From positions 7,022-71,021 of the forward strand of contig JBMHBT010000013.1 in the NCBI GenBank assembly GCA_049890275.1: a DNA stretch of 64,000 bases. The letters are read 5' to 3'. The position numbers were made by a program, and so were the translations under genes. Source of the stretch: Coraliomargaritaceae bacterium. GTDB taxonomy: Bacteria > Verrucomicrobiota > Verrucomicrobiia > Opitutales > Coraliomargaritaceae. Below, piece after piece: positions 1 through 64,000 of the stretch. The first letter of the stretch is position 1; the number at the start of each line of letters is the position of its first letter. Under the pieces are notes generated by a model. The model saw nothing but the letters and a program-made list of their open reading frames with translations, had not been told where the DNA came from and made no database searches.

Positions 1-1022
1 TGACCAGTACAGACTTCCGCTTTAAGATGCGAGTTTGGTTCCTCAAGCGTACGAACAGCATCTGCACCGAGAGCAGTGTCGGTGCGAATACGACTGTTTG
101 GAGCCGTGAGGGTAAAATCTATCGTATTACACCACGCCGAAATGATGCAGTCAACGATACCTGGATGACTGATTCCGGTCGTGGTCTCTTCAAGGAAATC
201 GAGAGTGACGAACGCCTGACTCATTACACAGTTGATGGTGTACATAAGACGGATGAAGAAGCGGCCACGGCAGCTGCCGAGTTACTGCAAGCAGGAGATG
301 TCGCGCTGGTGGCCTCCGCTCACAGTTCTGTCGAGGAGCAGTATTTCTATCGCCTGATTGCATCTGCGACGGGAGCTACAGTCCACATGGTCAGTCACAC
401 CGGAGAAGGCGACGGCATTTTGCTCTCTGAAGACCGCAGTCCGAATTTACGGGGAGCACTCTTGAATGGACTGGCGGATACCATCCCGGGCCGCGACTTA
501 TCCGGTTTGGCCGAGGCTATTGAGTCTGGTGCCGTAAAACGACTCTTAGTCGCTGACGAGGATATTACTCAATTCGGTATTTCCTCTGAATTACTCAAGC
601 GGGTCGAGATCGTCTACTTTGGCAGTTATGCGAATGAAATCAGCCAAGTAGCTAAAGTTGTTTGCCCTTCACTCTCGGTCTTTGAAAAAGAGGGTAGTTT
701 TGTAAATATTTCTTTCCGTCTGCAGAAGTTTGCTGCGGCCGTGCCAGGTCCTGGAGGCATCCTTTCGGATCGTACTGTTTTGGAACGCATACTGGTTGCA
801 TTGACCGATAAAAAGACCCAGTGGACGAGTATGGATGTCTTATGGCAGGAGATCAGCAGAACGGCAGAAGCTTTTTCTGGAGTTTCTTGGAGGGCGATTG
901 GCAGCCAAGGGATAGCTGTCGAACCGGCAGGCTTGCGGGAACTCGACTACATCGAAACGAAGAATTTAAAGTATGACCCGGCGGCGTTTCAGGAGGCGCC
1001 TGTAGCTCTCACCGAAGCTTAA
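1..1022 (+). CDS. nuoG: NADH-quinone oxidoreductase subunit G, C-terminal portion (5-prime end lies left of the window)
   Basis: Frame 3 is open from base 3, with no stop before the listed ATG at 27. The translation (SICTESSVGANTTVWSREGKIYRITPRRNDAVNDTWMTDSGRGLF) matches the NuoG/Nqo3 region after the Fe-S domain. It sits directly upstream of nuoH-N. Confidence 0.7.
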   Translation, partial: TSTDFRFKMRVWFLKRTNSICTESSVGANTTVWSREGKIYRITPRRNDAVNDTWMTDSGRGLFKEIESDERLTHYTVDGVHKTDEEAATAAAELLQAGDVALVASAHSSVEEQYFYRLIASATGATVHMVSHTGEGDGILLSEDRSPNLRGALLNGLADTIPGRDLSGLAEAIESGAVKRLLVADEDITQFGISSELLKRVEIVYFGSYANEISQVAKVVCPSLSVFEKEGSFVNISFRLQKFAAAVPGPGGILSDRTVLERILVALTDKKTQWTSMDVLWQEISRTAEAFSGVSWRAIGSQGIAVEPAGLRELDYIETKNLKYDPAAFQEAPVALTEA

Positions 1023-1039
1023 ACAGAACTGTACCTGCG

Positions 1040-2146
1040 ATGGAAATGTTAGCAAATGCCATGCCTCTAGTCGTTCCAGTAGCCCTGTCTCTGGGGATGA
1101 TCTCTGTATTTATGTCACTCTGTGGGCTCTGTGTATTAGCGGAGCGTAAAGTATCCGGCTGGATACAAGGTCGTGTTGGACCGAATCGTACGCGAGTTCC
1201 AGGTATAGGTCACATTCCGGTGTTGGGCGACGTAATCACTCGTTTGGGTCTCTTTCAATTACCGGCAGACGGACTGAAGTTCCTTTTCAAAGAAGAGGTC
1301 ATCCCTGGCCATGTAAAAGTTGGATTTTATAATTTGGCTCCAATTGTTGCCTTGGCTCCTGCTTTGACCACCATGGTGGTTCTCCCGTTCGGGCGATACT
1401 ACGATGCCGAGGGTATTTTGCAGCCGCTAGTGCTGGCCAATGTCGATCTTGGTATGTTGTTTATCTTGGCGGTTTCCTCACTGGGTGTTTATGGAATCGT
1501 ACTTGCCGGATGGGCCTCTAATAGTAAGTACCCATTTCTCGGAGCGATTCGTGCTTCTGCACAGATGATCTCTTATGAACTGGCAATGGGTTTGGCTCTG
1601 CTTCCTGTCTTTATCTGGTCGGCTGCCCCGGGCTCGGAGTACGGTATGAGTCTCTTTGGAGTCGTACAAGCCCAGCAGGGGCTTTGGCTCGGTATTTGGC
1701 AGCCACTTTCCGCATTGATTTTTCTCGTAGCTCTTTTCGCTGAAACAAACCGTCTACCGTTTGACATGGCTGAATCCGAGACAGACTTGGTTGGGGGTTT
1801 CCATACCGAGTACGGTGCATTTAAGTTCGGTCTGTTCTTTGTCGCCGAGTACGCCCACATTATCATGGGCTCTGCTCTCTTTGTCGTTCTCTTCATGGGC
1901 GGCTGGAATTTTCTCCCCTTCCTGCCCGATCCATGGGGCGCGGGTTGGATCGGTTCGCTCCTCTCGGTCGGCGTTTTTATGGCAAAGGTCGCCTTTATGG
2001 TCTTCTTTTTCATTTGGATGCGCTGGACTCTTCCTCGCTTCCGTTACGACCAAGTGATGTCGCTCGGTTGGAATACGCTTCTTCCTCTGGCTATCGCCAA
2101 TCTAGTTTTTAATACCTTGCTGATCGCCTTACTCGATACGCTCTAA
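1040..2146 (+). CDS. nuoH: NADH-quinone oxidoreductase subunit H
   Basis: 368-aa polytopic protein with ND1/NuoH hallmarks (ERKVSGWIQGRVGPNR; ETNRLPFDMAESETDLVGGFHTEY) in the expected operon position. Confidence 0.95.
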   Translation: MEMLANAMPLVVPVALSLGMISVFMSLCGLCVLAERKVSGWIQGRVGPNRTRVPGIGHIPVLGDVITRLGLFQLPADGLKFLFKEEVIPGHVKVGFYNLAPIVALAPALTTMVVLPFGRYYDAEGILQPLVLANVDLGMLFILAVSSLGVYGIVLAGWASNSKYPFLGAIRASAQMISYELAMGLALLPVFIWSAAPGSEYGMSLFGVVQAQQGLWLGIWQPLSALIFLVALFAETNRLPFDMAESETDLVGGFHTEYGAFKFGLFFVAEYAHIIMGSALFVVLFMGGWNFLPFLPDPWGAGWIGSLLSVGVFMAKVAFMVFFFIWMRWTLPRFRYDQVMSLGWNTLLPLAIANLVFNTLLIALLDTL

Positions 2147-2168
2147 GATCCGAAACTCGGGAAATTCC

Positions 2169-2720
2169 ATGGCTACTACTAAAGTACTCGAACGCAAGCC
2201 GCTCACTTTTGCGGAAAAGACTTTCATCCCACAGATTGCTGCCGGATTGAAGACCACCCTCGGCAATATGGTACAAAAGCCGGTCACACTGGAGTATCCG
2301 GATGAACGCCCGGTTATTCCAGAGAGCTATCGCGGAGTGCCCACTCTTGTGAAGGATCCCAATGGTCGGGAGAAATGTGTGTCCTGCCAGCTGTGTGAAT
2401 TTGTCTGCCCGCCTAAAGCGATTCGGATCACTCCGGGGGAAATCGACGCTGAGTCCGAACCGGAGCGCGCACACGTGGAAAAGGCACCCAAGGAGTTTGA
2501 TATTAATATGCTGCGCTGCATCTATTGTGGCTACTGCCAGGAAGTCTGCCCCGAGGAAGCTATTTTTCTGCAGGATATCTTTTCCGTATCTGGTTACAGC
2601 CGAGAAGAAATGGTGAACGATAAACGCAAGCTTTACGAGTTGGGCGGTACGCTCCCCGATGAACACTTCAAATGGGATAAGAAAAAAGCCGCAGAGGTGC
2701 GGGGGAATGAACAGCACTAG
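2169..2720 (+). CDS. nuoI: NADH-quinone oxidoreductase subunit I (2x 4Fe-4S ferredoxin)
   Basis: Two CxxCxxCxxxCP motifs (CVSCQLCEFVCP, CIYCGYCQEVCP), and it lies between nuoH and nuoJ. Confidence 0.95.
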   Translation: MATTKVLERKPLTFAEKTFIPQIAAGLKTTLGNMVQKPVTLEYPDERPVIPESYRGVPTLVKDPNGREKCVSCQLCEFVCPPKAIRITPGEIDAESEPERAHVEKAPKEFDINMLRCIYCGYCQEVCPEEAIFLQDIFSVSGYSREEMVNDKRKLYELGGTLPDEHFKWDKKKAAEVRGNEQH

Positions 2721-2812
2721 TTCAACATTCGAAAAAAATAGGAATGACAATCTCCCAGTAGTCCTTAGTCCTCGCTTAAGCTAGCTTTCTTACACAACGA
2801 TTCAACGACGCC

Positions 2813-3403
2813 ATGCTCGATACGCTTTTTTACGTCTTTTCTGCGATTACGCTAGTTTCAGCGTTGTTTATGGTGTTGAGCCCCAATGCTGTGAACGGGG
2901 CTTTGTGTATGATTGTTTCTTTTGTCAGCACAGCGGCTCTCTTTGTCCTACTGGAAGCTTACTTCATCGCGGTTTTGCAGGTACTCGTCTACGCGGGTGC
3001 GGTTATGGTGCTCTTCCTTTTCATCATCATGCTGCTCAATGTTGAAAAGGGCGAAGGCGGGGGGTATGCGAAAGATCGAATCTCTCTGGCTGCTTCTATT
3101 ATCGGTTTTGCTTTGGTCGCTGTGCTTGTTGCAGCAGCCTTTGGCAGTGGCGAGCATTTGCCGGAACCAGGGCTTGTTGAAGTCGTGGAAAACCCGATCG
3201 GATCGAATGGTGGTTTTGAGTTTTCCACTGCAGTTAAGTCGTTTGGCTACAGCCTCTTTTCAAAATATATGCTGCCCTTTCAGGTTGCTGGCTTTCTGCT
3301 TCTTGCCGGGATGATCGGCGTTATCGTAGTCAGTAAAAAGCCGCTGGTAGATGCCGAATCCGAAAAGTCCTCCAACCCGCAATCTTCGATGCCTTCCAAC
3401 TAA
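2813..3403 (+). CDS. nuoJ: NADH-quinone oxidoreductase subunit J
   Basis: 196-aa ND6-like membrane protein ([21 protein letters not shown]) in the expected operon position. Confidence 0.9.
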
Positions 3404-3708
3404 TGACTGTCGGAATCAATGCCTTTCTTCTCGTCGCCGGATGGCTATTTGCCATCGGTTTGCTTGGGGTGCTCCTGCGCAAGAATACACTGGTTATTTA
3501 TATGTCGCTGGAACTCATGCTCAACGCCGTCAATCTCGCGTTAGTCGCCTTTTCCCGCTACAACAATACAATGGATGGTAATCTGTTTGTTTTCTTCATT
3601 ATTACAGTAGCGGCGGCTGAAGTAGCTGTAGGACTGGCTATTGTGGTGGCCCTTTACCGCAGGCGTCAGACTGTATTGGTCAACGAATTGAACTCTTTAA
3701 GCCACTAG
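3403..3708 (+). CDS. nuoK: NADH-quinone oxidoreductase subunit K
   Basis: 101-aa, three-TM, ND4L-like protein ([17 protein letters not shown]; [14 protein letters not shown]). Its ATG overlaps the nuoJ stop (TAATG). Confidence 0.92.
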
Positions 3709-3712
3709 TTTC

Positions 3713-5566
3713 ATGACTGTCGCTCAATCCCTTCTCGTAGTCCTTTTTGCTCCGCTGGTTTCAGCTGTACTGATCTGTTTTTTCCTGCGTAGCCGGGGAG
3801 CCGTGGCCTCTGCTCTTTCTGTTAGCACTGCAGCAGTTATTGTCCTCTTTTCTTTTCTGGCGTGGAATCAGTCTGGTGGCGAATCCATCGCAGTACACAC
3901 TCCATGGCTAGAGTTGGGCCGGTTCTATATCGACCTGGGTTTTCTTTTTGACGGCGTTGCTGCCACCATGCTCTTGATGGTCGCTTTTGTTGGCTTTCTG
4001 ATTCATCTCTTCAGCCTCGGTTACATGAAGACAGATAAGGCTCGCGCACGATTCTTTGGCGGGCTTTCCATCTTCATGTTTTCGATGCTCGGTATTGTTC
4101 TGGCTGACAACCTGATCATGATCTTCATTTTCTGGGAACTGGTCGGTTTTAGTTCCTATATGCTGATTGGGCACTACATGGATACCGAAGCTGCTAAAGA
4201 AGCCTCGAAAAAAGCCTTTATTGTGAACCGGGTAGGGGATGTCGGTTTCCTTATCGGTATCGTCTATGCTTTCTGGCAGTTCGGCACGACTAATCTTTCT
4301 GAGATGTCGTTAATCGCGGGGCTTCATCCGGAGATGCTGAATTGGGTCATCGCCGCCTGTTTGATGTGCGGCTTCATTGGCAAATCGGCTCAGTTTCCGC
4401 TGCACGTTTGGTTGCCCGATGCGATGGCCGGTCCAACGCCTGTTTCCGCTCTGATTCATGCGGCCACTATGGTAGCGGCAGGTGTTTACTTTCTCATTCG
4501 TATTACTTTTCTATTCACTCCGGATGTCCTCACTTTTATCGCCTGGCTCGGTACTGCGGTTGCTGTATACGCCGGTTTTTGTGCCTATGCACAAAATGAC
4601 ATTAAACGAATCCTCGCTTATTCGACACTCTCTCAACTCGGCTATATGGCGGCTGCTTTTGGTTTGGGCTTTCCCGGTATCGCACTGTTCCACCTAATCA
4701 CCCACGCCTTCTTTAAGGCATTGCTTTTCCTCGGTGCAGGCTCGGTTATTCACGGATGCCACCACGAGCAGGATATTTTTAAGATGGGAGGACTCTTTCG
4801 TCGCATGCCGATTACTTCGGTGACTTTCTTAGTTGGATTGCTGGCCTTATGCGGAGTGTATGGATTATCCGGTTTTTATTCCAAGGACGGCATCCTAATT
4901 GCGGGAAGCCTCGTCAACCCGTCGGTTTTTTACCTATTGTGTGGCGGCGCTTTTTTGACTGCCGGCTACATGGGGCGTCTCTTTTGGATTGCTTTCCTTG
5001 GGGCACCCAAGTCGGACGCTGCGGAGCACGCTAAGGAAAGCCCTCTGGTCATGACGGTGCCGCTCATTGTACTGGCTGTTCTCTCTGTTGTCGGAGGAAT
5101 GACCTGGCTTTGGCCGGAGAACTTGGGTGGATTGATACGTGTGGACTTGGATCATCTGCATCACATGGAAGGTTATAAAGCCGCGCACAAGAACGTACTG
5201 CTCTTCGGCTCGGCCGCATGGGTCGTCGGTCTGGCCGTCTCTTTCTTCTTCTATGGAGTGGGAGCTCGCGAGGATCGTTTACAGAAGCGGGCCGGTTCAT
5301 TCTATGGTTTCTTAAAAAAGCGGCTCTGGTTCGACGAAGTCTACCATTTCTACGTCGCTAAAATCCAGCAGCGCCTGGCCGGTCTGCTCTCTTTACTGGA
5401 TGTCTTTTTGCTCAAAGGTTTGATCATTCGCGGTAGTGCTGGATTGGTTGGCCTATTGGGTCTCTGCACAAAACAGCTGCATGTCGGCAGTATCCACAGC
5501 TACGTTTACTGGTTTCTTGGCGGTTTGGTTGCCCTTTGGGCTGTCGCTGCCGGGTTCCTCTTCTGA
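3713..5566 (+). CDS. nuoL: NADH-quinone oxidoreductase subunit L
   Basis: 617-aa antiporter-like ND5 homolog (WELVGFSSYMLIGH; QFPLHVWLPDAMAGPTPVSALIHAATMV). Confidence 0.95.
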   Translation: MTVAQSLLVVLFAPLVSAVLICFFLRSRGAVASALSVSTAAVIVLFSFLAWNQSGGESIAVHTPWLELGRFYIDLGFLFDGVAATMLLMVAFVGFLIHLFSLGYMKTDKARARFFGGLSIFMFSMLGIVLADNLIMIFIFWELVGFSSYMLIGHYMDTEAAKEASKKAFIVNRVGDVGFLIGIVYAFWQFGTTNLSEMSLIAGLHPEMLNWVIAACLMCGFIGKSAQFPLHVWLPDAMAGPTPVSALIHAATMVAAGVYFLIRITFLFTPDVLTFIAWLGTAVAVYAGFCAYAQNDIKRILAYSTLSQLGYMAAAFGLGFPGIALFHLITHAFFKALLFLGAGSVIHGCHHEQDIFKMGGLFRRMPITSVTFLVGLLALCGVYGLSGFYSKDGILIAGSLVNPSVFYLLCGGAFLTAGYMGRLFWIAFLGAPKSDAAEHAKESPLVMTVPLIVLAVLSVVGGMTWLWPENLGGLIRVDLDHLHHMEGYKAAHKNVLLFGSAAWVVGLAVSFFFYGVGAREDRLQKRAGSFYGFLKKRLWFDEVYHFYVAKIQQRLAGLLSLLDVFLLKGLIIRGSAGLVGLLGLCTKQLHVGSIHSYVYWFLGGLVALWAVAAGFLF

Positions 5567-5577
5567 TTTTTTGACGC

Positions 5578-7164
5578 ATGGAAACAAACTTCCTTCATTC
5601 AACTCTTCTGCTGGGAGCGATTCTAGTCCCGCTGCTGGCTGGGTTTGTTCTTCTTTTTTCCGGAACGCTGAAGGCATCAGTCCGACGAGCGATCGCTTTA
5701 TCCGGCTTTGCCATCCCCTTGTTTGCCGCGCTCATTCTTGCTTTCAACTTTGATTCCTCACTGGCCGGAGGCTATAACTTTGAAATGCGAATGGACACAG
5801 GCCTGAGTGCCGTTGGTGTCTTTTTACACCTTGGGTTAAATGGCATTTCCCTGCCTCTTTTCTTGCTTGCTGGAGTGGTTGGTTTGGCCACCGGACTCTA
5901 CGCGGTACACTCCAAAGTCGAGCGCCCACACCTCTACCTCGCGCTGCTTTTGATCATGCAGGCCGGCCTGATGGGTACTTTTGCCTCTATCGACATTTTC
6001 TTTTTCTACTTTTTCCATGAATTCGCCCTAATCCCTACTTTTATAATGATTGGCATTTGGGGTGGTGCGGGTCGTCGGGCGGCAGCGATGGAGCTTGCGG
6101 TCTACCTCACTCTTGGGGCCTTACTCTCCTTGCTCGGCTTGATTGCGCTCTATGCCAGTAGTGGGGCAGAATCTTTCTCTTTGCCTGAGTTGCGTAACTA
6201 TCTATCGGGTCAACCAATCGGTGAGACCTTTCAGAACAATATTTTTGGTCTCCTCTTATTTGGCTTTGGTATACTGGTGGCCTTATTTCCATTTCACAGT
6301 TGGGCACCCAAGGCGTACGCCATGGCCCCCACCGGTGCGGCTATGCTCCACGCCGGAGTACTAAAAAAATTCGGACTTTACGGCTTACTGCAAATCGCAT
6401 CACCTCTCTTGCCGGACGGCGGAGCCCATTGGTTTCCATGGATCGTCTGGTTGGCCTTGGGCAATATATTGATCATCGGCCTGATTACTCTAGCGCAACG
6501 CGATTTGAAGATGATGCTTGGCTACAGCTCAGTCATGCACATGGGCTATGCGTTTTTAGGTATTGCTACTTTCTCGGTCATCGGAGCCGGAGGCGCGGTT
6601 CTCATGATGGTGGCACACGGCCTTTCTGTAGCTCTGCTCTTCATGCTTTCGACCTGTATTTATCATCGCAGTAAAACATTTGATATGACGGAAATGGGTG
6701 GATTGGGGACGAAAGCACCTCTGCTCTGTGCTTTCTTTCTTGCGGCTACGATGGCCAGTATCGGGTTGCCGGGCTTCGGTAACTTTGTCGGTGAATTCGT
6801 TATTTTTGCATCTCTAGGAGCGAATGAGTCCACTCGATGGTTACTCGCTCCGGCTGCAATCGGCATAGTTATTTCCGCAATCTACGGTCTTCGCGCAGTC
6901 GCTAATATTTTCTTTGGTCCGCCGAGTGAGGCTTTCAGAAATTGTTTAGAGGACGAAAATCTCAAGGACCTACAAATTCATGAGAAAATCCCTGCACTGC
7001 TTCTTGTCGTGGCACTCTTCTTTGTCGGTGTGCTGCCTGGCGTGCTCTCGGGTCCTGCCTCCGCTGAGCTTTCTCAACTGTATACGGAGTCAGTAGAACT
7101 TCCTGAATTTGATCTATCCGGCCACCTAGAACTGGAACACGGCCACAGAGAGGACGCGCATTAA
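5578..7164 (+). CDS. nuoM: NADH-quinone oxidoreductase subunit M
   Basis: 528-aa ND4-like antiporter subunit (FPFHSWAPKAYAMAPTGAAMLHAGVLKKFGLYG) in the expected operon position. Confidence 0.93.
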   Translation: METNFLHSTLLLGAILVPLLAGFVLLFSGTLKASVRRAIALSGFAIPLFAALILAFNFDSSLAGGYNFEMRMDTGLSAVGVFLHLGLNGISLPLFLLAGVVGLATGLYAVHSKVERPHLYLALLLIMQAGLMGTFASIDIFFFYFFHEFALIPTFIMIGIWGGAGRRAAAMELAVYLTLGALLSLLGLIALYASSGAESFSLPELRNYLSGQPIGETFQNNIFGLLLFGFGILVALFPFHSWAPKAYAMAPTGAAMLHAGVLKKFGLYGLLQIASPLLPDGGAHWFPWIVWLALGNILIIGLITLAQRDLKMMLGYSSVMHMGYAFLGIATFSVIGAGGAVLMMVAHGLSVALLFMLSTCIYHRSKTFDMTEMGGLGTKAPLLCAFFLAATMASIGLPGFGNFVGEFVIFASLGANESTRWLLAPAAIGIVISAIYGLRAVANIFFGPPSEAFRNCLEDENLKDLQIHEKIPALLLVVALFFVGVLPGVLSGPASAELSQLYTESVELPEFDLSGHLELEHGHREDAH

Positions 7165-8678
7165 TGAATGAGTTACTAGCAGAGTTTCTCCGCGGTTATA
7201 CCGCGACCAATGATTGGCTGGCTATCCTTCCGGAAATACTCCTCGCCTTGCTGGCTCTTTCCTTGCTGGCGGTAGAGATGGTTTCACCCAAGGCAGCTCG
7301 TACGCAAATTGGGCGTGTAGCATTTTTTGGGCAGTTGTTTATTCTAGCGATTTGCTTGTACGGATGTCTGGGTACTGCTGAGAAGGAAGGTTCAGAGCTT
7401 TTCTTTAGCGGGATGATTGAACAGTCGGGAACCACGCAGGTTATGCGTGTCTTCTTTCTCCTCAGTTCTATTTTAGTCAGCTACCTCGGTGGTATTTACC
7501 TGAGCCGGCACCCCCTCGCACGTACTGAGTTTCACCACCTCGTTCTGCTTGTAGCGGCTGCCATGATGTTGCTCGTCCAGAGTGCCCATTTCCTCATGCT
7601 CTTTGTCGCTTTGGAAACGGTAACCGTAGCGTTTTATGTTTTAGTTGCCTATGGTCGACACAGTCTTGGCTCGCTCGAAGCCGGCTTGAAATACCTCATC
7701 ATGGGTGCGCTCAGTTCTTCTCTATTACTTTTCGGAATTGTACTGCTCTACGGAATAGCCGGAAACCCGGCTCTGGAATTATCCAGTCCGGACTCTCTCA
7801 GCTATGGCGCATTGGCTGAGTTTATCGCCTTCCATCCAGATAACCTATTGGTTCGTTTGGGTGCCTTGCTTGTTGTCGCTGGTATTTGTTTCAAGATCGG
7901 GGCGGTCCCTTTTCAAATATGGGTGCCGGATGTCTATCAAGGTGCACCCACTCCGGTAACGAGTTTTCTCGCAGTCGCTTCCAAGGCAGCTGGTTTTGTC
8001 GTGCTTTTGCAACTGCTCAAAGGGCCGTTTGCAGGTTTGAATCAACTGATGATCCCTGTCCTTTCGGTTATTGCCATTGTGACGATTCTATTCGGCAACA
8101 TCACTGCAGTGGCACAAGGTAATTTGAAACGCCTGATGGGACTTTCCGGAATCGCACATGCCGGATACTTACTTCTTGGAGTTGTGGCTTATGCCAGCGG
8201 GATCGCTTGGGCGGAGGGCGCTGTACTCTTCTATCTCTTTACCTATCTTCTCGGATCTTTTGCAGTATTTGGAGTCATGACTCTGGCCGCTGGAGCAGAT
8301 GATGGTGACCAACAGATTGGCCACTATGAGAACTTTGCCAAAGAGCAGCCTTTTCTTGGGGGTGTACTGGCAATTGGGCTTGGTTCGTTAGCGGGAATCC
8401 CTCCCTTAGGCGGCTTTATTGGTAAGCTTTTCCTCTTTATCGCAGCGTTTCAAGCGGGTCTATACGGATTGCTTGCGGTTGCCATCATAGGAGTAGTCAT
8501 CTCAATCTACTACTACTTTGGCTGGATACGCGAAGCTTTCTTTAGCCACTACAATGATCAATCGGAAGTCAGATCGTGGCCGATTCTAGTTTCACGAGAT
8601 CGCCTCTTATTGGGTTTGATCGCTGCCGCCAGCGTTCTACTTGGACTCTACCCAGCTGCGCTTTCTTTGCTGCCCTAA
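7164..8678 (+). CDS. nuoN: NADH-quinone oxidoreductase subunit N
   Basis: 504-aa ND2-like protein (PFQIWVPDVYQGAPTPVTSFLAVASKAAG). Its ATG overlaps the nuoM stop. Confidence 0.92.
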   Translation: MNELLAEFLRGYTATNDWLAILPEILLALLALSLLAVEMVSPKAARTQIGRVAFFGQLFILAICLYGCLGTAEKEGSELFFSGMIEQSGTTQVMRVFFLLSSILVSYLGGIYLSRHPLARTEFHHLVLLVAAAMMLLVQSAHFLMLFVALETVTVAFYVLVAYGRHSLGSLEAGLKYLIMGALSSSLLLFGIVLLYGIAGNPALELSSPDSLSYGALAEFIAFHPDNLLVRLGALLVVAGICFKIGAVPFQIWVPDVYQGAPTPVTSFLAVASKAAGFVVLLQLLKGPFAGLNQLMIPVLSVIAIVTILFGNITAVAQGNLKRLMGLSGIAHAGYLLLGVVAYASGIAWAEGAVLFYLFTYLLGSFAVFGVMTLAAGADDGDQQIGHYENFAKEQPFLGGVLAIGLGSLAGIPPLGGFIGKLFLFIAAFQAGLYGLLAVAIIGVVISIYYYFGWIREAFFSHYNDQSEVRSWPILVSRDRLLLGLIAAASVLLGLYPAALSLLP

Positions 8679-8701
8679 CCGGTTATTGAATCAGACGAAT
8701 C

Positions 8702-9565
8702 CTATAGTGGGTCTTCTTCGACTGGTCCGGGTTCTTCGTCATATAACTGCTTATCCGGAATCTGGTTCTTCATATTGCGCTTCTCTATTCGCTTCTGTTC
8801 TTTTTCTTCAAGTCGTCGGCAAAATTCTTTGTACTGAATGACTTCGAATCGTCCGTCGTGGTGTTCGACCAAAGCGGTCAGCGATTCAACCCAATCACCT
8901 GAGTTCAAGTAGTGAACACCGCCAATCATTTTGTCATCCGGGGTATGGATATGTCCGCAGATGATGCCGACACATTCCCGCTTTTTGGCAAAATGCTGGA
9001 GCTGGTGTTCGTACTTACCCACGAAGTTGACCGCAGATTTAACCTTCGCTTTGATTACCTTGCTGAGTGAAAAATACTCTTTTCCGCGCCAGGAACGGTA
9101 CTTATTATAGAAGCGGTTGATACCAAGAAGAGTTTGGTAGCCGATATCGCCCAAAACTGCCAGCCACTTGTGGTTGACTGTTACTGCGTCGAAGCCATCA
9201 CCATGCACCACTAGGTAATTACCTTTTTGGCCGACATGTACGTGTTCGTGGACAACTTTCAGTTTACCAAAAAAGAGCGGCAGGAAACGGTCTAAAATAT
9301 CATCGTGGTTACCGCGTAGGTAGGTTACATCCGTATTGTTTTTTTCTAGCTTTTTCAGCACCAATCGGATGAAGCGGGTATGTTTTTCGGTCCAGCCGCC
9401 GTGTCGGGCAAGGCTCCACCCGTCGATAATATCACCGTTGAGGATCAGTTCCTCACTGTGGCTATGTTTGAGGAAGTGGTTTACCTCGTCGATCTTGCAG
9501 TCGAGCGTTCCCAGATGCACGTCGGAGAGGAAGATCGTTTTGTAAGAAAGAGTTGTTTTTTTCAC
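8702..9565 (-). CDS. LpxH-family metallophosphoesterase (UDP-2,3-diacylglucosamine diphosphatase-like) with a charged C-terminal extension
   Basis: Calcineurin-like motifs in order: LSDVHLG, NGDIIDGW, RGNHD, VVHGDG, CGHIH. The overall layout resembles LpxH/YbbF. Confidence 0.7.
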   Translation of the reverse strand: MKKTTLSYKTIFLSDVHLGTLDCKIDEVNHFLKHSHSEELILNGDIIDGWSLARHGGWTEKHTRFIRLVLKKLEKNNTDVTYLRGNHDDILDRFLPLFFGKLKVVHEHVHVGQKGNYLVVHGDGFDAVTVNHKWLAVLGDIGYQTLLGINRFYNKYRSWRGKEYFSLSKVIKAKVKSAVNFVGKYEHQLQHFAKKRECVGIICGHIHTPDDKMIGGVHYLNSGDWVESLTALVEHHDGRFEVIQYKEFCRRLEEKEQKRIEKRNMKNQIPDKQLYDEEPGPVEEDPL

Positions 9566-9709
9566 GATCAGTTAGTATTCTTTAATAATTATCGGTCGCT
9601 TGATTGCGTCAAAGGTATTCCTTTTGGGGAGATGTATTTAACATGGGTGTGACAAAAAAGAGTGCTTCACATACCCAAAATTTTGGGTAACTAATAATTA
9701 AATAATCTT

Positions 9710-10462
9710 ATGGCTAGTCTATGGGATCAGGTAATTGATGGGAACCATTATGAGGTGCGCACTGCGGGTCGAAGTCTGCGATTATACCGTAATGGAGTGC
9801 ATCATACCCAGTACAATCCAGACCGTCCCCTTGCCGGAAGTGTTTGGGACCTACTTGTACTTCCTGCCTTGCATCGGCCGGAAGGAGAGTTGCGCAAAGG
9901 GTTAATCCTCGGCTTTGGTGCGGGCGCAGCCGGTCGTATTTTGCGCGATCAACTCGGCTTCGAGCAAGTTGTTGGAATCGACTTGGATCCGGTGCACTTG
10001 AGTATTGCTGATGGCTTTTTTGAGTGTTCCGAGGGCTGTCAATTGGTTGCAGCCGATGCGGTTGAATGGGTTCAAAATGGTGGAGATGGTGATCGATATG
10101 ATCTGATCATCGACGACTTGTACTCAGAAGAAGATTTTTATCCTGTACGAATGGCTCCGATGGATCGGGACTGGTGTCATCGATTAGTGGATATGCTAAG
10201 CCCTGTCGGTATGTTGATTTTCAACCTGATTGAACCAAGTAAGGTGCGCTCTCTGCCCCCGGTCTGTAATGCGGAGCTACGGAAGCACTTCCCCCACCGC
10301 CGGGTCTTCTCTATCGAGGGTTATGAAAATCGTGTTGTCGCCTTCAGTCCAAGACCGCTGGATTCGGGCCTTCTGCGTGAAGGCCTTCTGCGAATCGGGC
10401 GTACCCATCCCCGTTGTTACGGAGTTGGGCGACACTACCAAAGCTGTTCTCTCACTATTTAA
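9710..10462 (+). CDS. Spermidine-synthase-like SAM-dependent methyltransferase family protein
   Basis: N-terminal YEVRTAGRSLRLYRNGVHHTQ pattern, followed by a Rossmann SAM-binding motif (ILGFGAGAAGR ... VVGIDLDP ... LIIDD). Confidence 0.6.
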   Translation: MASLWDQVIDGNHYEVRTAGRSLRLYRNGVHHTQYNPDRPLAGSVWDLLVLPALHRPEGELRKGLILGFGAGAAGRILRDQLGFEQVVGIDLDPVHLSIADGFFECSEGCQLVAADAVEWVQNGGDGDRYDLIIDDLYSEEDFYPVRMAPMDRDWCHRLVDMLSPVGMLIFNLIEPSKVRSLPPVCNAELRKHFPHRRVFSIEGYENRVVAFSPRPLDSGLLREGLLRIGRTHPRCYGVGRHYQSCSLTI

Positions 10463-10526
10463 ATCTAGTTGGAATCTGGGCTTGCCTCTGCCCGATGAAG
10501 TTTGTCTTAACTAAGGTTTCTTTTAG

Positions 10527-10618
<92 letters not shown>

Positions 10619-10754
10619 TGACGCAGTCGAACAACCTACACGCGAAGCGTGTGAGGGATGAGAGCCAGTCCGCAGGGCGGGTTTGACGTAGGGAGCGAGA
10701 GCGACCGGAGAAGGGGCACACGAAGTGTGATCGCGCAGCGATGGCGCAGCCACC

Positions 10755-10770
10755 AATCCCTCCTTCTCCG
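10755..10770 (+). repeat. 16-nt direct repeat of the tRNA-Ser 3-prime end (aatccctccttctccg, identical to 10598..10613)
   Basis: Exact 16/16 match read directly from the sequence, 157 nt downstream of the original copy. Confidence 0.85.
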
Positions 10771-11114
10771 TCATTGCTTGGCCATCTCCGCAGAGCTACG
10801 TCAATGCGCTGCGCTTGCTCATGGCAGACCAAGGAGTTTAATCTGGTGAGCATTATGGAGTTGCCTGAAGGCATACTTCGCGTCGGATGCCCTAAGCCTG
10901 TCGAAGGGATTTAATGGATTTATTCATTCATAAAAATGTAGTTATTTTCATTAGTGGCCAATAGGGTTAAATTCTTGCGGGATCGCTTCTTTCGGTTATC
11001 ACGATAACAAATGACAATCTGCGTTCAGGCGCAGAAATATGGAAAATCGGACGGGCCTCATTTCTTGTCCAAATCATTAACTGCAGATCGAACGAAAAAA
11101 CAAAAAGACATCTT

Positions 11115-11276
11115 ATGGATAATAAAATCGTAGCCATTATCGTATCTATCTTTCTACCTCCGATTGCCGTTTTCCTCAAAACCGGGGCAGGAAGAGATTT
11201 GATCATCAATATTGTACTTTGCTTGCTCGGCTTTATCCCAGGGGTGATTCACGCACTTTGGGTTTCGCTGAAATAA
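11115..11276 (+). CDS. Pmp3/YqaE (UPF0057) family small hydrophobic membrane protein, 53 aa (absent from the ORF track because it is under 60 aa)
   Basis: The manual translation is MDNKIVAIIVSIFLPPIAVFLKTGAGRDLIINIVLCLLGFIPGVIHALWVSLK. It matches the family pattern (LPP[IL][AG]V ... D..IN..L..LG.IPG.IHA.WV) as recalled from E. coli YqaE and yeast Pmp3. Confidence 0.8.
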   Translation: MDNKIVAIIVSIFLPPIAVFLKTGAGRDLIINIVLCLLGFIPGVIHALWVSLK

Positions 11277-11338
11277 TTCGATTGTTCGCACTCACCGGCT
11301 TGTCCGGTAACAGTATCGACCAATAAAGGAGAAATAGA

Positions 11339-12028
11339 ATGACGAAATACGGCGCAGAATTCTTGGGAACATTTTGGCTGGTTCTTGGTGGGTGCGGTAG
11401 TGCGGTTTTGGCCGCTTCGTTCCCAGACTTAGGTATCGGTCTTCTGGGCGTTTCACTGGCCTTTGGCTTCACTGTCCTGACTATGGCCTTCGCCATCGGG
11501 CATATATCCGGATGTCACCTCAATCCGGCAGTTTCTTTGGGTCTTTGGGCCGGCGGCCGTTTCCCAGCAAAAGAGCTTATTCCGTATATCGTTGCGCAAA
11601 TATTGGGCGGGGTCGCTGCCGGCGGTGTACTCTATCTTATTGCCAGCGGCAAAGCAGACTTTGATTTGTCCGCAGGTTTTGCCGCAAATGGCTACGGAGC
11701 GCATTCGCCGGATGGGTATAGTTTGTCGGCTGCTTTGATAACGGAAGTAATGATGACCATGGTGTTCCTGTTCGTTATTCTTGGGGCTACTGACAAGAGA
11801 GCACCAGAGGGTTTCGCGTCGATAGCAATCGGGTTGTGCCTGACTCTCATCCACCTAATTAGTATCCCGGTGACGAATACCTCAGTGAATCCCGCACGTA
11901 GTACAGGCGTTGCCGTCTATGTGGGTGATTGGGCAGTTGCGCAACTTTGGCTTTTCTGGGTGGCTCCCATTATTGCCGGTATACTCGGCGCAGTGACGTA
12001 CCGCCTTATTGGGTGCGAAAAGGACTGA
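11339..12028 (+). CDS. aqpZ: Aquaporin Z
   Basis: 229 aa with two NPA boxes (HLNPAVS, VNPARS) and an N-terminus typical of AqpZ ([20 protein letters not shown]). AAGGAG Shine-Dalgarno sequence upstream. Confidence 0.95.
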
Positions 12029-12102
12029 AACGATTACTTCCTCGTCTCGAATGAATACAATTGCACGGATCAGTGCAGCGCTAGGTAGTGAAAGTCAGAA
12101 TC

Positions 12103-15100
12103 TTATCGCAGGCGGATGAGGAGATCTTTGCTGTCCACCTGATCACCGGCCTGAACTTCGACGGCATCGACGACGCCATCTGTCAGTGCGTAGACGGTGG
12201 TCTGCATCTTCATGGCTTCGAGGACGCAGAGCTTTTCCTTCTTCTTGACCTGCTGGCCGACGGTGACGGATACGCTGCTGACCATGGCAGGGATGGGGGC
12301 ACCGACTTGTTTGTTATCGGCGGGATCGGCTTTGGCTCGGCGTCGGGATTCCGTTTTAACCGAGCGGTCGGTGACGACGCATTCGCGGGCGCGTCCGTTG
12401 AGCTCGAAGGTAAGGGTGCGCTGGCCGTCCTCGTTTGGCTCGGAGACGTAGATGAGCTTGATGATGAGTGTCTTGCCCTGCTCGATCTCAACGGTGATCT
12501 CCTCGCCGGGCTGAAGGCCGTAGAAGAAGGCGGGGGTGGGGAGCACGCGGGCGTGGCCGTATTGTTTGACGTATTTGTCGAGGTCGGTGAAGACCTGCGG
12601 GTACATCAGGTAGGAATAGAGGTCATCGTCGTTGATTGGGCGGTTGAACTTTTCCGCGAGTTCCGTGCGGGTGGATTCGACATCGATTTTTTCGGCGTGT
12701 GCGCCGGGGCGTCCGCGAAGTGGTTTGCGATCGCCGAGGACGGTCTTCTGCACGGCTTTGGGCCAGCCGCCGACGGGTTGTCCAAGGCCGCCGGAGAGCA
12801 TGTCGACAACGGATTCAGGGAAGGCGGTGCCGGGCTCAAGGTTGACCAGGTCGGCGGGTTCTACGCCCTTGGTGAGGAGGAACATGGCGAGATCGCCGAC
12901 GACTTTTGAGGAAGGGGTGACTTTGACGATGTCGCCGAGGAGGAGGTTGACCTCGTGGTAGTAGCGGACGACTTCGGGCCAGCGGGAACCGAGGCCGAGG
13001 GCGCGGGCCTGCTCGCGCAGGTTGGTGTACTGGCCGCCGGGCATCTCGTGGGTGTAGACTTCGGCGCTGCCGAACTTTGGGCTGGTGTCGAAGGGCCCGT
13101 AGAATTGGCGGACGGCCTCCCAGTAGATGGAGAGTTCGTTGAGGAAGGCGAGGTCAAGGCCGGTGTCGCGCGGGTTGGAGCGGAGGGCGTTGACGATGGA
13201 GTTGAGGTTGGGCTGTGAAGTGAGGCCGGAGAGGGATGCGGTGGCCAGATCTACGGCGTCCACCCCGGCTTCTGCGGCCTTGATCACGGAAGCGCCGGCG
13301 ATGCCGGAAGAGTCGTGGGTGTGGAAGTGGACGGGCAGGCCGGTCTCCTGGCGGAGGGCCTTGACCAGTTTGTAGACGGCGTGCGGGGTGCAGAGGCCGG
13401 ACATGTCCTTGAGAGCTAGGATATGGGCGCCCATGCGCTCTAGTTCCTTCGCCATCTCTACGTAGTAAGTGAGGGTGTACTTGTCGCGCTTGGTGTCGAG
13501 GATGTCGCCGGTGTAGCAAAGAGTGGCTTCGCAGACGGAGTTGGTCCGTGTGCGGATGGCGTCCATCGCCACCTTGAGGTTGGGCAGGTAGTTGAGGGAG
13601 TCGAAGACGCGGAAGATATCCATGCCGCTCTCGGCGGAGTGCTGGATGAATCCGCGGATGACGTTGTCGGGGTAGTTGGAGTAGCCGACCCCGTTGGCTC
13701 CGCGCAGGAGCATTTGGAAGCAAATGTTGGGGATGCGCTCCCGCAGACGCCGGAGGCGCTTGAAGGGGTTCTCGTGGAGGAAGCGCATGGAGGTGTCGAA
13801 GGTGGCTCCGCCCCAGCACTCGAGGGAGTAGAGATCGGCCGCGCGATGGGCGATGGCGTCGGCCACCTTGAGTTGGTCGTAGCTGCGCATGCGGGCCGCA
13901 AGGAGCGACTGGTGGGCGTCCCGCATGGTGGTATCGGTCACGAGGAGCCGCTTCTGGCGGCGCGTCCACTGGGCAAATTTTTCTGGGCCGTGCTTGTCCA
14001 GGTAGTTCTTTGTGCCTTCGGGCAGGGTCGCGGTGTGGTCGTGCCCGGGCACGATGACGGGCAGATCCATGGCGGGCACGGGGCGTCCCTTGACCTGGTC
14101 GTTGCCGTTGACGATGGTCTCGCCGAGGAGGTTGAGCAGCTTGGTCGCGCGGTCGCGGCGTCGTTTGAATTGAAAGAGGCCTTTCGTCGTATCGATCAGA
14201 GTGGTAGTGGCCTGTCCGGACTTGAAGATCTGGTGGCTGACGACGTTTTCAATGAAGGGGATATTGGTCTTGACGCCCCGTATGCGCATTTCGCTGAGGG
14301 CGCGCTCCATCCGCTGGATGGCCAGCTCGAAGTTGCTGGCGGAGGCGGTGAGCTTGACCAGGAGGGAGTCGTAGTAGGGGGTGATGACGGCACCGGTGTC
14401 GCCCATGGCGCCGTCGAGACGGATGCCGAAACCGGCGGCGCTGCGGTAGTTGACGATCTTGCCGTAGTCGGGTGCGAAGTTCTTCTCGGGGTCTTCGGTG
14501 GTGATGCGTGCCTGGATGGCGACCCCGTTGCGGGGGATGTCTTCCTGGGCGGGGATGCCGATCTCTTTGCCGTGGAGGCTGTGTCCCTGGGCGATGAGGA
14601 TCTGGCTGCGGACGATGTCGAGGCCGGTGATGACCTCGGTGACGGTGTGCTCGACCTGGATACGGGGGTTCATCTCGATGAAGAACCATTCGTGGGTGTC
14701 GAGGTCGTAGAGAAATTCGACGGTGCCTGCGTTGTAGTAGCCGATGGATTTTGCGATCTGCACGGCGGCCTGGCAGAGGTCGTTGCGGACGTTGTCGGGC
14801 AGGCCGATGGAGGGGGCGATTTCGATGACCTTCTGGTGGCGGCGCTGGACGGAGCAGTCGCGTTCGTGGAGGTGGACGACGTTGCCCTGCTTGTCACCAA
14901 GGATTTGCACCTCGATGTGTTTGGCGCGCTCGATGTAGCGCTCGAGGAAGACGGCGGAGTTGCCGAAGGCGCGCTGGGCCTCGCCCTGGGCTTCTTCGAG
15001 GAAGTGCTTTAGGTCCTTGGGGTCCTTGACTACGCGCATGCCGCGGCCACCGCCGCCAAAGGCTGCCTTGATGATGAGGGGAAAGCCGATCTTCTTGGCG

Positions 15101-15552
15101 ATTTTCAGGGCCTTGGCTGGATCGGAGACAGGATCCTGTGTGCCGGGCAGGGTGGGGACTTTTGCTTGGTCGGCGATTTTGCGGGCCTCGATCTTGTCGC
15201 CCATCCGGGCGAGCAGTTCGGAACTGGGGCCGACAAAAGTGATGCCATTGGCTTCGCAGGCATTGGCAAAGGCGGCGTTTTCCGAAAGGAAGCCATAGCC
15301 GGGGTGGATCAGGTCGACATTGTGGTCCTTGGCCAGATTGATGACGCTATCTATGTCGAGGTATGCGGCGACGGGGCCTTTGCCCTCGCCTACGAGATAG
15401 GACTCATCGGCCTTGAACCGGTGAACGCCGAAGCGGTCTTCATTGGCATAAACCGCCACAGTTCGGCAACTGAGCTCCGTCGCGCTTCGAAAGATTCGGA
15501 CAGCAATTTCGCTGCGGTTGGCGGCAAGTAGTTTTAGAGGTTTATTCTGCAT
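12103..15552 (-). CDS. pyc: Pyruvate carboxylase (single-chain: biotin carboxylase + carboxyltransferase + biotinyl domain)
   Basis: 1149 aa with an N-terminal ATP-grasp biotin carboxylase domain, a central HMGL-like carboxyltransferase domain (HFHTHDSSG) and a C-terminal biotinylation motif (EAMKMQT). Confidence 0.95.
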   Translation of the reverse strand: MQNKPLKLLAANRSEIAVRIFRSATELSCRTVAVYANEDRFGVHRFKADESYLVGEGKGPVAAYLDIDSVINLAKDHNVDLIHPGYGFLSENAAFANACEANGITFVGPSSELLARMGDKIEARKIADQAKVPTLPGTQDPVSDPAKALKIAKKIGFPLIIKAAFGGGGRGMRVVKDPKDLKHFLEEAQGEAQRAFGNSAVFLERYIERAKHIEVQILGDKQGNVVHLHERDCSVQRRHQKVIEIAPSIGLPDNVRNDLCQAAVQIAKSIGYYNAGTVEFLYDLDTHEWFFIEMNPRIQVEHTVTEVITGLDIVRSQILIAQGHSLHGKEIGIPAQEDIPRNGVAIQARITTEDPEKNFAPDYGKIVNYRSAAGFGIRLDGAMGDTGAVITPYYDSLLVKLTASASNFELAIQRMERALSEMRIRGVKTNIPFIENVVSHQIFKSGQATTTLIDTTKGLFQFKRRRDRATKLLNLLGETIVNGNDQVKGRPVPAMDLPVIVPGHDHTATLPEGTKNYLDKHGPEKFAQWTRRQKRLLVTDTTMRDAHQSLLAARMRSYDQLKVADAIAHRAADLYSLECWGGATFDTSMRFLHENPFKRLRRLRERIPNICFQMLLRGANGVGYSNYPDNVIRGFIQHSAESGMDIFRVFDSLNYLPNLKVAMDAIRTRTNSVCEATLCYTGDILDTKRDKYTLTYYVEMAKELERMGAHILALKDMSGLCTPHAVYKLVKALRQETGLPVHFHTHDSSGIAGASVIKAAEAGVDAVDLATASLSGLTSQPNLNSIVNALRSNPRDTGLDLAFLNELSIYWEAVRQFYGPFDTSPKFGSAEVYTHEMPGGQYTNLREQARALGLGSRWPEVVRYYHEVNLLLGDIVKVTPSSKVVGDLAMFLLTKGVEPADLVNLEPGTAFPESVVDMLSGGLGQPVGGWPKAVQKTVLGDRKPLRGRPGAHAEKIDVESTRTELAEKFNRPINDDDLYSYLMYPQVFTDLDKYVKQYGHARVLPTPAFFYGLQPGEEITVEIEQGKTLIIKLIYVSEPNEDGQRTLTFELNGRARECVVTDRSVKTESRRRAKADPADNKQVGAPIPAMVSSVSVTVGQQVKKKEKLCVLEAMKMQTTVYALTDGVVDAVEVQAGDQVDSKDLLIRLR

Positions 15553-15645
15553 CGGCTGTAGATTGTAGAAAAAGTGCGTGACTGGCTAAGTCAAGGTAGT
15601 GTGTCTTTACTTCTGAATAAAGGCTTAGGATTCTGGGTAAGGTTT

Positions 15646-16704
15646 TTAAGAATCTATCTTCTGGCCGACAGGTAGTTGACCGTTGCCGGAGAGAAGAATA
15701 GCGAGGGCCCGAGTAGCGGGAAAATGGGCACAAACAATCATAATAATGACGGTAAAGGGGACGCAAAGAAACATCCCAGGAATGCCCCATACAGCTCCCC
15801 AAAGGCCGAGGGAAAAGAGTATGATCATTGGGCTAAGATTGAGTTTACTGCCCATCAACCTAGGTTCAACTAAACTGCCGATGGCAAATTGTACGAGTGA
15901 AATCGCGACGATTACGAGAACGAAAGGGCGGAGCGTATCAAACTGGACGAGTGCGAGTGCGGAGGGGAAGAGGGTGGCAATAATGGATCCGATCGTGGGG
16001 ATGAAATTGAGGAGGAAGATGAGGACGGCCCAGAAGCTGGCAAAGTCAAGCCCGATGAGGCTCATGACGAGGTAGCTGAGCAGTCCGGTGGCGGCACTGG
16101 TTAAGACCTTGATCCCGATGTAGAGGCGTACGTCTTTGCCGATGTGGCCGATTAAGTGGAAGACTTCACGTTGGCGGAGACGTTCGGGGAAGAGGGCCTT
16201 GATCTTGGGTTGAAAGGTGCGCTGTTCGGCCAAAAGAAAGAGTAAGTAGACGATAATGATTCCGGTGCGACTGAGTAGATTGCGCACGGTTTTTCCAAAG
16301 TCCTGCAGATAAGTACTGAGGTCGATCTTGTTGATAAATTCATGGAGCTTCGGGGCATCCTCTGCCGCTACTCCAAAGAGTGAATAGATGTCGAAAATGC
16401 GTGTCTCTAGGTTTTGTTGATAGGTCGGTGCCACGTCGATCACACTTTTAATGTTTTCAGTAACGAGTTGGACTAGAAGGCTGATCGAGGCAAAAATGAT
16501 GCCCAGCGCGAGAACCATAGAGAGCCATTTGGGTACATGCTGATCGCGGACAGTAAGGGCACTGATGGTGTGAGCGAGAATACTGATTAAGTACGCGACG
16601 ACTCCGGCAATGACTATGGGTTGGATGAGGGCTTGTCCGATGTGAAGCAGGTAGAAGACTGTCACCACGATAAAGACGGATAATGCGGTGCTTTGTAGTT
16701 TCAT
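15646..16704 (-). CDS. AI-2E family transporter (PerM/UPF0118)
   Basis: 352-aa polytopic protein with a C-terminal conserved block typical of the family (FLLNFIPTIGSIIA ... GLWGAVWGIPGMFLCVPFT). Confidence 0.85.
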   Translation of the reverse strand: MKLQSTALSVFIVVTVFYLLHIGQALIQPIVIAGVVAYLISILAHTISALTVRDQHVPKWLSMVLALGIIFASISLLVQLVTENIKSVIDVAPTYQQNLETRIFDIYSLFGVAAEDAPKLHEFINKIDLSTYLQDFGKTVRNLLSRTGIIIVYLLFLLAEQRTFQPKIKALFPERLRQREVFHLIGHIGKDVRLYIGIKVLTSAATGLLSYLVMSLIGLDFASFWAVLIFLLNFIPTIGSIIATLFPSALALVQFDTLRPFVLVIVAISLVQFAIGSLVEPRLMGSKLNLSPMIILFSLGLWGAVWGIPGMFLCVPFTVIIMIVCAHFPATRALAILLSGNGQLPVGQKIDS

Positions 16705-16752
16705 TTTTTAAATCTAACCTAAAAACCGGGAATTCAACAAGTCTGGATGCGG

Positions 16753-17364
16753 TTATGGTGTCTCGTTTTTCAATTCACTAAGAACAGAGGCGAGCCATTC
16801 CGCTGCTCGGGCGCGGTGGCTGATCTGGTTTTTTATAGCATCTCCCAGTTGCGCAAAGCTCTTGTCGTGCCCATCTGGAATAAAGACTGGATCGTACCCG
16901 AACCCATCTGCTCCGGTTGCTTGACATGCAATCCGACCGAGGCAAGCACCGTCGTAAAAAGTAGTGTGTCCGTCGGGGTCGATCAAGCAAAGCACGCAAT
17001 AGAAACGAGCCATACGATTCTTTTCGGGAATGGCCTCCATTTCCATGAGAAGTTTTTCCAGATTTTTTTCGTCGCTGGAGTCGGGCCCGGCATAGCGGGC
17101 CGAATAAATGCCCGGAGCGCCTCTAAGGGCACTGACTTCAAGGCCGGAATCGTCAGCGAGTACCCAGGCATCTGATGGAGCCATGCATCGCAGGGCTTTT
17201 GCTTTGAGTTCGGCGTTGTCGGTGAAGGTGTCGCCATCTTCCACTACGTTTGGCATTCCGCCGCAGGCTGATGCCGTAAGTACTTCGATCTCTAGGCCAT
17301 CCAGGAGTGTTTTAAATTCCTCTGCCTTATGATCGTTTCCAGTAGCTAGGATTAATTGTTTCAT
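16753..17364 (-). CDS. rdgB: dITP/XTP pyrophosphatase (RdgB/HAM1 family)
   Basis: 203 aa with [26 protein letters not shown] and [10 protein letters not shown] motifs. Confidence 0.9.
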
Positions 17365-17387
17365 TGGTTCGCTACAGGATTAAAAAA

Positions 17388-18509
17388 TTATTGTTTGATT
17401 GAGCGGAGCCAACCGCGGACAAGTAAGTCATTGGCGAAGGATTCATTCTGTATGCGGGAAAGAGAGAATGCCTCGTTGATTGATTGGGTGTTCCGTTTTT
17501 TGTGAATGCCTAGTGCGCTCGTATCGACAAGGTATTTTGGAGCAATGTAGTGAAAGAAATAGTCGACGGATTGCTCTGCAATGAGCGCTGAGGCCCAGCG
17601 CGGCCCGGGTTCGATATAGACCCCATGAATGCCCTCCTCGGCGCAACGACTCCGAAAGGCATTGAGGTCGAGGTGATTCTCTTTTTCGGGTAGCTGCCAG
17701 AGGTGGATGCCTGCATTCTGTGCGGGAGTCGGGTCGATCTTGTCGTTACAGACGAGAGTACTGCGCTCTTTGTCAGAGTCATTGAAGATGTGAAGTGAAT
17801 CCAATTGGGATTTTGTCTCAAAGTTTCGATCCAAAATAAAGCGACGCGGACACCAGCTGTTTTCCTGTATTCGGCTCGTCAGCGAAGGATTGTCCGCTAG
17901 GGCGGTTTTTGCGCTGACTGCAATAGCTGGGAAATAGCGGCGCCAGCGCATAACATCTGCACGGGCTTCTTCACCAGTGACCCATTTTGAATGACCGTTA
18001 GCCGCGCTGAATTTACCGTCGAGTGTGGTGGCTATTTTTCCTGCTAGAAGGGGTGTTTGGTGAGATATCCAATGGTGGAAGAGGAGGTTCAGGTCTTCAC
18101 AGGCTTCTGCCATGATGCCTTGTGAGACTTCAATGCCTGAGTTGCGTAAGCAGACCAGACCCTTGCCGCCATGGTCTGGGTTTGGGTCGATTGCGCCGAC
18201 GATTACTTGGCGAATGCCGGATTCGATAATGGCATCTGTACAAGCTCCGGTGCGTCCAGCCGTCGAACACGGCTCAAGCGTAACATAGAGAGTGGCTTGA
18301 GGGCTTGGTTTGCGACCGAGTGCTCGGAGCGCTTCGACTTCAGCATGGGCTTGTCCCGCAGCGCGATGCCAGCCTTCGGCCACAATGACTCCATCTTCCA
18401 CAATAACCGCTCCGACCATCGGGTTGGGATGTGTCTGGCCCCAAGCTTTTTTTGCGAGTTCAAGCGCACGTGACATCCATTTGGAGTCTCTGTCTACTGT
18501 TTCTGGCAT
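17388..18509 (-). CDS. ribD: Bifunctional riboflavin biosynthesis protein RibD (pyrimidine deaminase / uracil reductase)
   Basis: CMP/dCMP deaminase zinc motif (HAEVEAL ... PCSTAGRTGAC), followed by a RibD C-terminal reductase domain (GKIATTLDGK). Confidence 0.92.
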   Translation of the reverse strand: MPETVDRDSKWMSRALELAKKAWGQTHPNPMVGAVIVEDGVIVAEGWHRAAGQAHAEVEALRALGRKPSPQATLYVTLEPCSTAGRTGACTDAIIESGIRQVIVGAIDPNPDHGGKGLVCLRNSGIEVSQGIMAEACEDLNLLFHHWISHQTPLLAGKIATTLDGKFSAANGHSKWVTGEEARADVMRWRRYFPAIAVSAKTALADNPSLTSRIQENSWCPRRFILDRNFETKSQLDSLHIFNDSDKERSTLVCNDKIDPTPAQNAGIHLWQLPEKENHLDLNAFRSRCAEEGIHGVYIEPGPRWASALIAEQSVDYFFHYIAPKYLVDTSALGIHKKRNTQSINEAFSLSRIQNESFANDLLVRGWLRSIKQ

Positions 18510-18542
18510 GTCTGCAGGTGAAAAGAGAAAGATTTGAATGAA

Positions 18543-19259
18543 CTACGAGTTTTCCACTTCTTTGTCTATATGGCGGATAAAGGGATTGGTGGTTTTTTCA
18601 TGGCCTACAGTCGTGGTTGGGCCGTGTCCGGGGTAGAGCGTGGTTACATCCGGGAGCGTATAGATTTTTTCGCGAATGGATTTCATTAACAGTTGGCCGT
18701 CGCCACCCGGTAAGTCGTAGCGTCCAACACTTCCGGCAAAGATCGCATCTCCGACTATTGCAGCGGCTTCGTCTTTGCAATAAATCAAAATATTCCCCGG
18801 GCAATGACCGGGAACATGACGGATTTCTAACTGGCGCCCCAAAAGTTGAAGTTCGGCCCCGTCTACAATCCAATGATTGATGGGTACAGGCTGTAGCTCC
18901 AAGCCGGGTATGGCAAAGTTCGCCATACGGCTGGGGTCTTCAAAGAGCGGTGCATCCTCCGGGTGGGCATAGACAGGTATACCAGTAGCTGCAAATTTGT
19001 GCGCATCTAAAATATGATCCCAGTGTCCATGGGTGAGAATAAGCCCAACGATGGTACAGCCGTTCTCTTTTGACTGTTGGATCGCCCAATCATAAGCGCC
19101 TTCAGGCGCATCAATCACAAGACTCTCTCCGCTTTCTGGATCGAGCAAGAGGATGGCGTTCGTACCGATCGGCGGAAGTTCTTGTGTGCAAATTTTCATG
19201 CGATAATCAATACAGCCCATTCTCTTGGGTTCAATCCCCAAGCGATAAGAAACCACCAA
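18543..19259 (-). CDS. MBL-fold metallo-hydrolase (glyoxalase II-like)
   Basis: THGHWDH metal-binding motif plus downstream HVPGHCPG. The real start is probably the internal MKICTQ at 19199. Confidence 0.85.
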   Translation of the reverse strand: MVVSYRLGIEPKRMGCIDYRMKICTQELPPIGTNAILLLDPESGESLVIDAPEGAYDWAIQQSKENGCTIVGLILTHGHWDHILDAHKFAATGIPVYAHPEDAPLFEDPSRMANFAIPGLELQPVPINHWIVDGAELQLLGRQLEIRHVPGHCPGNILIYCKDEAAAIVGDAIFAGSVGRYDLPGGDGQLLMKSIREKIYTLPDVTTLYPGHGPTTTVGHEKTTNPFIRHIDKEVENS

Positions 19260-19289
19260 GTAATAAATAAATAGAAAAACGAGTGTATA

Positions 19290-20267
19290 ATGACGTTGCC
19301 GAAAGTTCTCTTTTTTGTCATTCTCAAGTATATGATTTCTATAATTAACCGAATAGCGCCAAGTATTGAATGTCTTCGATATCCAATCGTTTTTGTGCTT
19401 CTCGGTTTGTATTCTTTCTTTTTGGCGGACTTACCAGCTGAAGAGGTTCTGTCGCCCACCCTGTCAGTAGAGGAGGATTCGGCTCGTTTACAGGAGAGGG
19501 TCTCTTTGGGTTATGAGCAGTTGGAAAAAGGTGATTCTGATAGCGCGTTAGCTACCTTTCAATCTGCGCTTTTGGTGGACTCAAAGGATTTATCTGCCCT
19601 TCTTGGGCGTGCGATGATTCATGCCGAACGCATGGATTATGCAGAGGCATTTACTGCTTATGATTCTATTGTTCGGTTGTACCCACAACACGCATTAGCC
19701 TGGAATCGTCGTGGCTTGGCGGCCTTTAATATGGAGGATTTCGATCTGGCCTTGGTTTCTTTTGAGCGGGCTACTGAGTCGCGCCCCGTAAACGGTTTTT
19801 TCTATGAATCGATCGCATGGACCCAAATGTGCCGTGGTGAATACGAGGCGGCTGCACAGTCGGCCAAGACCGCTTCGTTGATGTATAGCCGGGAAGGTGA
19901 GACCTCTCTCTATCCTGTTATCATTGCTTATTTGGCTAGTTTTGAGTCGGGCGATACAGAAAATGCCATCCGTGCTCTGGAGTATGCGAAAAAGAATCGC
20001 GGTTATGCCTGGCCTGGCCCGGTCGTTGATTATCTTGCCGGTAGTATGACTGCGGCGGATATGATTAGCTGCGTTACCAACCGAGCCGAAGAAACAGAGG
20101 CGCATACTTATATCGGGTTACAATTACTTTTGATAGGGGAGGAGGAAGCTGCGTCTCGTCACTTGGATTGGGTGGGGCTTCAGGGGGATCCTTCCGTGTT
20201 TGAGTATACCTTGGCCCGTGCGCTACGGATGCGTAATCGAGTGGCTACTGTTCTGCACGAGATCTAA
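19290..20267 (+). CDS. TPR-repeat protein with N-terminal membrane anchor or signal
   Basis: Hydrophobic N-terminus, then several 34-aa TPR-like units (ALATFQSALLVDSKDLSALLGRA; AEAFTAYDSIVRLYPQHALAWNRRG; DLALVSFERATESRP). Confidence 0.7.
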   Translation: MTLPKVLFFVILKYMISIINRIAPSIECLRYPIVFVLLGLYSFFLADLPAEEVLSPTLSVEEDSARLQERVSLGYEQLEKGDSDSALATFQSALLVDSKDLSALLGRAMIHAERMDYAEAFTAYDSIVRLYPQHALAWNRRGLAAFNMEDFDLALVSFERATESRPVNGFFYESIAWTQMCRGEYEAAAQSAKTASLMYSREGETSLYPVIIAYLASFESGDTENAIRALEYAKKNRGYAWPGPVVDYLAGSMTAADMISCVTNRAEETEAHTYIGLQLLLIGEEEAASRHLDWVGLQGDPSVFEYTLARALRMRNRVATVLHEI

Positions 20268-21801
20268 GTTTTTTACTATATTTCTCAGCGAGAAGGTTTA
20301 ACTCTTCAAATCCCTGATGATAGAGTAAGTAGAAGTATACCGCAATACTTCCTGGGATCAGTGTAACAATTGCGATCCAGGCATGAGCTTTCCCCGTAAG
20401 ATTACATGCATCCAAGAGAAGCAAACCGGTGAGGCAGAATACTGCCATTATACAACTAGCAATGATAATCTTTCTGCCTGCTTCAGCTAGATTTTTTAGA
20501 TGCAGAGCATCATGACGGCGCCCGAGTGCCCGCCAAAGGAGTACTGCTTGAATCAGGGCAGCAACAACATTAGCCAGGGCGAGGCCACGTTCGGCCCAAA
20601 ACTGCATGAAGAGTAGGCTCCCGGCTAAATTGATCAGTAAACAAAGGCCAGCGATCTGCACAGTGCAGTAAATGGCCTTTGAGGCGTGCAAACCTCGTGT
20701 TCCAAAGGTTGCGACAGAGTAGAAGGGCAAACCACAGCCATAAATGGAGACCAATCCGGCAACTGTCTTTGCATCCGCGCCTTCGAATCGGCCAAAACGC
20801 ATTAATTCTACCAGAGGCTCTCCGAGAAGAAACAGACCGATTCCTGCCGGGAGAGAAATTCCAAGGATGAGACGCAGGCCTGAAGAAAAGGACTCAACAA
20901 ATGCAGCTTCGTCTTTGCGAGCTAAGTGATCGGCCATGAGCGGAAAAAAAACGGTGGTCACCGATATAGTAAAGAGACCGAGAGGCAATTCCATCAATCG
21001 ACTCGCTAAATACAATACGGACACGGCTGACTCATTGAGCCCATGGGCCAAGAGACGGGAAATCATTATATTTACCTGAAGAATTGCTGCTCCCGCCAGT
21101 GCAGGTACAAGTAGGGAGCGTAATTCCCGCATCGGTGCTCCTTCAGCACGAGCTAATTTAGGTCGCCAGCCTTGACGAGCAAAGTCGACTGCCGGAATAA
21201 ATAACTGCAGTATACCGCCAAATAACACGCCGCCACAGAGCCAATAGATGATTTCTTCAGGGGGGCGCCTTAGTAGCATGGCTCCGCCCATTGCCAGGAT
21301 CATTGCCAGATTCAGCACGATCGGTGTGGAGGCGGCAGCCGTAAAGCGACCCAATACATGTAAACCGGCCGCGAATACTGCTGAGAGGCAAATAAAGAGC
21401 ATGTAGGGTAAGAGTAGGACGGATAATTCGGCGGCTAGCGACCAGCGGAAATCCAATACTCCTGACAACCGGATCGCCCCCAAGAGCAACATACCAAAAG
21501 TTGTCAGTATAGAGAGCAGCAAAAGTAAGCGGAGCGTTACAGCACTGAAAAAATGGAAGGCGGCTCCCCGTCCGTTGCGATGCAGTACTTGTCCAAACAC
21601 CGGAACCAGTGCAGAGGTGAGGGCACCTTCTCCTAGGAGTCGGCGAAATAAGTTAGGCAAGGTGAAAGCCAGGAGGAATGCGGACGACCATAGTCCTGCG
21701 CCCAGTCCCGCGTAGATGATTATATCACGGAGCAGACCGAGGATGCGTGATGCCCCGGTAGAAAGACAGACTGCTGCGATATTCTTAAAATTCCTCAACA
21801 T
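20245..21801 (-). CDS. murJ: Lipid II flippase MurJ (MviN)
   Basis: 518-aa, roughly 14-TM protein with an N-terminus typical of MurJ (SRILGLLRDIIIYAGLGAG ... AFTLPNLFRRLLGEGALTSALVPVF). Confidence 0.9.
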   Translation of the reverse strand: MLRNFKNIAAVCLSTGASRILGLLRDIIIYAGLGAGLWSSAFLLAFTLPNLFRRLLGEGALTSALVPVFGQVLHRNGRGAAFHFFSAVTLRLLLLLSILTTFGMLLLGAIRLSGVLDFRWSLAAELSVLLLPYMLFICLSAVFAAGLHVLGRFTAAASTPIVLNLAMILAMGGAMLLRRPPEEIIYWLCGGVLFGGILQLFIPAVDFARQGWRPKLARAEGAPMRELRSLLVPALAGAAILQVNIMISRLLAHGLNESAVSVLYLASRLMELPLGLFTISVTTVFFPLMADHLARKDEAAFVESFSSGLRLILGISLPAGIGLFLLGEPLVELMRFGRFEGADAKTVAGLVSIYGCGLPFYSVATFGTRGLHASKAIYCTVQIAGLCLLINLAGSLLFMQFWAERGLALANVVAALIQAVLLWRALGRRHDALHLKNLAEAGRKIIIASCIMAVFCLTGLLLLDACNLTGKAHAWIAIVTLIPGSIAVYFYLLYHQGFEELNLLAEKYSKKLRSRAEQ

Positions 21802-21948
21802 GGTCTTTAGTAATCAGCATCCTCCACACATTCTTAAGACGACGCTCTCGAAAAGTTTTGGCAAATGTATATTTCATCCCTACAGGTAGATTTAAATTTA
21901 TAATGATTGGAACAGTTTCAGAGGTAACGCATCCAAAACACTTTTATC

Positions 21949-23019
21949 ATGCCACTTATTTCCAAATTATCTGAGCGACTGGAACGACATCCTAAACGGG
22001 TTGTTTTTCCGGAAGGCAGTGACCCGCGCATCCTTCAGGCTGCCCGTAAATTTGCTTCCCGTAATCTTGGAGTCCCCATCCTTTTAGGAGACCGATCCGA
22101 GATAAAGGCTAATGCCGAGAAACTCGATATCAGCCTTGAACATATCCGGATCATTGATCCTTCGCGGAGTGATGAGTTTGACAATTTTGTGACCCGTTTC
22201 CAAGGGCTTCGGCGCTTTAAAGGTCTCGATGAAAAAGAAGCCGCTGAGTACGTTCTCGATACCAACTATTTTGCTACGCTCATGCTTGCCACATCACAAG
22301 CAGACGCCTTGGTCTCGGGTGCAACCAGTACCGCATCCAGTGCTCTACGACCGCTCCTACAAATTATTCCGCTGCATGATCAGGTGAAGAATATGTCCTC
22401 ACTGAATATTTTCGATTTGGAGGATCCAGGAACCGGTCATGACCGTGAGCTCTTTCTTGCGGATTGCGCAGTCATCCCGGATCCAACGAGTCAGCAACTC
22501 TGTGATGTTGCCATTACAACGGCTGCTTTAAGTTATCATTTGACCAATAAAAAACCACGCGTCGCCTTGCTCAGTTTTACCAGTAAAAGTAAATCCAGTA
22601 AGAATCCAACCGTGGCAAAGATGAAGGCAGCTACGGAATTAGCCCGTCAAAAGGCTCATGATCTTGGGATTCCCATGGAGATCGATGGGGAATTACAAGT
22701 GGATGCTGCGCTGGACTCTGTGGTGGCTAAAAACAAGAAGATTGAAAGCCCAGTTGCTGGTCAGGCGAACGTTTTGATCTTTCCTGATTTGCACGCTGCA
22801 AATATAGCATCCAAGTTTATTGATTATCTGACCCGGGCACGAAATTACGGTCCTATTTTGACCGGCTTGTCGCGTCCGGCAGCGGAAATCAGTCGAGGTG
22901 CCAACGCCAGTGACATCTTTGGAACTTCTGTTATGGTTGCGTCACAGGCAATCGAACATAAGCTTTTGTATCCCACTCAAGGTGGAGACCTTAATGAAGA
23001 TGTGACTGCCTCTGCGTAG
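21949..23019 (+). CDS. pta: Phosphate acetyltransferase, catalytic PTA_PTB domain only
   Basis: 356 aa with RVVFPEGSDPRILQAA at the N-terminus and a GPILTGLSRPAAEISRGA block near the C-terminus, as in short-form Pta. Confidence 0.85.
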   Translation: MPLISKLSERLERHPKRVVFPEGSDPRILQAARKFASRNLGVPILLGDRSEIKANAEKLDISLEHIRIIDPSRSDEFDNFVTRFQGLRRFKGLDEKEAAEYVLDTNYFATLMLATSQADALVSGATSTASSALRPLLQIIPLHDQVKNMSSLNIFDLEDPGTGHDRELFLADCAVIPDPTSQQLCDVAITTAALSYHLTNKKPRVALLSFTSKSKSSKNPTVAKMKAATELARQKAHDLGIPMEIDGELQVDAALDSVVAKNKKIESPVAGQANVLIFPDLHAANIASKFIDYLTRARNYGPILTGLSRPAAEISRGANASDIFGTSVMVASQAIEHKLLYPTQGGDLNEDVTASA

Positions 23020-23047
23020 ATCTCGTCTTGAAAAAAAACTACCGTAG

Positions 23048-24244
23048 ATGTCAGAAAAGCTTTCTTCAACTTTCGTTGATCCCGACGACAAAGAACTTCT
23101 TCGGGCACCGAAGAATTCGACAACCAAGCGAATCTTTATCGCTGCGACTCGAATGAACGATGGCAAGACGACCGTTAGTCTAGCTTTGTTTTCTGCCCTT
23201 CGTGCTCGTTCTAGTAAAGTTGGTTTCATTAAGCCTGTGGGGCAACGCTTCGTACAAGTTGAAGGGCAGAATATTGATGAGGATACCGTCCTGCTCGATG
23301 CTATATTCGATGTAAAAGTGCCGATTCAGGCAATGAGCCCGATTTCGATTCATCATACTTTTACGCGTGAGTATTTGGATAATCCGACGGGAAATCATGA
23401 TGAACTCATTGATAAAATGTGTCGTGCTTTTGACCGCGCAGCCTATGAAAAAGACTATATTATTATCGAGGGAACCGGACATGCTGGAGTGGGTTCGGTC
23501 TTTGATCTCTCCAACGCAGATGTAGCCAAGCGGCTGAATGCAAAAGTGATCATCGTAGCTCGCGGCGGAATCGGGCGTCCGGTCGATGAAATTGCATTGA
23601 ATAAAGCACTCTTTGAGCAGGCTGGGGTAGAAGTCATCGGTGCGATTATCAACAAAGTCGAGCCCGATAAGATTGAGATGGTCAATCATTATGCGACCAG
23701 AGCGCTAGCCCAGAAGAATATACCTTTGCTCGGTTGTATTCCACTGGAAGAGACGCTGACTTCTCCAAATTTAAAACAAATTGTCGAAGAGCTGGGAGGA
23801 CGCTGGCTCAATCATTGTCCGATTGGGGGTTCTGAGCGAATCAAGAAGGTAATCATTGGAGCAATGGCTGCAAAGGGCTTGGTTGAATTCCTCCAACCTG
23901 GTGTCCTGATTATTACACCCGGAGATCGTGAAGACATTATACTATCTGCCATAGCTGCTGAAGGTATTGCGGGGGAACCAGTGGTTTCCGGTATTATTCT
24001 TACCCGCGACCTTCTTCCGCACCCGAAGTTAATGGAGATGATCGAAAAAACACGTATCCCTGTTGTCATCTGTAGTCAGGAGAGTTATCTTGTAGCTTCC
24101 AAAATCAACAACATGACGATTAAGACGATGCCTTCGGACACCGATAAAATTCCTATCATTCAAAACCTGATCACAAAAAACATCGATATCGACATAGTCC
24201 GAAATGCGTTTAGTGCTGAGGAAATTCCATTCGATTTTGATTAA
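23048..24244 (+). CDS. Stand-alone Pta N-terminal-like protein (CobQ/MinD-like P-loop domain + DRTGG domain)
   Basis: P-loop-like RIFIAATRMNDGKTTVSLAL plus a DRTGG-type block (LIITPGDREDIILSAI). It corresponds to the regulatory N-terminal half of long (E. coli-type) Pta. Confidence 0.75.
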   Translation: MSEKLSSTFVDPDDKELLRAPKNSTTKRIFIAATRMNDGKTTVSLALFSALRARSSKVGFIKPVGQRFVQVEGQNIDEDTVLLDAIFDVKVPIQAMSPISIHHTFTREYLDNPTGNHDELIDKMCRAFDRAAYEKDYIIIEGTGHAGVGSVFDLSNADVAKRLNAKVIIVARGGIGRPVDEIALNKALFEQAGVEVIGAIINKVEPDKIEMVNHYATRALAQKNIPLLGCIPLEETLTSPNLKQIVEELGGRWLNHCPIGGSERIKKVIIGAMAAKGLVEFLQPGVLIITPGDREDIILSAIAAEGIAGEPVVSGIILTRDLLPHPKLMEMIEKTRIPVVICSQESYLVASKINNMTIKTMPSDTDKIPIIQNLITKNIDIDIVRNAFSAEEIPFDFD

Positions 24245-24265
24245 TTATCCTAGCCTATTCGTACT

Positions 24266-24511
24266 ATGACTGAAAAAGAGCCTGAGCTAAGTTTTGAAGC
24301 TGCGATGGAGCGTTTGGAGTCGCTGATCTCGGCAATGGAGACAGGAGAAACCCCATTGGCTGACATGGTGTCCAAGTTTGAGGAAGGTTCAAAATTATTA
24401 AAGACCTGCCAGTCCCAACTGCAAGAAGCAGAACTCACAATCGAAAAGCTCGACCCAGAAACGGGATCGATTGAATCATTCGATTCTTCAAATAAAAACG
24501 AGGCTTCTTAG
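24266..24511 (+). CDS. xseB: Exodeoxyribonuclease VII small subunit
   Basis: 81 aa. LSFEAAMERLESLISAMETGETPLADMVSKFEEGSKLLKTCQSQL is the typical XseB helix-hairpin. Confidence 0.9.
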   Translation: MTEKEPELSFEAAMERLESLISAMETGETPLADMVSKFEEGSKLLKTCQSQLQEAELTIEKLDPETGSIESFDSSNKNEAS

Positions 24512-24537
24512 TTCCTCGCTGTGCTCTTCATTTACCC

Positions 24538-26442
24538 ATGTCACTTCTCGAGAAGATCCAGTCGCCGCGCGACATTAAGAAACTTTCTTACGAACAGTTG
24601 GCTCATCTCGCAACTGAGATCCGAAGTAACATCATCGAAACGACTGCCCATAACGGTGGTCATGTCGGGCCTAACCTCGGTGTTGTTGAACTGACCCTCG
24701 GCCTGCATCGAGTTTTTGATACACCGGAGGATCGTTTTGTTTTTGACGTGGCTCACCAGGGTTATGTCCATAAACTACTGACGGGTCGCAATGATGAGCG
24801 CTTTGCTAAACTTCGTCAGAGCGGAGGGCTCAGTGGTTTTCTCAGTCGTGATGAGAGTCCGCATGATTCTTTTGGTGCCGGACATGCCGGCACGGCTCTC
24901 TCTGCTGCTCTCGGTATGGCTGCTGCTCGGGATAAGCGTGGCAGCAAAGAACATGTCGTCGCGCTCTGTGGTGATGCCGCCTTTACCTGTGGTATTACAA
25001 TGGAGGCTTTGAACAATGTAGCTTCCTCGACGAAGCGGTTGATCATTATTCTCAATGATAATAAGTGGTCGATTGCCAAGAACGTCGGGGCGCTCTCCCG
25101 TTACTTTAACGAGCTCATCACCAATCCGATCTATAATCGGCTGAACGACAACGTCGAATCGCTTCTGCAGAAGGTACCTGGTGGCGAATCATTGATTCAG
25201 TTTGGGGCGAAGTGGAAGCAAGAGACAAAGGACTTCTTTGTTTCCTCTTCACTCTTTGAGAAATACAAAGTGCGCTACATCGGGCCAATTGACGGGCATG
25301 ACCAGCAGCAAGTCGATTATTACCTTCGTTTTGCCAAGCGTGCGGATCAACCTGTATTGCTTCATATTTTAACTACCAAAGGGAAGGGCTATGATGTCGC
25401 TATCAAGAACCCCGAGCGTTTTCATGGCGCGAGTCCCTTCGAGATTGAAACGGGGAAAAGCAGCCCTCCATCCAAACCGGGGTCACCTCCGAAATTTCAG
25501 GATGCCATGGGGCGTAGCCTCGTAGGCTTTGCTCGCAGGGATCCAAAGGTTGTTGGTATTACTGCGGCTATGCCCTCCGGTACGGGTCTCAATTTATTAG
25601 AAGAAGCCTTACCGGAACAATTCTTTGATGTCGGAATCGCCGAGGAGCACGCCGTTCTCTTTGCCGCTGGTATGGCAACCTCCGGCTTTCATCCGGTTTG
25701 CGCGATTTATTCGACTTTCCTACAGCGTGCATTTGACCAAATCATTCACGATGTGGCGCTGCAAAAACTGCCGGTCCTCTTTTGTATGGATCGTGCAGGG
25801 CTCTCACCGAACGACGGCGCCACACACCACGGCCTCTTTGATATCTCCTATTTGCGTTGCGTCCCTAACGCCATCGTCATGGCTCCTTCCGACGAGGATG
25901 AGCTCGCTGATATGATGGCTACCGGATTGGAGTATAAGGGGCCAGCATTTATCCGATATCCACGCGGTGCTGCTCTTGGTGTTCCGGTTAAGGAAGAAGC
26001 GGAGCCCTTGTCCATGGGGCAGGCAAAACGTTTACAACCCTTGGGTGATATTGAAATTTGGGCAATTGGTAATATGGTCACCGAAGCGGAAAAGATTGCT
26101 CTTCGCCTCAGTGAACACGGCATAGATGCCGGGGTGGTCAATGCTCGCTTCGTCAAACCACTTGACATGGAGATGCTGCAGGAATCGGCTTCCCGAGCAA
26201 AGCTTATCGTAACGATGGAGGATCATGTCCTTTCCGGTGGTTTTGGGAGCGCCGTGCTCGAAGCTTTACAAATGATCAACAGTACCTGCCCCGTAGAACG
26301 TATTGGTTGGCCGGATGCCTTTATCGGCCATGGCAGCTCGGTACAGGTTTTACGCGAGGCTCATGGTTTAGATACCGATTCATTGCTGCAGCGTATCCTT
26401 GATTGCTCCAGTACTTTTGAAGTGCCCTGTAAAATGCTTTAG
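24538..26442 (+). CDS. dxs: 1-deoxy-D-xylulose-5-phosphate synthase
   Basis: 634 aa with the N-terminal LLEKIQSPRDIKKLSYEQL, the ThDP motif GDAAFTCGITMEALNN, and transketolase-like middle and C-terminal domains. Confidence 0.97.
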   Translation: MSLLEKIQSPRDIKKLSYEQLAHLATEIRSNIIETTAHNGGHVGPNLGVVELTLGLHRVFDTPEDRFVFDVAHQGYVHKLLTGRNDERFAKLRQSGGLSGFLSRDESPHDSFGAGHAGTALSAALGMAAARDKRGSKEHVVALCGDAAFTCGITMEALNNVASSTKRLIIILNDNKWSIAKNVGALSRYFNELITNPIYNRLNDNVESLLQKVPGGESLIQFGAKWKQETKDFFVSSSLFEKYKVRYIGPIDGHDQQQVDYYLRFAKRADQPVLLHILTTKGKGYDVAIKNPERFHGASPFEIETGKSSPPSKPGSPPKFQDAMGRSLVGFARRDPKVVGITAAMPSGTGLNLLEEALPEQFFDVGIAEEHAVLFAAGMATSGFHPVCAIYSTFLQRAFDQIIHDVALQKLPVLFCMDRAGLSPNDGATHHGLFDISYLRCVPNAIVMAPSDEDELADMMATGLEYKGPAFIRYPRGAALGVPVKEEAEPLSMGQAKRLQPLGDIEIWAIGNMVTEAEKIALRLSEHGIDAGVVNARFVKPLDMEMLQESASRAKLIVTMEDHVLSGGFGSAVLEALQMINSTCPVERIGWPDAFIGHGSSVQVLREAHGLDTDSLLQRILDCSSTFEVPCKML

Positions 26443-27206
26443 TCCATCCGGGGCAGAACTTTTAATGCGCTGGCGCTAAAGGCCATTGAGTTCTCTTTGA
26501 CATAGCCGCGACAGGAAACACCGGGTGCGACGAGCGCTCGTTTGGCTAAAATAGAACCCGGATTGAGAACGGCATTACAACCCACTTCTGCTTGATCGCC
26601 GAGAATCGCTCCGAGTTTGCGCAGTCCGGTGTCTGTCCGTGAGCCGTCGGCAAGCACAACGCTCACATTTGTTTGGTCCAGCCGCAGATTGGAGCAAATG
26701 GCTCCTGCTCCAAGATGCGCTTTATTTCCCAAGATGCTGTCACCCACGTAACTAAAGTGCGGCACTTGGACTCCGTCTAAAAGGAGCGCATTTTTAAATT
26801 CACAGGAGTTGCCTAAGACACAGCCCTTTCCTGCGATTACATTGCCTCGAATATATATTCCGGGACGCAATTCACAGCCCTCACCAATGAAGGCCGGTCC
26901 TTGGATGGAGCCAAAGGCGGGTAGTTGTACATCTGCACCAAAAAAGACCGGGCCTTCCACATGTAGGCCCGGTGGCACCTCTAAATCCTGCTCCTGAAAA
27001 GTAAAGTTCGCCAAGCATTCCCGTATGCGCGGTAACCACTCCCAAGGAGCCAGATCCGGCAAAAACGTATCGCTAAATGGAAGAGAGGAAGGAAACTCAA
27101 ATAAATCCGCGCTTTTTAACATTAAATAATACCATACAGATCCGTTTGGCGGGGTGAACTCCAAAATGGTGCGAATCAGTTTGGCATCTCCGGGTATTAC
27201 CGTCAT
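26439..27206 (-). CDS. Left-handed beta-helix (hexapeptide-repeat) transferase family protein
   Basis: The C-terminal two thirds are hexapeptide repeats (IGEGCELRPGIYIRGNVIAGKGCVLGNSCEFKNALL ... VGDSILGNKAHLGAG). The N-terminal ~90 aa are unassigned. Confidence 0.65.
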   Translation of the reverse strand: MTVIPGDAKLIRTILEFTPPNGSVWYYLMLKSADLFEFPSSLPFSDTFLPDLAPWEWLPRIRECLANFTFQEQDLEVPPGLHVEGPVFFGADVQLPAFGSIQGPAFIGEGCELRPGIYIRGNVIAGKGCVLGNSCEFKNALLLDGVQVPHFSYVGDSILGNKAHLGAGAICSNLRLDQTNVSVVLADGSRTDTGLRKLGAILGDQAEVGCNAVLNPGSILAKRALVAPGVSCRGYVKENSMAFSASALKVLPRMD

Positions 27207-27238
27207 GTTCTACCGTTTATTTTTATTCATATCACTCA

Positions 27239-28534
27239 TTGCACGACGTAAAAGACAAACCCTCCATGGTCGAGCGAGCCATGCTCATCGGTCTAACATT
27301 ACCGGGAGATACTTCGGAGACGACCGAAGGCTTACTCGACGAGCTTGCTGAATTGGTTACCACATTGGGAATCGCGATTTGCCATCGCCAGCAGATTTCG
27401 ATTCGTAAGCCTCAGGCAAAGTTTCTCGTCGGTTCCGGCCAGGCAGATCGGCTGATCGAAGAAGCAAAAACGCATAATTGTGATGTCATCATTTTTGACA
27501 ATGAACTGACGCCTGCCCAGCAACGCAACTGGGAGCAAGCAGCGGACGATAAAATCCTCGTGATCGATCGGCAGGAAGTAATTCTGGACATTTTTGGTCA
27601 GCGAGCTCGAACCCGTGAAGCTGTCCTACAGGTAGAGCTGGCTCGAATGGAGTACAATATGCCTCGCCTCAAACGAGCCTGGACACACTTGAGTCGGCAG
27701 CGAGGGGGTGGTGCGACCCAGCGAGACGCGGGTGAAACTCAGTTGGAACTCGACCAACGGATGGTTCGTACACGTATTTCTCGGCTCAAACGTGAGCTTC
27801 AGGAAGTAGTCAAGCATCGCCATCTCCAACGCAAGCGGCGTATGACGGTGCCGGTGCCAACCTGTGCGATCGTCGGCTATACCAATGCAGGTAAGTCTTC
27901 TCTTTTGAATGCTTTGACTGATTCGGCTATTTTAGCGGAGGACAAACTCTTTGCTACTCTCGACCCGACTTCGCGGCGCTGTTCACTTCCCGGCGGTCAA
28001 CCTTTGGTCATAACCGATACCGTCGGATTTGTGCGCAATCTGCCCCATCGACTGGTAGATGCTTTTAAGGCGACGCTAGAAGAGGCCGTCGTTTCAAATT
28101 TTCTGGTACATGTCCTTGATTGCAACAGCCCTGATTTTGAAGCTCATGCCGCTACGACAGAGCATGTCTTGAAAGAACTTGGAGCCGGAGAGAAAACTAC
28201 CCTGATCGTATTCAATAAAATTGATACATTAGAAGACCGCGGGCGAATCGACGAATTGCGCTTGCGCTATCCCGATGCTAGTTTTGTCAGTGCATTGAGC
28301 GGGGAAGGGCTGCCCGATTTATTCAAACGTTTTGAAGTAGTTTTACAGGATGGGTATGACCGCTTGCGGCTATTGATCCCACATGAGCGCTACGATCTGG
28401 TAGCTCGGCTCCACCGCGAAGGTGGGGTACACAAAGAAGAAACCCGTGATGAAGGTACTTATTTAGTTGGTACTGTACCCGATCGGATATTGAACCTTGT
28501 GCAGCCCTACATTCTCAAGACGAACGAGCTATAA
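27239..28534 (+). CDS. hflX: GTPase HflX
   Basis: HflX N-terminal domain (ERAMLIG ... DELAELV) plus a GTPase domain (GYTNAGKSSLLNAL, DTVGF, NKID). The track start is TTG; the ATG at 27266 is the more likely start. Confidence 0.93.
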   Translation: MHDVKDKPSMVERAMLIGLTLPGDTSETTEGLLDELAELVTTLGIAICHRQQISIRKPQAKFLVGSGQADRLIEEAKTHNCDVIIFDNELTPAQQRNWEQAADDKILVIDRQEVILDIFGQRARTREAVLQVELARMEYNMPRLKRAWTHLSRQRGGGATQRDAGETQLELDQRMVRTRISRLKRELQEVVKHRHLQRKRRMTVPVPTCAIVGYTNAGKSSLLNALTDSAILAEDKLFATLDPTSRRCSLPGGQPLVITDTVGFVRNLPHRLVDAFKATLEEAVVSNFLVHVLDCNSPDFEAHAATTEHVLKELGAGEKTTLIVFNKIDTLEDRGRIDELRLRYPDASFVSALSGEGLPDLFKRFEVVLQDGYDRLRLLIPHERYDLVARLHREGGVHKEETRDEGTYLVGTVPDRILNLVQPYILKTNEL

Positions 28535-28591
28535 TTGTTTTTTTGTTAATGTGAAGCCACCCTTCTGCGATTCATCCATGTAGGATATTGG

Positions 28592-29179
28592 ATGAACTAT
28601 CGCACCGCATATAAACTGCAGAAAATTCAGGCACTCTTAGAGGACCCTCTCTTAGTCGCTTTATGGGGTCTGATTCTGGCGAAATGTTGTTTTTTAGAGC
28701 ATTTTGTGCGGCTCCATGGAGTGCCGGTTCATACTGGTGTTTATATTTGGTCACTTTCCATATTAATGGCCGGGGTGGCTACCCTTGTACTTTCGGGTTT
28801 GGTTGAACCAAAGGTTCAGCGACCCAATGAAAAGCCCAATGGTCCATTGCTTTGGCCCTTCGTGCTTTTTTCAATGATTCTTCTTTTGGCAGCTGCTTTT
28901 ATTGTCGGTGGCAGCACTGTATTTGCCGTACTGCCCTTCTTATGCCTTCCGCCGTGCATTGCCTTTGCCTTGCGTTGTGGAGCTAGAATCCGCTTGGCTC
29001 CCGCTCTTCAGTCTGCTTCTTGGCTGATCTCCTCTGGTATTCTTTTTATGCTTCCGTATGAGGCCCGTCTAATGCCTCTCGCTATTATCCTGCTCTTGCT
29101 GGTGGCTGTACCCGGAGCACTGCGCTTTTTTAAAAATCGCCGGGAAGTTCGCCAAGCGATGCAAGCACTTAAAAAGTAG
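28592..29179 (+). CDS. Hypothetical polytopic membrane protein
   Basis: 195-aa ORF with about 5 hydrophobic segments. It fills the gap between hflX and the UDG gene. No family recognised. Confidence 0.5.
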   Translation: MNYRTAYKLQKIQALLEDPLLVALWGLILAKCCFLEHFVRLHGVPVHTGVYIWSLSILMAGVATLVLSGLVEPKVQRPNEKPNGPLLWPFVLFSMILLLAAAFIVGGSTVFAVLPFLCLPPCIAFALRCGARIRLAPALQSASWLISSGILFMLPYEARLMPLAIILLLLVAVPGALRFFKNRREVRQAMQALKK

Positions 29180-29215
29180 CTCGACGCTTCTTCTGACAAG
29201 AGTGAAGCTGTCACT

Positions 29216-30082
29216 ATGCAGGACAGCCTTGACGCCATTCGCCAGGAATTGAAGCGCCTCCATCTGGAGGGTGTCGAGCGTGTCTATGTGGAAAATACTA
29301 CCCTCGAAGAAGTCGCACAGCGACGATCCGTCGAGACGGTTGAGGAGCCTTCAAATAGAACTGATATTTTAAAGCAAGTATCCGGTGATCAAGAAGAGGA
29401 GCCCACAATTGCGAGTGCCTTTCCTCCACCTCCTGTTCTCTCCATGCCTGAAAGCGATGCTACCAGCCAAATGAAGTGGCTTCAGAAGACGGTGCTTGAT
29501 TGTCCGACCACTCGGGAGCAACTGGGAACGAATGCAAAGATTGTTTTTGGTCAGGGCGATGTGCAGTCAGATCTCTTTTTTTGTGGAGAAGCTCCGACTC
29601 AGGAGGAAGCCCGCTGTGGTCGGCCTTTTGTTGGACAGGCCGGTGAACTACTGGAAAAAATTATTTCAGCGATGGGCTTAGAGCGAGAGCAGGTGTATCT
29701 TACCAATATACTTCACTGGCGCCCGGATTACGATGAACCGAATGGAAATCGTCTTCCGACGGCAGATGAAATGAAGTTTTCCTTACCTTATTTAAAAGCG
29801 CAGATACAAATCGTACAACCGAAGGTTATTATAGCGATGGGGAACACTGCATTATCGGGACTACTCGGGCCGGATCCAAATCGCCGAATGGCCAGTATTC
29901 GAGGAACTTGGCTGGAGTTCGAGGGTATCCCCCTGATGGCTACTTTTCATCCATCCTATTTGCTCCGTAGGAATGATAATACTACCAAACGTCAGGTTTG
30001 GGAGGATCTTCTATTGGTTATGAAGAAGGCGGGTCTGCCTATTAGCGAGAAACAGCAGAGTTATTTTCTGCCGAAAACTTGA
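29216..30082 (+). CDS. Uracil-DNA glycosylase family 4 protein with ~100-aa N-terminal extension
   Basis: Family-4 UDG motifs (FFCGEAPTQEEARCGRPFVGQAGELL ... ATFHPSYLLR). Confidence 0.8.
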   Translation: MQDSLDAIRQELKRLHLEGVERVYVENTTLEEVAQRRSVETVEEPSNRTDILKQVSGDQEEEPTIASAFPPPPVLSMPESDATSQMKWLQKTVLDCPTTREQLGTNAKIVFGQGDVQSDLFFCGEAPTQEEARCGRPFVGQAGELLEKIISAMGLEREQVYLTNILHWRPDYDEPNGNRLPTADEMKFSLPYLKAQIQIVQPKVIIAMGNTALSGLLGPDPNRRMASIRGTWLEFEGIPLMATFHPSYLLRRNDNTTKRQVWEDLLLVMKKAGLPISEKQQSYFLPKT

Positions 30083-30506
30083 TACTCTATTGCTTTGTTC
30101 GGGGGTGAAGGATGGTAGCTCCATTCGGTTCTTTCGGGCACTTGATTTAGAGTTCCTGAAATAGGTAATACTGTCTAATTGTGTTTAGATAGTATTATTT
30201 TTGTTAAATAGTAATCACGATAAACGTGATCCAGTAGCCCCTAATTGGGTGTTTAATGGTTGGAGACTTTGTAAATTTCCGACACACCTTGCGATACTTC
30301 AAAATACTTTCACACTAGCTAACCCTCAATTGAAGCGGTGGTAACTTTTCAAGTGCCACCGCTTCCCTTTATGAATGATTTAGATGAGGATTGGCCATTC
30401 GATTGGCTCTTCGAGAGAGTGTTTTTACTATAGATATGCTCAGACAGTCGGTTGATGTGGAGAGCAATAGTAATTTTTATAAATCTCTCACACTTTCTTT
30501 TAGACC

Positions 30507-31125
30507 ACTGTTTTCTAAGTTTCCGTTTTTGGTAAAGTAATATTCCGATGAGCGGGGCAATCCTATAAATGAGTGTCATGGATGTTTCTGGTATCGCGTA
30601 ATATTCCATGATACAGGACATGGCGACTACTAATCGCGATATCATTCCACTGGTCAGCGTTCCCTAGTCCTCCGGGAAAAGAAGTTGGCCAACTATCTAA
30701 AGCAATCCTTAGAGCATCTTGATTGTTGTTAGAATGATCCGGTTCGGAACCGAATGGACCGTTACCCCAATTATTATACCGACCACTGACTGCATTACCA
30801 AAATCATCCCCATCCCAGAATTGGCTCCCGCTGGAGTCCCGCAACAAGTGCTTTCGTTAGCAATGTCATTTGCGCCTGTCCATACGTAGCGGGCGCCACC
30901 ACCGTCTGAAGCAGTTTGTGAGAAGCGGTGATCAAAAGTAGCGAGTTGGTTAAAGATAGCTGTATTTTCTGCTGCAGCTTCGATTTCTACCTGATAATCG
31001 TATTCTCCAAATTGCGTCTGACCGGTGGCAGTATTCTGGGCGTCGTTTCAACTCCGCAAGTCGTCGTCAAACTCGTAGGTATAGTTATTATGTTTATAAC
31101 TGGTAACAAGAATTGCTGCTAGCTT
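30507..31125 (-). pseudogene. Decayed C-type-lectin-like gene with remnant PEP-CTERM tail (5-prime truncated, in-frame TGA, at least two frameshifts)
   Basis: The minus-strand reading is spread over three frames. The first reads ...YEFDDDLRS-TGA(31048..31050)-NDAQNT...GGGARYVWTGANDIANEST. After a frameshift near 30845 it reads RDSSGSQFWDGDDFGNAVSGRYNNWGNGPFGSEPDHSNNNQDA...QWNDI, which carries the CTLD-type W.DG / NW..GEP / WND pattern. After a second frameshift it reads IMEYYAIPETS + hydrophobic stretch + QKRKLRK. Confidence 0.45.
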
Positions 31126-31169
31126 AATTAAGAAAATAAAGCATGTAATTATTAGGCAATAAAAGGGTT

Positions 31170-31195
31170 AATTATGAATTTTTTAATTCATAATT
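31170..31195. promoter_or_regulatory. Perfect 11-4-11 palindrome (AATTATGAATT tttt AATTCATAATT) in the AT-rich region upstream of the cupredoxin-like gene
   Basis: Read directly from the sequence. It lies 25 nt upstream of the ORF-track start and about 90 nt upstream of the likely ATG at 31286. Confidence 0.35.
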
Positions 31196-31219
31196 AGATA
31201 AGGTAAAAATTTATTTTTT

Positions 31220-31876
31220 GTGCATTTTAGTATTTTAGGTGTTTTTATTTTCGTAATTTGTACCCGTTTGTTCAGTTTATTTACTATGAAAACCAAGCTT
31301 ACCTCACTCACTGCATTATTCTTTTCCTACTCTTTGTTGAGTGCGGTTACCACAAATCCTTCTTCTTCCGTTTACTCCGTCACCGAAGGTGTTAATTTCA
31401 TTATCGGAAACACGGGTGCTATTGATTTCACAATTTCATGGGAAGATTCCAACGGATTTTTCGGCGATCCCTCTGATCCTACACTAATCCTAACTGCAGG
31501 GCAGACTTATACTTTCCAACGCAGCACTTCAGCGCATCCTTTTATCATTACAGATGACACCCTACCTGTCTCTGGTACTGACGGTAGTTATGCGCGTACT
31601 GCCTACGATTCAACAACGCTGAATAATGCTCTACTGGGTGGGCCTTCCGATCTGGATACATTCGTAGCTGACCCCGGTCCGAATACATCTGATCTGATTT
31701 CTTGGACGCCAACGACTTCGGATATTGGAGATAATTTTTACTACACTTGCTATGTCACCGGTCATCCGGATATGACCGGACGTATTTCCGTCGTACCCGA
31801 ACCTGCAACGGTTAGTCTTTGGATCTCCGGCGCAGCATTGCTATTCGCTATCTATCTTCGCGGGCGCAAGCAGTAG
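31220..31876 (+). CDS. Cupredoxin-like (type-1 copper ligand pattern) secreted protein with PEP-CTERM anchor
   Basis: Signal peptide from the internal Met at 31286 (MKTKLTSLTALFFSYSLLSA). Ligand-like pattern TSAHPF ... YYTCYVTGHPDMTGRISVV (His, then Cys-x4-His-x2-Met). C-terminal VPEPATVSLWISGAALLFAIYLRGRKQ. Confidence 0.7.
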   Translation: MHFSILGVFIFVICTRLFSLFTMKTKLTSLTALFFSYSLLSAVTTNPSSSVYSVTEGVNFIIGNTGAIDFTISWEDSNGFFGDPSDPTLILTAGQTYTFQRSTSAHPFIITDDTLPVSGTDGSYARTAYDSTTLNNALLGGPSDLDTFVADPGPNTSDLISWTPTTSDIGDNFYYTCYVTGHPDMTGRISVVPEPATVSLWISGAALLFAIYLRGRKQ

Positions 31877-31897
31877 TTCGGTATCCTTGATTGCTTG

Positions 31898-33787
<1,890 letters not shown>

Positions 33788-34056
33788 TGTGAATGTTAGT
33801 ATGATGGAGACTATCAGTTTGTCTCAAGGCAACTAGATTCGATGATCCAGTGGGCAGAGGTAATCCGGAGAAGTTCGAGACAAAGTGCGGAGGCGAGGAT
33901 AGTGCGGTTTAAGGGATCCGGCTAAAGTAGGGGGAGATCGTAGGCAGTGGCCGCGCTATCCAGACGAACGGGAGGGCGCGAAGTTTTCTTCAATTCCTCT
34001 CTATAGAGTATATTTTGGTCTGTCGGAGGATATGTTTGATTCACTCTAAATTCCAC

Positions 34057-37000
34057 CTAGGGCAGGAAGGTGGCAGTCGGGCTGTTTGCGGTCTGCTTCA
34101 GTCCGGCAAGGTCACCTTGGTAGAGGAGATGACCGCCGGATTCGCCGCCTTCAGGCCCAATCTCGACAATATGATCTGCTTCGGCGATACAATCGATATG
34201 ATGCTCAATCAGGACGACGGTGTGCCCCTGGTCGACGAGGCGGTGGAGGAGGTGGTTGAGGCGTTCGACATCGCTGCTGTGCAGACCAATGGAAGGTTCT
34301 TCGAGGAGGTAGAGGTTGCCCGCACCGAGGTTGTATTGCCGCTCCTTGAGGGAAGGTAGGCCCTTAGCCAGTTCGCTTACCAGCTTGAGGCGCTGAGCTT
34401 CTCCACCGGAGAGAGTCGGTGAGTATTGGCCTAGGGTGATATAGCCTAGACCGGTGTCGACCATCAGTTGCATGAGGGCAGACAGTCGTGTGTGGAAGCT
34501 GAAGAATTCAGCCGCTTCTTCGAAGCTCATAGCGAGGACATCAGCAATGTTTTTGCCGTTCCATTGGAGAGCGTCGAGTTCTTCTCCGTAGCGACGGCCG
34601 CTGCAATCCTCGCAGGTAACATGAGTGTCGGGCATGAAGTTCATCTCCAGTTTGATGCGCCCGGCACCCTTGCAGGTCTCGCAACGGCCTCCTTTGGTGT
34701 TGAAGGAGAAAGTGCTGGCACTGTAGCCCCGAAAGCGAGCCTCGGGGAGAGAGGCGTAGATTTCCCGGATGCGGTCAAAGGCGCCGATATAGGTCGCTGG
34801 TGTGGAGCGAGGGGTCTTACCGATCGGTGACTGGTCGACTTCAATAACCTTACGTACTGCGTTGGCGCCGTGGAGTGCCGTAAAGGTGGGTGCAAGGTGC
34901 TTATTTTCGGTTAGGTCTTTTGCATTTAGTTTGGGGGATTTTAAACGAACGGCCGCCTCGACTAAGGGGTGGAGAAGATCACGGATGAGAGTGGATTTAC
35001 CGGAGCCGGAGACACCGCAGATAAGATTGAGGCGCTGGAGAGGCAAGTGTAGGTCAAAGTTCTTGAGGTTGCGGAGTTGTGCGCCGCGAAGAACGATCCA
35101 GTGTTCGTGAGTGGTTTTGCGTCGCGCCTGCCAGGCTGGAGGAAGCGTTCGGTATTGGCCACGAAGCGGATGGTGCATTTCTTGTCGCAGGTATTGGCCG
35201 GTGAGGGACTTTTTATTTTTTCGTAGTTGTGCGAGTGTTCCGCTGGCGACGACGTGCCCGCCGTGGATGCCAGCACCCGGGCCAAGATCAACGATGCGGT
35301 CCGCCTGCCGCATGGTTTCGAGATTGTGTTCGACGACGACAAGCGTGTTGCCCCGGTCGCGGAGTTGGAGGAGGGAGTCGATGAGCTTGGCATTGTCGCG
35401 GGCATGGAGTCCAATAGAGGGCTCGTCGAGGACATAGAGGACGCCAGAAAGGTTGGTGCCGAGCTGTGCAGCGAGGCGGATACGTTGGGCTTCGCCTCCG
35501 GAGAGGGTGGCTGTGGCGCGGTCGAGACCAAGATAGCCGAGCCCGACGGTGTCCATGAAGCGCATACGGGACTCAATTTCGGGTACGAGTTCTTCGAGGA
35601 CGGGGCGGGAGCGGGTATTGGTTTTGAGTTTGGCGAGGGTTTGGAGAAGCTCTCCGGGTGTCTGGCAAAGCAGTTCAGGAAGGCTGATTGGCTCCATGTT
35701 TTTGAGGGGTAGCTTAACTGCACAACTGAGCGGGTTTAGACGCGCGCCCTGACAATCCGGACACAGGTCGCCGTCTTCAAATTCGTCGAGGTGATCCATC
35801 GTGCTTTCTTCCTCGGTGTTCATCCATTCGAAGAGTTGTCCGTAGCCACGACAGGTTGCGCACCAACCGCGGGGACTGTTCCAGGAGAAGTGCTTTGGGT
35901 CGAGTTCGGGGTACGCTTGTCCAGTGGCGGGGTCGGTGCGGGTGGTAGAAAGGCGGGCGATGATTTTATCAGGTAGGGCGAGGAGAAAGGCCGAGCCTTT
36001 ACCGAGTTTGAGGGCTGTTTGGAGGTGGGTGCGGAGTTGTTTGGGCGGTGTTTTTCCGGAGATGTTGCTGACGACAAGGTCAATATCGTGTTCCCGGTAG
36101 CGATCGAGGCGATGGAAGCTCTCAATCGCTACGAGTTGACCATCGATACGGAGAGCATCATAGCCGCGTTCTCGAGCCCAGTCTGCCAGCGGTTGGTGGT
36201 GTCCTTTGCGCCCTCGGATGATCGGAGCACAGAGTTTCACAGTGCGGCTGGGTTTTTCCGCCAGAAGGGCGCGCAGTCGTTTGAAAACAGCGGTCTCGCT
36301 CTGGCTGATGAGTGGATCACCGGTGATGGGAGAGTGAGGTATTCCGATTCGAGCGTAGAGGAGGCGGAGGTACTGGGCGACTTCAGTGATCGTAGCCACG
36401 GTGGATTTGCGGGTGCCTTTAGTCATGCGTTGCTCGATTGCGACAGTAGGGGCGATGCCTTGCAGTTCGTCGACTTCGGCGCGGGGCATTTGTTCGACAA
36501 ATTGCCGGGCATAGGCAGACATCGACTCCATAAAGCGTCGTTGGCCTTCGGCAAAGAGGATATCGAAGGCGAGGGAGGACTTCCCGGATCCCGAAACTCC
36601 GGTGAGTACGGTCAGGGCGTTTCGCTGGATCGAGAGATCAATGTTTTGCAGGTTGTGCTCGCGCGCGCCGCAGATACTTAGTGCGTTAATTGTTTTGTTG
36701 GACTTATAGGGCGCAGGTGCTTCAGCAACGGTGATCGAGAGATCTTCTGCAAAAGCTTCGCTTAGGTAGGGTGCTGTCTGGCTGTTTCCTTGGGCAATGG
36801 TTTCGGGGGTACCTTGAGCGACAATTTGCCCCCCGTCAGAACCGGCTTCGGGGCCGACCTCGATGATCCAGTCGCATACCCGAAGCACATCGAGATTGTG
36901 TTCGATAACGATGAGTGAGTGCCCGGCATCGACGAGAGATTGGAATACGCGAATCAGACGTTTGACATCGGAGCGGTGGAGTCCGGTGGTGGGTTCATCA

Positions 37001-39510
37001 ATGAGGATGAGGGCGTGAGCGGAATGATCGGTCACTTTGCCTAGATAGCGGATGAGCTTGAGGCGTTGGGACTCTCCGCCTGAAAGGGTGTTGAGTGGTT
37101 GGCCAAGCTTTAGGTAGCCGAGACCCACGTCAGAGAGAGGTTGAAGACAGCGGACAATTTCTTTCCGGTCGGAGAAGAAGAGGAGGGCTTCATCAATATC
37201 AAGATCGAGTATGTCAGCGACGGTTCGCCCGTTGTATTCGACTTGCAGGACCTCCTCTTTGAAGCGTCGACCTTCGCAGGTTTGGCAGGGAACATAGACA
37301 TCGGAGACGAACTGCATTTCAATGCGCTCATGGCCGAGGCCGGAGCAGTCTGGGCAGCGTCCGTTACCTCCATTGAAGGAGAAGTGCCCGGCTTCGAGTC
37401 CTGCGGCACGGGCATTTTCTAGCCGGGCAAATTGTTTACGGATAGAATCCCAAGCGCCGGAGAACAGGGCTGGGTTAGAGCGGGGAGTTTTGCCGGCGGG
37501 ACTTTGGTCGATACGGACGATTTCGGAGAGGGGAAGTTCGGACTCAATGTCGCGGATTTCAGCTGGGTCATCGGCGGGCTGTCCTTTTTGGGCGAGTAGA
37601 TTTTGATAGAGGACTTGGTCGAGAAGGGTGCTTTTTCCCGATCCGGATACTCCGCTGAGGCAGACGAATCGCTGTTGTGGGATGTGCAGATCGAGGTCGT
37701 GAATATTGTGTTTGGAGGCTCCGTAGATAGAGAGGCGGGGGGCATCTTGTGTCGGGCGGCGCTTGACCGGAGGTTCGATTTGCTCGCGCCCAGAGAGGAA
37801 GCGCCCGGTTAGGGTGTCGGCTTTGAGTAGTTTGCGTGCAGTACCGGAGAAACAGAGTTGGCCGCCCTGTGCGCCCGGTTTAGGGCCGATCTCGACGAGG
37901 TGGTCCGCCGCTCGCATAACGGATTCGTCATGTTCGACGACAACAACGGTATTTCCTTGATCGGCGAGACGGCGAAGAATGCGAATGAGGCGGTCGAGAT
38001 CTCGTGGATGGAGACCGACCGAGGGTTCGTCGAGAACGAAGAGTGTATCGACCAGGGAGGAACCGAGGCATGAAGTGAGGTTGACCCGCATGGTTTCACC
38101 TCCGCTGAGGGTGCGGGAACTACGATCGATTGTTAGGTAGCCAAGTCCGACTTGGTCGAGGAAATCGAGTCGGTTGCGAATGCCGATGAGGGCGGAGTTA
38201 TCGTCAGAAGGAAGGAGTTCGAGTAGTTGGGAGACGCTTTTTCGGTAAAGATCGGGGAGGCTGTTGCCTTTCCACTTCCAGTGGCGGGCTTCCGGTTGAA
38301 GGCGGTCTCCTTGGCAGTCGGGACATTTTGTATAGTTGCGGAATTTCGAGAGAAAGACGCGAACATGCATCTTGTAGACTTTGGACTCGAGCCATTTGAA
38401 GAAGCGGTTCACTCCATACCATTGATGATTGCCTTCTTCATAGTCGGTTTCGCCTTCGAGGATGAAGTGGGTTTCTTCAGGTGTTAGTTCCGACCAGGGT
38501 ACATGGGTGCGGATCTTGTGCTTGCGGGCGGCGCGGCGGAGTTCGCGGAGGCACTCGCTGTAGACTTGACCTTGAAAGGCGCGGATGGCGCCTTGTTCGA
38601 TGGAGAGGGAGTGGTCGGGAATAACAAGGCGGGGGTCGATTTCAATGATACGACCAAAACCGCGGCATTGGGGGCAGGCACCGATAGGTGAATTGTAGGA
38701 GAAAAGGGCTGGAGTGGCTTGGCGGTAGGATTTGCCATCGACGGTCGAGCGCAGTCCGTGCGTGAAGGCACAGAGGTCCTTGCCTTTGGCGTCGAGAATT
38801 TCGACCCGGCCCTTGCCGAGGGTAAAAGCGTTTTCGAGTGCCTCGATAGTGCGGGAACGGTTTTCTGAACGCAGAGTGATGCGATCCTGCAGGACGAGGA
38901 GTGTCGCGTTTTCGCGGAGGCTTCCGGTTTCGATTTCCTCTAGGCGAAGAACGTGGTTGTCGAGTGCCACTCGGGCGAAGCCTTGGGAACGAAGGGAGTC
39001 GAGGATTTCAATCCAGTGGATCTTGGCCGGTTTGAGGATGGGGAAGGCGATCAGACAGGTGCGATTCGGGTAGTTTTCGAGGAGTTGATTCCAGACGCTT
39101 CGTGGAGAGTCGTCGGTGATGGGTGCTCCATTTGCCGGGTCGTGGAGTGTCGCATGGTTGGCAAACCAGACTTTGAAGTAATCGCAGAGTTCAGTGAGTG
39201 TTCCAACGGTAGATCGGGAGGTGCGAACGGTGTTCGACTGCTGGATGGCAATGGAGGGGCGGATATTCTCAATGCGGTCGACCTTCGGGCGGTCCAGTAA
39301 TTCAAGGAATTGTCGGGTGTAGGGTGAAAAGGTTTCAACGTAGCGGCGTTGGCCTTCTGCATGGAGGGTCTCAAAGACAAGGGAGGATTTACCGGCGCCG
39401 CTGGGACCGGTGACTACGATGAGGCGACCGAGTGGGAGATCGAGGTCGAAGTCCTTGAGGTTGTTTTGCCGGACGCCACGGAGGCGGATGAAGTCAGATT
39501 TTTTTGACAT
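34057..39510 (-). CDS. Tandem UvrA-UvrA fusion protein (two UvrA-like units, four ABC ATPase modules)
   Basis: 1817-aa uninterrupted ORF. Walker A motifs near aa 35, 620, 971 and 1500; four LSGGE signatures; paired CxxC zinc modules in each unit. The second unit starts near aa 941 (nt ~36690). Confidence 0.9.
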   Translation of the reverse strand: MSKKSDFIRLRGVRQNNLKDFDLDLPLGRLIVVTGPSGAGKSSLVFETLHAEGQRRYVETFSPYTRQFLELLDRPKVDRIENIRPSIAIQQSNTVRTSRSTVGTLTELCDYFKVWFANHATLHDPANGAPITDDSPRSVWNQLLENYPNRTCLIAFPILKPAKIHWIEILDSLRSQGFARVALDNHVLRLEEIETGSLRENATLLVLQDRITLRSENRSRTIEALENAFTLGKGRVEILDAKGKDLCAFTHGLRSTVDGKSYRQATPALFSYNSPIGACPQCRGFGRIIEIDPRLVIPDHSLSIEQGAIRAFQGQVYSECLRELRRAARKHKIRTHVPWSELTPEETHFILEGETDYEEGNHQWYGVNRFFKWLESKVYKMHVRVFLSKFRNYTKCPDCQGDRLQPEARHWKWKGNSLPDLYRKSVSQLLELLPSDDNSALIGIRNRLDFLDQVGLGYLTIDRSSRTLSGGETMRVNLTSCLGSSLVDTLFVLDEPSVGLHPRDLDRLIRILRRLADQGNTVVVVEHDESVMRAADHLVEIGPKPGAQGGQLCFSGTARKLLKADTLTGRFLSGREQIEPPVKRRPTQDAPRLSIYGASKHNIHDLDLHIPQQRFVCLSGVSGSGKSTLLDQVLYQNLLAQKGQPADDPAEIRDIESELPLSEIVRIDQSPAGKTPRSNPALFSGAWDSIRKQFARLENARAAGLEAGHFSFNGGNGRCPDCSGLGHERIEMQFVSDVYVPCQTCEGRRFKEEVLQVEYNGRTVADILDLDIDEALLFFSDRKEIVRCLQPLSDVGLGYLKLGQPLNTLSGGESQRLKLIRYLGKVTDHSAHALILIDEPTTGLHRSDVKRLIRVFQSLVDAGHSLIVIEHNLDVLRVCDWIIEVGPEAGSDGGQIVAQGTPETIAQGNSQTAPYLSEAFAEDLSITVAEAPAPYKSNKTINALSICGAREHNLQNIDLSIQRNALTVLTGVSGSGKSSLAFDILFAEGQRRFMESMSAYARQFVEQMPRAEVDELQGIAPTVAIEQRMTKGTRKSTVATITEVAQYLRLLYARIGIPHSPITGDPLISQSETAVFKRLRALLAEKPSRTVKLCAPIIRGRKGHHQPLADWARERGYDALRIDGQLVAIESFHRLDRYREHDIDLVVSNISGKTPPKQLRTHLQTALKLGKGSAFLLALPDKIIARLSTTRTDPATGQAYPELDPKHFSWNSPRGWCATCRGYGQLFEWMNTEEESTMDHLDEFEDGDLCPDCQGARLNPLSCAVKLPLKNMEPISLPELLCQTPGELLQTLAKLKTNTRSRPVLEELVPEIESRMRFMDTVGLGYLGLDRATATLSGGEAQRIRLAAQLGTNLSGVLYVLDEPSIGLHARDNAKLIDSLLQLRDRGNTLVVVEHNLETMRQADRIVDLGPGAGIHGGHVVASGTLAQLRKNKKSLTGQYLRQEMHHPLRGQYRTLPPAWQARRKTTHEHWIVLRGAQLRNLKNFDLHLPLQRLNLICGVSGSGKSTLIRDLLHPLVEAAVRLKSPKLNAKDLTENKHLAPTFTALHGANAVRKVIEVDQSPIGKTPRSTPATYIGAFDRIREIYASLPEARFRGYSASTFSFNTKGGRCETCKGAGRIKLEMNFMPDTHVTCEDCSGRRYGEELDALQWNGKNIADVLAMSFEEAAEFFSFHTRLSALMQLMVDTGLGYITLGQYSPTLSGGEAQRLKLVSELAKGLPSLKERQYNLGAGNLYLLEEPSIGLHSSDVERLNHLLHRLVDQGHTVVLIEHHIDCIAEADHIVEIGPEGGESGGHLLYQGDLAGLKQTANSPTATFLP

Positions 39511-39569
39511 GAATGCTTGAAGAACGAACGTTCTATCGAGCAGGCACTTACCTAAAAATTACTTGATTT

Positions 39570-41903
39570 TTAGGAGGGACTTAGCGGGTTGGATTCCTTT
39601 GCGGTTGCTATGGCTTTGTGGAGGCGACTTCGGAGGTGTGTGCGGCGTACTTCAGTTTTGTTGTTACGAATGGCCATGGAGTAAGCCTCGGTCGAACCGA
39701 TGAGGAAAACCTTGCGCCGAGCGCGGGTAATGCCGGTGTAGACAAGGTTACGCTGGAGCATCATGAAGTGTTGCTTGAGGAGGGGTATGAGGACGACGGG
39801 GTATTCGCTGCCTTGGCTTTTGTGGATGCTAATAGCATAAGCGTGACGGACTTCGGAGAGTTCTGATTTTGTATACTCTACATTTTCTCCGTCAAAATCG
39901 ATTGAGATGGAGGATGCGTCAGGGGCGATGCCAACAATAATCCCAGTGTCTCCATTGAAGATATTTTTATCATAGTTATTACGGGTCTGTATAACTTTAT
40001 CACCGATACGAAAGATGGCTGCTCCCAGGTTGAGTTCGGCGGGCAGGGGTTTGCGTGTCTTTTCTCGAAAGTGTACCTGACGTACCGCTTGCGTGCCGGC
40101 TTTGGCTGCCAGTCGTTCTTGCGCTTTCGCGCGGTTATTGAGGGCTTCCTGTAGTGATGCATTGAGTGCCGAGATTCCGGCGGTTCCGCGGTGCATAGGG
40201 CAGAGCACTTGAATGTCTCGAATCGGGTCTATGCCATACGTTTTTGGTAAAAATTCAGCGGAGAGATAGCGAATGGCATCGGCTGTTTGCTCCGCATCAG
40301 CCGCTTCAATAAAGGTACAATCCTGTTCCGGGTCGAGTCGTCGAAGGCTGTCAATACAGTAGGGCGGTACGGCTTCGCCCTTGAGGATACCGTGTGCGGT
40401 CGTGACGATACCGCTGGTCTCTCCTTGGCGGAATATAGTATCCAGACAAGAGACTCGAGCGGGCGGCGCGGTCATGAGGTCACTGAGGATGTTGCCCGGG
40501 CCAACAGAGGGGAGCTGGTCAGAATCACCAACCAGTAGGAGGCAGGCCGTTGCAGGGATGGCTTCGGCCAGACTGTTGGCCAGTCGTGTATCGAGCATAC
40601 TGGCTTCGTCGACAATAATTACATCGCAGGGCAGGGGATTATCCGCGTCGTGGATAAATGTACGGGTGGCTCCATCGTACTTGAGTAAACGATGGAGTGT
40701 GCTGGCCGGTGCTCCGGCTGCTTCTGAGAGGCGCTGGGCGGCGCGACCGGTGGGGGAGGCAAGGAGAATACGTGCTCTCTTTGCTTTCAGGATGTCAACT
40801 AGTGAGCGCAGGATAGTGGTCTTTCCAGTTCCCGGGCCGCCGGTAATAATGGAGACTTTCGCTGAGAGGGTTCGCTTGAGGGCATCGGCCTGTTTTGGAG
40901 CAAATGTAAATCCGGCCCTCTGCTGGGCCCACTCGATGGCCGATTCAGTCTTAATAGAAGGGAGAGTGGAAGGAGTTTGGTGGATCGTAATGAGCCGCTG
41001 GGCGATTCTCTTTTCAGCTCCTGCCATTGGGGGACGTTGGCAGGCTGGACCGAGGGAGGACTGGTCGGTCTCGATTGCCTCCAGAGAGTAGAGGCGCTTT
41101 TCTTTGATCAGTCGTCGGATACGTTCTTCGATCAGGTGAGGCTGGAGTCCGAGTAGTTCGGTACTGGTTTCGACCAGAATGGTTTGGAGGCCAATGGTGT
41201 GGCCGTCTTCTTCCAGCTTGCGCAGGGTGTGCAGGATGCCCGCATCGATTCGTTCTTTTGAGTTGGTTGGGAAGCCGAGGTTCAGCGCTAGTTTATCAGC
41301 CGTTTTAAAACCGATATTTTCAATGTCTTCAGCGAGCCGGTACGGGGCGTCTTGTAGGACACGTTTAGCCCCGTTGCCATATTTTTTGACTAGACGTACA
41401 CACTGTGCGGGGGTGACTCCGTAGGTTTGTAGAAAAATAATAATATCGCGTACCGCGACTTGTTGATCCCAAGCAGATTTGATGGCTTTAGCGCGGGTTT
41501 TTCCGATCCCCGGGATTTCATGGAGTCGACCGGAGTCACTACTAATGATTGCAAGCGTATCTGCACCGAAGTAATCGACGATTTTGCTCGCGTAGGATTT
41601 TCCAATACCGGGAACCATGCCGCTACCGAGGTATTTTCGGATACCGTGTACGGAAGCAGGTAAGCGAGAGGTAAAGTTACTTATTTTGAATTGATCGCCA
41701 TGTGTTGGGTGGCGTGTCCATTGGCCTGTAAGTTGAAGTGTTTCTCCACATTGTACCCCCGGAAGATTACCCAGGATCGTTGTTGGTTGGCTGTTTTTCT
41801 CAACGCTGAGTTCGGCAACACAGTAAGCGTTTTCTTCATTGCTAAAGATGATTCTTTCAAGGACTCCGGTTAGGGATTCTTGGTTATTCGCTTCTGTATG
41901 CAT
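39570..41903 (-). CDS. recD2: RecD2-type SF1B ATP-dependent DNA helicase
   Basis: 777 aa with an N-terminal OB/HhH region (VPGIGKSYASKIV; IPGIGKTRAKAI), Walker A ITGGPGTGKTT, DEASM, and a C-terminal SH3-like insert plus the YAISIHKSQGSEYP motif. Confidence 0.88.
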   Translation of the reverse strand: MHTEANNQESLTGVLERIIFSNEENAYCVAELSVEKNSQPTTILGNLPGVQCGETLQLTGQWTRHPTHGDQFKISNFTSRLPASVHGIRKYLGSGMVPGIGKSYASKIVDYFGADTLAIISSDSGRLHEIPGIGKTRAKAIKSAWDQQVAVRDIIIFLQTYGVTPAQCVRLVKKYGNGAKRVLQDAPYRLAEDIENIGFKTADKLALNLGFPTNSKERIDAGILHTLRKLEEDGHTIGLQTILVETSTELLGLQPHLIEERIRRLIKEKRLYSLEAIETDQSSLGPACQRPPMAGAEKRIAQRLITIHQTPSTLPSIKTESAIEWAQQRAGFTFAPKQADALKRTLSAKVSIITGGPGTGKTTILRSLVDILKAKRARILLASPTGRAAQRLSEAAGAPASTLHRLLKYDGATRTFIHDADNPLPCDVIIVDEASMLDTRLANSLAEAIPATACLLLVGDSDQLPSVGPGNILSDLMTAPPARVSCLDTIFRQGETSGIVTTAHGILKGEAVPPYCIDSLRRLDPEQDCTFIEAADAEQTADAIRYLSAEFLPKTYGIDPIRDIQVLCPMHRGTAGISALNASLQEALNNRAKAQERLAAKAGTQAVRQVHFREKTRKPLPAELNLGAAIFRIGDKVIQTRNNYDKNIFNGDTGIIVGIAPDASSISIDFDGENVEYTKSELSEVRHAYAISIHKSQGSEYPVVLIPLLKQHFMMLQRNLVYTGITRARRKVFLIGSTEAYSMAIRNNKTEVRRTHLRSRLHKAIATAKESNPLSPS

Positions 41904-42141
41904 CTTATCTAATAATGGCTAATGCGAGAGCGATGGAGGTCAACACAGGTGTTTGAGAGGGCTGAAAACATCTGTTTCTTAATTGCTGACATGGATTGAT
42001 AAGTACCGTAACTTCATAGGCAATTAAGAGAACCAATTGTTTCGTCTGCTTATCCAGTTTTTTGATGGTATTGTATTTCACAGATCGTTTTTACCATTTT
42101 AGGCGGTTTTTTTCCTCTTCTTTCAAGCGGTTCACTTTTGC

Positions 42142-44772
42142 TTGTGTCATTTATCAACGGAGGTGGTTCGTTTGAAGTATCGACCAAAGAGTGGATCCGG
42201 TCGTCATAGAGAACAAAGTCGTCGGCATTCTTTGCGGCGAAGCAGTGGCTCGAATCAGGGAAGCCAGAACTCTTCACCACATAAGAAGCGTGTGACTCGG
42301 ACTCCTATTCCCCTAAAAAATGCACACTCGCAGAAGGGATTACAAAAGGCGAAAACTTCTTCCTTTCGTAAAACAAGGGCCTCCAATGAATCGCTGGAAA
42401 CGGCACTAGAGATTAAAAAAAAGCCTGTTGGGCTTCTTTTCTTACCAGCATTATTGGTTATATCGGTTCTGGTTTATTTCGGAGGAATCGAGTCTCCGTG
42501 GATTTCCGCTTTCACCGTTATTAGTTCTGGAGCTTATTTAATCTACTGCCCGCCTCAATACAGTCTTGGAAGAACGATACATATTGGTTTAGCCATCGTT
42601 CTTGGGGGTGCTTTTCTGTCCTTTTTGCCTTCCTTTTATTGGCCGCAACCAGACTGGCGGATCATTGCCAATAAAGAGTTATCAATGGATTTGCCCCTTC
42701 TTTTGAGTATTCAGCCTTTTAAAAGCTGGGAATACTTTGTCCTGCTAGTTGCTGGTTTGAGTTGGTTTTATGTATTGGCAACTAGTTTTGTAAATAGGTC
42801 GGGCTGGCGTTGGTTTTTTGGTGTGCTGAGTCTGACTATGCTGAGTTTTTCCTTATTGGTCATTTTGGGAACTCTTTTTGAGTGGCAAATCTCAGGTCTG
42901 GATGTCAGTCAGGGATTCAGATTTTTCGCTGAACGAGAAATCACAGCAAACTTTTTAGCATTGGGAGGTTTCGCTTGTGCTTGCTTTGGCCTACGTGGAA
43001 TAGGAAAGCGTCACACGCTGAATTTACTCAGCTTGCTGGTTTCAATTGTTTGTCTAGCGGCCCTTTTTATCGGCCAGATGAATACAGGCTTACTCTTGTT
43101 CTTTTTCGGTCTTTTCGTGTGGTTTCTCTCCTCCGTTATCAGAATTCCGCGCAAGGAGCTTACGAAATATGTTCTCCCTCTGGTCCTCATTTCTTTGCTG
43201 CTCTGGTTTGTTTTACCGGAAGGTATTTTAGGTTATTTGGCTGGTTTTGTTGTCGAGACTTCGCAATCAGGAGTCGGTTCGAGGGTTCCAGTTTACTTAG
43301 ACTGTTTTGAGTTAATTGCTGAATCCCCTCTAGCGGGAATTGGTCTGGGTAATTTTTCAGAAGTATTTCCCCGATATAGAATTTTTTCCCAATCCCCGAG
43401 TATCGTCGATTATCCCAAGAGTGATTTACTCTGGTTTGTAGCTGAAGGTGGATTGATTTCTTTCCTCGGTATAGTTGTTTGTTCTTACGGATACCTTCGG
43501 ATTTCCCGGGAAAGAAAAACAAGTTCATATCGATGCTTCCGCAGGATTGTATTTTTAGGTGTAGCTTTGTTTTTTATTCACGCCTCAGTCGCTACACCGG
43601 CGCACCATACCGGGCCCTTGTACCTGGCTCTTGTATTTGCTGCACTGGCTATTCCAAATGAATCATTAAAGAAAAATTCACTGCCTTTATACTGGTGGCG
43701 TTTGGTCGGTGTTGCTCTTATACTGAACGGCATGTATTGGGTCGCTGGTCACGCCTTGGGCGTGGGTGTACATTCACTGACGGTTCGTCAGCTAGCAGAA
43801 GAGCAGATGAATTCGGGTGTATCCGTGGGTCTGACAAAAGGGGATGACGACTTTGCTTTAAACCAAGCACTGCGTCGAAACCCCATGGATTGGAGGTTTT
43901 ATTATGAGCGTGGCAAATGGGCACTTTCGGTACATGAAGATTTTGATTTGGCAAAATCTGATTTTGAGCGTGCAGCTTTTTGTCAACCGTTACTATCGGA
44001 GGTGCGATTCGTGGAGGGCTTAGAGTGGATACAATATGATCCTTCACAAACGAGCGCTGCTTGGTTGAGTGCATTGCATCGGTTTTCAAATGATCGGAAT
44101 GCTCTGTTTCAAAGGATGCTGGCAGGAGCGCAGAGTTACCCTCTTATGATCGATCGCATGAGGCGTCTCTCTTATTTAAATACGACTTACCGCAGGGAAT
44201 ACTTATTATCGAAAGAGGGAACTTCGCTTTTAAAAGAATTAGCAAATGATTTTTCAGAGTACCCTTCTTTGTCCAATTTCAGTATCGAAGATCGAAGTAT
44301 TATTATCTCTCACTGGTTACAATACGCTGAGGTGGAAGATGTCGGTTTGTACATGGATCGTTATGGTGAGGATTTAAAGGACCGATGGTATATCGATGCT
44401 CAATTCTTCAGTCGTAAGGCAGATTTTTCCGCTGCGGTTGAGCTTGTTGTGCAGAATATAGAGCCACTCGAAATAAAAGTAGATGGGACAACAGAAAAGG
44501 ATCTTTCAGGCTTGAAGCGTTCTTACGCAGTTTTACCGGGAGATTTGAGTCGAGGCCTGGAGTTGCTGGGTGTTTATCTGGCGACCGGGGAACTTGAATC
44601 TGCTTTGCAGTTAATCGAATCTCTTTTGGAAACAGGGACGGATGCTTCGGAAATTTATTATTGGCGTGCGGAGGTGCTTCGCCGATTAGGCGATTTTTCT
44701 GAAAGTTGGTATGCTTTCGTCGATTACTTAAATCGTTCCATCGATTCGCGACTGGCAAAAAAGTCTGATTAG
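42142..44772 (+). CDS. O-antigen-ligase (Wzy_C)-like polytopic membrane protein with basic N-terminal tail and C-terminal helical-repeat (TPR-like) region
   Basis: At least 10 hydrophobic segments and a GIGLGNFSEVF motif after a loop, as in O-antigen ligase family proteins. The C-terminal ~350 aa are soluble and repeat-like. The start is non-ATG; a GGAGG sequence lies 7 nt before an in-frame TTG at 42172. Confidence 0.55.
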   Translation: MCHLSTEVVRLKYRPKSGSGRHREQSRRHSLRRSSGSNQGSQNSSPHKKRVTRTPIPLKNAHSQKGLQKAKTSSFRKTRASNESLETALEIKKKPVGLLFLPALLVISVLVYFGGIESPWISAFTVISSGAYLIYCPPQYSLGRTIHIGLAIVLGGAFLSFLPSFYWPQPDWRIIANKELSMDLPLLLSIQPFKSWEYFVLLVAGLSWFYVLATSFVNRSGWRWFFGVLSLTMLSFSLLVILGTLFEWQISGLDVSQGFRFFAEREITANFLALGGFACACFGLRGIGKRHTLNLLSLLVSIVCLAALFIGQMNTGLLLFFFGLFVWFLSSVIRIPRKELTKYVLPLVLISLLLWFVLPEGILGYLAGFVVETSQSGVGSRVPVYLDCFELIAESPLAGIGLGNFSEVFPRYRIFSQSPSIVDYPKSDLLWFVAEGGLISFLGIVVCSYGYLRISRERKTSSYRCFRRIVFLGVALFFIHASVATPAHHTGPLYLALVFAALAIPNESLKKNSLPLYWWRLVGVALILNGMYWVAGHALGVGVHSLTVRQLAEEQMNSGVSVGLTKGDDDFALNQALRRNPMDWRFYYERGKWALSVHEDFDLAKSDFERAAFCQPLLSEVRFVEGLEWIQYDPSQTSAAWLSALHRFSNDRNALFQRMLAGAQSYPLMIDRMRRLSYLNTTYRREYLLSKEGTSLLKELANDFSEYPSLSNFSIEDRSIIISHWLQYAEVEDVGLYMDRYGEDLKDRWYIDAQFFSRKADFSAAVELVVQNIEPLEIKVDGTTEKDLSGLKRSYAVLPGDLSRGLELLGVYLATGELESALQLIESLLETGTDASEIYYWRAEVLRRLGDFSESWYAFVDYLNRSIDSRLAKKSD

Positions 44773-44843
44773 ACAAGGGTTGTCTTCCGTTCTGATCCAG
44801 TACAATTAGAAGGTGAACGATAACATACAAAACAACTAATGCT

Positions 44844-45620
44844 GTGAGTATTTCGACTAAAGACATTCGGGATTTAAAGGGACAACGTCCCATTGTAGCG
44901 ACAACTGCTTATGATTCGGTGATGGCGCATCATGCGGATAATGCTGGGGTCGACTTTATCCTTGTCGGTGATTCTGTGGGGACGACGCAATTAGGATTCA
45001 GCACAACTGTTCCAGTTACATTGGAGATGATGTTGCATCATACTGCTGCAGTCGCCCGTGCACAACCGAATGCCTTGCTGGTAGCCGACCTGCCTTTTGC
45101 CCTAGCGCGCGGTAGTTTTGATTTATTGTTGGAAGCTGCCTGTCGTTTGGTGCAGGAGGGCGGTGCAGAAGCGATAAAAATTGAGGGGGATGCTTCTCTG
45201 GCTCCCGATTTGAAGCGCTTGGTTGCTGCCGGTATACCAGTTATGGGTCATATTGGTCTCTTGCCTCAGCACTTTCATCAGTTGGGCGGTTACCGTACTT
45301 TCGGACGTAGTGAATCAGAGAAACAGACGCTTTTAGAAGATGCCCTTGCTTTGGAAAGCTCAGGCTGCTTCGCCATTCTCTGTGAAATGACAGACAGCAT
45401 GTTTTGCGGTACGCTATCGAGTGAATTGAAGGTACCTTTAATTGGCATTGGCAGCGGTCCGCATTGTGACGGACAAATATTGGTAAGCAATGACATGCTT
45501 GGGCTTGGTGCCGGGCAAGTACCGGGCTTTGTGAAACAATATGCTTCATTGGGGCAACAAATCGAATCCGCTTTTTCTGTCTATGCAGAGGAGGTCCGCA
45601 ACCGTCGCTTTCCTTCATGA
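44844..45620 (+). CDS. panB: 3-methyl-2-oxobutanoate hydroxymethyltransferase
   Basis: 258 aa. [47 protein letters not shown] is the typical PanB block. GTG start. Confidence 0.93.
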
Positions 45621-46615
45621 ATATTTGCATACTCGGTGCCGGCGCATGGGGTACGGCCATGGCACTTCATTTAGAACGATGTGGTCACTCGGTGACTCTG
45701 GTTCCTCGCCGAATAGAACAAGCCTTAGCTTTGGCTTCCAGTCGCGAGAATAAAGATTACCTTTCCGGTTACAAGTTACCGGGCAGTATACAAATCGGCT
45801 ATGAACCGTTTCCCGTTCTGATGGAGGCTGAAGCTGTTTTTCTTGCCTGCCCGGCTAAGGCGCTGCGCCCCCTTTGCCAGCAATTGGTTCATCAACTGGA
45901 AGGCGCGTGGCAGTTGAAATTATTTGTTGTCTTATGTAAGGGCTTGGATGCCGAAACACTCAAAACGCCTTCCGAAACAGTCGGTGAATTTTTTCCTCAT
46001 GTCGCTTGTTCTGTTTTGTCCGGGCCGACATGTGCCACAGAAGTAGCGGCAGCTAAGCCTACTGCTATGACATTTGCAGTCGATTCGGAATTTGTCGGTG
46101 CATCTCGTTATCAGGAAGCCTTCAGTAGTTCTACTTTACGTACCTACCTCAGTCATGATGTTCGCGGTACTGAGCTCGGCGGCATCTTAAAAAATATTTA
46201 TGCCGTCGCTTCGGGGGTGTGCGATGGCTTACAATTGGGCGATAATGCCAAAGCCGCTTTACTGACACGTAGCCTCCATGAGATGGTTATGATTGGTCAG
46301 TCGCTAGGTGGGAAGTCTCCAACTTTTTTCGGCTTGAGTGGATTCGGAGACTTGGTTGCCACCTGTACCGGATCATGGAGTCGAAACCGAACTTTTGGGG
46401 AGCAGATCGGAGCGGGACAGACGCCGGAAGCATTAATTGGCAACCGGAAGACTGTGGTTGAGGGATATTGGGCGACGCGTTGTATGAAGGACTTGTGTAG
46501 CCAACAAAATATAGATGCGCCCATTCTCGACCAAATTCATGCGATCTTATATAAGAATAAAAATCCGTTGGTTGCGCTTCAGGCATTGATGAACCGCGAT
46601 CTAAAGCCTGAATAA
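45617..46615 (+). CDS. gpsA: NAD(P)H-dependent glycerol-3-phosphate dehydrogenase
   Basis: 332 aa with [14 protein letters not shown] (Rossmann fold), [10 protein letters not shown] and GFGDLVATC motifs. The ATGA overlaps the panB stop. Confidence 0.93.
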
Positions 46616-46654
46616 TTCAAATTTCCTAAGTATTTTTAAAATAGAAGCAGCGTC

Positions 46655-47164
46655 ATGCCGAAAAAACTCTATAAAGTTTCCCATTCATCGATTCATCAGC
46701 GGGGCTTGTTCGCCTCAGCTAAAATTCGTGAAGGAGTTGAAATCCTCCAGTATGTAGGTGAGAAGATCAGTAAGGAGGAATCCAGCCGTCGAGCCTTAGA
46801 GTGGGAAGAGTCCGCTCGGGTGAGCGGAGAAGGGCTGGTCTATATTTTTGAGCTCGATGATGACTGGGATATTGATGGGCGCGTGGGCGAAAACCCGGCT
46901 CGCTACATAAATCATTCCTGCGACGGCAATTGTGAAGCGATAAATTGTGACGGAGAGATCTGGATTACCGCGCGTCGGGACATCGCCAAGGGAGAAGAGC
47001 TGGTTTATGATTACGGCTATGATATGGAGCATTTTCTGGATCATCCCTGCCGCTGTGGTTCGAAGAATTGTATTGGATATATTGTACGTGAAGATCAGCG
47101 ACAGAAGGTTAAGAAATTACTCAAGCGGAAAAAGAAGAAGACAAAGAAGGCAAAGAGTCAGTAG
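46655..47164 (+). CDS. SET-domain protein-lysine methyltransferase with post-SET Cys cluster and polylysine C-terminal tail
   Basis: 169 aa with [42 protein letters not shown] and the tail [19 protein letters not shown]. Confidence 0.85.
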
Positions 47165-47217
47165 GTGTGTATTTTCAATCACTGCTGAATGCAGATTAAG
47201 GGTGCTTACCTGCGGAT

Positions 47218-48141
47218 CTACTTGAGCCCGATTTCGATCAATCTCTCTTCAAGAAATTTCTGTCCGGTTATATCGGGTGCTTCATTGCCATCTCGAAATT
47301 GCGGCAGGCAACGAAGAATTGAATCCGGGCGCGGATGTAAGAAAAAGGGCATTGAAAAGCGTCTTTCTCTGGAATTATCAGGATTGATCACTCGATGAAC
47401 GGTTGCCGGTATATGATTGTTGGTAATCCGTGCGAGCATATCCCCGGCATCCGCGATGATTGCATCACTGGGTGCTTCTACTTTCCGCCAAATACCATCC
47501 CGATCCTGTAGTTCCAGTCCTGTAGCGCTGGCAGAGACAAGCAGGGTAATCAGATTGATATCACTATGCGCTGCGGCACGGACTGATTCAGGGTTCACCT
47601 CGGAAGGAATTGCCGGATAATGTAACAGACGCAGGATGGAGTTTCCTTTAGAGGCAATGCCTTCAAAATAATCTTTTTCCACTTCCAGTTGTCCGGTTAA
47701 TGCTTGGAGTAGGAGCATTCCCGTTGTGTCCAGCGCTTCATACATCCAGCTGACATCGCTTTTAAAATTAGTCGGATGATTCGGCCAAACATTTGGTGCG
47801 ATGGAGTCTCTTCCGACATGCCAAAATTCTTTGAGATCGGCTGCCTTGGCTCCTTTTGCGTGTTCCCTTCCATAGGGAGTGAATCCGCGCTGACCGTGTT
47901 TGCCGACGATATAGGCACTTTTTTCCTCTTCCGATTGGTCGAAAAAAGCGGTTACCGTATTGTAGGTCTCATGCAAACGACTGAGGTCAATGCCATGGTC
48001 CGTCAGGATGATAAAGCCCGTATCTTTTAAGCTCTGATAAAGACTTTCACAGAATGCTTGCCGTGAAAGAGAACTTCCCTCCAGGTAGTCGGAAAGTCGG
48101 AGGGTTGTGACAGAATTTGAGTTTTTCTTTTTCATAAGCAA
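47218..48141 (-). CDS. 2-oxoglutarate/Fe(II)-dependent oxygenase (isopenicillin N synthase family)
   Basis: 307 aa. The HxD...H facial triad context (AAHSDINLITLL ... ATVHRV) and the N-terminal DIOX_N-like region fit this family. Confidence 0.85.
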   Translation of the reverse strand: MLMKKKNSNSVTTLRLSDYLEGSSLSRQAFCESLYQSLKDTGFIILTDHGIDLSRLHETYNTVTAFFDQSEEEKSAYIVGKHGQRGFTPYGREHAKGAKAADLKEFWHVGRDSIAPNVWPNHPTNFKSDVSWMYEALDTTGMLLLQALTGQLEVEKDYFEGIASKGNSILRLLHYPAIPSEVNPESVRAAAHSDINLITLLVSASATGLELQDRDGIWRKVEAPSDAIIADAGDMLARITNNHIPATVHRVINPDNSRERRFSMPFFLHPRPDSILRCLPQFRDGNEAPDITGQKFLEERLIEIGLK

Positions 48142-48298
48142 ATCTATGTGCGGTTCAGGTTTTGACTTCAGTATGGGTTTCTACAATCCATTCAAAGGTA
48201 CAAGTATCAAGACGATCTATGTGAGCGATGAATCATTCTTTAGGTGGAACAATGGAACTGCACCCAGGCTTTCAAACAATACTTCTCTTTCGTATACA

Positions 48299-48946
48299 AT
48301 GATGAAGCGTACACCTTTACTTATCGGTATCTGTGGCGCATCGGGATCGGGAAAAACCACTTTGGCGAATCACCTCGTAAAAGAACTGAAAAAGGCGGAC
48401 AAGTCGATGCGCGTCGAACAGTTCAGTTTGGATCGTTATTATTTGGGAGTAACCGAGAAGACCCTTGCTGAGCGTGCCACTCACAATTTTGATCATCCGG
48501 ATCAGATCGATTACCCGCTCTTTGAGAAACATTTGCAGCAGATTCGAGCAGGTATTGCGGTGGATATACCGAACTATGATTATGCCAGAAGCTGTCGTAC
48601 AGGGGAGACGGATCGTTTTAGCGCTTGTGATGTCCTTTTAGTGGATGGATTGCACTTGTATTATCGAGATTCGATCCGAGAGCTGTTTTCATTCAAGGTA
48701 TTCGTGCATACGCCACTGGAAGAATGCGAGCAGAGGCGAGTTATAAGGGATGTTTTGGAGCGGGGTCAATCCGAGGAAATTGTACGGAGTCAGTATAAAA
48801 AACACGTTATACCGATGTATAAAGAGTTTATCGAACCGAAGCAGGAACTCTCGGATTTGATTATCGAAGGTACAGAGAAAGTATCGGTGAACAGTCGCGC
48901 CGTTCTAGAGCAGTTGGCGCCTGTATTGGAAAAAATAAGAAGATAA
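48299..48946 (+). CDS. udk: Uridine kinase
   Basis: P-loop ICGASGSGKTT, FDHPDQIDYPLF, LLVDGLH and VIRDVLERGQS blocks align with Udk. I moved the start from the track value (48107, which overlaps the oxygenase gene) to the ATG-ATG at 48299. Confidence 0.85.
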   Translation: MMKRTPLLIGICGASGSGKTTLANHLVKELKKADKSMRVEQFSLDRYYLGVTEKTLAERATHNFDHPDQIDYPLFEKHLQQIRAGIAVDIPNYDYARSCRTGETDRFSACDVLLVDGLHLYYRDSIRELFSFKVFVHTPLEECEQRRVIRDVLERGQSEEIVRSQYKKHVIPMYKEFIEPKQELSDLIIEGTEKVSVNSRAVLEQLAPVLEKIRR

Positions 48947-49173
48947 ATATTCTGACCGGTTTTGGTGGTTTACCGAACTGTCCTGGCTGTTGGTAATTGT
49001 TTCAACTTAGGATTCATGCTCGCTGAGCAGTTGTTAGAGGGATCTGCATTCTGCCTACCGTAGGTCGATAGGACTATCGGTTTCCCCTCTAGCTCGATGG
49101 ATCTCTCGATTGCGATGAGGAAGGAATTTGTTTTGGATTGTCTTCTTCAGTCGTTTGCACGGAGATGTGTGCC

Positions 49174-49863
49174 ATGGATACAATTCTTATTACGGGTACT
49201 AATCGGGGTATCGGTCTCGGTCTCTTGAAACGTTATTTAGAAGCCGGTAAGACGGTCTATGCTACGGCTCGTAAACCCAGTGAGATAGAAGCTTTTCAAG
49301 CCCTTGCCGCTCAATTCGGGGATTCTTTTCGCCCGCTTGCATTGGATCTTGAGGAGGATGCTTCCATCCATGCGCTGGTCACTCAACTCGAAGGGGTAAC
49401 CTTGGATGCTTTGATTCATAATGCAGCCTGCTGTTTGGATGAAGGTCTCGGTGAGTGGACAGCTGCGGGTATGGAGAAAACCTTCCGGGTGAATGTGGTT
49501 GCTATTGCCTTGCTCACGCAAGCCCTGCTCACGCAAGTGAAGGATGGAGGAAAGATCATCCATATATCTTCGGGGGCTGGGTCAATGGCTTTGAATATCA
49601 ATCCACTCGCGCCCATGGACGTCTATACGATGAGTAAGGCTGCACTGAACATTTACTCACTTCGTTTAGCAGAGAAGCTTCGGGAGAGGGGAATTGTCGT
49701 GGTTGCTATGAGTCCCGGATGGGTCCGTACAGATATGGGCGGTCCGGAGGCGACTGCTAGTATTGAAGAAGCGACAAAAGACCTTGTTCAGACGATTAAC
49801 GGATTGGCAGTACAGGACTCAGGGCGCTTTATCTCCGAACGAGGTGAAACAATCCCATGGTAA
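49174..49863 (+). CDS. Short-chain dehydrogenase/reductase (SDR, CsgA/C-factor-like)
   Basis: ILITGTNRGIGLG cofactor motif and a Y-x3-K active site (YTMSKAALN). The start is set at MDTIL (49174) rather than the track start at 49138. Confidence 0.85.
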   Translation: MDTILITGTNRGIGLGLLKRYLEAGKTVYATARKPSEIEAFQALAAQFGDSFRPLALDLEEDASIHALVTQLEGVTLDALIHNAACCLDEGLGEWTAAGMEKTFRVNVVAIALLTQALLTQVKDGGKIIHISSGAGSMALNINPLAPMDVYTMSKAALNIYSLRLAEKLRERGIVVVAMSPGWVRTDMGGPEATASIEEATKDLVQTINGLAVQDSGRFISERGETIPW

Positions 49864-49993
49864 CTTCTTTTTGCCGTCACATCTCTTCATTGAGTAGAGT
49901 ATCTGGAGCTTTGGTCAGTACCAATTTTCCTGTCTCTCCACTTCTGTAACGATTCTGTACAGGCAAAGTCGAGTCGACGCGTGTTCCAATAAA

Positions 49994-50019
49994 AAAGCCC
50001 CACCTTGCGGTGGGGCTTT
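49994..50019 (-). terminator. Rho-independent terminator downstream of the PEP-CTERM gene 50046..50933
   Basis: Perfect 11-bp stem (aaagccccacc / ggtggggcttt) with loop ttgc. On the minus strand the GC core is followed by a T6 run. Confidence 0.7.
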
Positions 50020-50045
50020 AAAATCTACGATTGATTGCAGTAAGT

Positions 50046-50933
50046 TTACTTCTTACGACGGATCAGTACGAATCCAAAGGAGCAAAGACCGATCAACATG
50101 GCATAGGTGCTTGGCTCCGGTACCACTGCTGCGGAAAGGTCTAGTGAAAAATTGTCAACTTCTACGGAACTGATACCAGACATAGATTCTACTGTTTCGC
50201 CGGCAGGTACACCAGTAGACCCCGTGTATCCTGTTGTGAACTCAGAATAGACAGTCGAGCCTGCTGTGAGTGCAGTGTTCATTGCAGTCGTTTCGAATAA
50301 CTGTGTACCCGATGCATCGAGAAGACGAGCTTGTATAGTGTAATTACCCCCATTCACTGCTATCGTAAGTTCTTGGGTGAGCCAGTTAGAGGTAGCACCT
50401 GCAAAGTCAGCTGCTTTAGGGTTAAAGCCTGCGGTTGTATTCCAGCTCAACCAGCCTTGAGGACTACCCGTTGTCATAAAGCCTAAAGCATTTCCTTTGC
50501 CACGATTGCCGATACGTAGGTTAGCGTGCGGGTTTTGGTACCATTGGTTATTTCCTGCAATCCCAAGACCAAAAAATCCAGCATTACCTACAAATGGGTC
50601 TAACTGAGTACCCGTGGCATTGTGCGTGAAACGGAAATCGATCGATAGGGTTGCTGTTTCATCATTAGACAGTGAAAAACCTGTTTGGTTGACTGCGTGG
50701 TAGTTGTTTTGAGCGATCGACGTGTCAAGTACCACTGTTCCACTACTAGTGGCATTTACTAGATTTTGCTGATCACTATTAGACTGCCATTTGACATTCC
50801 AATCAGCACTGGATCCTAAAGATTGTCCATCAGTGTAACTGAAGTCATCGGTGAAAACAACAGCAGCTTGTGTTGTCGTTGATAGGGCGAGCGTAGTCAG
50901 TGCTACGACTGTGTTTTTGAGGTAGATTTTCAT
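50046..50933 (-). CDS. Secreted PEP-CTERM protein of unknown fold (paralog A)
   Basis: Signal peptide (ALTTLALSTTTQA) and a C-terminal VPEPSTYAMLIGLCSFGFVLIRRKK. Clearly homologous to 51174..52043. Confidence 0.8.
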   Translation of the reverse strand: MKIYLKNTVVALTTLALSTTTQAAVVFTDDFSYTDGQSLGSSADWNVKWQSNSDQQNLVNATSSGTVVLDTSIAQNNYHAVNQTGFSLSNDETATLSIDFRFTHNATGTQLDPFVGNAGFFGLGIAGNNQWYQNPHANLRIGNRGKGNALGFMTTGSPQGWLSWNTTAGFNPKAADFAGATSNWLTQELTIAVNGGNYTIQARLLDASGTQLFETTAMNTALTAGSTVYSEFTTGYTGSTGVPAGETVESMSGISSVEVDNFSLDLSAAVVPEPSTYAMLIGLCSFGFVLIRRKK

Positions 50934-50966
50934 AGATTAGAAAAATTAACATTTCAAATGGCTAAC

Positions 50967-50984
50967 CTCGTGTAAAGCTAAAAA
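50967..50984 (-). promoter_or_regulatory. Conserved upstream motif shared by the two PEP-CTERM paralogs (minus strand TTTTTAGCTTTACACGAG)
   Basis: The 12-nt core GCTTTACACGAG is identical to 52116..52127. It contains a -35-like TTTACA and lies 34-51 nt upstream of the ATG. Confidence 0.3.
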
Positions 50985-51083
50985 ATAATTTTTTTATGTT
51001 TTTTTTAACAATTGAAATCTGGGTAGATTCCGCCCGAAGGCAGTTGTCACTGCTTGAATACTGTCGGGTGCGTATATGACAAA

Positions 51084-51108
51084 AAACCCCGCTGGAATAG
51101 CGGGGTTT
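51084..51108 (-). terminator. Rho-independent terminator downstream of the PEP-CTERM gene 51174..52043
   Basis: Perfect 10-bp stem (aaaccccgct / agcggggttt) with loop ggaat. On the minus strand it is followed by TTTTTTGTC. Confidence 0.7.
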
Positions 51109-51173
51109 ACACGGGTACAACCGGATGCAAGGGTTGTCGATCGTGTCGTCTTTCGTATGAAAGAGTGTCTCGA

Positions 51174-52043
51174 TTATGATGGATACAGTCGGCGCAGGTA
51201 GACAAAGCCCAGCACCGATAATCCAAGAATCATAGCGTAGGTTTCTGGCTCCGGCACAACATTGACGCTAAATGCGTCGACTTCGACAGAACTGATATTT
51301 GTCAGAGCTTCGGTCGTTGCAGTACCTGAATCAACAAAACCGTTGGTCATCGTCGCATAGATAACCGTGTCGGCCGCAACCCCTGTATCAATGGAAGTGC
51401 CGGTAAAGAGAACGGTGCCGCCTGCATCTTTGAGGACAGCTTGGGTCCAATAGGTGCCTCCATTGATGCTTACGGTGAGTTCTTCGGTTATCCAATTACT
51501 GACTGAGTCGGCTCCGCCATTCGGATCGACTCCAAAATTATTCCAACCAATCCAGCCTTCAATCCACGGATTTTGAGCGATTGGCATACCGACGGCTCCA
51601 TTGCGATTGGCAAGGCGTGCATCCACACGAGTTACAGACTGAGCTGCACCGTGCCACCATTGATTTCCGGTCGAAAAGCCCAAGCCCCAAAAGCCTTTGT
51701 TGGTCGTAGCGGCATTGCCGCCCCCGTTGTGGGTGAAGCGGAAATCCATGGTCAGGGTCGCCTCCTCGGTTCCGCTGAGAGAAAATCCTGTTTGATGGGT
51801 GATGTGGTAATTATTTGTTGCGATGGATAGATCCAGACTCGCGGCCCCTGAACCCGTGCCAAGGAACAAGTCTTGTTGATCCGAATTACTTTGCCACTTC
51901 GCGTTCCAGTTTGCATTTGCAGCTACATTAACCCCCGAAGCATAGCTGCTGAAGTCCTCTGTAATAATGACTTCGGATCGGAGGGAGTTGCTTACCAAGG
52001 CAAGTACGAGCAGGGGAAGTGTCAGTTTTTTTAGATGATTCAT
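51174..52043 (-). CDS. Secreted PEP-CTERM protein of unknown fold (paralog B)
   Basis: Signal peptide (LPLLVLALVSNSLRS) and a C-terminal VPEPETYAMILGLSVLGFVYLRRLYPS. Shared blocks with paralog A include NWN.KWQSNSDQQ, NNYH, QTGFSLS, DFRFTHN and SSVEVD.FS. Confidence 0.8.
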   Translation of the reverse strand: MNHLKKLTLPLLVLALVSNSLRSEVIITEDFSSYASGVNVAANANWNAKWQSNSDQQDLFLGTGSGAASLDLSIATNNYHITHQTGFSLSGTEEATLTMDFRFTHNGGGNAATTNKGFWGLGFSTGNQWWHGAAQSVTRVDARLANRNGAVGMPIAQNPWIEGWIGWNNFGVDPNGGADSVSNWITEELTVSINGGTYWTQAVLKDAGGTVLFTGTSIDTGVAADTVIYATMTNGFVDSGTATTEALTNISSVEVDAFSVNVVPEPETYAMILGLSVLGFVYLRRLYPS

Positions 52044-52115
52044 GGGAATGGGCTTTCTTTGAGTTTAAAAACAATTATTATTCATATAATCATAGGTTTT
52101 TAAGCCCAGTAATTG

Positions 52116-52134
52116 CTCGTGTAAAGCCTAAAAA
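52116..52134 (-). promoter_or_regulatory. Second copy of the conserved upstream motif (minus strand TTTTTAGGCTTTACACGAG)
   Basis: Same 12-nt core as 50967..50978, located 73-91 nt upstream of the paralog B ATG. Confidence 0.3.
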
Positions 52135-52442
52135 TGAAAAATGTAGATGCGGATGACTGAACGATCCCCGCTCATATTCTACAGAGCACGGATCAACAAT
52201 CGGGTCGTACGAGGCCAGAAAGCCCACAATCCTCTTTCCTGAACTAATGGGTAACTAGATACTGGGAAGAGAGTGGTTGTTTTTCTTGGGCGAAAAGGTC
52301 TTTTCCTTTTTTTCCGGCTGCTGTGGGGAAAAGACCGAGCCAGCCTTGTTCTCGCTTGGCAGAGATTGGGATGGATTCGATCCGCAAGCCACTCGAGTGG
52401 TTGGACCCCAAGCTAACGACTAGAGTCGATCTGTGTGTGAAG

Positions 52443-54290
52443 CTATTCGACCGTGACTGACTTGGCCAGATTACGCGGTTTATCGACGTCGCAGCCACGC
52501 TCGAGAGCGATGTAGTAGCTGAGTAGCTGAACCGGAAGGCTCATGAGAATGGGGCGCACGATGTCGTGGCTTTCGGGGACCTGAATCAAGTCGTCGATGA
52601 TATCGGCGGGAAGGTCGCAGCTTTCGCTGGCGACACAGATGATGGGTCCTTTGCGGGCTTTGACCTCTTGTATGTTGGCCAGGCTCTTCTGGAAGACTTC
52701 GCCGGAGGTGGCGAGAAAGACGCTGGGACATTCGGGACAAATCAGAGCGATGGGGCCGTGTTTCATCTCCGCCGCGGGGTAGCCCTCGGCATGAATGTAG
52801 GAGATTTCCTTGAGTTTGAGGGCGCCTTCCAAAGCGATGGGGAACATCAGTTGACGACCGAGAAAAAGGAAGTCTTCACTTTTGGCGTATTTCTTGGCAA
52901 TGGCGGCGATATGCTCGCTTTGACCGAGGATTTCTCGAATTTGATTGGGCAATTCCTTTAGTGCCTGAACAATTTTTGAGCCCTCATCAAAGCTGAGGTC
53001 GCGAATACGGCCTAAATAGAGGGCAACCATGGCCGTGAGCATCACTTGGGAAGTAAATGCCTTGGTCGATGCGACGCCGATTTCCGGGCCGGCGTGCTGG
53101 TAGATACCGCCGTCGCATTCGCGGGCAATGGTTGAGCCGACGCTGTTGTTGATCGAGAGGGTGCGGTAGCCCTTGCGCTTGGCTTCGCGCAACGCTGCCA
53201 GGGTGTCGATGGTTTCACCGGATTGGCTGATGGCAAAGACGAGGGTATTTTTGTCCAGCGGTGCGTTGCGGTAGCGGAACTCGGAGGCGTATTCCACTTC
53301 AACAGGAATACGGGCGTAGCGCTCAATTAGGTATTCAGCAACGAGGCAGGCGTGCCAGGCGGTGCCGCAGGCGATGAAAAGAATACGGTCGACATTGCGC
53401 AGATCCTGCGGGCTGAGGTTGAGCCCGCCGAAGACAGCTGTGCTGCCGTCATCTGAAAAGCGACCGCGCATACCGTTTTCCAGGGCAGTGGGTTGCTCAA
53501 AGATCTCTTTTTCCATGAAGTGGTGGTAGTCACCCAGTTCCGATTCCGAGGTGTCCCAGTCGACTTGGTGGATGACTGCCTCCACATCTGCGCTGGAGGC
53601 GGTAGTAATGGAAATATCATCTTCGAGGAGGTGGACGACTTCTCCGTCATTCAGGTAGACGACGTTCTGCGTGCACTGGGTGATGGCATTGACATCGGAG
53701 GCAATGAGATTTTCCCCTTTTCCGATACCAACAATAAGAGGAGAGCCTTTGCGGGCGCCGATCAATTCACTGGGAAAATCCGAGCAGATGACCGCGATGC
53801 CGTAAGTGCCTTCGACGTGACGTAAACTTTTTCGAACCGCTTCGAGGAAGCGATTCTTTTCACCGGTTTGCGGTTCTTTTGCGTAGTGATAGGCAATTAG
53901 GTTAGCCAGTGCCTCGGTATCCGTTTCCGATTGAAAGGTGTAACCTTTCTCGGAGAGGAATTTTTTCATGCCCAGATAGTTTTCGATCACTCCATTGTGC
54001 ACGACGGCAATTTTCTCATCGCTACTCACATGGGGGTGGGCATTGGCTTCGGTAACATCGCCGTGGGTGGCCCATCGGGTGTGACTGATACCCAGTTTCC
54101 CGGCAGGAGCTTCGCCGAGGGCATTTTCGAGCTCGGCAACACGACCTGTGCGCCGAGTCGTTTCAAAGCCTTGCCCGTTCATGATAGCCATGCCCGAGGA
54201 GTCATAGCCCCTGTATTCAAGGCGTTTGAGCCCATCCAGCATAACGCTTCCCGCACGATCACGGCCGACATATCCAACAATTCCGCACAT
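52443..54290 (-). CDS. glmS: Glutamine--fructose-6-phosphate aminotransferase
   Basis: 615 aa with the N-terminal MCGIVGY (Ntn amidotransferase), two SIS domains and a C-terminal ...AKSVTVE. Confidence 0.97.
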   Translation of the reverse strand: MCGIVGYVGRDRAGSVMLDGLKRLEYRGYDSSGMAIMNGQGFETTRRTGRVAELENALGEAPAGKLGISHTRWATHGDVTEANAHPHVSSDEKIAVVHNGVIENYLGMKKFLSEKGYTFQSETDTEALANLIAYHYAKEPQTGEKNRFLEAVRKSLRHVEGTYGIAVICSDFPSELIGARKGSPLIVGIGKGENLIASDVNAITQCTQNVVYLNDGEVVHLLEDDISITTASSADVEAVIHQVDWDTSESELGDYHHFMEKEIFEQPTALENGMRGRFSDDGSTAVFGGLNLSPQDLRNVDRILFIACGTAWHACLVAEYLIERYARIPVEVEYASEFRYRNAPLDKNTLVFAISQSGETIDTLAALREAKRKGYRTLSINNSVGSTIARECDGGIYQHAGPEIGVASTKAFTSQVMLTAMVALYLGRIRDLSFDEGSKIVQALKELPNQIREILGQSEHIAAIAKKYAKSEDFLFLGRQLMFPIALEGALKLKEISYIHAEGYPAAEMKHGPIALICPECPSVFLATSGEVFQKSLANIQEVKARKGPIICVASESCDLPADIIDDLIQVPESHDIVRPILMSLPVQLLSYYIALERGCDVDKPRNLAKSVTVE

Positions 54291-54366
54291 TTGACTTCAA
54301 TTCATCGACAATTGTGTCTAAAGATCAAGTTGATTGATAAAGCAATTTTAGCCAACTCCTGAGCTT

Positions 54367-55668
54367 ATGAAAAAGAGAAAGGTCGTCTGTATTATTATGG
54401 GAGGGGGGCGAGGCTCTCGTCTGGTTCCTTTAACAAGAGAGCGTTGTAAGCCTGCTGTACCGCTGGCCGGCAAGTATCGCTTAGTGGATATTCCGATTAG
54501 TAATTGCCTGAATTCAGGCTTTAACGAGATCTATGTATTGACCCAGTTCAACACGGCGTCACTCCATCGCCATATTCAGGAGGCCTACAAGTTTGATCCT
54601 TTTGCCGGTGGTTGCGTGGATATCCTCTCGGCCGAGCAGACGGATAAAGATGATGGATGGTATCAGGGTACGGCAGATGCGGTGCGTCAGAATATGAATC
54701 ACTTTGGGTCGATGCATGAGGGCGATCTCTACATCATCCTATCGGGCGATCAACTGTTTCGTATGGATTTGGCCGATGTCGTAAAGTCGCATGATGCCAG
54801 TGGTGCGGATGTAACCATTACCGCCAAACCGATGGGTTTGGATGAGGCCGAAGGACTCGGTTTGATGCGTATTAACGATTCTCTGGAGATTACTGAGTTT
54901 GTGGAGAAGCCGAAGGAACCAGCTATTATCGAAGGTTTGGCCGTTGGGGAGAGTGTGACTAGTCGGATGAAAGATCCTGGTGAAGGTCGTTATTGTTTGG
55001 CCTCGATGGGGATCTACGTCTTTAACGCTGCGGCCTTATCGAAGGCCCTGGATACGGCGCATACTGACTTTGGCAAAGAGATCATTCCGGGGCTACTCGG
55101 ACAGATGAAACTGTGCAGCTATGTCTTCGATGACTACTGGGAAGACATCGGAACAGTAAAAGCTTTTTTCGAATGTAATTTGCGGCTGACGGATCCGGTG
55201 CCACCTTTTAACTTCTACAATGAAGACTATCGCATCTTCACCCGTGCGCGCTACCTGCCTGCCTCCAAGGTCAATGCCTGCACTGTAGATCATGCAGTTA
55301 TGGCGGATGGATGTATTGTCACAAATGCAAAATTGACTCGTTGTTCCCTCGGAGTCCGTTCAGTGGTCAATGATGGCAGTCTCCTGGATCATGTAGTCAT
55401 GATGGGGGCCGATGTCTTTGAGACGGCAGACGACTTTGCGGAAAATGAACAACTGGGCCGTCCCAATATTGGAGTGGGGAAGGGCTGTAGCATTCACAAT
55501 GCGATACTAGATAAGAACGTACGCATTGGGAATAATGTTGTGCTGGATCCAGAAGGACTGCCGGACAATTTTGGTCCCGGAGTCGATATCGCCATTCGCG
55601 ACGGTATCCTAGTCGTTTGTAAGGATACAGTCGTACCCGACGGCTTTGTTTTACAGGCGGAATCCTGA
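54367..55668 (+). CDS. glgC: Glucose-1-phosphate adenylyltransferase
   Basis: 433 aa with GGGRGSRLVPLTRERCKPAVPLAGKYRLVDIPISNCLNSG and a C-terminal beta-helix. Confidence 0.93.
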   Translation: MKKRKVVCIIMGGGRGSRLVPLTRERCKPAVPLAGKYRLVDIPISNCLNSGFNEIYVLTQFNTASLHRHIQEAYKFDPFAGGCVDILSAEQTDKDDGWYQGTADAVRQNMNHFGSMHEGDLYIILSGDQLFRMDLADVVKSHDASGADVTITAKPMGLDEAEGLGLMRINDSLEITEFVEKPKEPAIIEGLAVGESVTSRMKDPGEGRYCLASMGIYVFNAAALSKALDTAHTDFGKEIIPGLLGQMKLCSYVFDDYWEDIGTVKAFFECNLRLTDPVPPFNFYNEDYRIFTRARYLPASKVNACTVDHAVMADGCIVTNAKLTRCSLGVRSVVNDGSLLDHVVMMGADVFETADDFAENEQLGRPNIGVGKGCSIHNAILDKNVRIGNNVVLDPEGLPDNFGPGVDIAIRDGILVVCKDTVVPDGFVLQAES

Positions 55669-55678
55669 TCTAGGGTAT

Positions 55679-58114
55679 TTACGCCTGACCTTTGCGGCCA
55701 CTGTGACCTTTGCGCTGACGGTTCGTTCTACGTTGTTTGCGCAGTTCTGTTAATGCCTTGGCCGATTTTGCTGTGGTCGGTCTCTTTTTTACGGAGGTCC
55801 CTTTCTTCGGGTTATGACCTTGGGCCGATTTTTCCGAACGCGCGATTCTGAAGTCAATTTGTCGCTTGAAGCGATCCACCCGTTCCACTTGCACCGCAAC
55901 GGTATCACCGACGGAGTAGGTTTTTCCGCTCCGCCGACCGACTACGCGCTGTCCGTCCGGATCGACGTGATAAAAATCATCATCCAGCGTGGAAATATGG
56001 ATCATCCCAAATGCCATGGAGTCGATGATCTCGATATAGAGACCGTGGTTTTTTATATCGGTGACGACTGCTTCGAAGGTTTGCCTGTTCTCTTCCTTTA
56101 GCTGCCGTTCGTAGAACTCCAGTAACTTGGTTTTGACCGACTCCCGCTCGGCATCGACACTGTTGCGTTCCGTGATGCAAAGGTGATCCCCGAGAGACTC
56201 CAGCTTTCCCTGTGTGTAGCGAATATCGGGTGTATGCGGTGCGGAGGATGCGCCTGTCTTGTGTAAGTACGCGTCCAGTACACGGTGTACGACCAGATCG
56301 GAGTAGCGGCGGATTGGTGAGGTGAAGTGGGTGTAATCGTTTTTTGCCAGACCGTAGTGACCGTCCGGGCTGGCCCGGTATTGTGCTTGCTTCAGGCTGC
56401 GTAGAACATGGGTTTTTAGTGTGTGGCCCTGTGGATGTTCTTTGAGTGTTTGCAGGAGTAACGACATCTCGCGGGCTTTGGATAGATTTCCGCAACGAAT
56501 GCCGTGGCTGCTCATCGCTTCGCGTAATTCCTGCAGTTTTTCATCTTCCGGTTCATCGTGTACACGATAGATGCAGGGGAATCGCTGCTGTTTCATGATA
56601 CGAGCAATGGCTTCGTTGGCAGCGAGCATAAACTCTTCAATCAGTTGGTGGCTATCGTCGTGATGCTGCTTCTCGATGCGGTCTGCGTATCCATCCGGGT
56701 CGACGTAGATTTTGATCTCGTTCATTTCCAGATCAAGTGATCCCGATTTGAAGCGTCGCTTACGGAGCTGTTCGGCAACTTCCCAGAGCTTGCGTATGCC
56801 TTCCTGTAGATTCAACAGCTCCTCCTCATTCAGATCCTTCAGGGATCGTCCGGTAGATCCGGTTTGGTGTTTTGGTGGCAAGGGTGTTCGGACGACTTCG
56901 TTTAAGTCATCATTTTTGAGAAATGCCAGTGCTTGCGCGTAGGTCAGTCGCTTATTACTGCGGATGACCGTGCGAGCATAGTCGACTTTTTCAATACCTG
57001 CCTTACTGTTGAAAGTAATGAAGACACTCTTGGTCAGTCGGTCCTGCGCTTCCACTAAGCTACACAAGCCGTTTGAAAGTGCGTGTGGGAGCATAGGGAT
57101 GACGGTGCCTACGAGGTAGGTACTGTTGCCTCTTTTTTGCGCCTCTTTATCTAGAGCGCTGTCCGGTTTTACATAAGCCGATACATCCGCAATATGAATT
57201 CCGATTCGGCAGTTTCCCTCCTCTAGTTCTTCCAGTGATAGAGCATCGTCAAAATCCTTGGCGTCGTCCGGGTCGATCGTGAAGGTAAAGAGATCGCGGC
57301 AGTCCATACGGCCCGCATAATCTTCTTCTGGTACGGTGTTCGGTAATTGTTTGGTCTCTTCTTCGACTGCGCCGGGAAATTTCGGCTCGAGTGAATATTT
57401 ATGGAGGATTCCTTTAAATTCTGCGTCGGGTTCGTGGGTGCGGCCCAAGACCTGAATTATTTCAGCTTCTGGATTGAGGTGTCGCTGTTTCCATTCAAGT
57501 AGTTTGATGACGACTTTGTCACCCTCCGAGGGCAGTGGCTGTAATCCGCAGTTGGCTGGAGGGGGCACGAGAAAGTCCTGAATGATGCGTGGGTCATCGG
57601 GGATGACAAAGTGGGTATGGCGGGCTTTTTGCAGTGTGCCAACAATCGTATCACGGGCCCGTTTGATGACCCGAATGACGCGCAAGGACGGTCTACCGCT
57701 TGGTTCAACTCGTTTGCTGCGTCCACGCCTGTAGCGATCAAACGATTTCTTCTGTGGGCGCTCTAAAACCCGGCCCAGTACCAAATCACCATGCAGAGCC
57801 GTGCCCGTATCTTCTGCAGCAACGGGATGCCCATCGACACCTTTTTTCTTGGACTCTGATTCGGGGATGATGAAGGCAGAGCCGCTTTGTCGAAAATGGA
57901 TATATCCACTGACGAGATCCGCGTCACTGGGGATGCACAGTCGACCTTTCTTTACGTAAACGAGTTCGCCCCTGTTGATCATTGAGCGAATCAACTTGCG
58001 TGCTTGCTTTTGTTTGTCCGGGCTCAGTCGAAGTACGGCGAGCAAAGCTTCGTCGCGCATGGGTACATAGTCGGGCGCGCGAAGTAGCTTTAGTAATGCT
58101 TTGCGTACATCCAT
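55679..58114 (-). CDS. rnr: Ribonuclease R
   Basis: 811 aa with N-terminal HTH/OB domains, an RNB catalytic domain ([13 protein letters not shown]), an S1 domain and a basic C-terminal tail. Confidence 0.93.
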
Positions 58115-58243
58115 GTTCGCTTAGTGGAAGGATGAACCTTCTTCGCGGCAAAGGTTAATTTTCATTTATCGGTATTTTGGATTCAATTTTGTTTCGAATA
58201 CGCTCTTGCCTGCCGTCCTATAGTTAACTTCTTTTTGTGCATT

Positions 58244-59548
58244 ATGACATTTTTCAATTGCGATAAGATCGAATTCGAGGGACCCACATCAAAAAACGCT
58301 CTGGCTTTTAAGCATTACAACCCGGATGAGTTGATCAACGGCAAGCCGATGCGGGAGCATCTTCGTTTCGCCGCACCGTACTGGCACGTTATGCGCAACG
58401 TCCTCTCGGATCCATTTGGCGGAGGGACGGCTCAGATGCCCTGGGACGATGGTTCCGAATCGGTTGAAAATGCACTCAATCGCGTCGATGTATTTTTTGA
58501 GTTTCTTGAAAAGATCGGTATCGAGTATTACTGTTGGCATGATCGTGATATAGCACCGGAACTCAACGATCTGAGCGCCTCTAATGATGCGCTCGACCAA
58601 GTCGTAGCTAAATTGAAGGCAAAGCAGGCCGAGACTGGCGTACAGTTACTCTGGGGTACTGCATGTTTATTCTCTCATCCGCGTTACGCGCAGGGCGGGG
58701 CAACTTCACCCAATGCAGACGTCTATGCGTATGCAGCCGCTCAAGTAAAGAAAGCGCTGGAGTGCACCCACGAGTTGAATGGGCTTGGCTATACATTTTG
58801 GGGTGGTCGGGAAGGGTACTCCACTTTGCTCAATACTGATATGAAGCGCGAGTTGGATCATTTAGCTGCTTTTTTGCACATGGCGGTCGATCATGCGGAA
58901 AAGATTGGTTTTGAGGGCCCCTTCTATATCGAACCCAAGCCCCGGGAACCGTCAACGCATCAATATGACAGCGACGCGGCAGCCTGTTTGAACTTCCTCC
59001 GCGAGTATGGTTTGATGGATCGTTTCCGTCTCAATATTGAGACCAATCACGCCACCCTCGCTGGACACACGATGGAGCATGAGCTTCGAGTGAGTGCCAA
59101 TGCCGGTATGCTTGGTAGTATCGACGCGAATCGAGGTGATGAATTGATCGGCTGGGATACGGATCAGTTCCCGACTGATATTTATCTGACGACTCAGGTC
59201 ATGTTGGTGCTTTTGGAAACCGGCGGCTTCACCACCGGCGGCTTAAACTTTGACGCAAAGCGGCGCCGTGAATCGCACGAGCCCATTGATTTAATGCATG
59301 CTCATATTGGTGGAATGGATGCATTTGCCCGCGGTCTGAAAATTGCCGACGCAATTGTACGGGACGGGCGTTTGGGGGATTTTGTAAAACAGCGGTACTC
59401 CAGTTTCGACTCCGGTATCGGCGCAAAGGTCGAGTCTGGAAGCGTCAGCTTCGAGGATCTAGAAAAATACGCTTTATCCAACGGCGAGCCAACTCTGGTC
59501 AGTGGACGGCAGGAGATGTTGGAAAATCTGGTCAACGAATTCCTCTAG
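58244..59548 (+). CDS. xylA: Xylose isomerase
   Basis: [25 protein letters not shown] and IEPKPREP motifs. The start is set at the ATG at 58244; the track starts at a TTG 9 nt upstream. Confidence 0.95.
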
Positions 59549-59587
59549 GATACTTGGATCACGCCGTAGGCGAAGAATGACAGAATC

Positions 59588-61138
59588 ATGTTTGCGCTCG
59601 GTTTAGACGCCTCGACCCAAAGCTGCTCGGCCACAGTCATTGATACGGCGACTGGTACGGTTGTTTTGGAGCATTCGGTTAACTTTGGCGAACGTCTTGC
59701 GCAATATGCTGCGCCAAACGGGTTTATTCCCGATCAACCGGATGGACAGGTGCACGCTGACCCGCGAATGTGGCTGGACGCTCTCGATTTATTGTTGGAA
59801 GAATTAGAGGGGCAGTTTGATTTATCCAGAGTCGAGGCAATTTCCGGTGCCGCTCAGCAACATGGTTCGGTCTATCTAAATTCGAGCTGGGCGGAGAAAG
59901 TCGGTTCCCTGCAAGCCGATGAGTCGCTTTCCTCGCAGCTGGACGGTTGTTTTTCCCGGTCGACGGCGCCCATTTGGATGGATCATTCAACCAGCGCGCA
60001 ATGCCGCGAAATTACCGATGCAGTCGGAGGGGATGCAGTGGTTTGTGCCAAGTCGGGTTCCGTGGCGATCGAACGCTTCACCGGCCCTCAAATTCGACGT
60101 TTTTCTCAGCTCGATCCTGCCGGCTACGAGAGAACCGATCGTATTCATCTGGTCAGTTCTTTCCTCAGTTCTATTTTTTGTGGCCGAGAGGCTCCGATCG
60201 ATAGTGGAGATGGTGCAGGAATGAATCTCCTCAATATCAATGATTGGTCGTGGGATGCTGCTCTACTGGAGGCGACTGCTCCTGGATTGGCCGAACGTTT
60301 ACCGGCCTCGAAATCTGGAGAGACGATACTGGGAGAAATTGCCCCTTATTTTGTACAGCGCTATGGTTTTAGCGCAGGTACACCGGTAGCGATCTTTACC
60401 GGCGATAACCCGAGCAGCTTGGTGGGTATGGGCGCTTCGCTTCCCGGAAAGGTCGTTATTTCGCTGGGAACTTCCGATACTTTTTTTGCTGCAATGCCTG
60501 AAGTCGTTTCCGATCCAAAGGGATGCGGTCATGTCTTTGGGAATCCAGTCGGCGGTTCGATGTCTCTTCAGTGTTTCGTCAACGGTTCGCTTGCGCGTGA
60601 GGCGGTAAAGGATCGTTTCGGTTACGATTGGAAAGCGTTTACCGGGGCATTGGAGAACACGATGCCGGGAAATGACGGAAACCGGATGGTGCCCTTCTTT
60701 CGGCCTGAGATCAGCCCCCGTCTGGAGATGGATGCACCGATCCTTCGGGGCAGTCCGGATTTTGAGAACTGGGAGGATGGTCCAGCAGCGGTTCGCGCTT
60801 GTGTGGAGGGGCAGTTCCTCAATATGAAGCTGTGTTCGAAATGGATGCAGTTAGAGCCACAGACAGTTTATCTGACCGGTGGTGCTTCTGGTAATGATGC
60901 GATCGCTCAGATAGCCGCAGATATTTTCCAAGCGCAGGTGCAGCGCCTCTCTGTCAGCGGTTCAGTCGGGCTCGGGGCCGCACTGCGGGCCGCAAATATT
61001 TGTCTTGGAATCAGCCTGAAGGACTTGGAATGGAGCTTCTGCCAGCCGGTAGCGAATAGTACGAAAACACCGGGTGATTCTACTGAGTTGTATGCTGCCG
61101 CTGCTGCCGATTTTGAATCCCTGCTTTGTAAAGCGTAG
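59588..61138 (+). CDS. xylB: Xylulokinase (FGGY carbohydrate kinase family, long form)
   Basis: 516 aa with FGGY N- and C-terminal domains (LGLDASTQSCSATVID; ISLGTSDT; YLTGGASGNDAI), immediately downstream of xylA. Confidence 0.85.
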   Translation: MFALGLDASTQSCSATVIDTATGTVVLEHSVNFGERLAQYAAPNGFIPDQPDGQVHADPRMWLDALDLLLEELEGQFDLSRVEAISGAAQQHGSVYLNSSWAEKVGSLQADESLSSQLDGCFSRSTAPIWMDHSTSAQCREITDAVGGDAVVCAKSGSVAIERFTGPQIRRFSQLDPAGYERTDRIHLVSSFLSSIFCGREAPIDSGDGAGMNLLNINDWSWDAALLEATAPGLAERLPASKSGETILGEIAPYFVQRYGFSAGTPVAIFTGDNPSSLVGMGASLPGKVVISLGTSDTFFAAMPEVVSDPKGCGHVFGNPVGGSMSLQCFVNGSLAREAVKDRFGYDWKAFTGALENTMPGNDGNRMVPFFRPEISPRLEMDAPILRGSPDFENWEDGPAAVRACVEGQFLNMKLCSKWMQLEPQTVYLTGGASGNDAIAQIAADIFQAQVQRLSVSGSVGLGAALRAANICLGISLKDLEWSFCQPVANSTKTPGDSTELYAAAAADFESLLCKA

Positions 61139-61192
61139 CAACATGCAGATATTTCTGCTCGACCGGCCTGCGGTGAGAGCTAACTTCAAAGT

Positions 61193-61978
61193 ATGCCTGC
61201 TACTGTTTTTACGATCGCAAACCAGAAGGGTGGGGTCGGTAAGACAACCACCGCTATCAATCTGAGCTTTGCTCTGGCGGAGAAAAATGTGCGTACCCTG
61301 CTTGTCGATTTAGACCCACAGGCCAATGCAACCAGTGGCTTGGGTTTGGAGAAACTGGAAGGTGGCAGTCTCTACGGTCCGCTGTGCGGAGAGGGAGCTG
61401 CTTTGGATAAGGTGCAGCCAGTCGGAGCGCAAAACAGTCTGTTCATGATTCCTTCCGAGGTAGATATGGCAGCCATTGAGATTGAATTGGTACAGCGGGA
61501 AAACTACCTCGGCCAACTTCGTGAGGTTCTGGCTCCGCTTCGCGCTTCAGATGATTTTGATGCCGTTGTACTGGATTGCCCGCCGGCTTTGGGAATGTTG
61601 TCCATGAATAGCTTGGCAGCGGCCGATTATTTATTGATCGCGTTGCAGTGTGAGTATTTAGCGATGGAAGGACTCGGGCAAATATTGAAGGTTCTGGAGA
61701 AGCTCCGTTCTGCCGGGGTCAATGACGACCTGCAGCTCGGGGGCATTATCATGACAATGTTCGATCCGCGTAATAACCTCTCGCATCAGGTCGTTGGAGA
61801 AGTACGCAACCACTTTGATGAGAGTGTCTTTCGCAGCATGATTCCGCGCTCCATTCGTCTGAGTGAAGCACCCAGTTTTGGGCAGTCCATTTTTGAATAC
61901 GACGGCAACAGCAAGGGAGCGTATGCCTATCGTTATTTGGCCGAGGAGTTGATCGAGCGTTTTTCTCTGGGCTCTTAG
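61193..61978 (+). CDS. parA: ParA/Soj family partitioning ATPase
   Basis: Deviant Walker A motif (ANQKGGVGKTTTAINL), LLVDLDPQANAT, and a length of 261 aa. Confidence 0.9.
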   Translation: MPATVFTIANQKGGVGKTTTAINLSFALAEKNVRTLLVDLDPQANATSGLGLEKLEGGSLYGPLCGEGAALDKVQPVGAQNSLFMIPSEVDMAAIEIELVQRENYLGQLREVLAPLRASDDFDAVVLDCPPALGMLSMNSLAAADYLLIALQCEYLAMEGLGQILKVLEKLRSAGVNDDLQLGGIIMTMFDPRNNLSHQVVGEVRNHFDESVFRSMIPRSIRLSEAPSFGQSIFEYDGNSKGAYAYRYLAEELIERFSLGS

Positions 61979-62027
61979 AACGATAGAATGTATCTTCGGT
62001 TTACGTTGCGAGTATAGTGATTTTTAA

Positions 62028-62951
62028 ATGTCTTCCGCAGAACAACCCACTTATCCGGATTTGGAGGGGTTTTGTGCTTACCTCAGCCTAGAGCGTCGGG
62101 TTTCCCAAAACACGGTGCGCAATTACCGATATGCTGTTACTTGCTTTGCGGCCTGGTTGGTTGATGGGGGCAAGTGGAGCGGTGATTTTTCCACCGTTCG
62201 CTCGGAGCAAGCGCGTGCTTACGTGATTGAACAGAGCCGTCGGCTCAGTCGGCGAACTCTGCACAACCATGTTTCGGGCATACGGGCTTTTTATCGCTTC
62301 CTCCAAAAAAGAGAGGTCTGCACCGCCTGCCCATTGACCGGTTTGAGCCTGCCAAAATTAGAAAAGGCACTCCCTAAGTTCCTCAGCGAGGTGCAGATGC
62401 GTCGTCTCTTGGAGTCTCCGGCGAAGTTGTATCGGGAGGGACAATTGAGTTTATTTGAGGCCTGTCGGGATTGTTTGGTGCTGGAGTTGTTATATGGAGG
62501 TGGCTTGCGAGTGAGCGAACTCTGTAGCCTGCGCTTTGGCGCAATTTGTCTGGAAATGGGGACTGCTCGTGTTCTCGGTAAAGGGGGCAAGGAGCGCATT
62601 TGTCCACTTGGATCGGTGGCTGTCCAATGCCTGAAAGATTTTGCCTCGCAGTTTGACTTACCATGCGGAGAGCTAGACCCGGTCGTTTGCCTGCTCAGTC
62701 GGCGGCCGATGCAGCCGAGGCAGGTTCAGTTGCTTGTAAAGAAGCATTTGGCTGCGGCCGGTCTGCCGACCGATATGACCCCTCATAAAATCCGGCATTC
62801 TTACGCCACGCATCTGCTCGATAATGGTGCTGATTTACGAGCAGTTCAGGAATTGCTTGGCCATGCAAATCTATCCACAACACAAGTGTATACCCATGTC
62901 TGTGTAGCTCGTCTGCAGTCGGCACATAAACAGGCGCATCCGCGGGCTTAG
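62028..62951 (+). CDS. Tyrosine site-specific recombinase XerC/XerD family
   Basis: 307 aa with an N-terminal SAM-like core-binding domain, catalytic residues R...HKIRHSYATHLL...GH...Y (LGHANLSTTQVYTHV), and a GLRVSEL box. Confidence 0.88.
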   Translation: MSSAEQPTYPDLEGFCAYLSLERRVSQNTVRNYRYAVTCFAAWLVDGGKWSGDFSTVRSEQARAYVIEQSRRLSRRTLHNHVSGIRAFYRFLQKREVCTACPLTGLSLPKLEKALPKFLSEVQMRRLLESPAKLYREGQLSLFEACRDCLVLELLYGGGLRVSELCSLRFGAICLEMGTARVLGKGGKERICPLGSVAVQCLKDFASQFDLPCGELDPVVCLLSRRPMQPRQVQLLVKKHLAAAGLPTDMTPHKIRHSYATHLLDNGADLRAVQELLGHANLSTTQVYTHVCVARLQSAHKQAHPRA

Positions 62952-63015
62952 GCGATATTCGAGCAGTCGGTTTTTCTTGAAATAGGCTAAAATATCTGTA
63001 TGAAATTAGGCAATA

Positions 63016-63966
63016 ATGCCTATTTCTGTGTCTAATAAAAGATGGTTTGTGGTTCTGGGTCATCCTTTACCCCGTAAGAAAGTTCTGCGATTGTGTGCAG
63101 GTATTCTTCTGAGTCTGTCTTCCTTGGTTGGTTTGGTTCTTTATCTGTATTGGGATTTTGTTATGAATGACGCAGGAGAGAAGTCGTTGAAGGAACAGCA
63201 TGATCCATCTGTAGAATCTCTATACCGGTGGGGTAATAATCCTTTTGAATTCTTTATGAACGAGCATCTCAGTGAAACCGGCTTTGGTGAAATCAACAGT
63301 TTGCAACTCAACGGTTTCTTATACATCGGTGAAAAGGTCCTTGGTATCACACTGTACTCAAAGCGCCCAAACTTAACTAAAGTGCAACTCAAGTGGCCGG
63401 ATGGTATGGCTTGTAGTGGTTTTGATGGCACTTCTGAATGGTCGTTTGGTTTGGAATCGTTTGTTCAAGAGTTTTCCCTAGAACCAGAAATATTGGATCC
63501 CGTTTTGTCTCAGTTTCTCGCCACACTATTGGCCAGTCAGTGGTCCTACAAAGCCTCAGAAAAGGAGTTTGGTCGAGGAAAGCGTTTTTGGCTATCTTGG
63601 GAGACGAGGATCGAGTGGCAGGGCCGCGAATGCAACCAACTCATGAATCGTAGCTTTGGGAAGGAAGTGATTTATCATTATTTTGATCCCGTGGAAGGTT
63701 TAGAAGTTTCCAGAGAAGCGATGCTTTCCGATGGAGGTGACAGGTTTCGGCACGTCGTACTTTACTTCTCGAAGCCAATGAAGACCGGGTATCCATTACC
63801 CACCGGCTTTGAGTTGTGGACGGATGGTCGCAAGCTGGGTAGGATTGCATTCACTCACTGTGAAGTGAACCGGGGCTTGATGGACTATCTATTTAGTTGC
63901 CCGGAAAAACCAAGAGAAGAAGAGAAATATGCGCCGTTGCGACTTTCAGGAAGTGCCAGCTATTAA
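63016..63966 (+). CDS. Hypothetical membrane-anchored protein
   Basis: 316-aa ORF with one N-terminal hydrophobic segment (LCAGILLSLSSLVGLVLYLY) and coding-like composition. No family recognised. Confidence 0.5.
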   Translation: MPISVSNKRWFVVLGHPLPRKKVLRLCAGILLSLSSLVGLVLYLYWDFVMNDAGEKSLKEQHDPSVESLYRWGNNPFEFFMNEHLSETGFGEINSLQLNGFLYIGEKVLGITLYSKRPNLTKVQLKWPDGMACSGFDGTSEWSFGLESFVQEFSLEPEILDPVLSQFLATLLASQWSYKASEKEFGRGKRFWLSWETRIEWQGRECNQLMNRSFGKEVIYHYFDPVEGLEVSREAMLSDGGDRFRHVVLYFSKPMKTGYPLPTGFELWTDGRKLGRIAFTHCEVNRGLMDYLFSCPEKPREEEKYAPLRLSGSASY

Positions 63967-64000
63967 AACTCGTTTCTTTTCGTATTGTTCCCGGCCGAAT

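Follow-up and report, generated by a model that had tools for sequence, protein, structure and literature searches.

A double-length UvrA from a Coraliomargaritaceae bacterium carries two diverged UvrA units on one chain

The double uvrA gene and its neighbors

The window, which is the whole 64-kb stretch of DNA that was analyzed, contains a double uvrA gene at 34057..39510 on the minus strand; all other coordinates given below also refer to the minus strand. The gene starts with ATG and appears in the list of open reading frames as one uninterrupted frame of 1817 amino acids plus a stop codon. As the initial annotation had proposed, this single frame encodes two UvrA units with four ABC modules. 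An identical protein (P0001) is present in the NCBI database, where it is named "excinuclease ABC subunit UvrA" and belongs to a Coraliomargaritaceae (Verrucomicrobiota) metagenome-assembled genome. The whole protein scores 1856 bits with the NCBIfam UvrA equivalog TIGR00630 (cut-off 729.8) and 1881 bits with the equivalog NF001503 (cut-off 1147). Taken singly, the two halves pass the first cut-off (936 and 926 bits) and fall below the second (947 and 940 bits).

The upstream neighbor, separated by a gap of 59 bp and transcribed from the same strand, encodes a RecD2 helicase (39570..41903; TIGR01448, 811 bits against a cut-off of 500). RecD2 is also found near the double uvrA in Coraliomargarita-type contigs, in which a photolyase-related DPRP gene is positioned two genes upstream of the double uvrA. 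In the window, a gene for a topoisomerase B subunit also adjoins the double uvrA, and the larger neighbors are housekeeping genes according to NCBIfam and Pfam. There are no biosynthetic or resistance genes in the context examined, and no promoters or terminators around the gene rise above the shuffle expectation. A perfect SOS box (GAAC-N4-GTTC) precedes the start codon by 11 nt. It is missing from 62 other upstream regions and is degenerate in the nearest relative, and it was therefore rejected as evidence. The genes uvrA, uvrB and uvrC are normally unlinked. For this reason, it is uninformative that neither uvrB nor uvrC (tblastn with E. coli UvrB and UvrC) nor a second UvrA was found in the window or in 78 related loci (1.61 Mb), which were scanned within 10 kb of the double uvrA.

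The double UvrA is matched by two PADLOC profiles of the MADS anti-phage defense system, mad3 (476 bits over five stretches) and mad8 (175 bits), and the protein might then be a component of such a system. These profiles, however, are short (374 and 314 positions) and represent ABC/UvrA-like ATPases, their matches repeat over the four NBDs, and the UvrA equivalog scores are far higher. Of three neighbors submitted to PADLOC, RecD2 gives helicase-type matches together with a faint mad8 match, and the other two give none. The remaining mad genes were not seen next to the double uvrA of relatives in the contexts examined. In these housekeeping surroundings, a function in MADS is extremely improbable.

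Anatomy of the two units

Unit 1 (aa 1-920; 36751..39510) is a class-I-like UvrA that is complete except for zinc module 1. An end-to-end alignment places its aa 8-916 on residues 4-912 of T. maritima UvrA (3PIH) and scores 739 bits. Unit 2 (aa 945-1817; 34060..36678) is a UvrA unit without the insertion domain. It aligns with C. thermocellum UvrA (9gxk) in two blocks, between which chain residues 307-408 are skipped, leaving a gap of about 100 aa. A Foldseek search with the AlphaFold2 model of unit 2 (pLDDT 86.9, pTM 0.77) gives class I UvrAs as the best matches (3uwx, E = 2.9e-87; 3zqj, TM 0.82), and class II structures match the model less well (E about 1e-65 versus about 1e-87). Identity between the two units amounts to only 35-39%.

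Like canonical class I UvrAs (E. coli; G. stearothermophilus, 2R6F; T. maritima, 3PIH; M. tuberculosis, 3ZQJ; C. thermocellum, 9GXK), each unit is built on an ABC core of NBD-I and NBD-II with signature domains, and each has a UvrB-binding domain, a zinc module 2 and a zinc-finger hairpin at the C-terminus. The insertion domain of these proteins is found in unit 1 too, but not in unit 2. The units match the canonical proteins at 694-739 bits, whereas the latter score 1080-1290 bits among themselves, so the halves are the more divergent. Canonical class I UvrA is a homodimer with ATP-binding domain I at its interface, whereas in the double UvrA the two units reside on one chain.

In a motif scan, each of the four NBDs proves to have its Walker A, Walker B, signature and H-loop motifs. 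The four Walker A motifs had been predicted correctly: GPSGAGKS at aa 35 (unit 1 NBD-I, 39385..39408) and GVSGSGKS at aa 620 (unit 1 NBD-II, 37630..37653), aa 971 (unit 2 NBD-I, 36577..36600) and aa 1499 (unit 2 NBD-II, 34993..35016). The same is true of the four ABC signatures, which are LSGGETMR at 468, LSGGESQR at 809 and LSGGEAQR at 1336 and 1700, and of the paired CxxC motifs in each half (279/396, 719/742, 1217/1250 and 1610/1633, eight CxxC pairs). Both units have a mean identity of about 69-71% to their orthologues, which contain no stops. Across 119 orthologues, the Walker A Lys (119/119 in NBD-I of unit 1), LSGGE and the H-loop His are kept in all four NBDs, and the cysteines of Zn2 and Zn3 are retained in both units.

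Delimitation of the halves with profile HMMs finds a UvrB-binding domain (Pfam PF17760, UvrA_inter) in both units, at aa 135-240 of unit 1 (38791..39108; 59.5 bits, cut-off 23.3) and at aa 1081-1175 of unit 2 (35986..36270; 69.1 bits). When the spans are mapped to E. coli UvrA, the UvrB-binding regions measure 134 aa in unit 1 and 136 aa in unit 2, as in E. coli. The earlier supposition that both units keep this domain is thus borne out.

The insertion (DNA-binding) domain of unit 1 (38326..38664) lies between CPQC 279 and CPDC 396 and contains a PF17755 match (aa 292-357, 49.7 bits). The Zn2 CxxC pairs are 117 aa apart, and the insertion domain spans 104 aa in the mapping to E. coli UvrA. In unit 2, the equivalent pairs (CATC 1217 and CPDC 1250) are separated by 33 aa and make up a zinc module 2 knuckle from which the insertion domain is deleted (35752..35862). 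Each of 41 sequences compared, which come from two clades, has all four Cys of this knuckle, and its loop is disordered in the AlphaFold2 model. The Pfam domain UvrA_DNA-bind matches unit 1 only. The 33-aa CxxC spacing, the two-block alignment and the lack of a UvrA_DNA-bind match show that unit 2 is devoid of the ~100-aa insertion domain, and the initial annotation was mistaken in describing both units as complete.

The C-terminal zinc finger and β-hairpin are present in unit 1 (37276..37356; CPDC 719, CQTC 742) and in unit 2 (34603..34683; CETC 1610, CEDC 1633; EMNFMPD). The hairpin Phe of unit 1, in EMQFVSD, is the equivalent of Ct-UvrA F755 (PMC12796330). The wedge residues (Y..QF) of ATP-binding domain I and the hairpin Phe, both of which are named in the same work (PMC12796330), are found in the two units by sequence and alignment. 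The presence of zinc modules in each half, which had also been claimed, holds for the CxxC pairs of Zn2 and Zn3, but the canonical set of three is not reached: in alignments to canonical UvrAs, the cysteines of zinc module 1, which flank the UvrB-binding domain, are replaced in both units. Class IIa UvrAs likewise lack the first zinc motif (PMC9328131).

Two conservative deviations from the NBD motifs are observed, one in each unit: 1) signature I of unit 1 (38086..38109), which belongs to a distal site, reads LSGGETMR instead of the canonical LSGGE[AS]QR; 2) the NBD-II Walker B of unit 2 (LYLLEEP, 34294..34314), also at a distal site, has Glu in place of Asp. TMR is found in 106 of 119 Opitutales orthologues and is not family-wide. 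[IL]LEEP is found in 118 of 119 orthologues, yet in only 5 of 46 members of family A, the label used in the present study for double UvrAs with one complete and one insertion-less unit. The idea that the halves are specialized is therefore supported by the loss of the insertion domain from unit 2 and by these two lineage-specific changes in the two distal ATPase sites.

The junction and the family of double UvrAs

The units are connected by a linker of variable sequence and length (aa 921-944; 36679..36750). The start of unit 2 had been assigned to aa 941 (INALSICGAREHNL; nt 36690), and this assignment was confirmed. A stop codon was looked for at the junction; the junction DNA contains neither a stop nor an in-frame ATG, GTG or TTG. 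The mean identity of the linker to its orthologues is 27%, compared with about 70% for the units, and such poor conservation is expected of a tether. Its length in family A ranges from 17 to more than 65 aa. Comparison of the orthologues identifies a motif within the linker, VAEAPAPY (36706..36729), which matches [AV]AE-x4-[YF]. The motif is present in 97 of 114 orthologues as opposed to 1.9% of shuffled linkers, and it recurs in distant family A members.

The window comes from a metagenome-assembled genome, and two adjacent uvrA genes could in principle have been merged at the junction by an error of sequencing or assembly. Against this explanation, more than 119 orthologous clusters with 59-86% identity are all continuous, the junction has no start codon, and the linker carries its own conserved motif. 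Moreover, 72 complete single ORFs are found in independent assemblies, which include isolates and closed chromosomes, and the fused form is conserved in many genomes. These single-ORF relatives (e.g. in Cerasicoccus and Limnohabitans isolates) refute an artefact for practical purposes, and its probability is negligible.

The initial annotation implied that such proteins are rare. On the contrary, when 1.84 billion cluster representatives are searched, the highest-ranking matches are double UvrAs, which occur in several phyla. Almost all of the best-scoring 150 cluster representatives (50% identity) are double UvrAs, and they belong to at least three families, in which the unit-1 and unit-2 clades are separate. 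Forty-one of these best 150 have the complete plus insertion-less layout. Their hosts are Verrucomicrobiota, Beta- and Gammaproteobacteria, MAGs labelled Bdellovibrionota, Spirochaetaceae and an endosymbiont with a complete genome of 816,901 bp. Family A comprises members from Opitutales, Chthoniobacterales, Burkholderiales/Limnohabitans, Chromatiales, Steroidobacteraceae, Spirochaetaceae, the Bdellovibrionota-labelled MAGs and Ca. Kinetoplastibacterium. One insertion domain per chain is found in 64 of 78 genomes. A separate family of double UvrAs, about 1600 aa long (29 representatives), has neither UvrB-binding domain and is class-II-like in appearance.

The window protein agrees with the family A doubles in its domain order and in lacking the insertion domain of unit 2; its two units belong to the unit-1 and unit-2 clades of that family, and it has the linker motif in common with several members. 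Specific to the Opitutales lineage, as opposed to the rest of family A, are LSGGETMR in unit 1, the LLEEP Walker B of unit 2 NBD-II and the loss of all zinc module 1 cysteines; other family A members often keep a Cys at the position of E. coli 253. In a neighbor-joining tree of the separate halves, all family A unit 1s cluster together, and so do all unit 2s. With 60 bootstrap replicates, the unit-1 group is recovered at F>=0.95 in 82% and the unit-2 group in 60%, and the deep nodes are without resolution. As far as can be judged from this tree, family A appears to derive from one old fusion. Within the double UvrAs as a whole, fusion occurred several times, and the disappearance of the insertion domain from the second unit was likewise a repeated event. 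Among apparent single-unit relatives of unit 1, P0136, P0148 and P0245 proved to be truncated doubles, and P0251 probably is one also; P0225, with 1007 aa, may really consist of a single unit.

NCBIfam contains a curated double-UvrA model of 1809 positions, NF001885/PRK00635, which was presumably built from chlamydial sequences. The window protein is collinear with this model through the junction (aa 8-1098 to 6-1093). Its score of 1211 bits stays below the cut-off of 3054 and excludes it from the equivalog, and five other family A representatives score about 1000 bits, none of them reaching the cut-off. A class scheme for UvrAs beyond I/IIa/IIb and the name "Excinuclease ABC subunit A, dimeric form", which we take to be the SEED role of double UvrAs, were not found in a full-text literature search. 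The same search retrieved no functional study of a duplicated UvrA, in line with the initial annotation. The C. trachomatis protein CT333 (1786 aa) is of double length and is annotated as excinuclease ABC subunit A (PMC6686042). Double-length UvrAs are thus known, widespread, routinely annotated as UvrA and, as it appears, functionally uncharacterized, and the window protein is one more of them.

Possible role in damage recognition

By combining the anatomy of the double UvrA with its distribution, a function can be proposed. We infer that the protein is probably a single-chain UvrA pseudo-dimer, most likely serving as the nucleotide-excision-repair (NER) damage sensor of its host. An ancestral uvrA would have been duplicated in tandem and subsequently fused. 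The dimerization of UvrA is nucleotide-dependent (PMC6486640), and the 1:1 pairing that canonical UvrA attains by ATP-dependent homodimerization would now be imposed by a flexible linker about 25 aa long. The proximal and distal ATPase sites of both units appear competent, and each unit has kept the wedge residues, the zinc-finger hairpin and the UvrB-binding domain. As these functional elements are kept in both units, the double UvrA should be able to scan DNA, to detect distortion of the helix and to recruit UvrB in the same way as the UvrA2 dimer. A housekeeping role is likely in view of the 816,901-bp endosymbiont, the C. trachomatis uvrA and the chromosomal housekeeping context. Several points weigh against a pseudo-dimer that acts in NER: the halves fall short of the NF001503 cut-off, their divergence is high, zinc module 1 is lost, and the deep nodes of the tree are unsettled.

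The double UvrA could alternatively be an accessory UvrA paralogue, which would stand beside a canonical UvrA and have a specialized role instead of being the main NER sensor. It might deal with particular lesions, remove drugs or intercalators, or take part in stationary-phase mutagenesis, as has been proposed for class II UvrA2, DrrC and Ecm16. Non-NER paralogues of UvrA are well documented (PMC9328131, PMC9241694), both halves are unusually far from canonical UvrAs, and the class-II-like family of about 1600 aa shows that double UvrAs can be without both UvrB-binding domains. Class II UvrAs (D. radiodurans UvrA2, 2VF7; Ecm16, 7SH1; DrrC) are UvrA-type double ABC ATPases, like each unit of the window protein, but they have no UvrB-binding domain and work outside NER (PMC9328131, PMC9241694). 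The window protein, in contrast, has this domain in both units, its unit 2 model is nearer to class I structures, class II UvrAs match it with lower scores (522-558 bits), and each half exceeds the TIGR00630 equivalog cut-off. There is also no biosynthetic or resistance gene context. Furthermore, the architecture is kept in the 0.82-Mb endosymbiont and is that of the annotated uvrA of C. trachomatis, the genome of which is about 1 Mb; in genomes of about 0.82-1 Mb, redundant UvrA paralogues are unlikely. An accessory role is therefore rather doubtful.

The pairing of the units might also take place between chains, so that unit 1 of one molecule associates with either unit of a second one, giving dimers of doubles or open oligomers with at least four UvrA units. 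No sequence feature forces the pairing to be intramolecular, the length of the linker varies widely, and its conserved motif could be an intermolecular docking peptide. As a general principle, however, the effective local concentration strongly favors intramolecular pairing of tethered homologous domains. In addition, the complementary specialization of the units, with its one insertion domain per chain, is most simply explained if the two make up one functional pair. Pairing between chains is consequently improbable.

After the fusion, the halves of the pseudo-dimer would have been free to diverge, and the insertion (DNA-clamp) domain of unit 2 would have been lost. The DNA groove would then be clamped from one side only, and the UvrB-binding domain of unit 2 would no longer be coupled to an insertion domain. 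A more speculative extension is that the double UvrA is an obligately asymmetric damage sensor, in which unit 1 alone clamps the DNA and has an insertion-gated UvrB-binding domain, the UvrB-binding domain of unit 2 being ungated. If this is true, the two UvrB-loading positions would be non-equivalent, and a single UvrB would be loaded, or the strand that is probed first would be fixed. The conserved linker motif [AV]AE-x4-[YF] might serve as a further docking element. Such a protein would be a natural, hard-wired answer to the problem of UvrA2B2 versus UvrA2B1 and of strand choice (PMC11985968).

From the standpoint of annotation, the gene is ordinary and is already named UvrA. Canonical UvrA is a symmetric homodimer, and the repair complex that it sets up is asymmetric. 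Structural work has left unsettled by what means the symmetry is lost and whether the number of UvrB molecules loaded is one or two (PMC11985968). A diverged covalent pair of UvrA units would be a tool for these questions, as it makes feasible the mutation of ATPase sites, UvrB-binding domains or DNA contacts in one half only, which is impossible in a homodimer. The repeated loss of the insertion domain from the second unit, as read from the sequences, suggests that one DNA clamp per UvrA dimer may be enough.

Identity and domain anatomy

The double uvrA gene (34057..39510, minus strand) starts with ATG and encodes 1817 aa. The ORF list and a motif scan agree with the initial annotation in its coordinates and motifs. 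Walker A motifs are situated at aa 35 (GPSGAGKS), 620, 971 and 1499 (GVSGSGKS), signatures at aa 468 (LSGGETMR), 809 (LSGGESQR), 1336 and 1700 (LSGGEAQR), H-loops at aa 523, 867, 1391 and 1766, and eight CxxC motifs at aa 279/396, 719/742, 1217/1250 and 1610/1633. The start of unit 2 is aa 941 (nt 36690). Across the junction there is no stop codon, and the ORF is uninterrupted, as had been proposed; the junction also lacks an in-frame ATG, GTG or TTG, and thus an internal start. Two stretches of the window, 12001-16000 and 34001-40000, have a clearly higher G+C content (0.54-0.62 versus about 0.42-0.51 elsewhere) and a strong positive GC skew, and match the long minus-strand genes of pyruvate carboxylase and the double UvrA.

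NCBI lists an identical protein (P0001), annotated as excinuclease ABC subunit UvrA, on a 230-kb contig. The NCBIfam equivalogs NF001503 and TIGR00630 match the whole protein with 1881 and 1856 bits, about twice the single-copy value, and TIGR00630 matches the separate halves with 936 and 926 bits (cut-off 729.8). Unit 1 can be aligned to T. maritima UvrA over its whole length (aa 8-916 to 4-912, 739 bits). Between the two units, identity is 35-39%, lower than that of either to canonical UvrAs.

Domain delimitation of both halves places the UvrB-binding domain (Pfam UvrA_inter) at aa 135-240 in unit 1 and aa 1081-1175 in unit 2 (69 bits), so this segment is indeed kept in both, and the insertion domain (UvrA_DNA-bind) from aa 292 in unit 1. 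The proposal of two complete units holds for unit 1, which carries both accessory domains, but not for unit 2. The alignment of unit 2 to C. thermocellum UvrA falls into two blocks (aa 6-287 to 28-306 and 291-876 to 409-956), the insertion domain of about 100 residues being missing, and the CxxC pairs flanking this domain are 33 aa apart, compared to 117 aa in unit 1. For unit 2, AlphaFold2 gives a confident model (pLDDT 86.9, pTM 0.77) with a disordered remnant loop, and Foldseek finds class I UvrAs as its best matches (3uwx, E 2.9e-87; 3zqj, TM 0.82) with class II proteins behind. Unit 2 keeps all four Zn2 cysteines, which do not vary among 41 sequences from two clades. In alignments to solved UvrAs, both units have other residues in place of the zinc module 1 cysteines.

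A set of 119 Opitutales-type orthologues, each continuous and at 59-86% identity, retains in both units the Walker A lysines, LSGGE and the H-loop histidines, together with the cysteines of Zn2 and Zn3. Mean identity to the reference is 71.4% for unit 2 versus 68.6% for unit 1, unit 2 being higher in 117/118 comparisons. Among the domains, conservation is lowest in the UvrB-binding domains (44% and 55% identity). Signature I of unit 1 is LSGGETMR in 106/119 orthologues and the Walker B of the second nucleotide-binding domain of unit 2 is [IL]LEEP in 118/119. [quoted passage not shown] Both are specific to the Opitutales lineage and are not general in the wider family A, the double UvrAs that group with the window protein in a tree of units.

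The inter-unit linker has 27% identity to the reference in the Opitutales-type orthologues. Its VAEAPAPY motif (aa 928-935, window 36706-36729, minus strand) fits the pattern [AV]AE-x4-[YF], which occurs in 97/114 orthologue linkers versus 1.9% of shuffled linkers, the rest of the linker being variable. The pattern is also found in the distant family-A members P0161, P0147, P0125, P0172 and P0145, and may represent a docking peptide.

Distribution and origin of the double architecture

When unit 1 was compared with 1.84 billion cluster representatives, the best 150 were almost only double-length proteins. Their layouts were mapped onto E. coli UvrA, with B and I denoting the UvrB-binding and insertion domains and lower case their absence: 41 are BI|Bi, as the window protein, 34 BI|BI and 29 bI|bI (about 1600 aa, a double class-II-like form), with smaller counts of Bi|BI, BI|bI, BI|bi and Bi|Bi. 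A neighbor-joining tree built from 240 units and the UvrAs of E. coli and T. maritima contains at least three families, each with separate unit-1 and unit-2 clades, its deep branches being without resolution. Family A, to which the window protein belongs, comprises 46 representatives (32 BI|Bi, 11 BI|BI, 3 BI|bi). Its unit 1s and unit 2s, with each half treated separately, form distinct groups, recovered (F>=0.95) in 82% and 60% of 60 bootstrap replicates, respectively. The trees fit one old fusion that would have given rise to family A, fusions that arose independently in the other families, and a second insertion domain that was lost repeatedly.

Scanning one genome for each GTDB species gave >600 matching stretches, of which the best 80 (78 loci) all span residues 1-1816. 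Among these 78 loci, 64 are BI|Bi and 72 are complete single ORFs, which effectively excludes an assembly artefact. Their hosts belong to Opitutales and Puniceicoccaceae, the isolates Cerasicoccus maritimus and C. frondis, Chthoniobacterales, Burkholderiales (including the isolate Limnohabitans sp. 2KL-17), Chromatiales, Steroidobacteraceae, other Gammaproteobacteria, Spirochaetaceae and Ca. Binatia. Family A is also found in MAGs labelled Deltaproteobacteria or Bdellovibrionota. The complete 816,901-bp genome of Ca. Kinetoplastibacterium crithidii (CP064915.1) encodes a 1809-aa double UvrA (P0174; locus L004, 10001-15430) with the window protein's layout and with ruvCAB and mutL nearby. The coding space that this trypanosomatid endosymbiont spends on the protein in a 0.82-Mb genome is striking. 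In another relative, P0105 (2403 aa), an exact internal repeat of ~540 aa covers the second nucleotide-binding domain of unit 1, the linker and the start of unit 2; it is most likely an assembly duplication and possibly a partial triplication.

Reviews probably list duplicated UvrAs, and SEED probably has a role "Excinuclease ABC subunit A, dimeric form"; neither was found in the literature searched. NCBI curates an 1809-position "excinuclease ABC subunit A" model, NF001885, but the window protein (1211 vs 3054 bits) and five other family-A members are below its cut-off. A published UvrA class scheme covers classes I, IIa and IIb (PMC9328131). The double UvrA is a widespread and routinely annotated architecture that is functionally unstudied; the literature searched contained no functional study of a double UvrA.

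Gene neighborhood and upstream elements

The double uvrA lies among ordinary chromosomal genes (pyruvate carboxylase, Dxs, HflX, GlmS, RNase R, NuoL). RecD2 is encoded directly upstream of the double uvrA on the same strand, and a UDG-superfamily gene, a PEP-CTERM protein and a Wzy_C/TPR protein are also near. Directly downstream is a topoisomerase IV/gyrase B-type subunit of 629 aa (31898-33787, minus strand), a divergent B subunit of a type IIA topoisomerase that falls well below all curated GyrB and ParE cut-offs (417 vs 740 bits, NF004189). No uvrB or uvrC is present within 10 kb of the gene in 78 loci, which is expected and uninformative.

Two contigs of the Coraliomargarita akajimensis type carry a DPRP gene (PF04244), related to photolyases, at a position two genes upstream of the double uvrA (L002, 1845-3383; L003, 7252-8790), and in L003 RecD2 lies four genes upstream. 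DPRP and RecD2 form a loose UV/DNA-repair neighborhood there, which is absent from the window itself.

A perfect GAAC-N4-GTTC palindrome, AGAACGTTCGTTCT (39522-39533, minus strand), is situated 11 nt before the uvrA start codon. It resembles the Gram-positive-type LexA (Cheo) box, and its background rate is 0.005 per 300 nt. The nearest relative, L005, has a degenerate form of the palindrome (GAACGTTCGGTT), and 62 other loci lack it upstream of the gene. A different element, CAACAGGGGTTC, is identical upstream of the double uvrA in 15 marine Opitutia-type loci (L026, L030, L031, L033, L035-L038, L043, L049, L055, L056, L068, L077, L082). It lies 66-147 nt ahead of the conserved N-terminal motif and may represent conserved regulatory DNA or belong to an upstream gene.

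PADLOC matches the double UvrA to mad3 (476 bits over 5 stretches) and mad8 (175 bits) because the ATPase fold is shared. By profile, these MADS proteins are UvrA-like ABC ATPases, a homology link that is not evidence of a defence function here. The partner genes were not found among three neighbors checked, and membership in a defence system is effectively excluded.

A possible mode of action

Canonical UvrA dimerizes via ATP-binding domain I (PMC12796330), and the stability of the dimer varies with the nucleotide state (PMC6486640). In family A, the tether of 17-65 aa would make unit pairing independent of concentration; pairing of units between chains is improbable. The residues Y62, Q65 and F66 of UvrA insert into DNA, and the hairpin F755 is also involved (PMC12796330). 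Both units have equivalents of the former (PYTRQF, AYARQF) and of the hairpin Phe (EMQFVSD, EMNFMPD). As the DNA-sensing and UvrB-recruiting elements are all present in both units, the simplest reading is that the double UvrA would be a single-chain equivalent of UvrA2, still able to bind two UvrB.

Insertion domains clamp DNA and, once damage has been recognized, move in concert with the UvrB-binding domain; the stoichiometry (A2B2 or A2B1) and the choice of strand are still unsettled (PMC11985968). In the double UvrA, one DNA clamp is missing and the UvrB-binding domain of unit 2 cannot couple to an insertion domain, so that the two UvrB-loading positions are probably not equivalent.

A probable housekeeping role in NER is supported by the retention of the architecture in very small genomes and by DPRP and RecD2 near the gene in the Coraliomargarita-type contigs. 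Transposon insertions are tolerated in C. trachomatis uvrA (ct333; 5361 bp, 1786 aa) (PMC6686042). It is rather unlikely that the double UvrA is an accessory paralogue. The protein could serve mainly as a naturally asymmetric system for studying how UvrA works.
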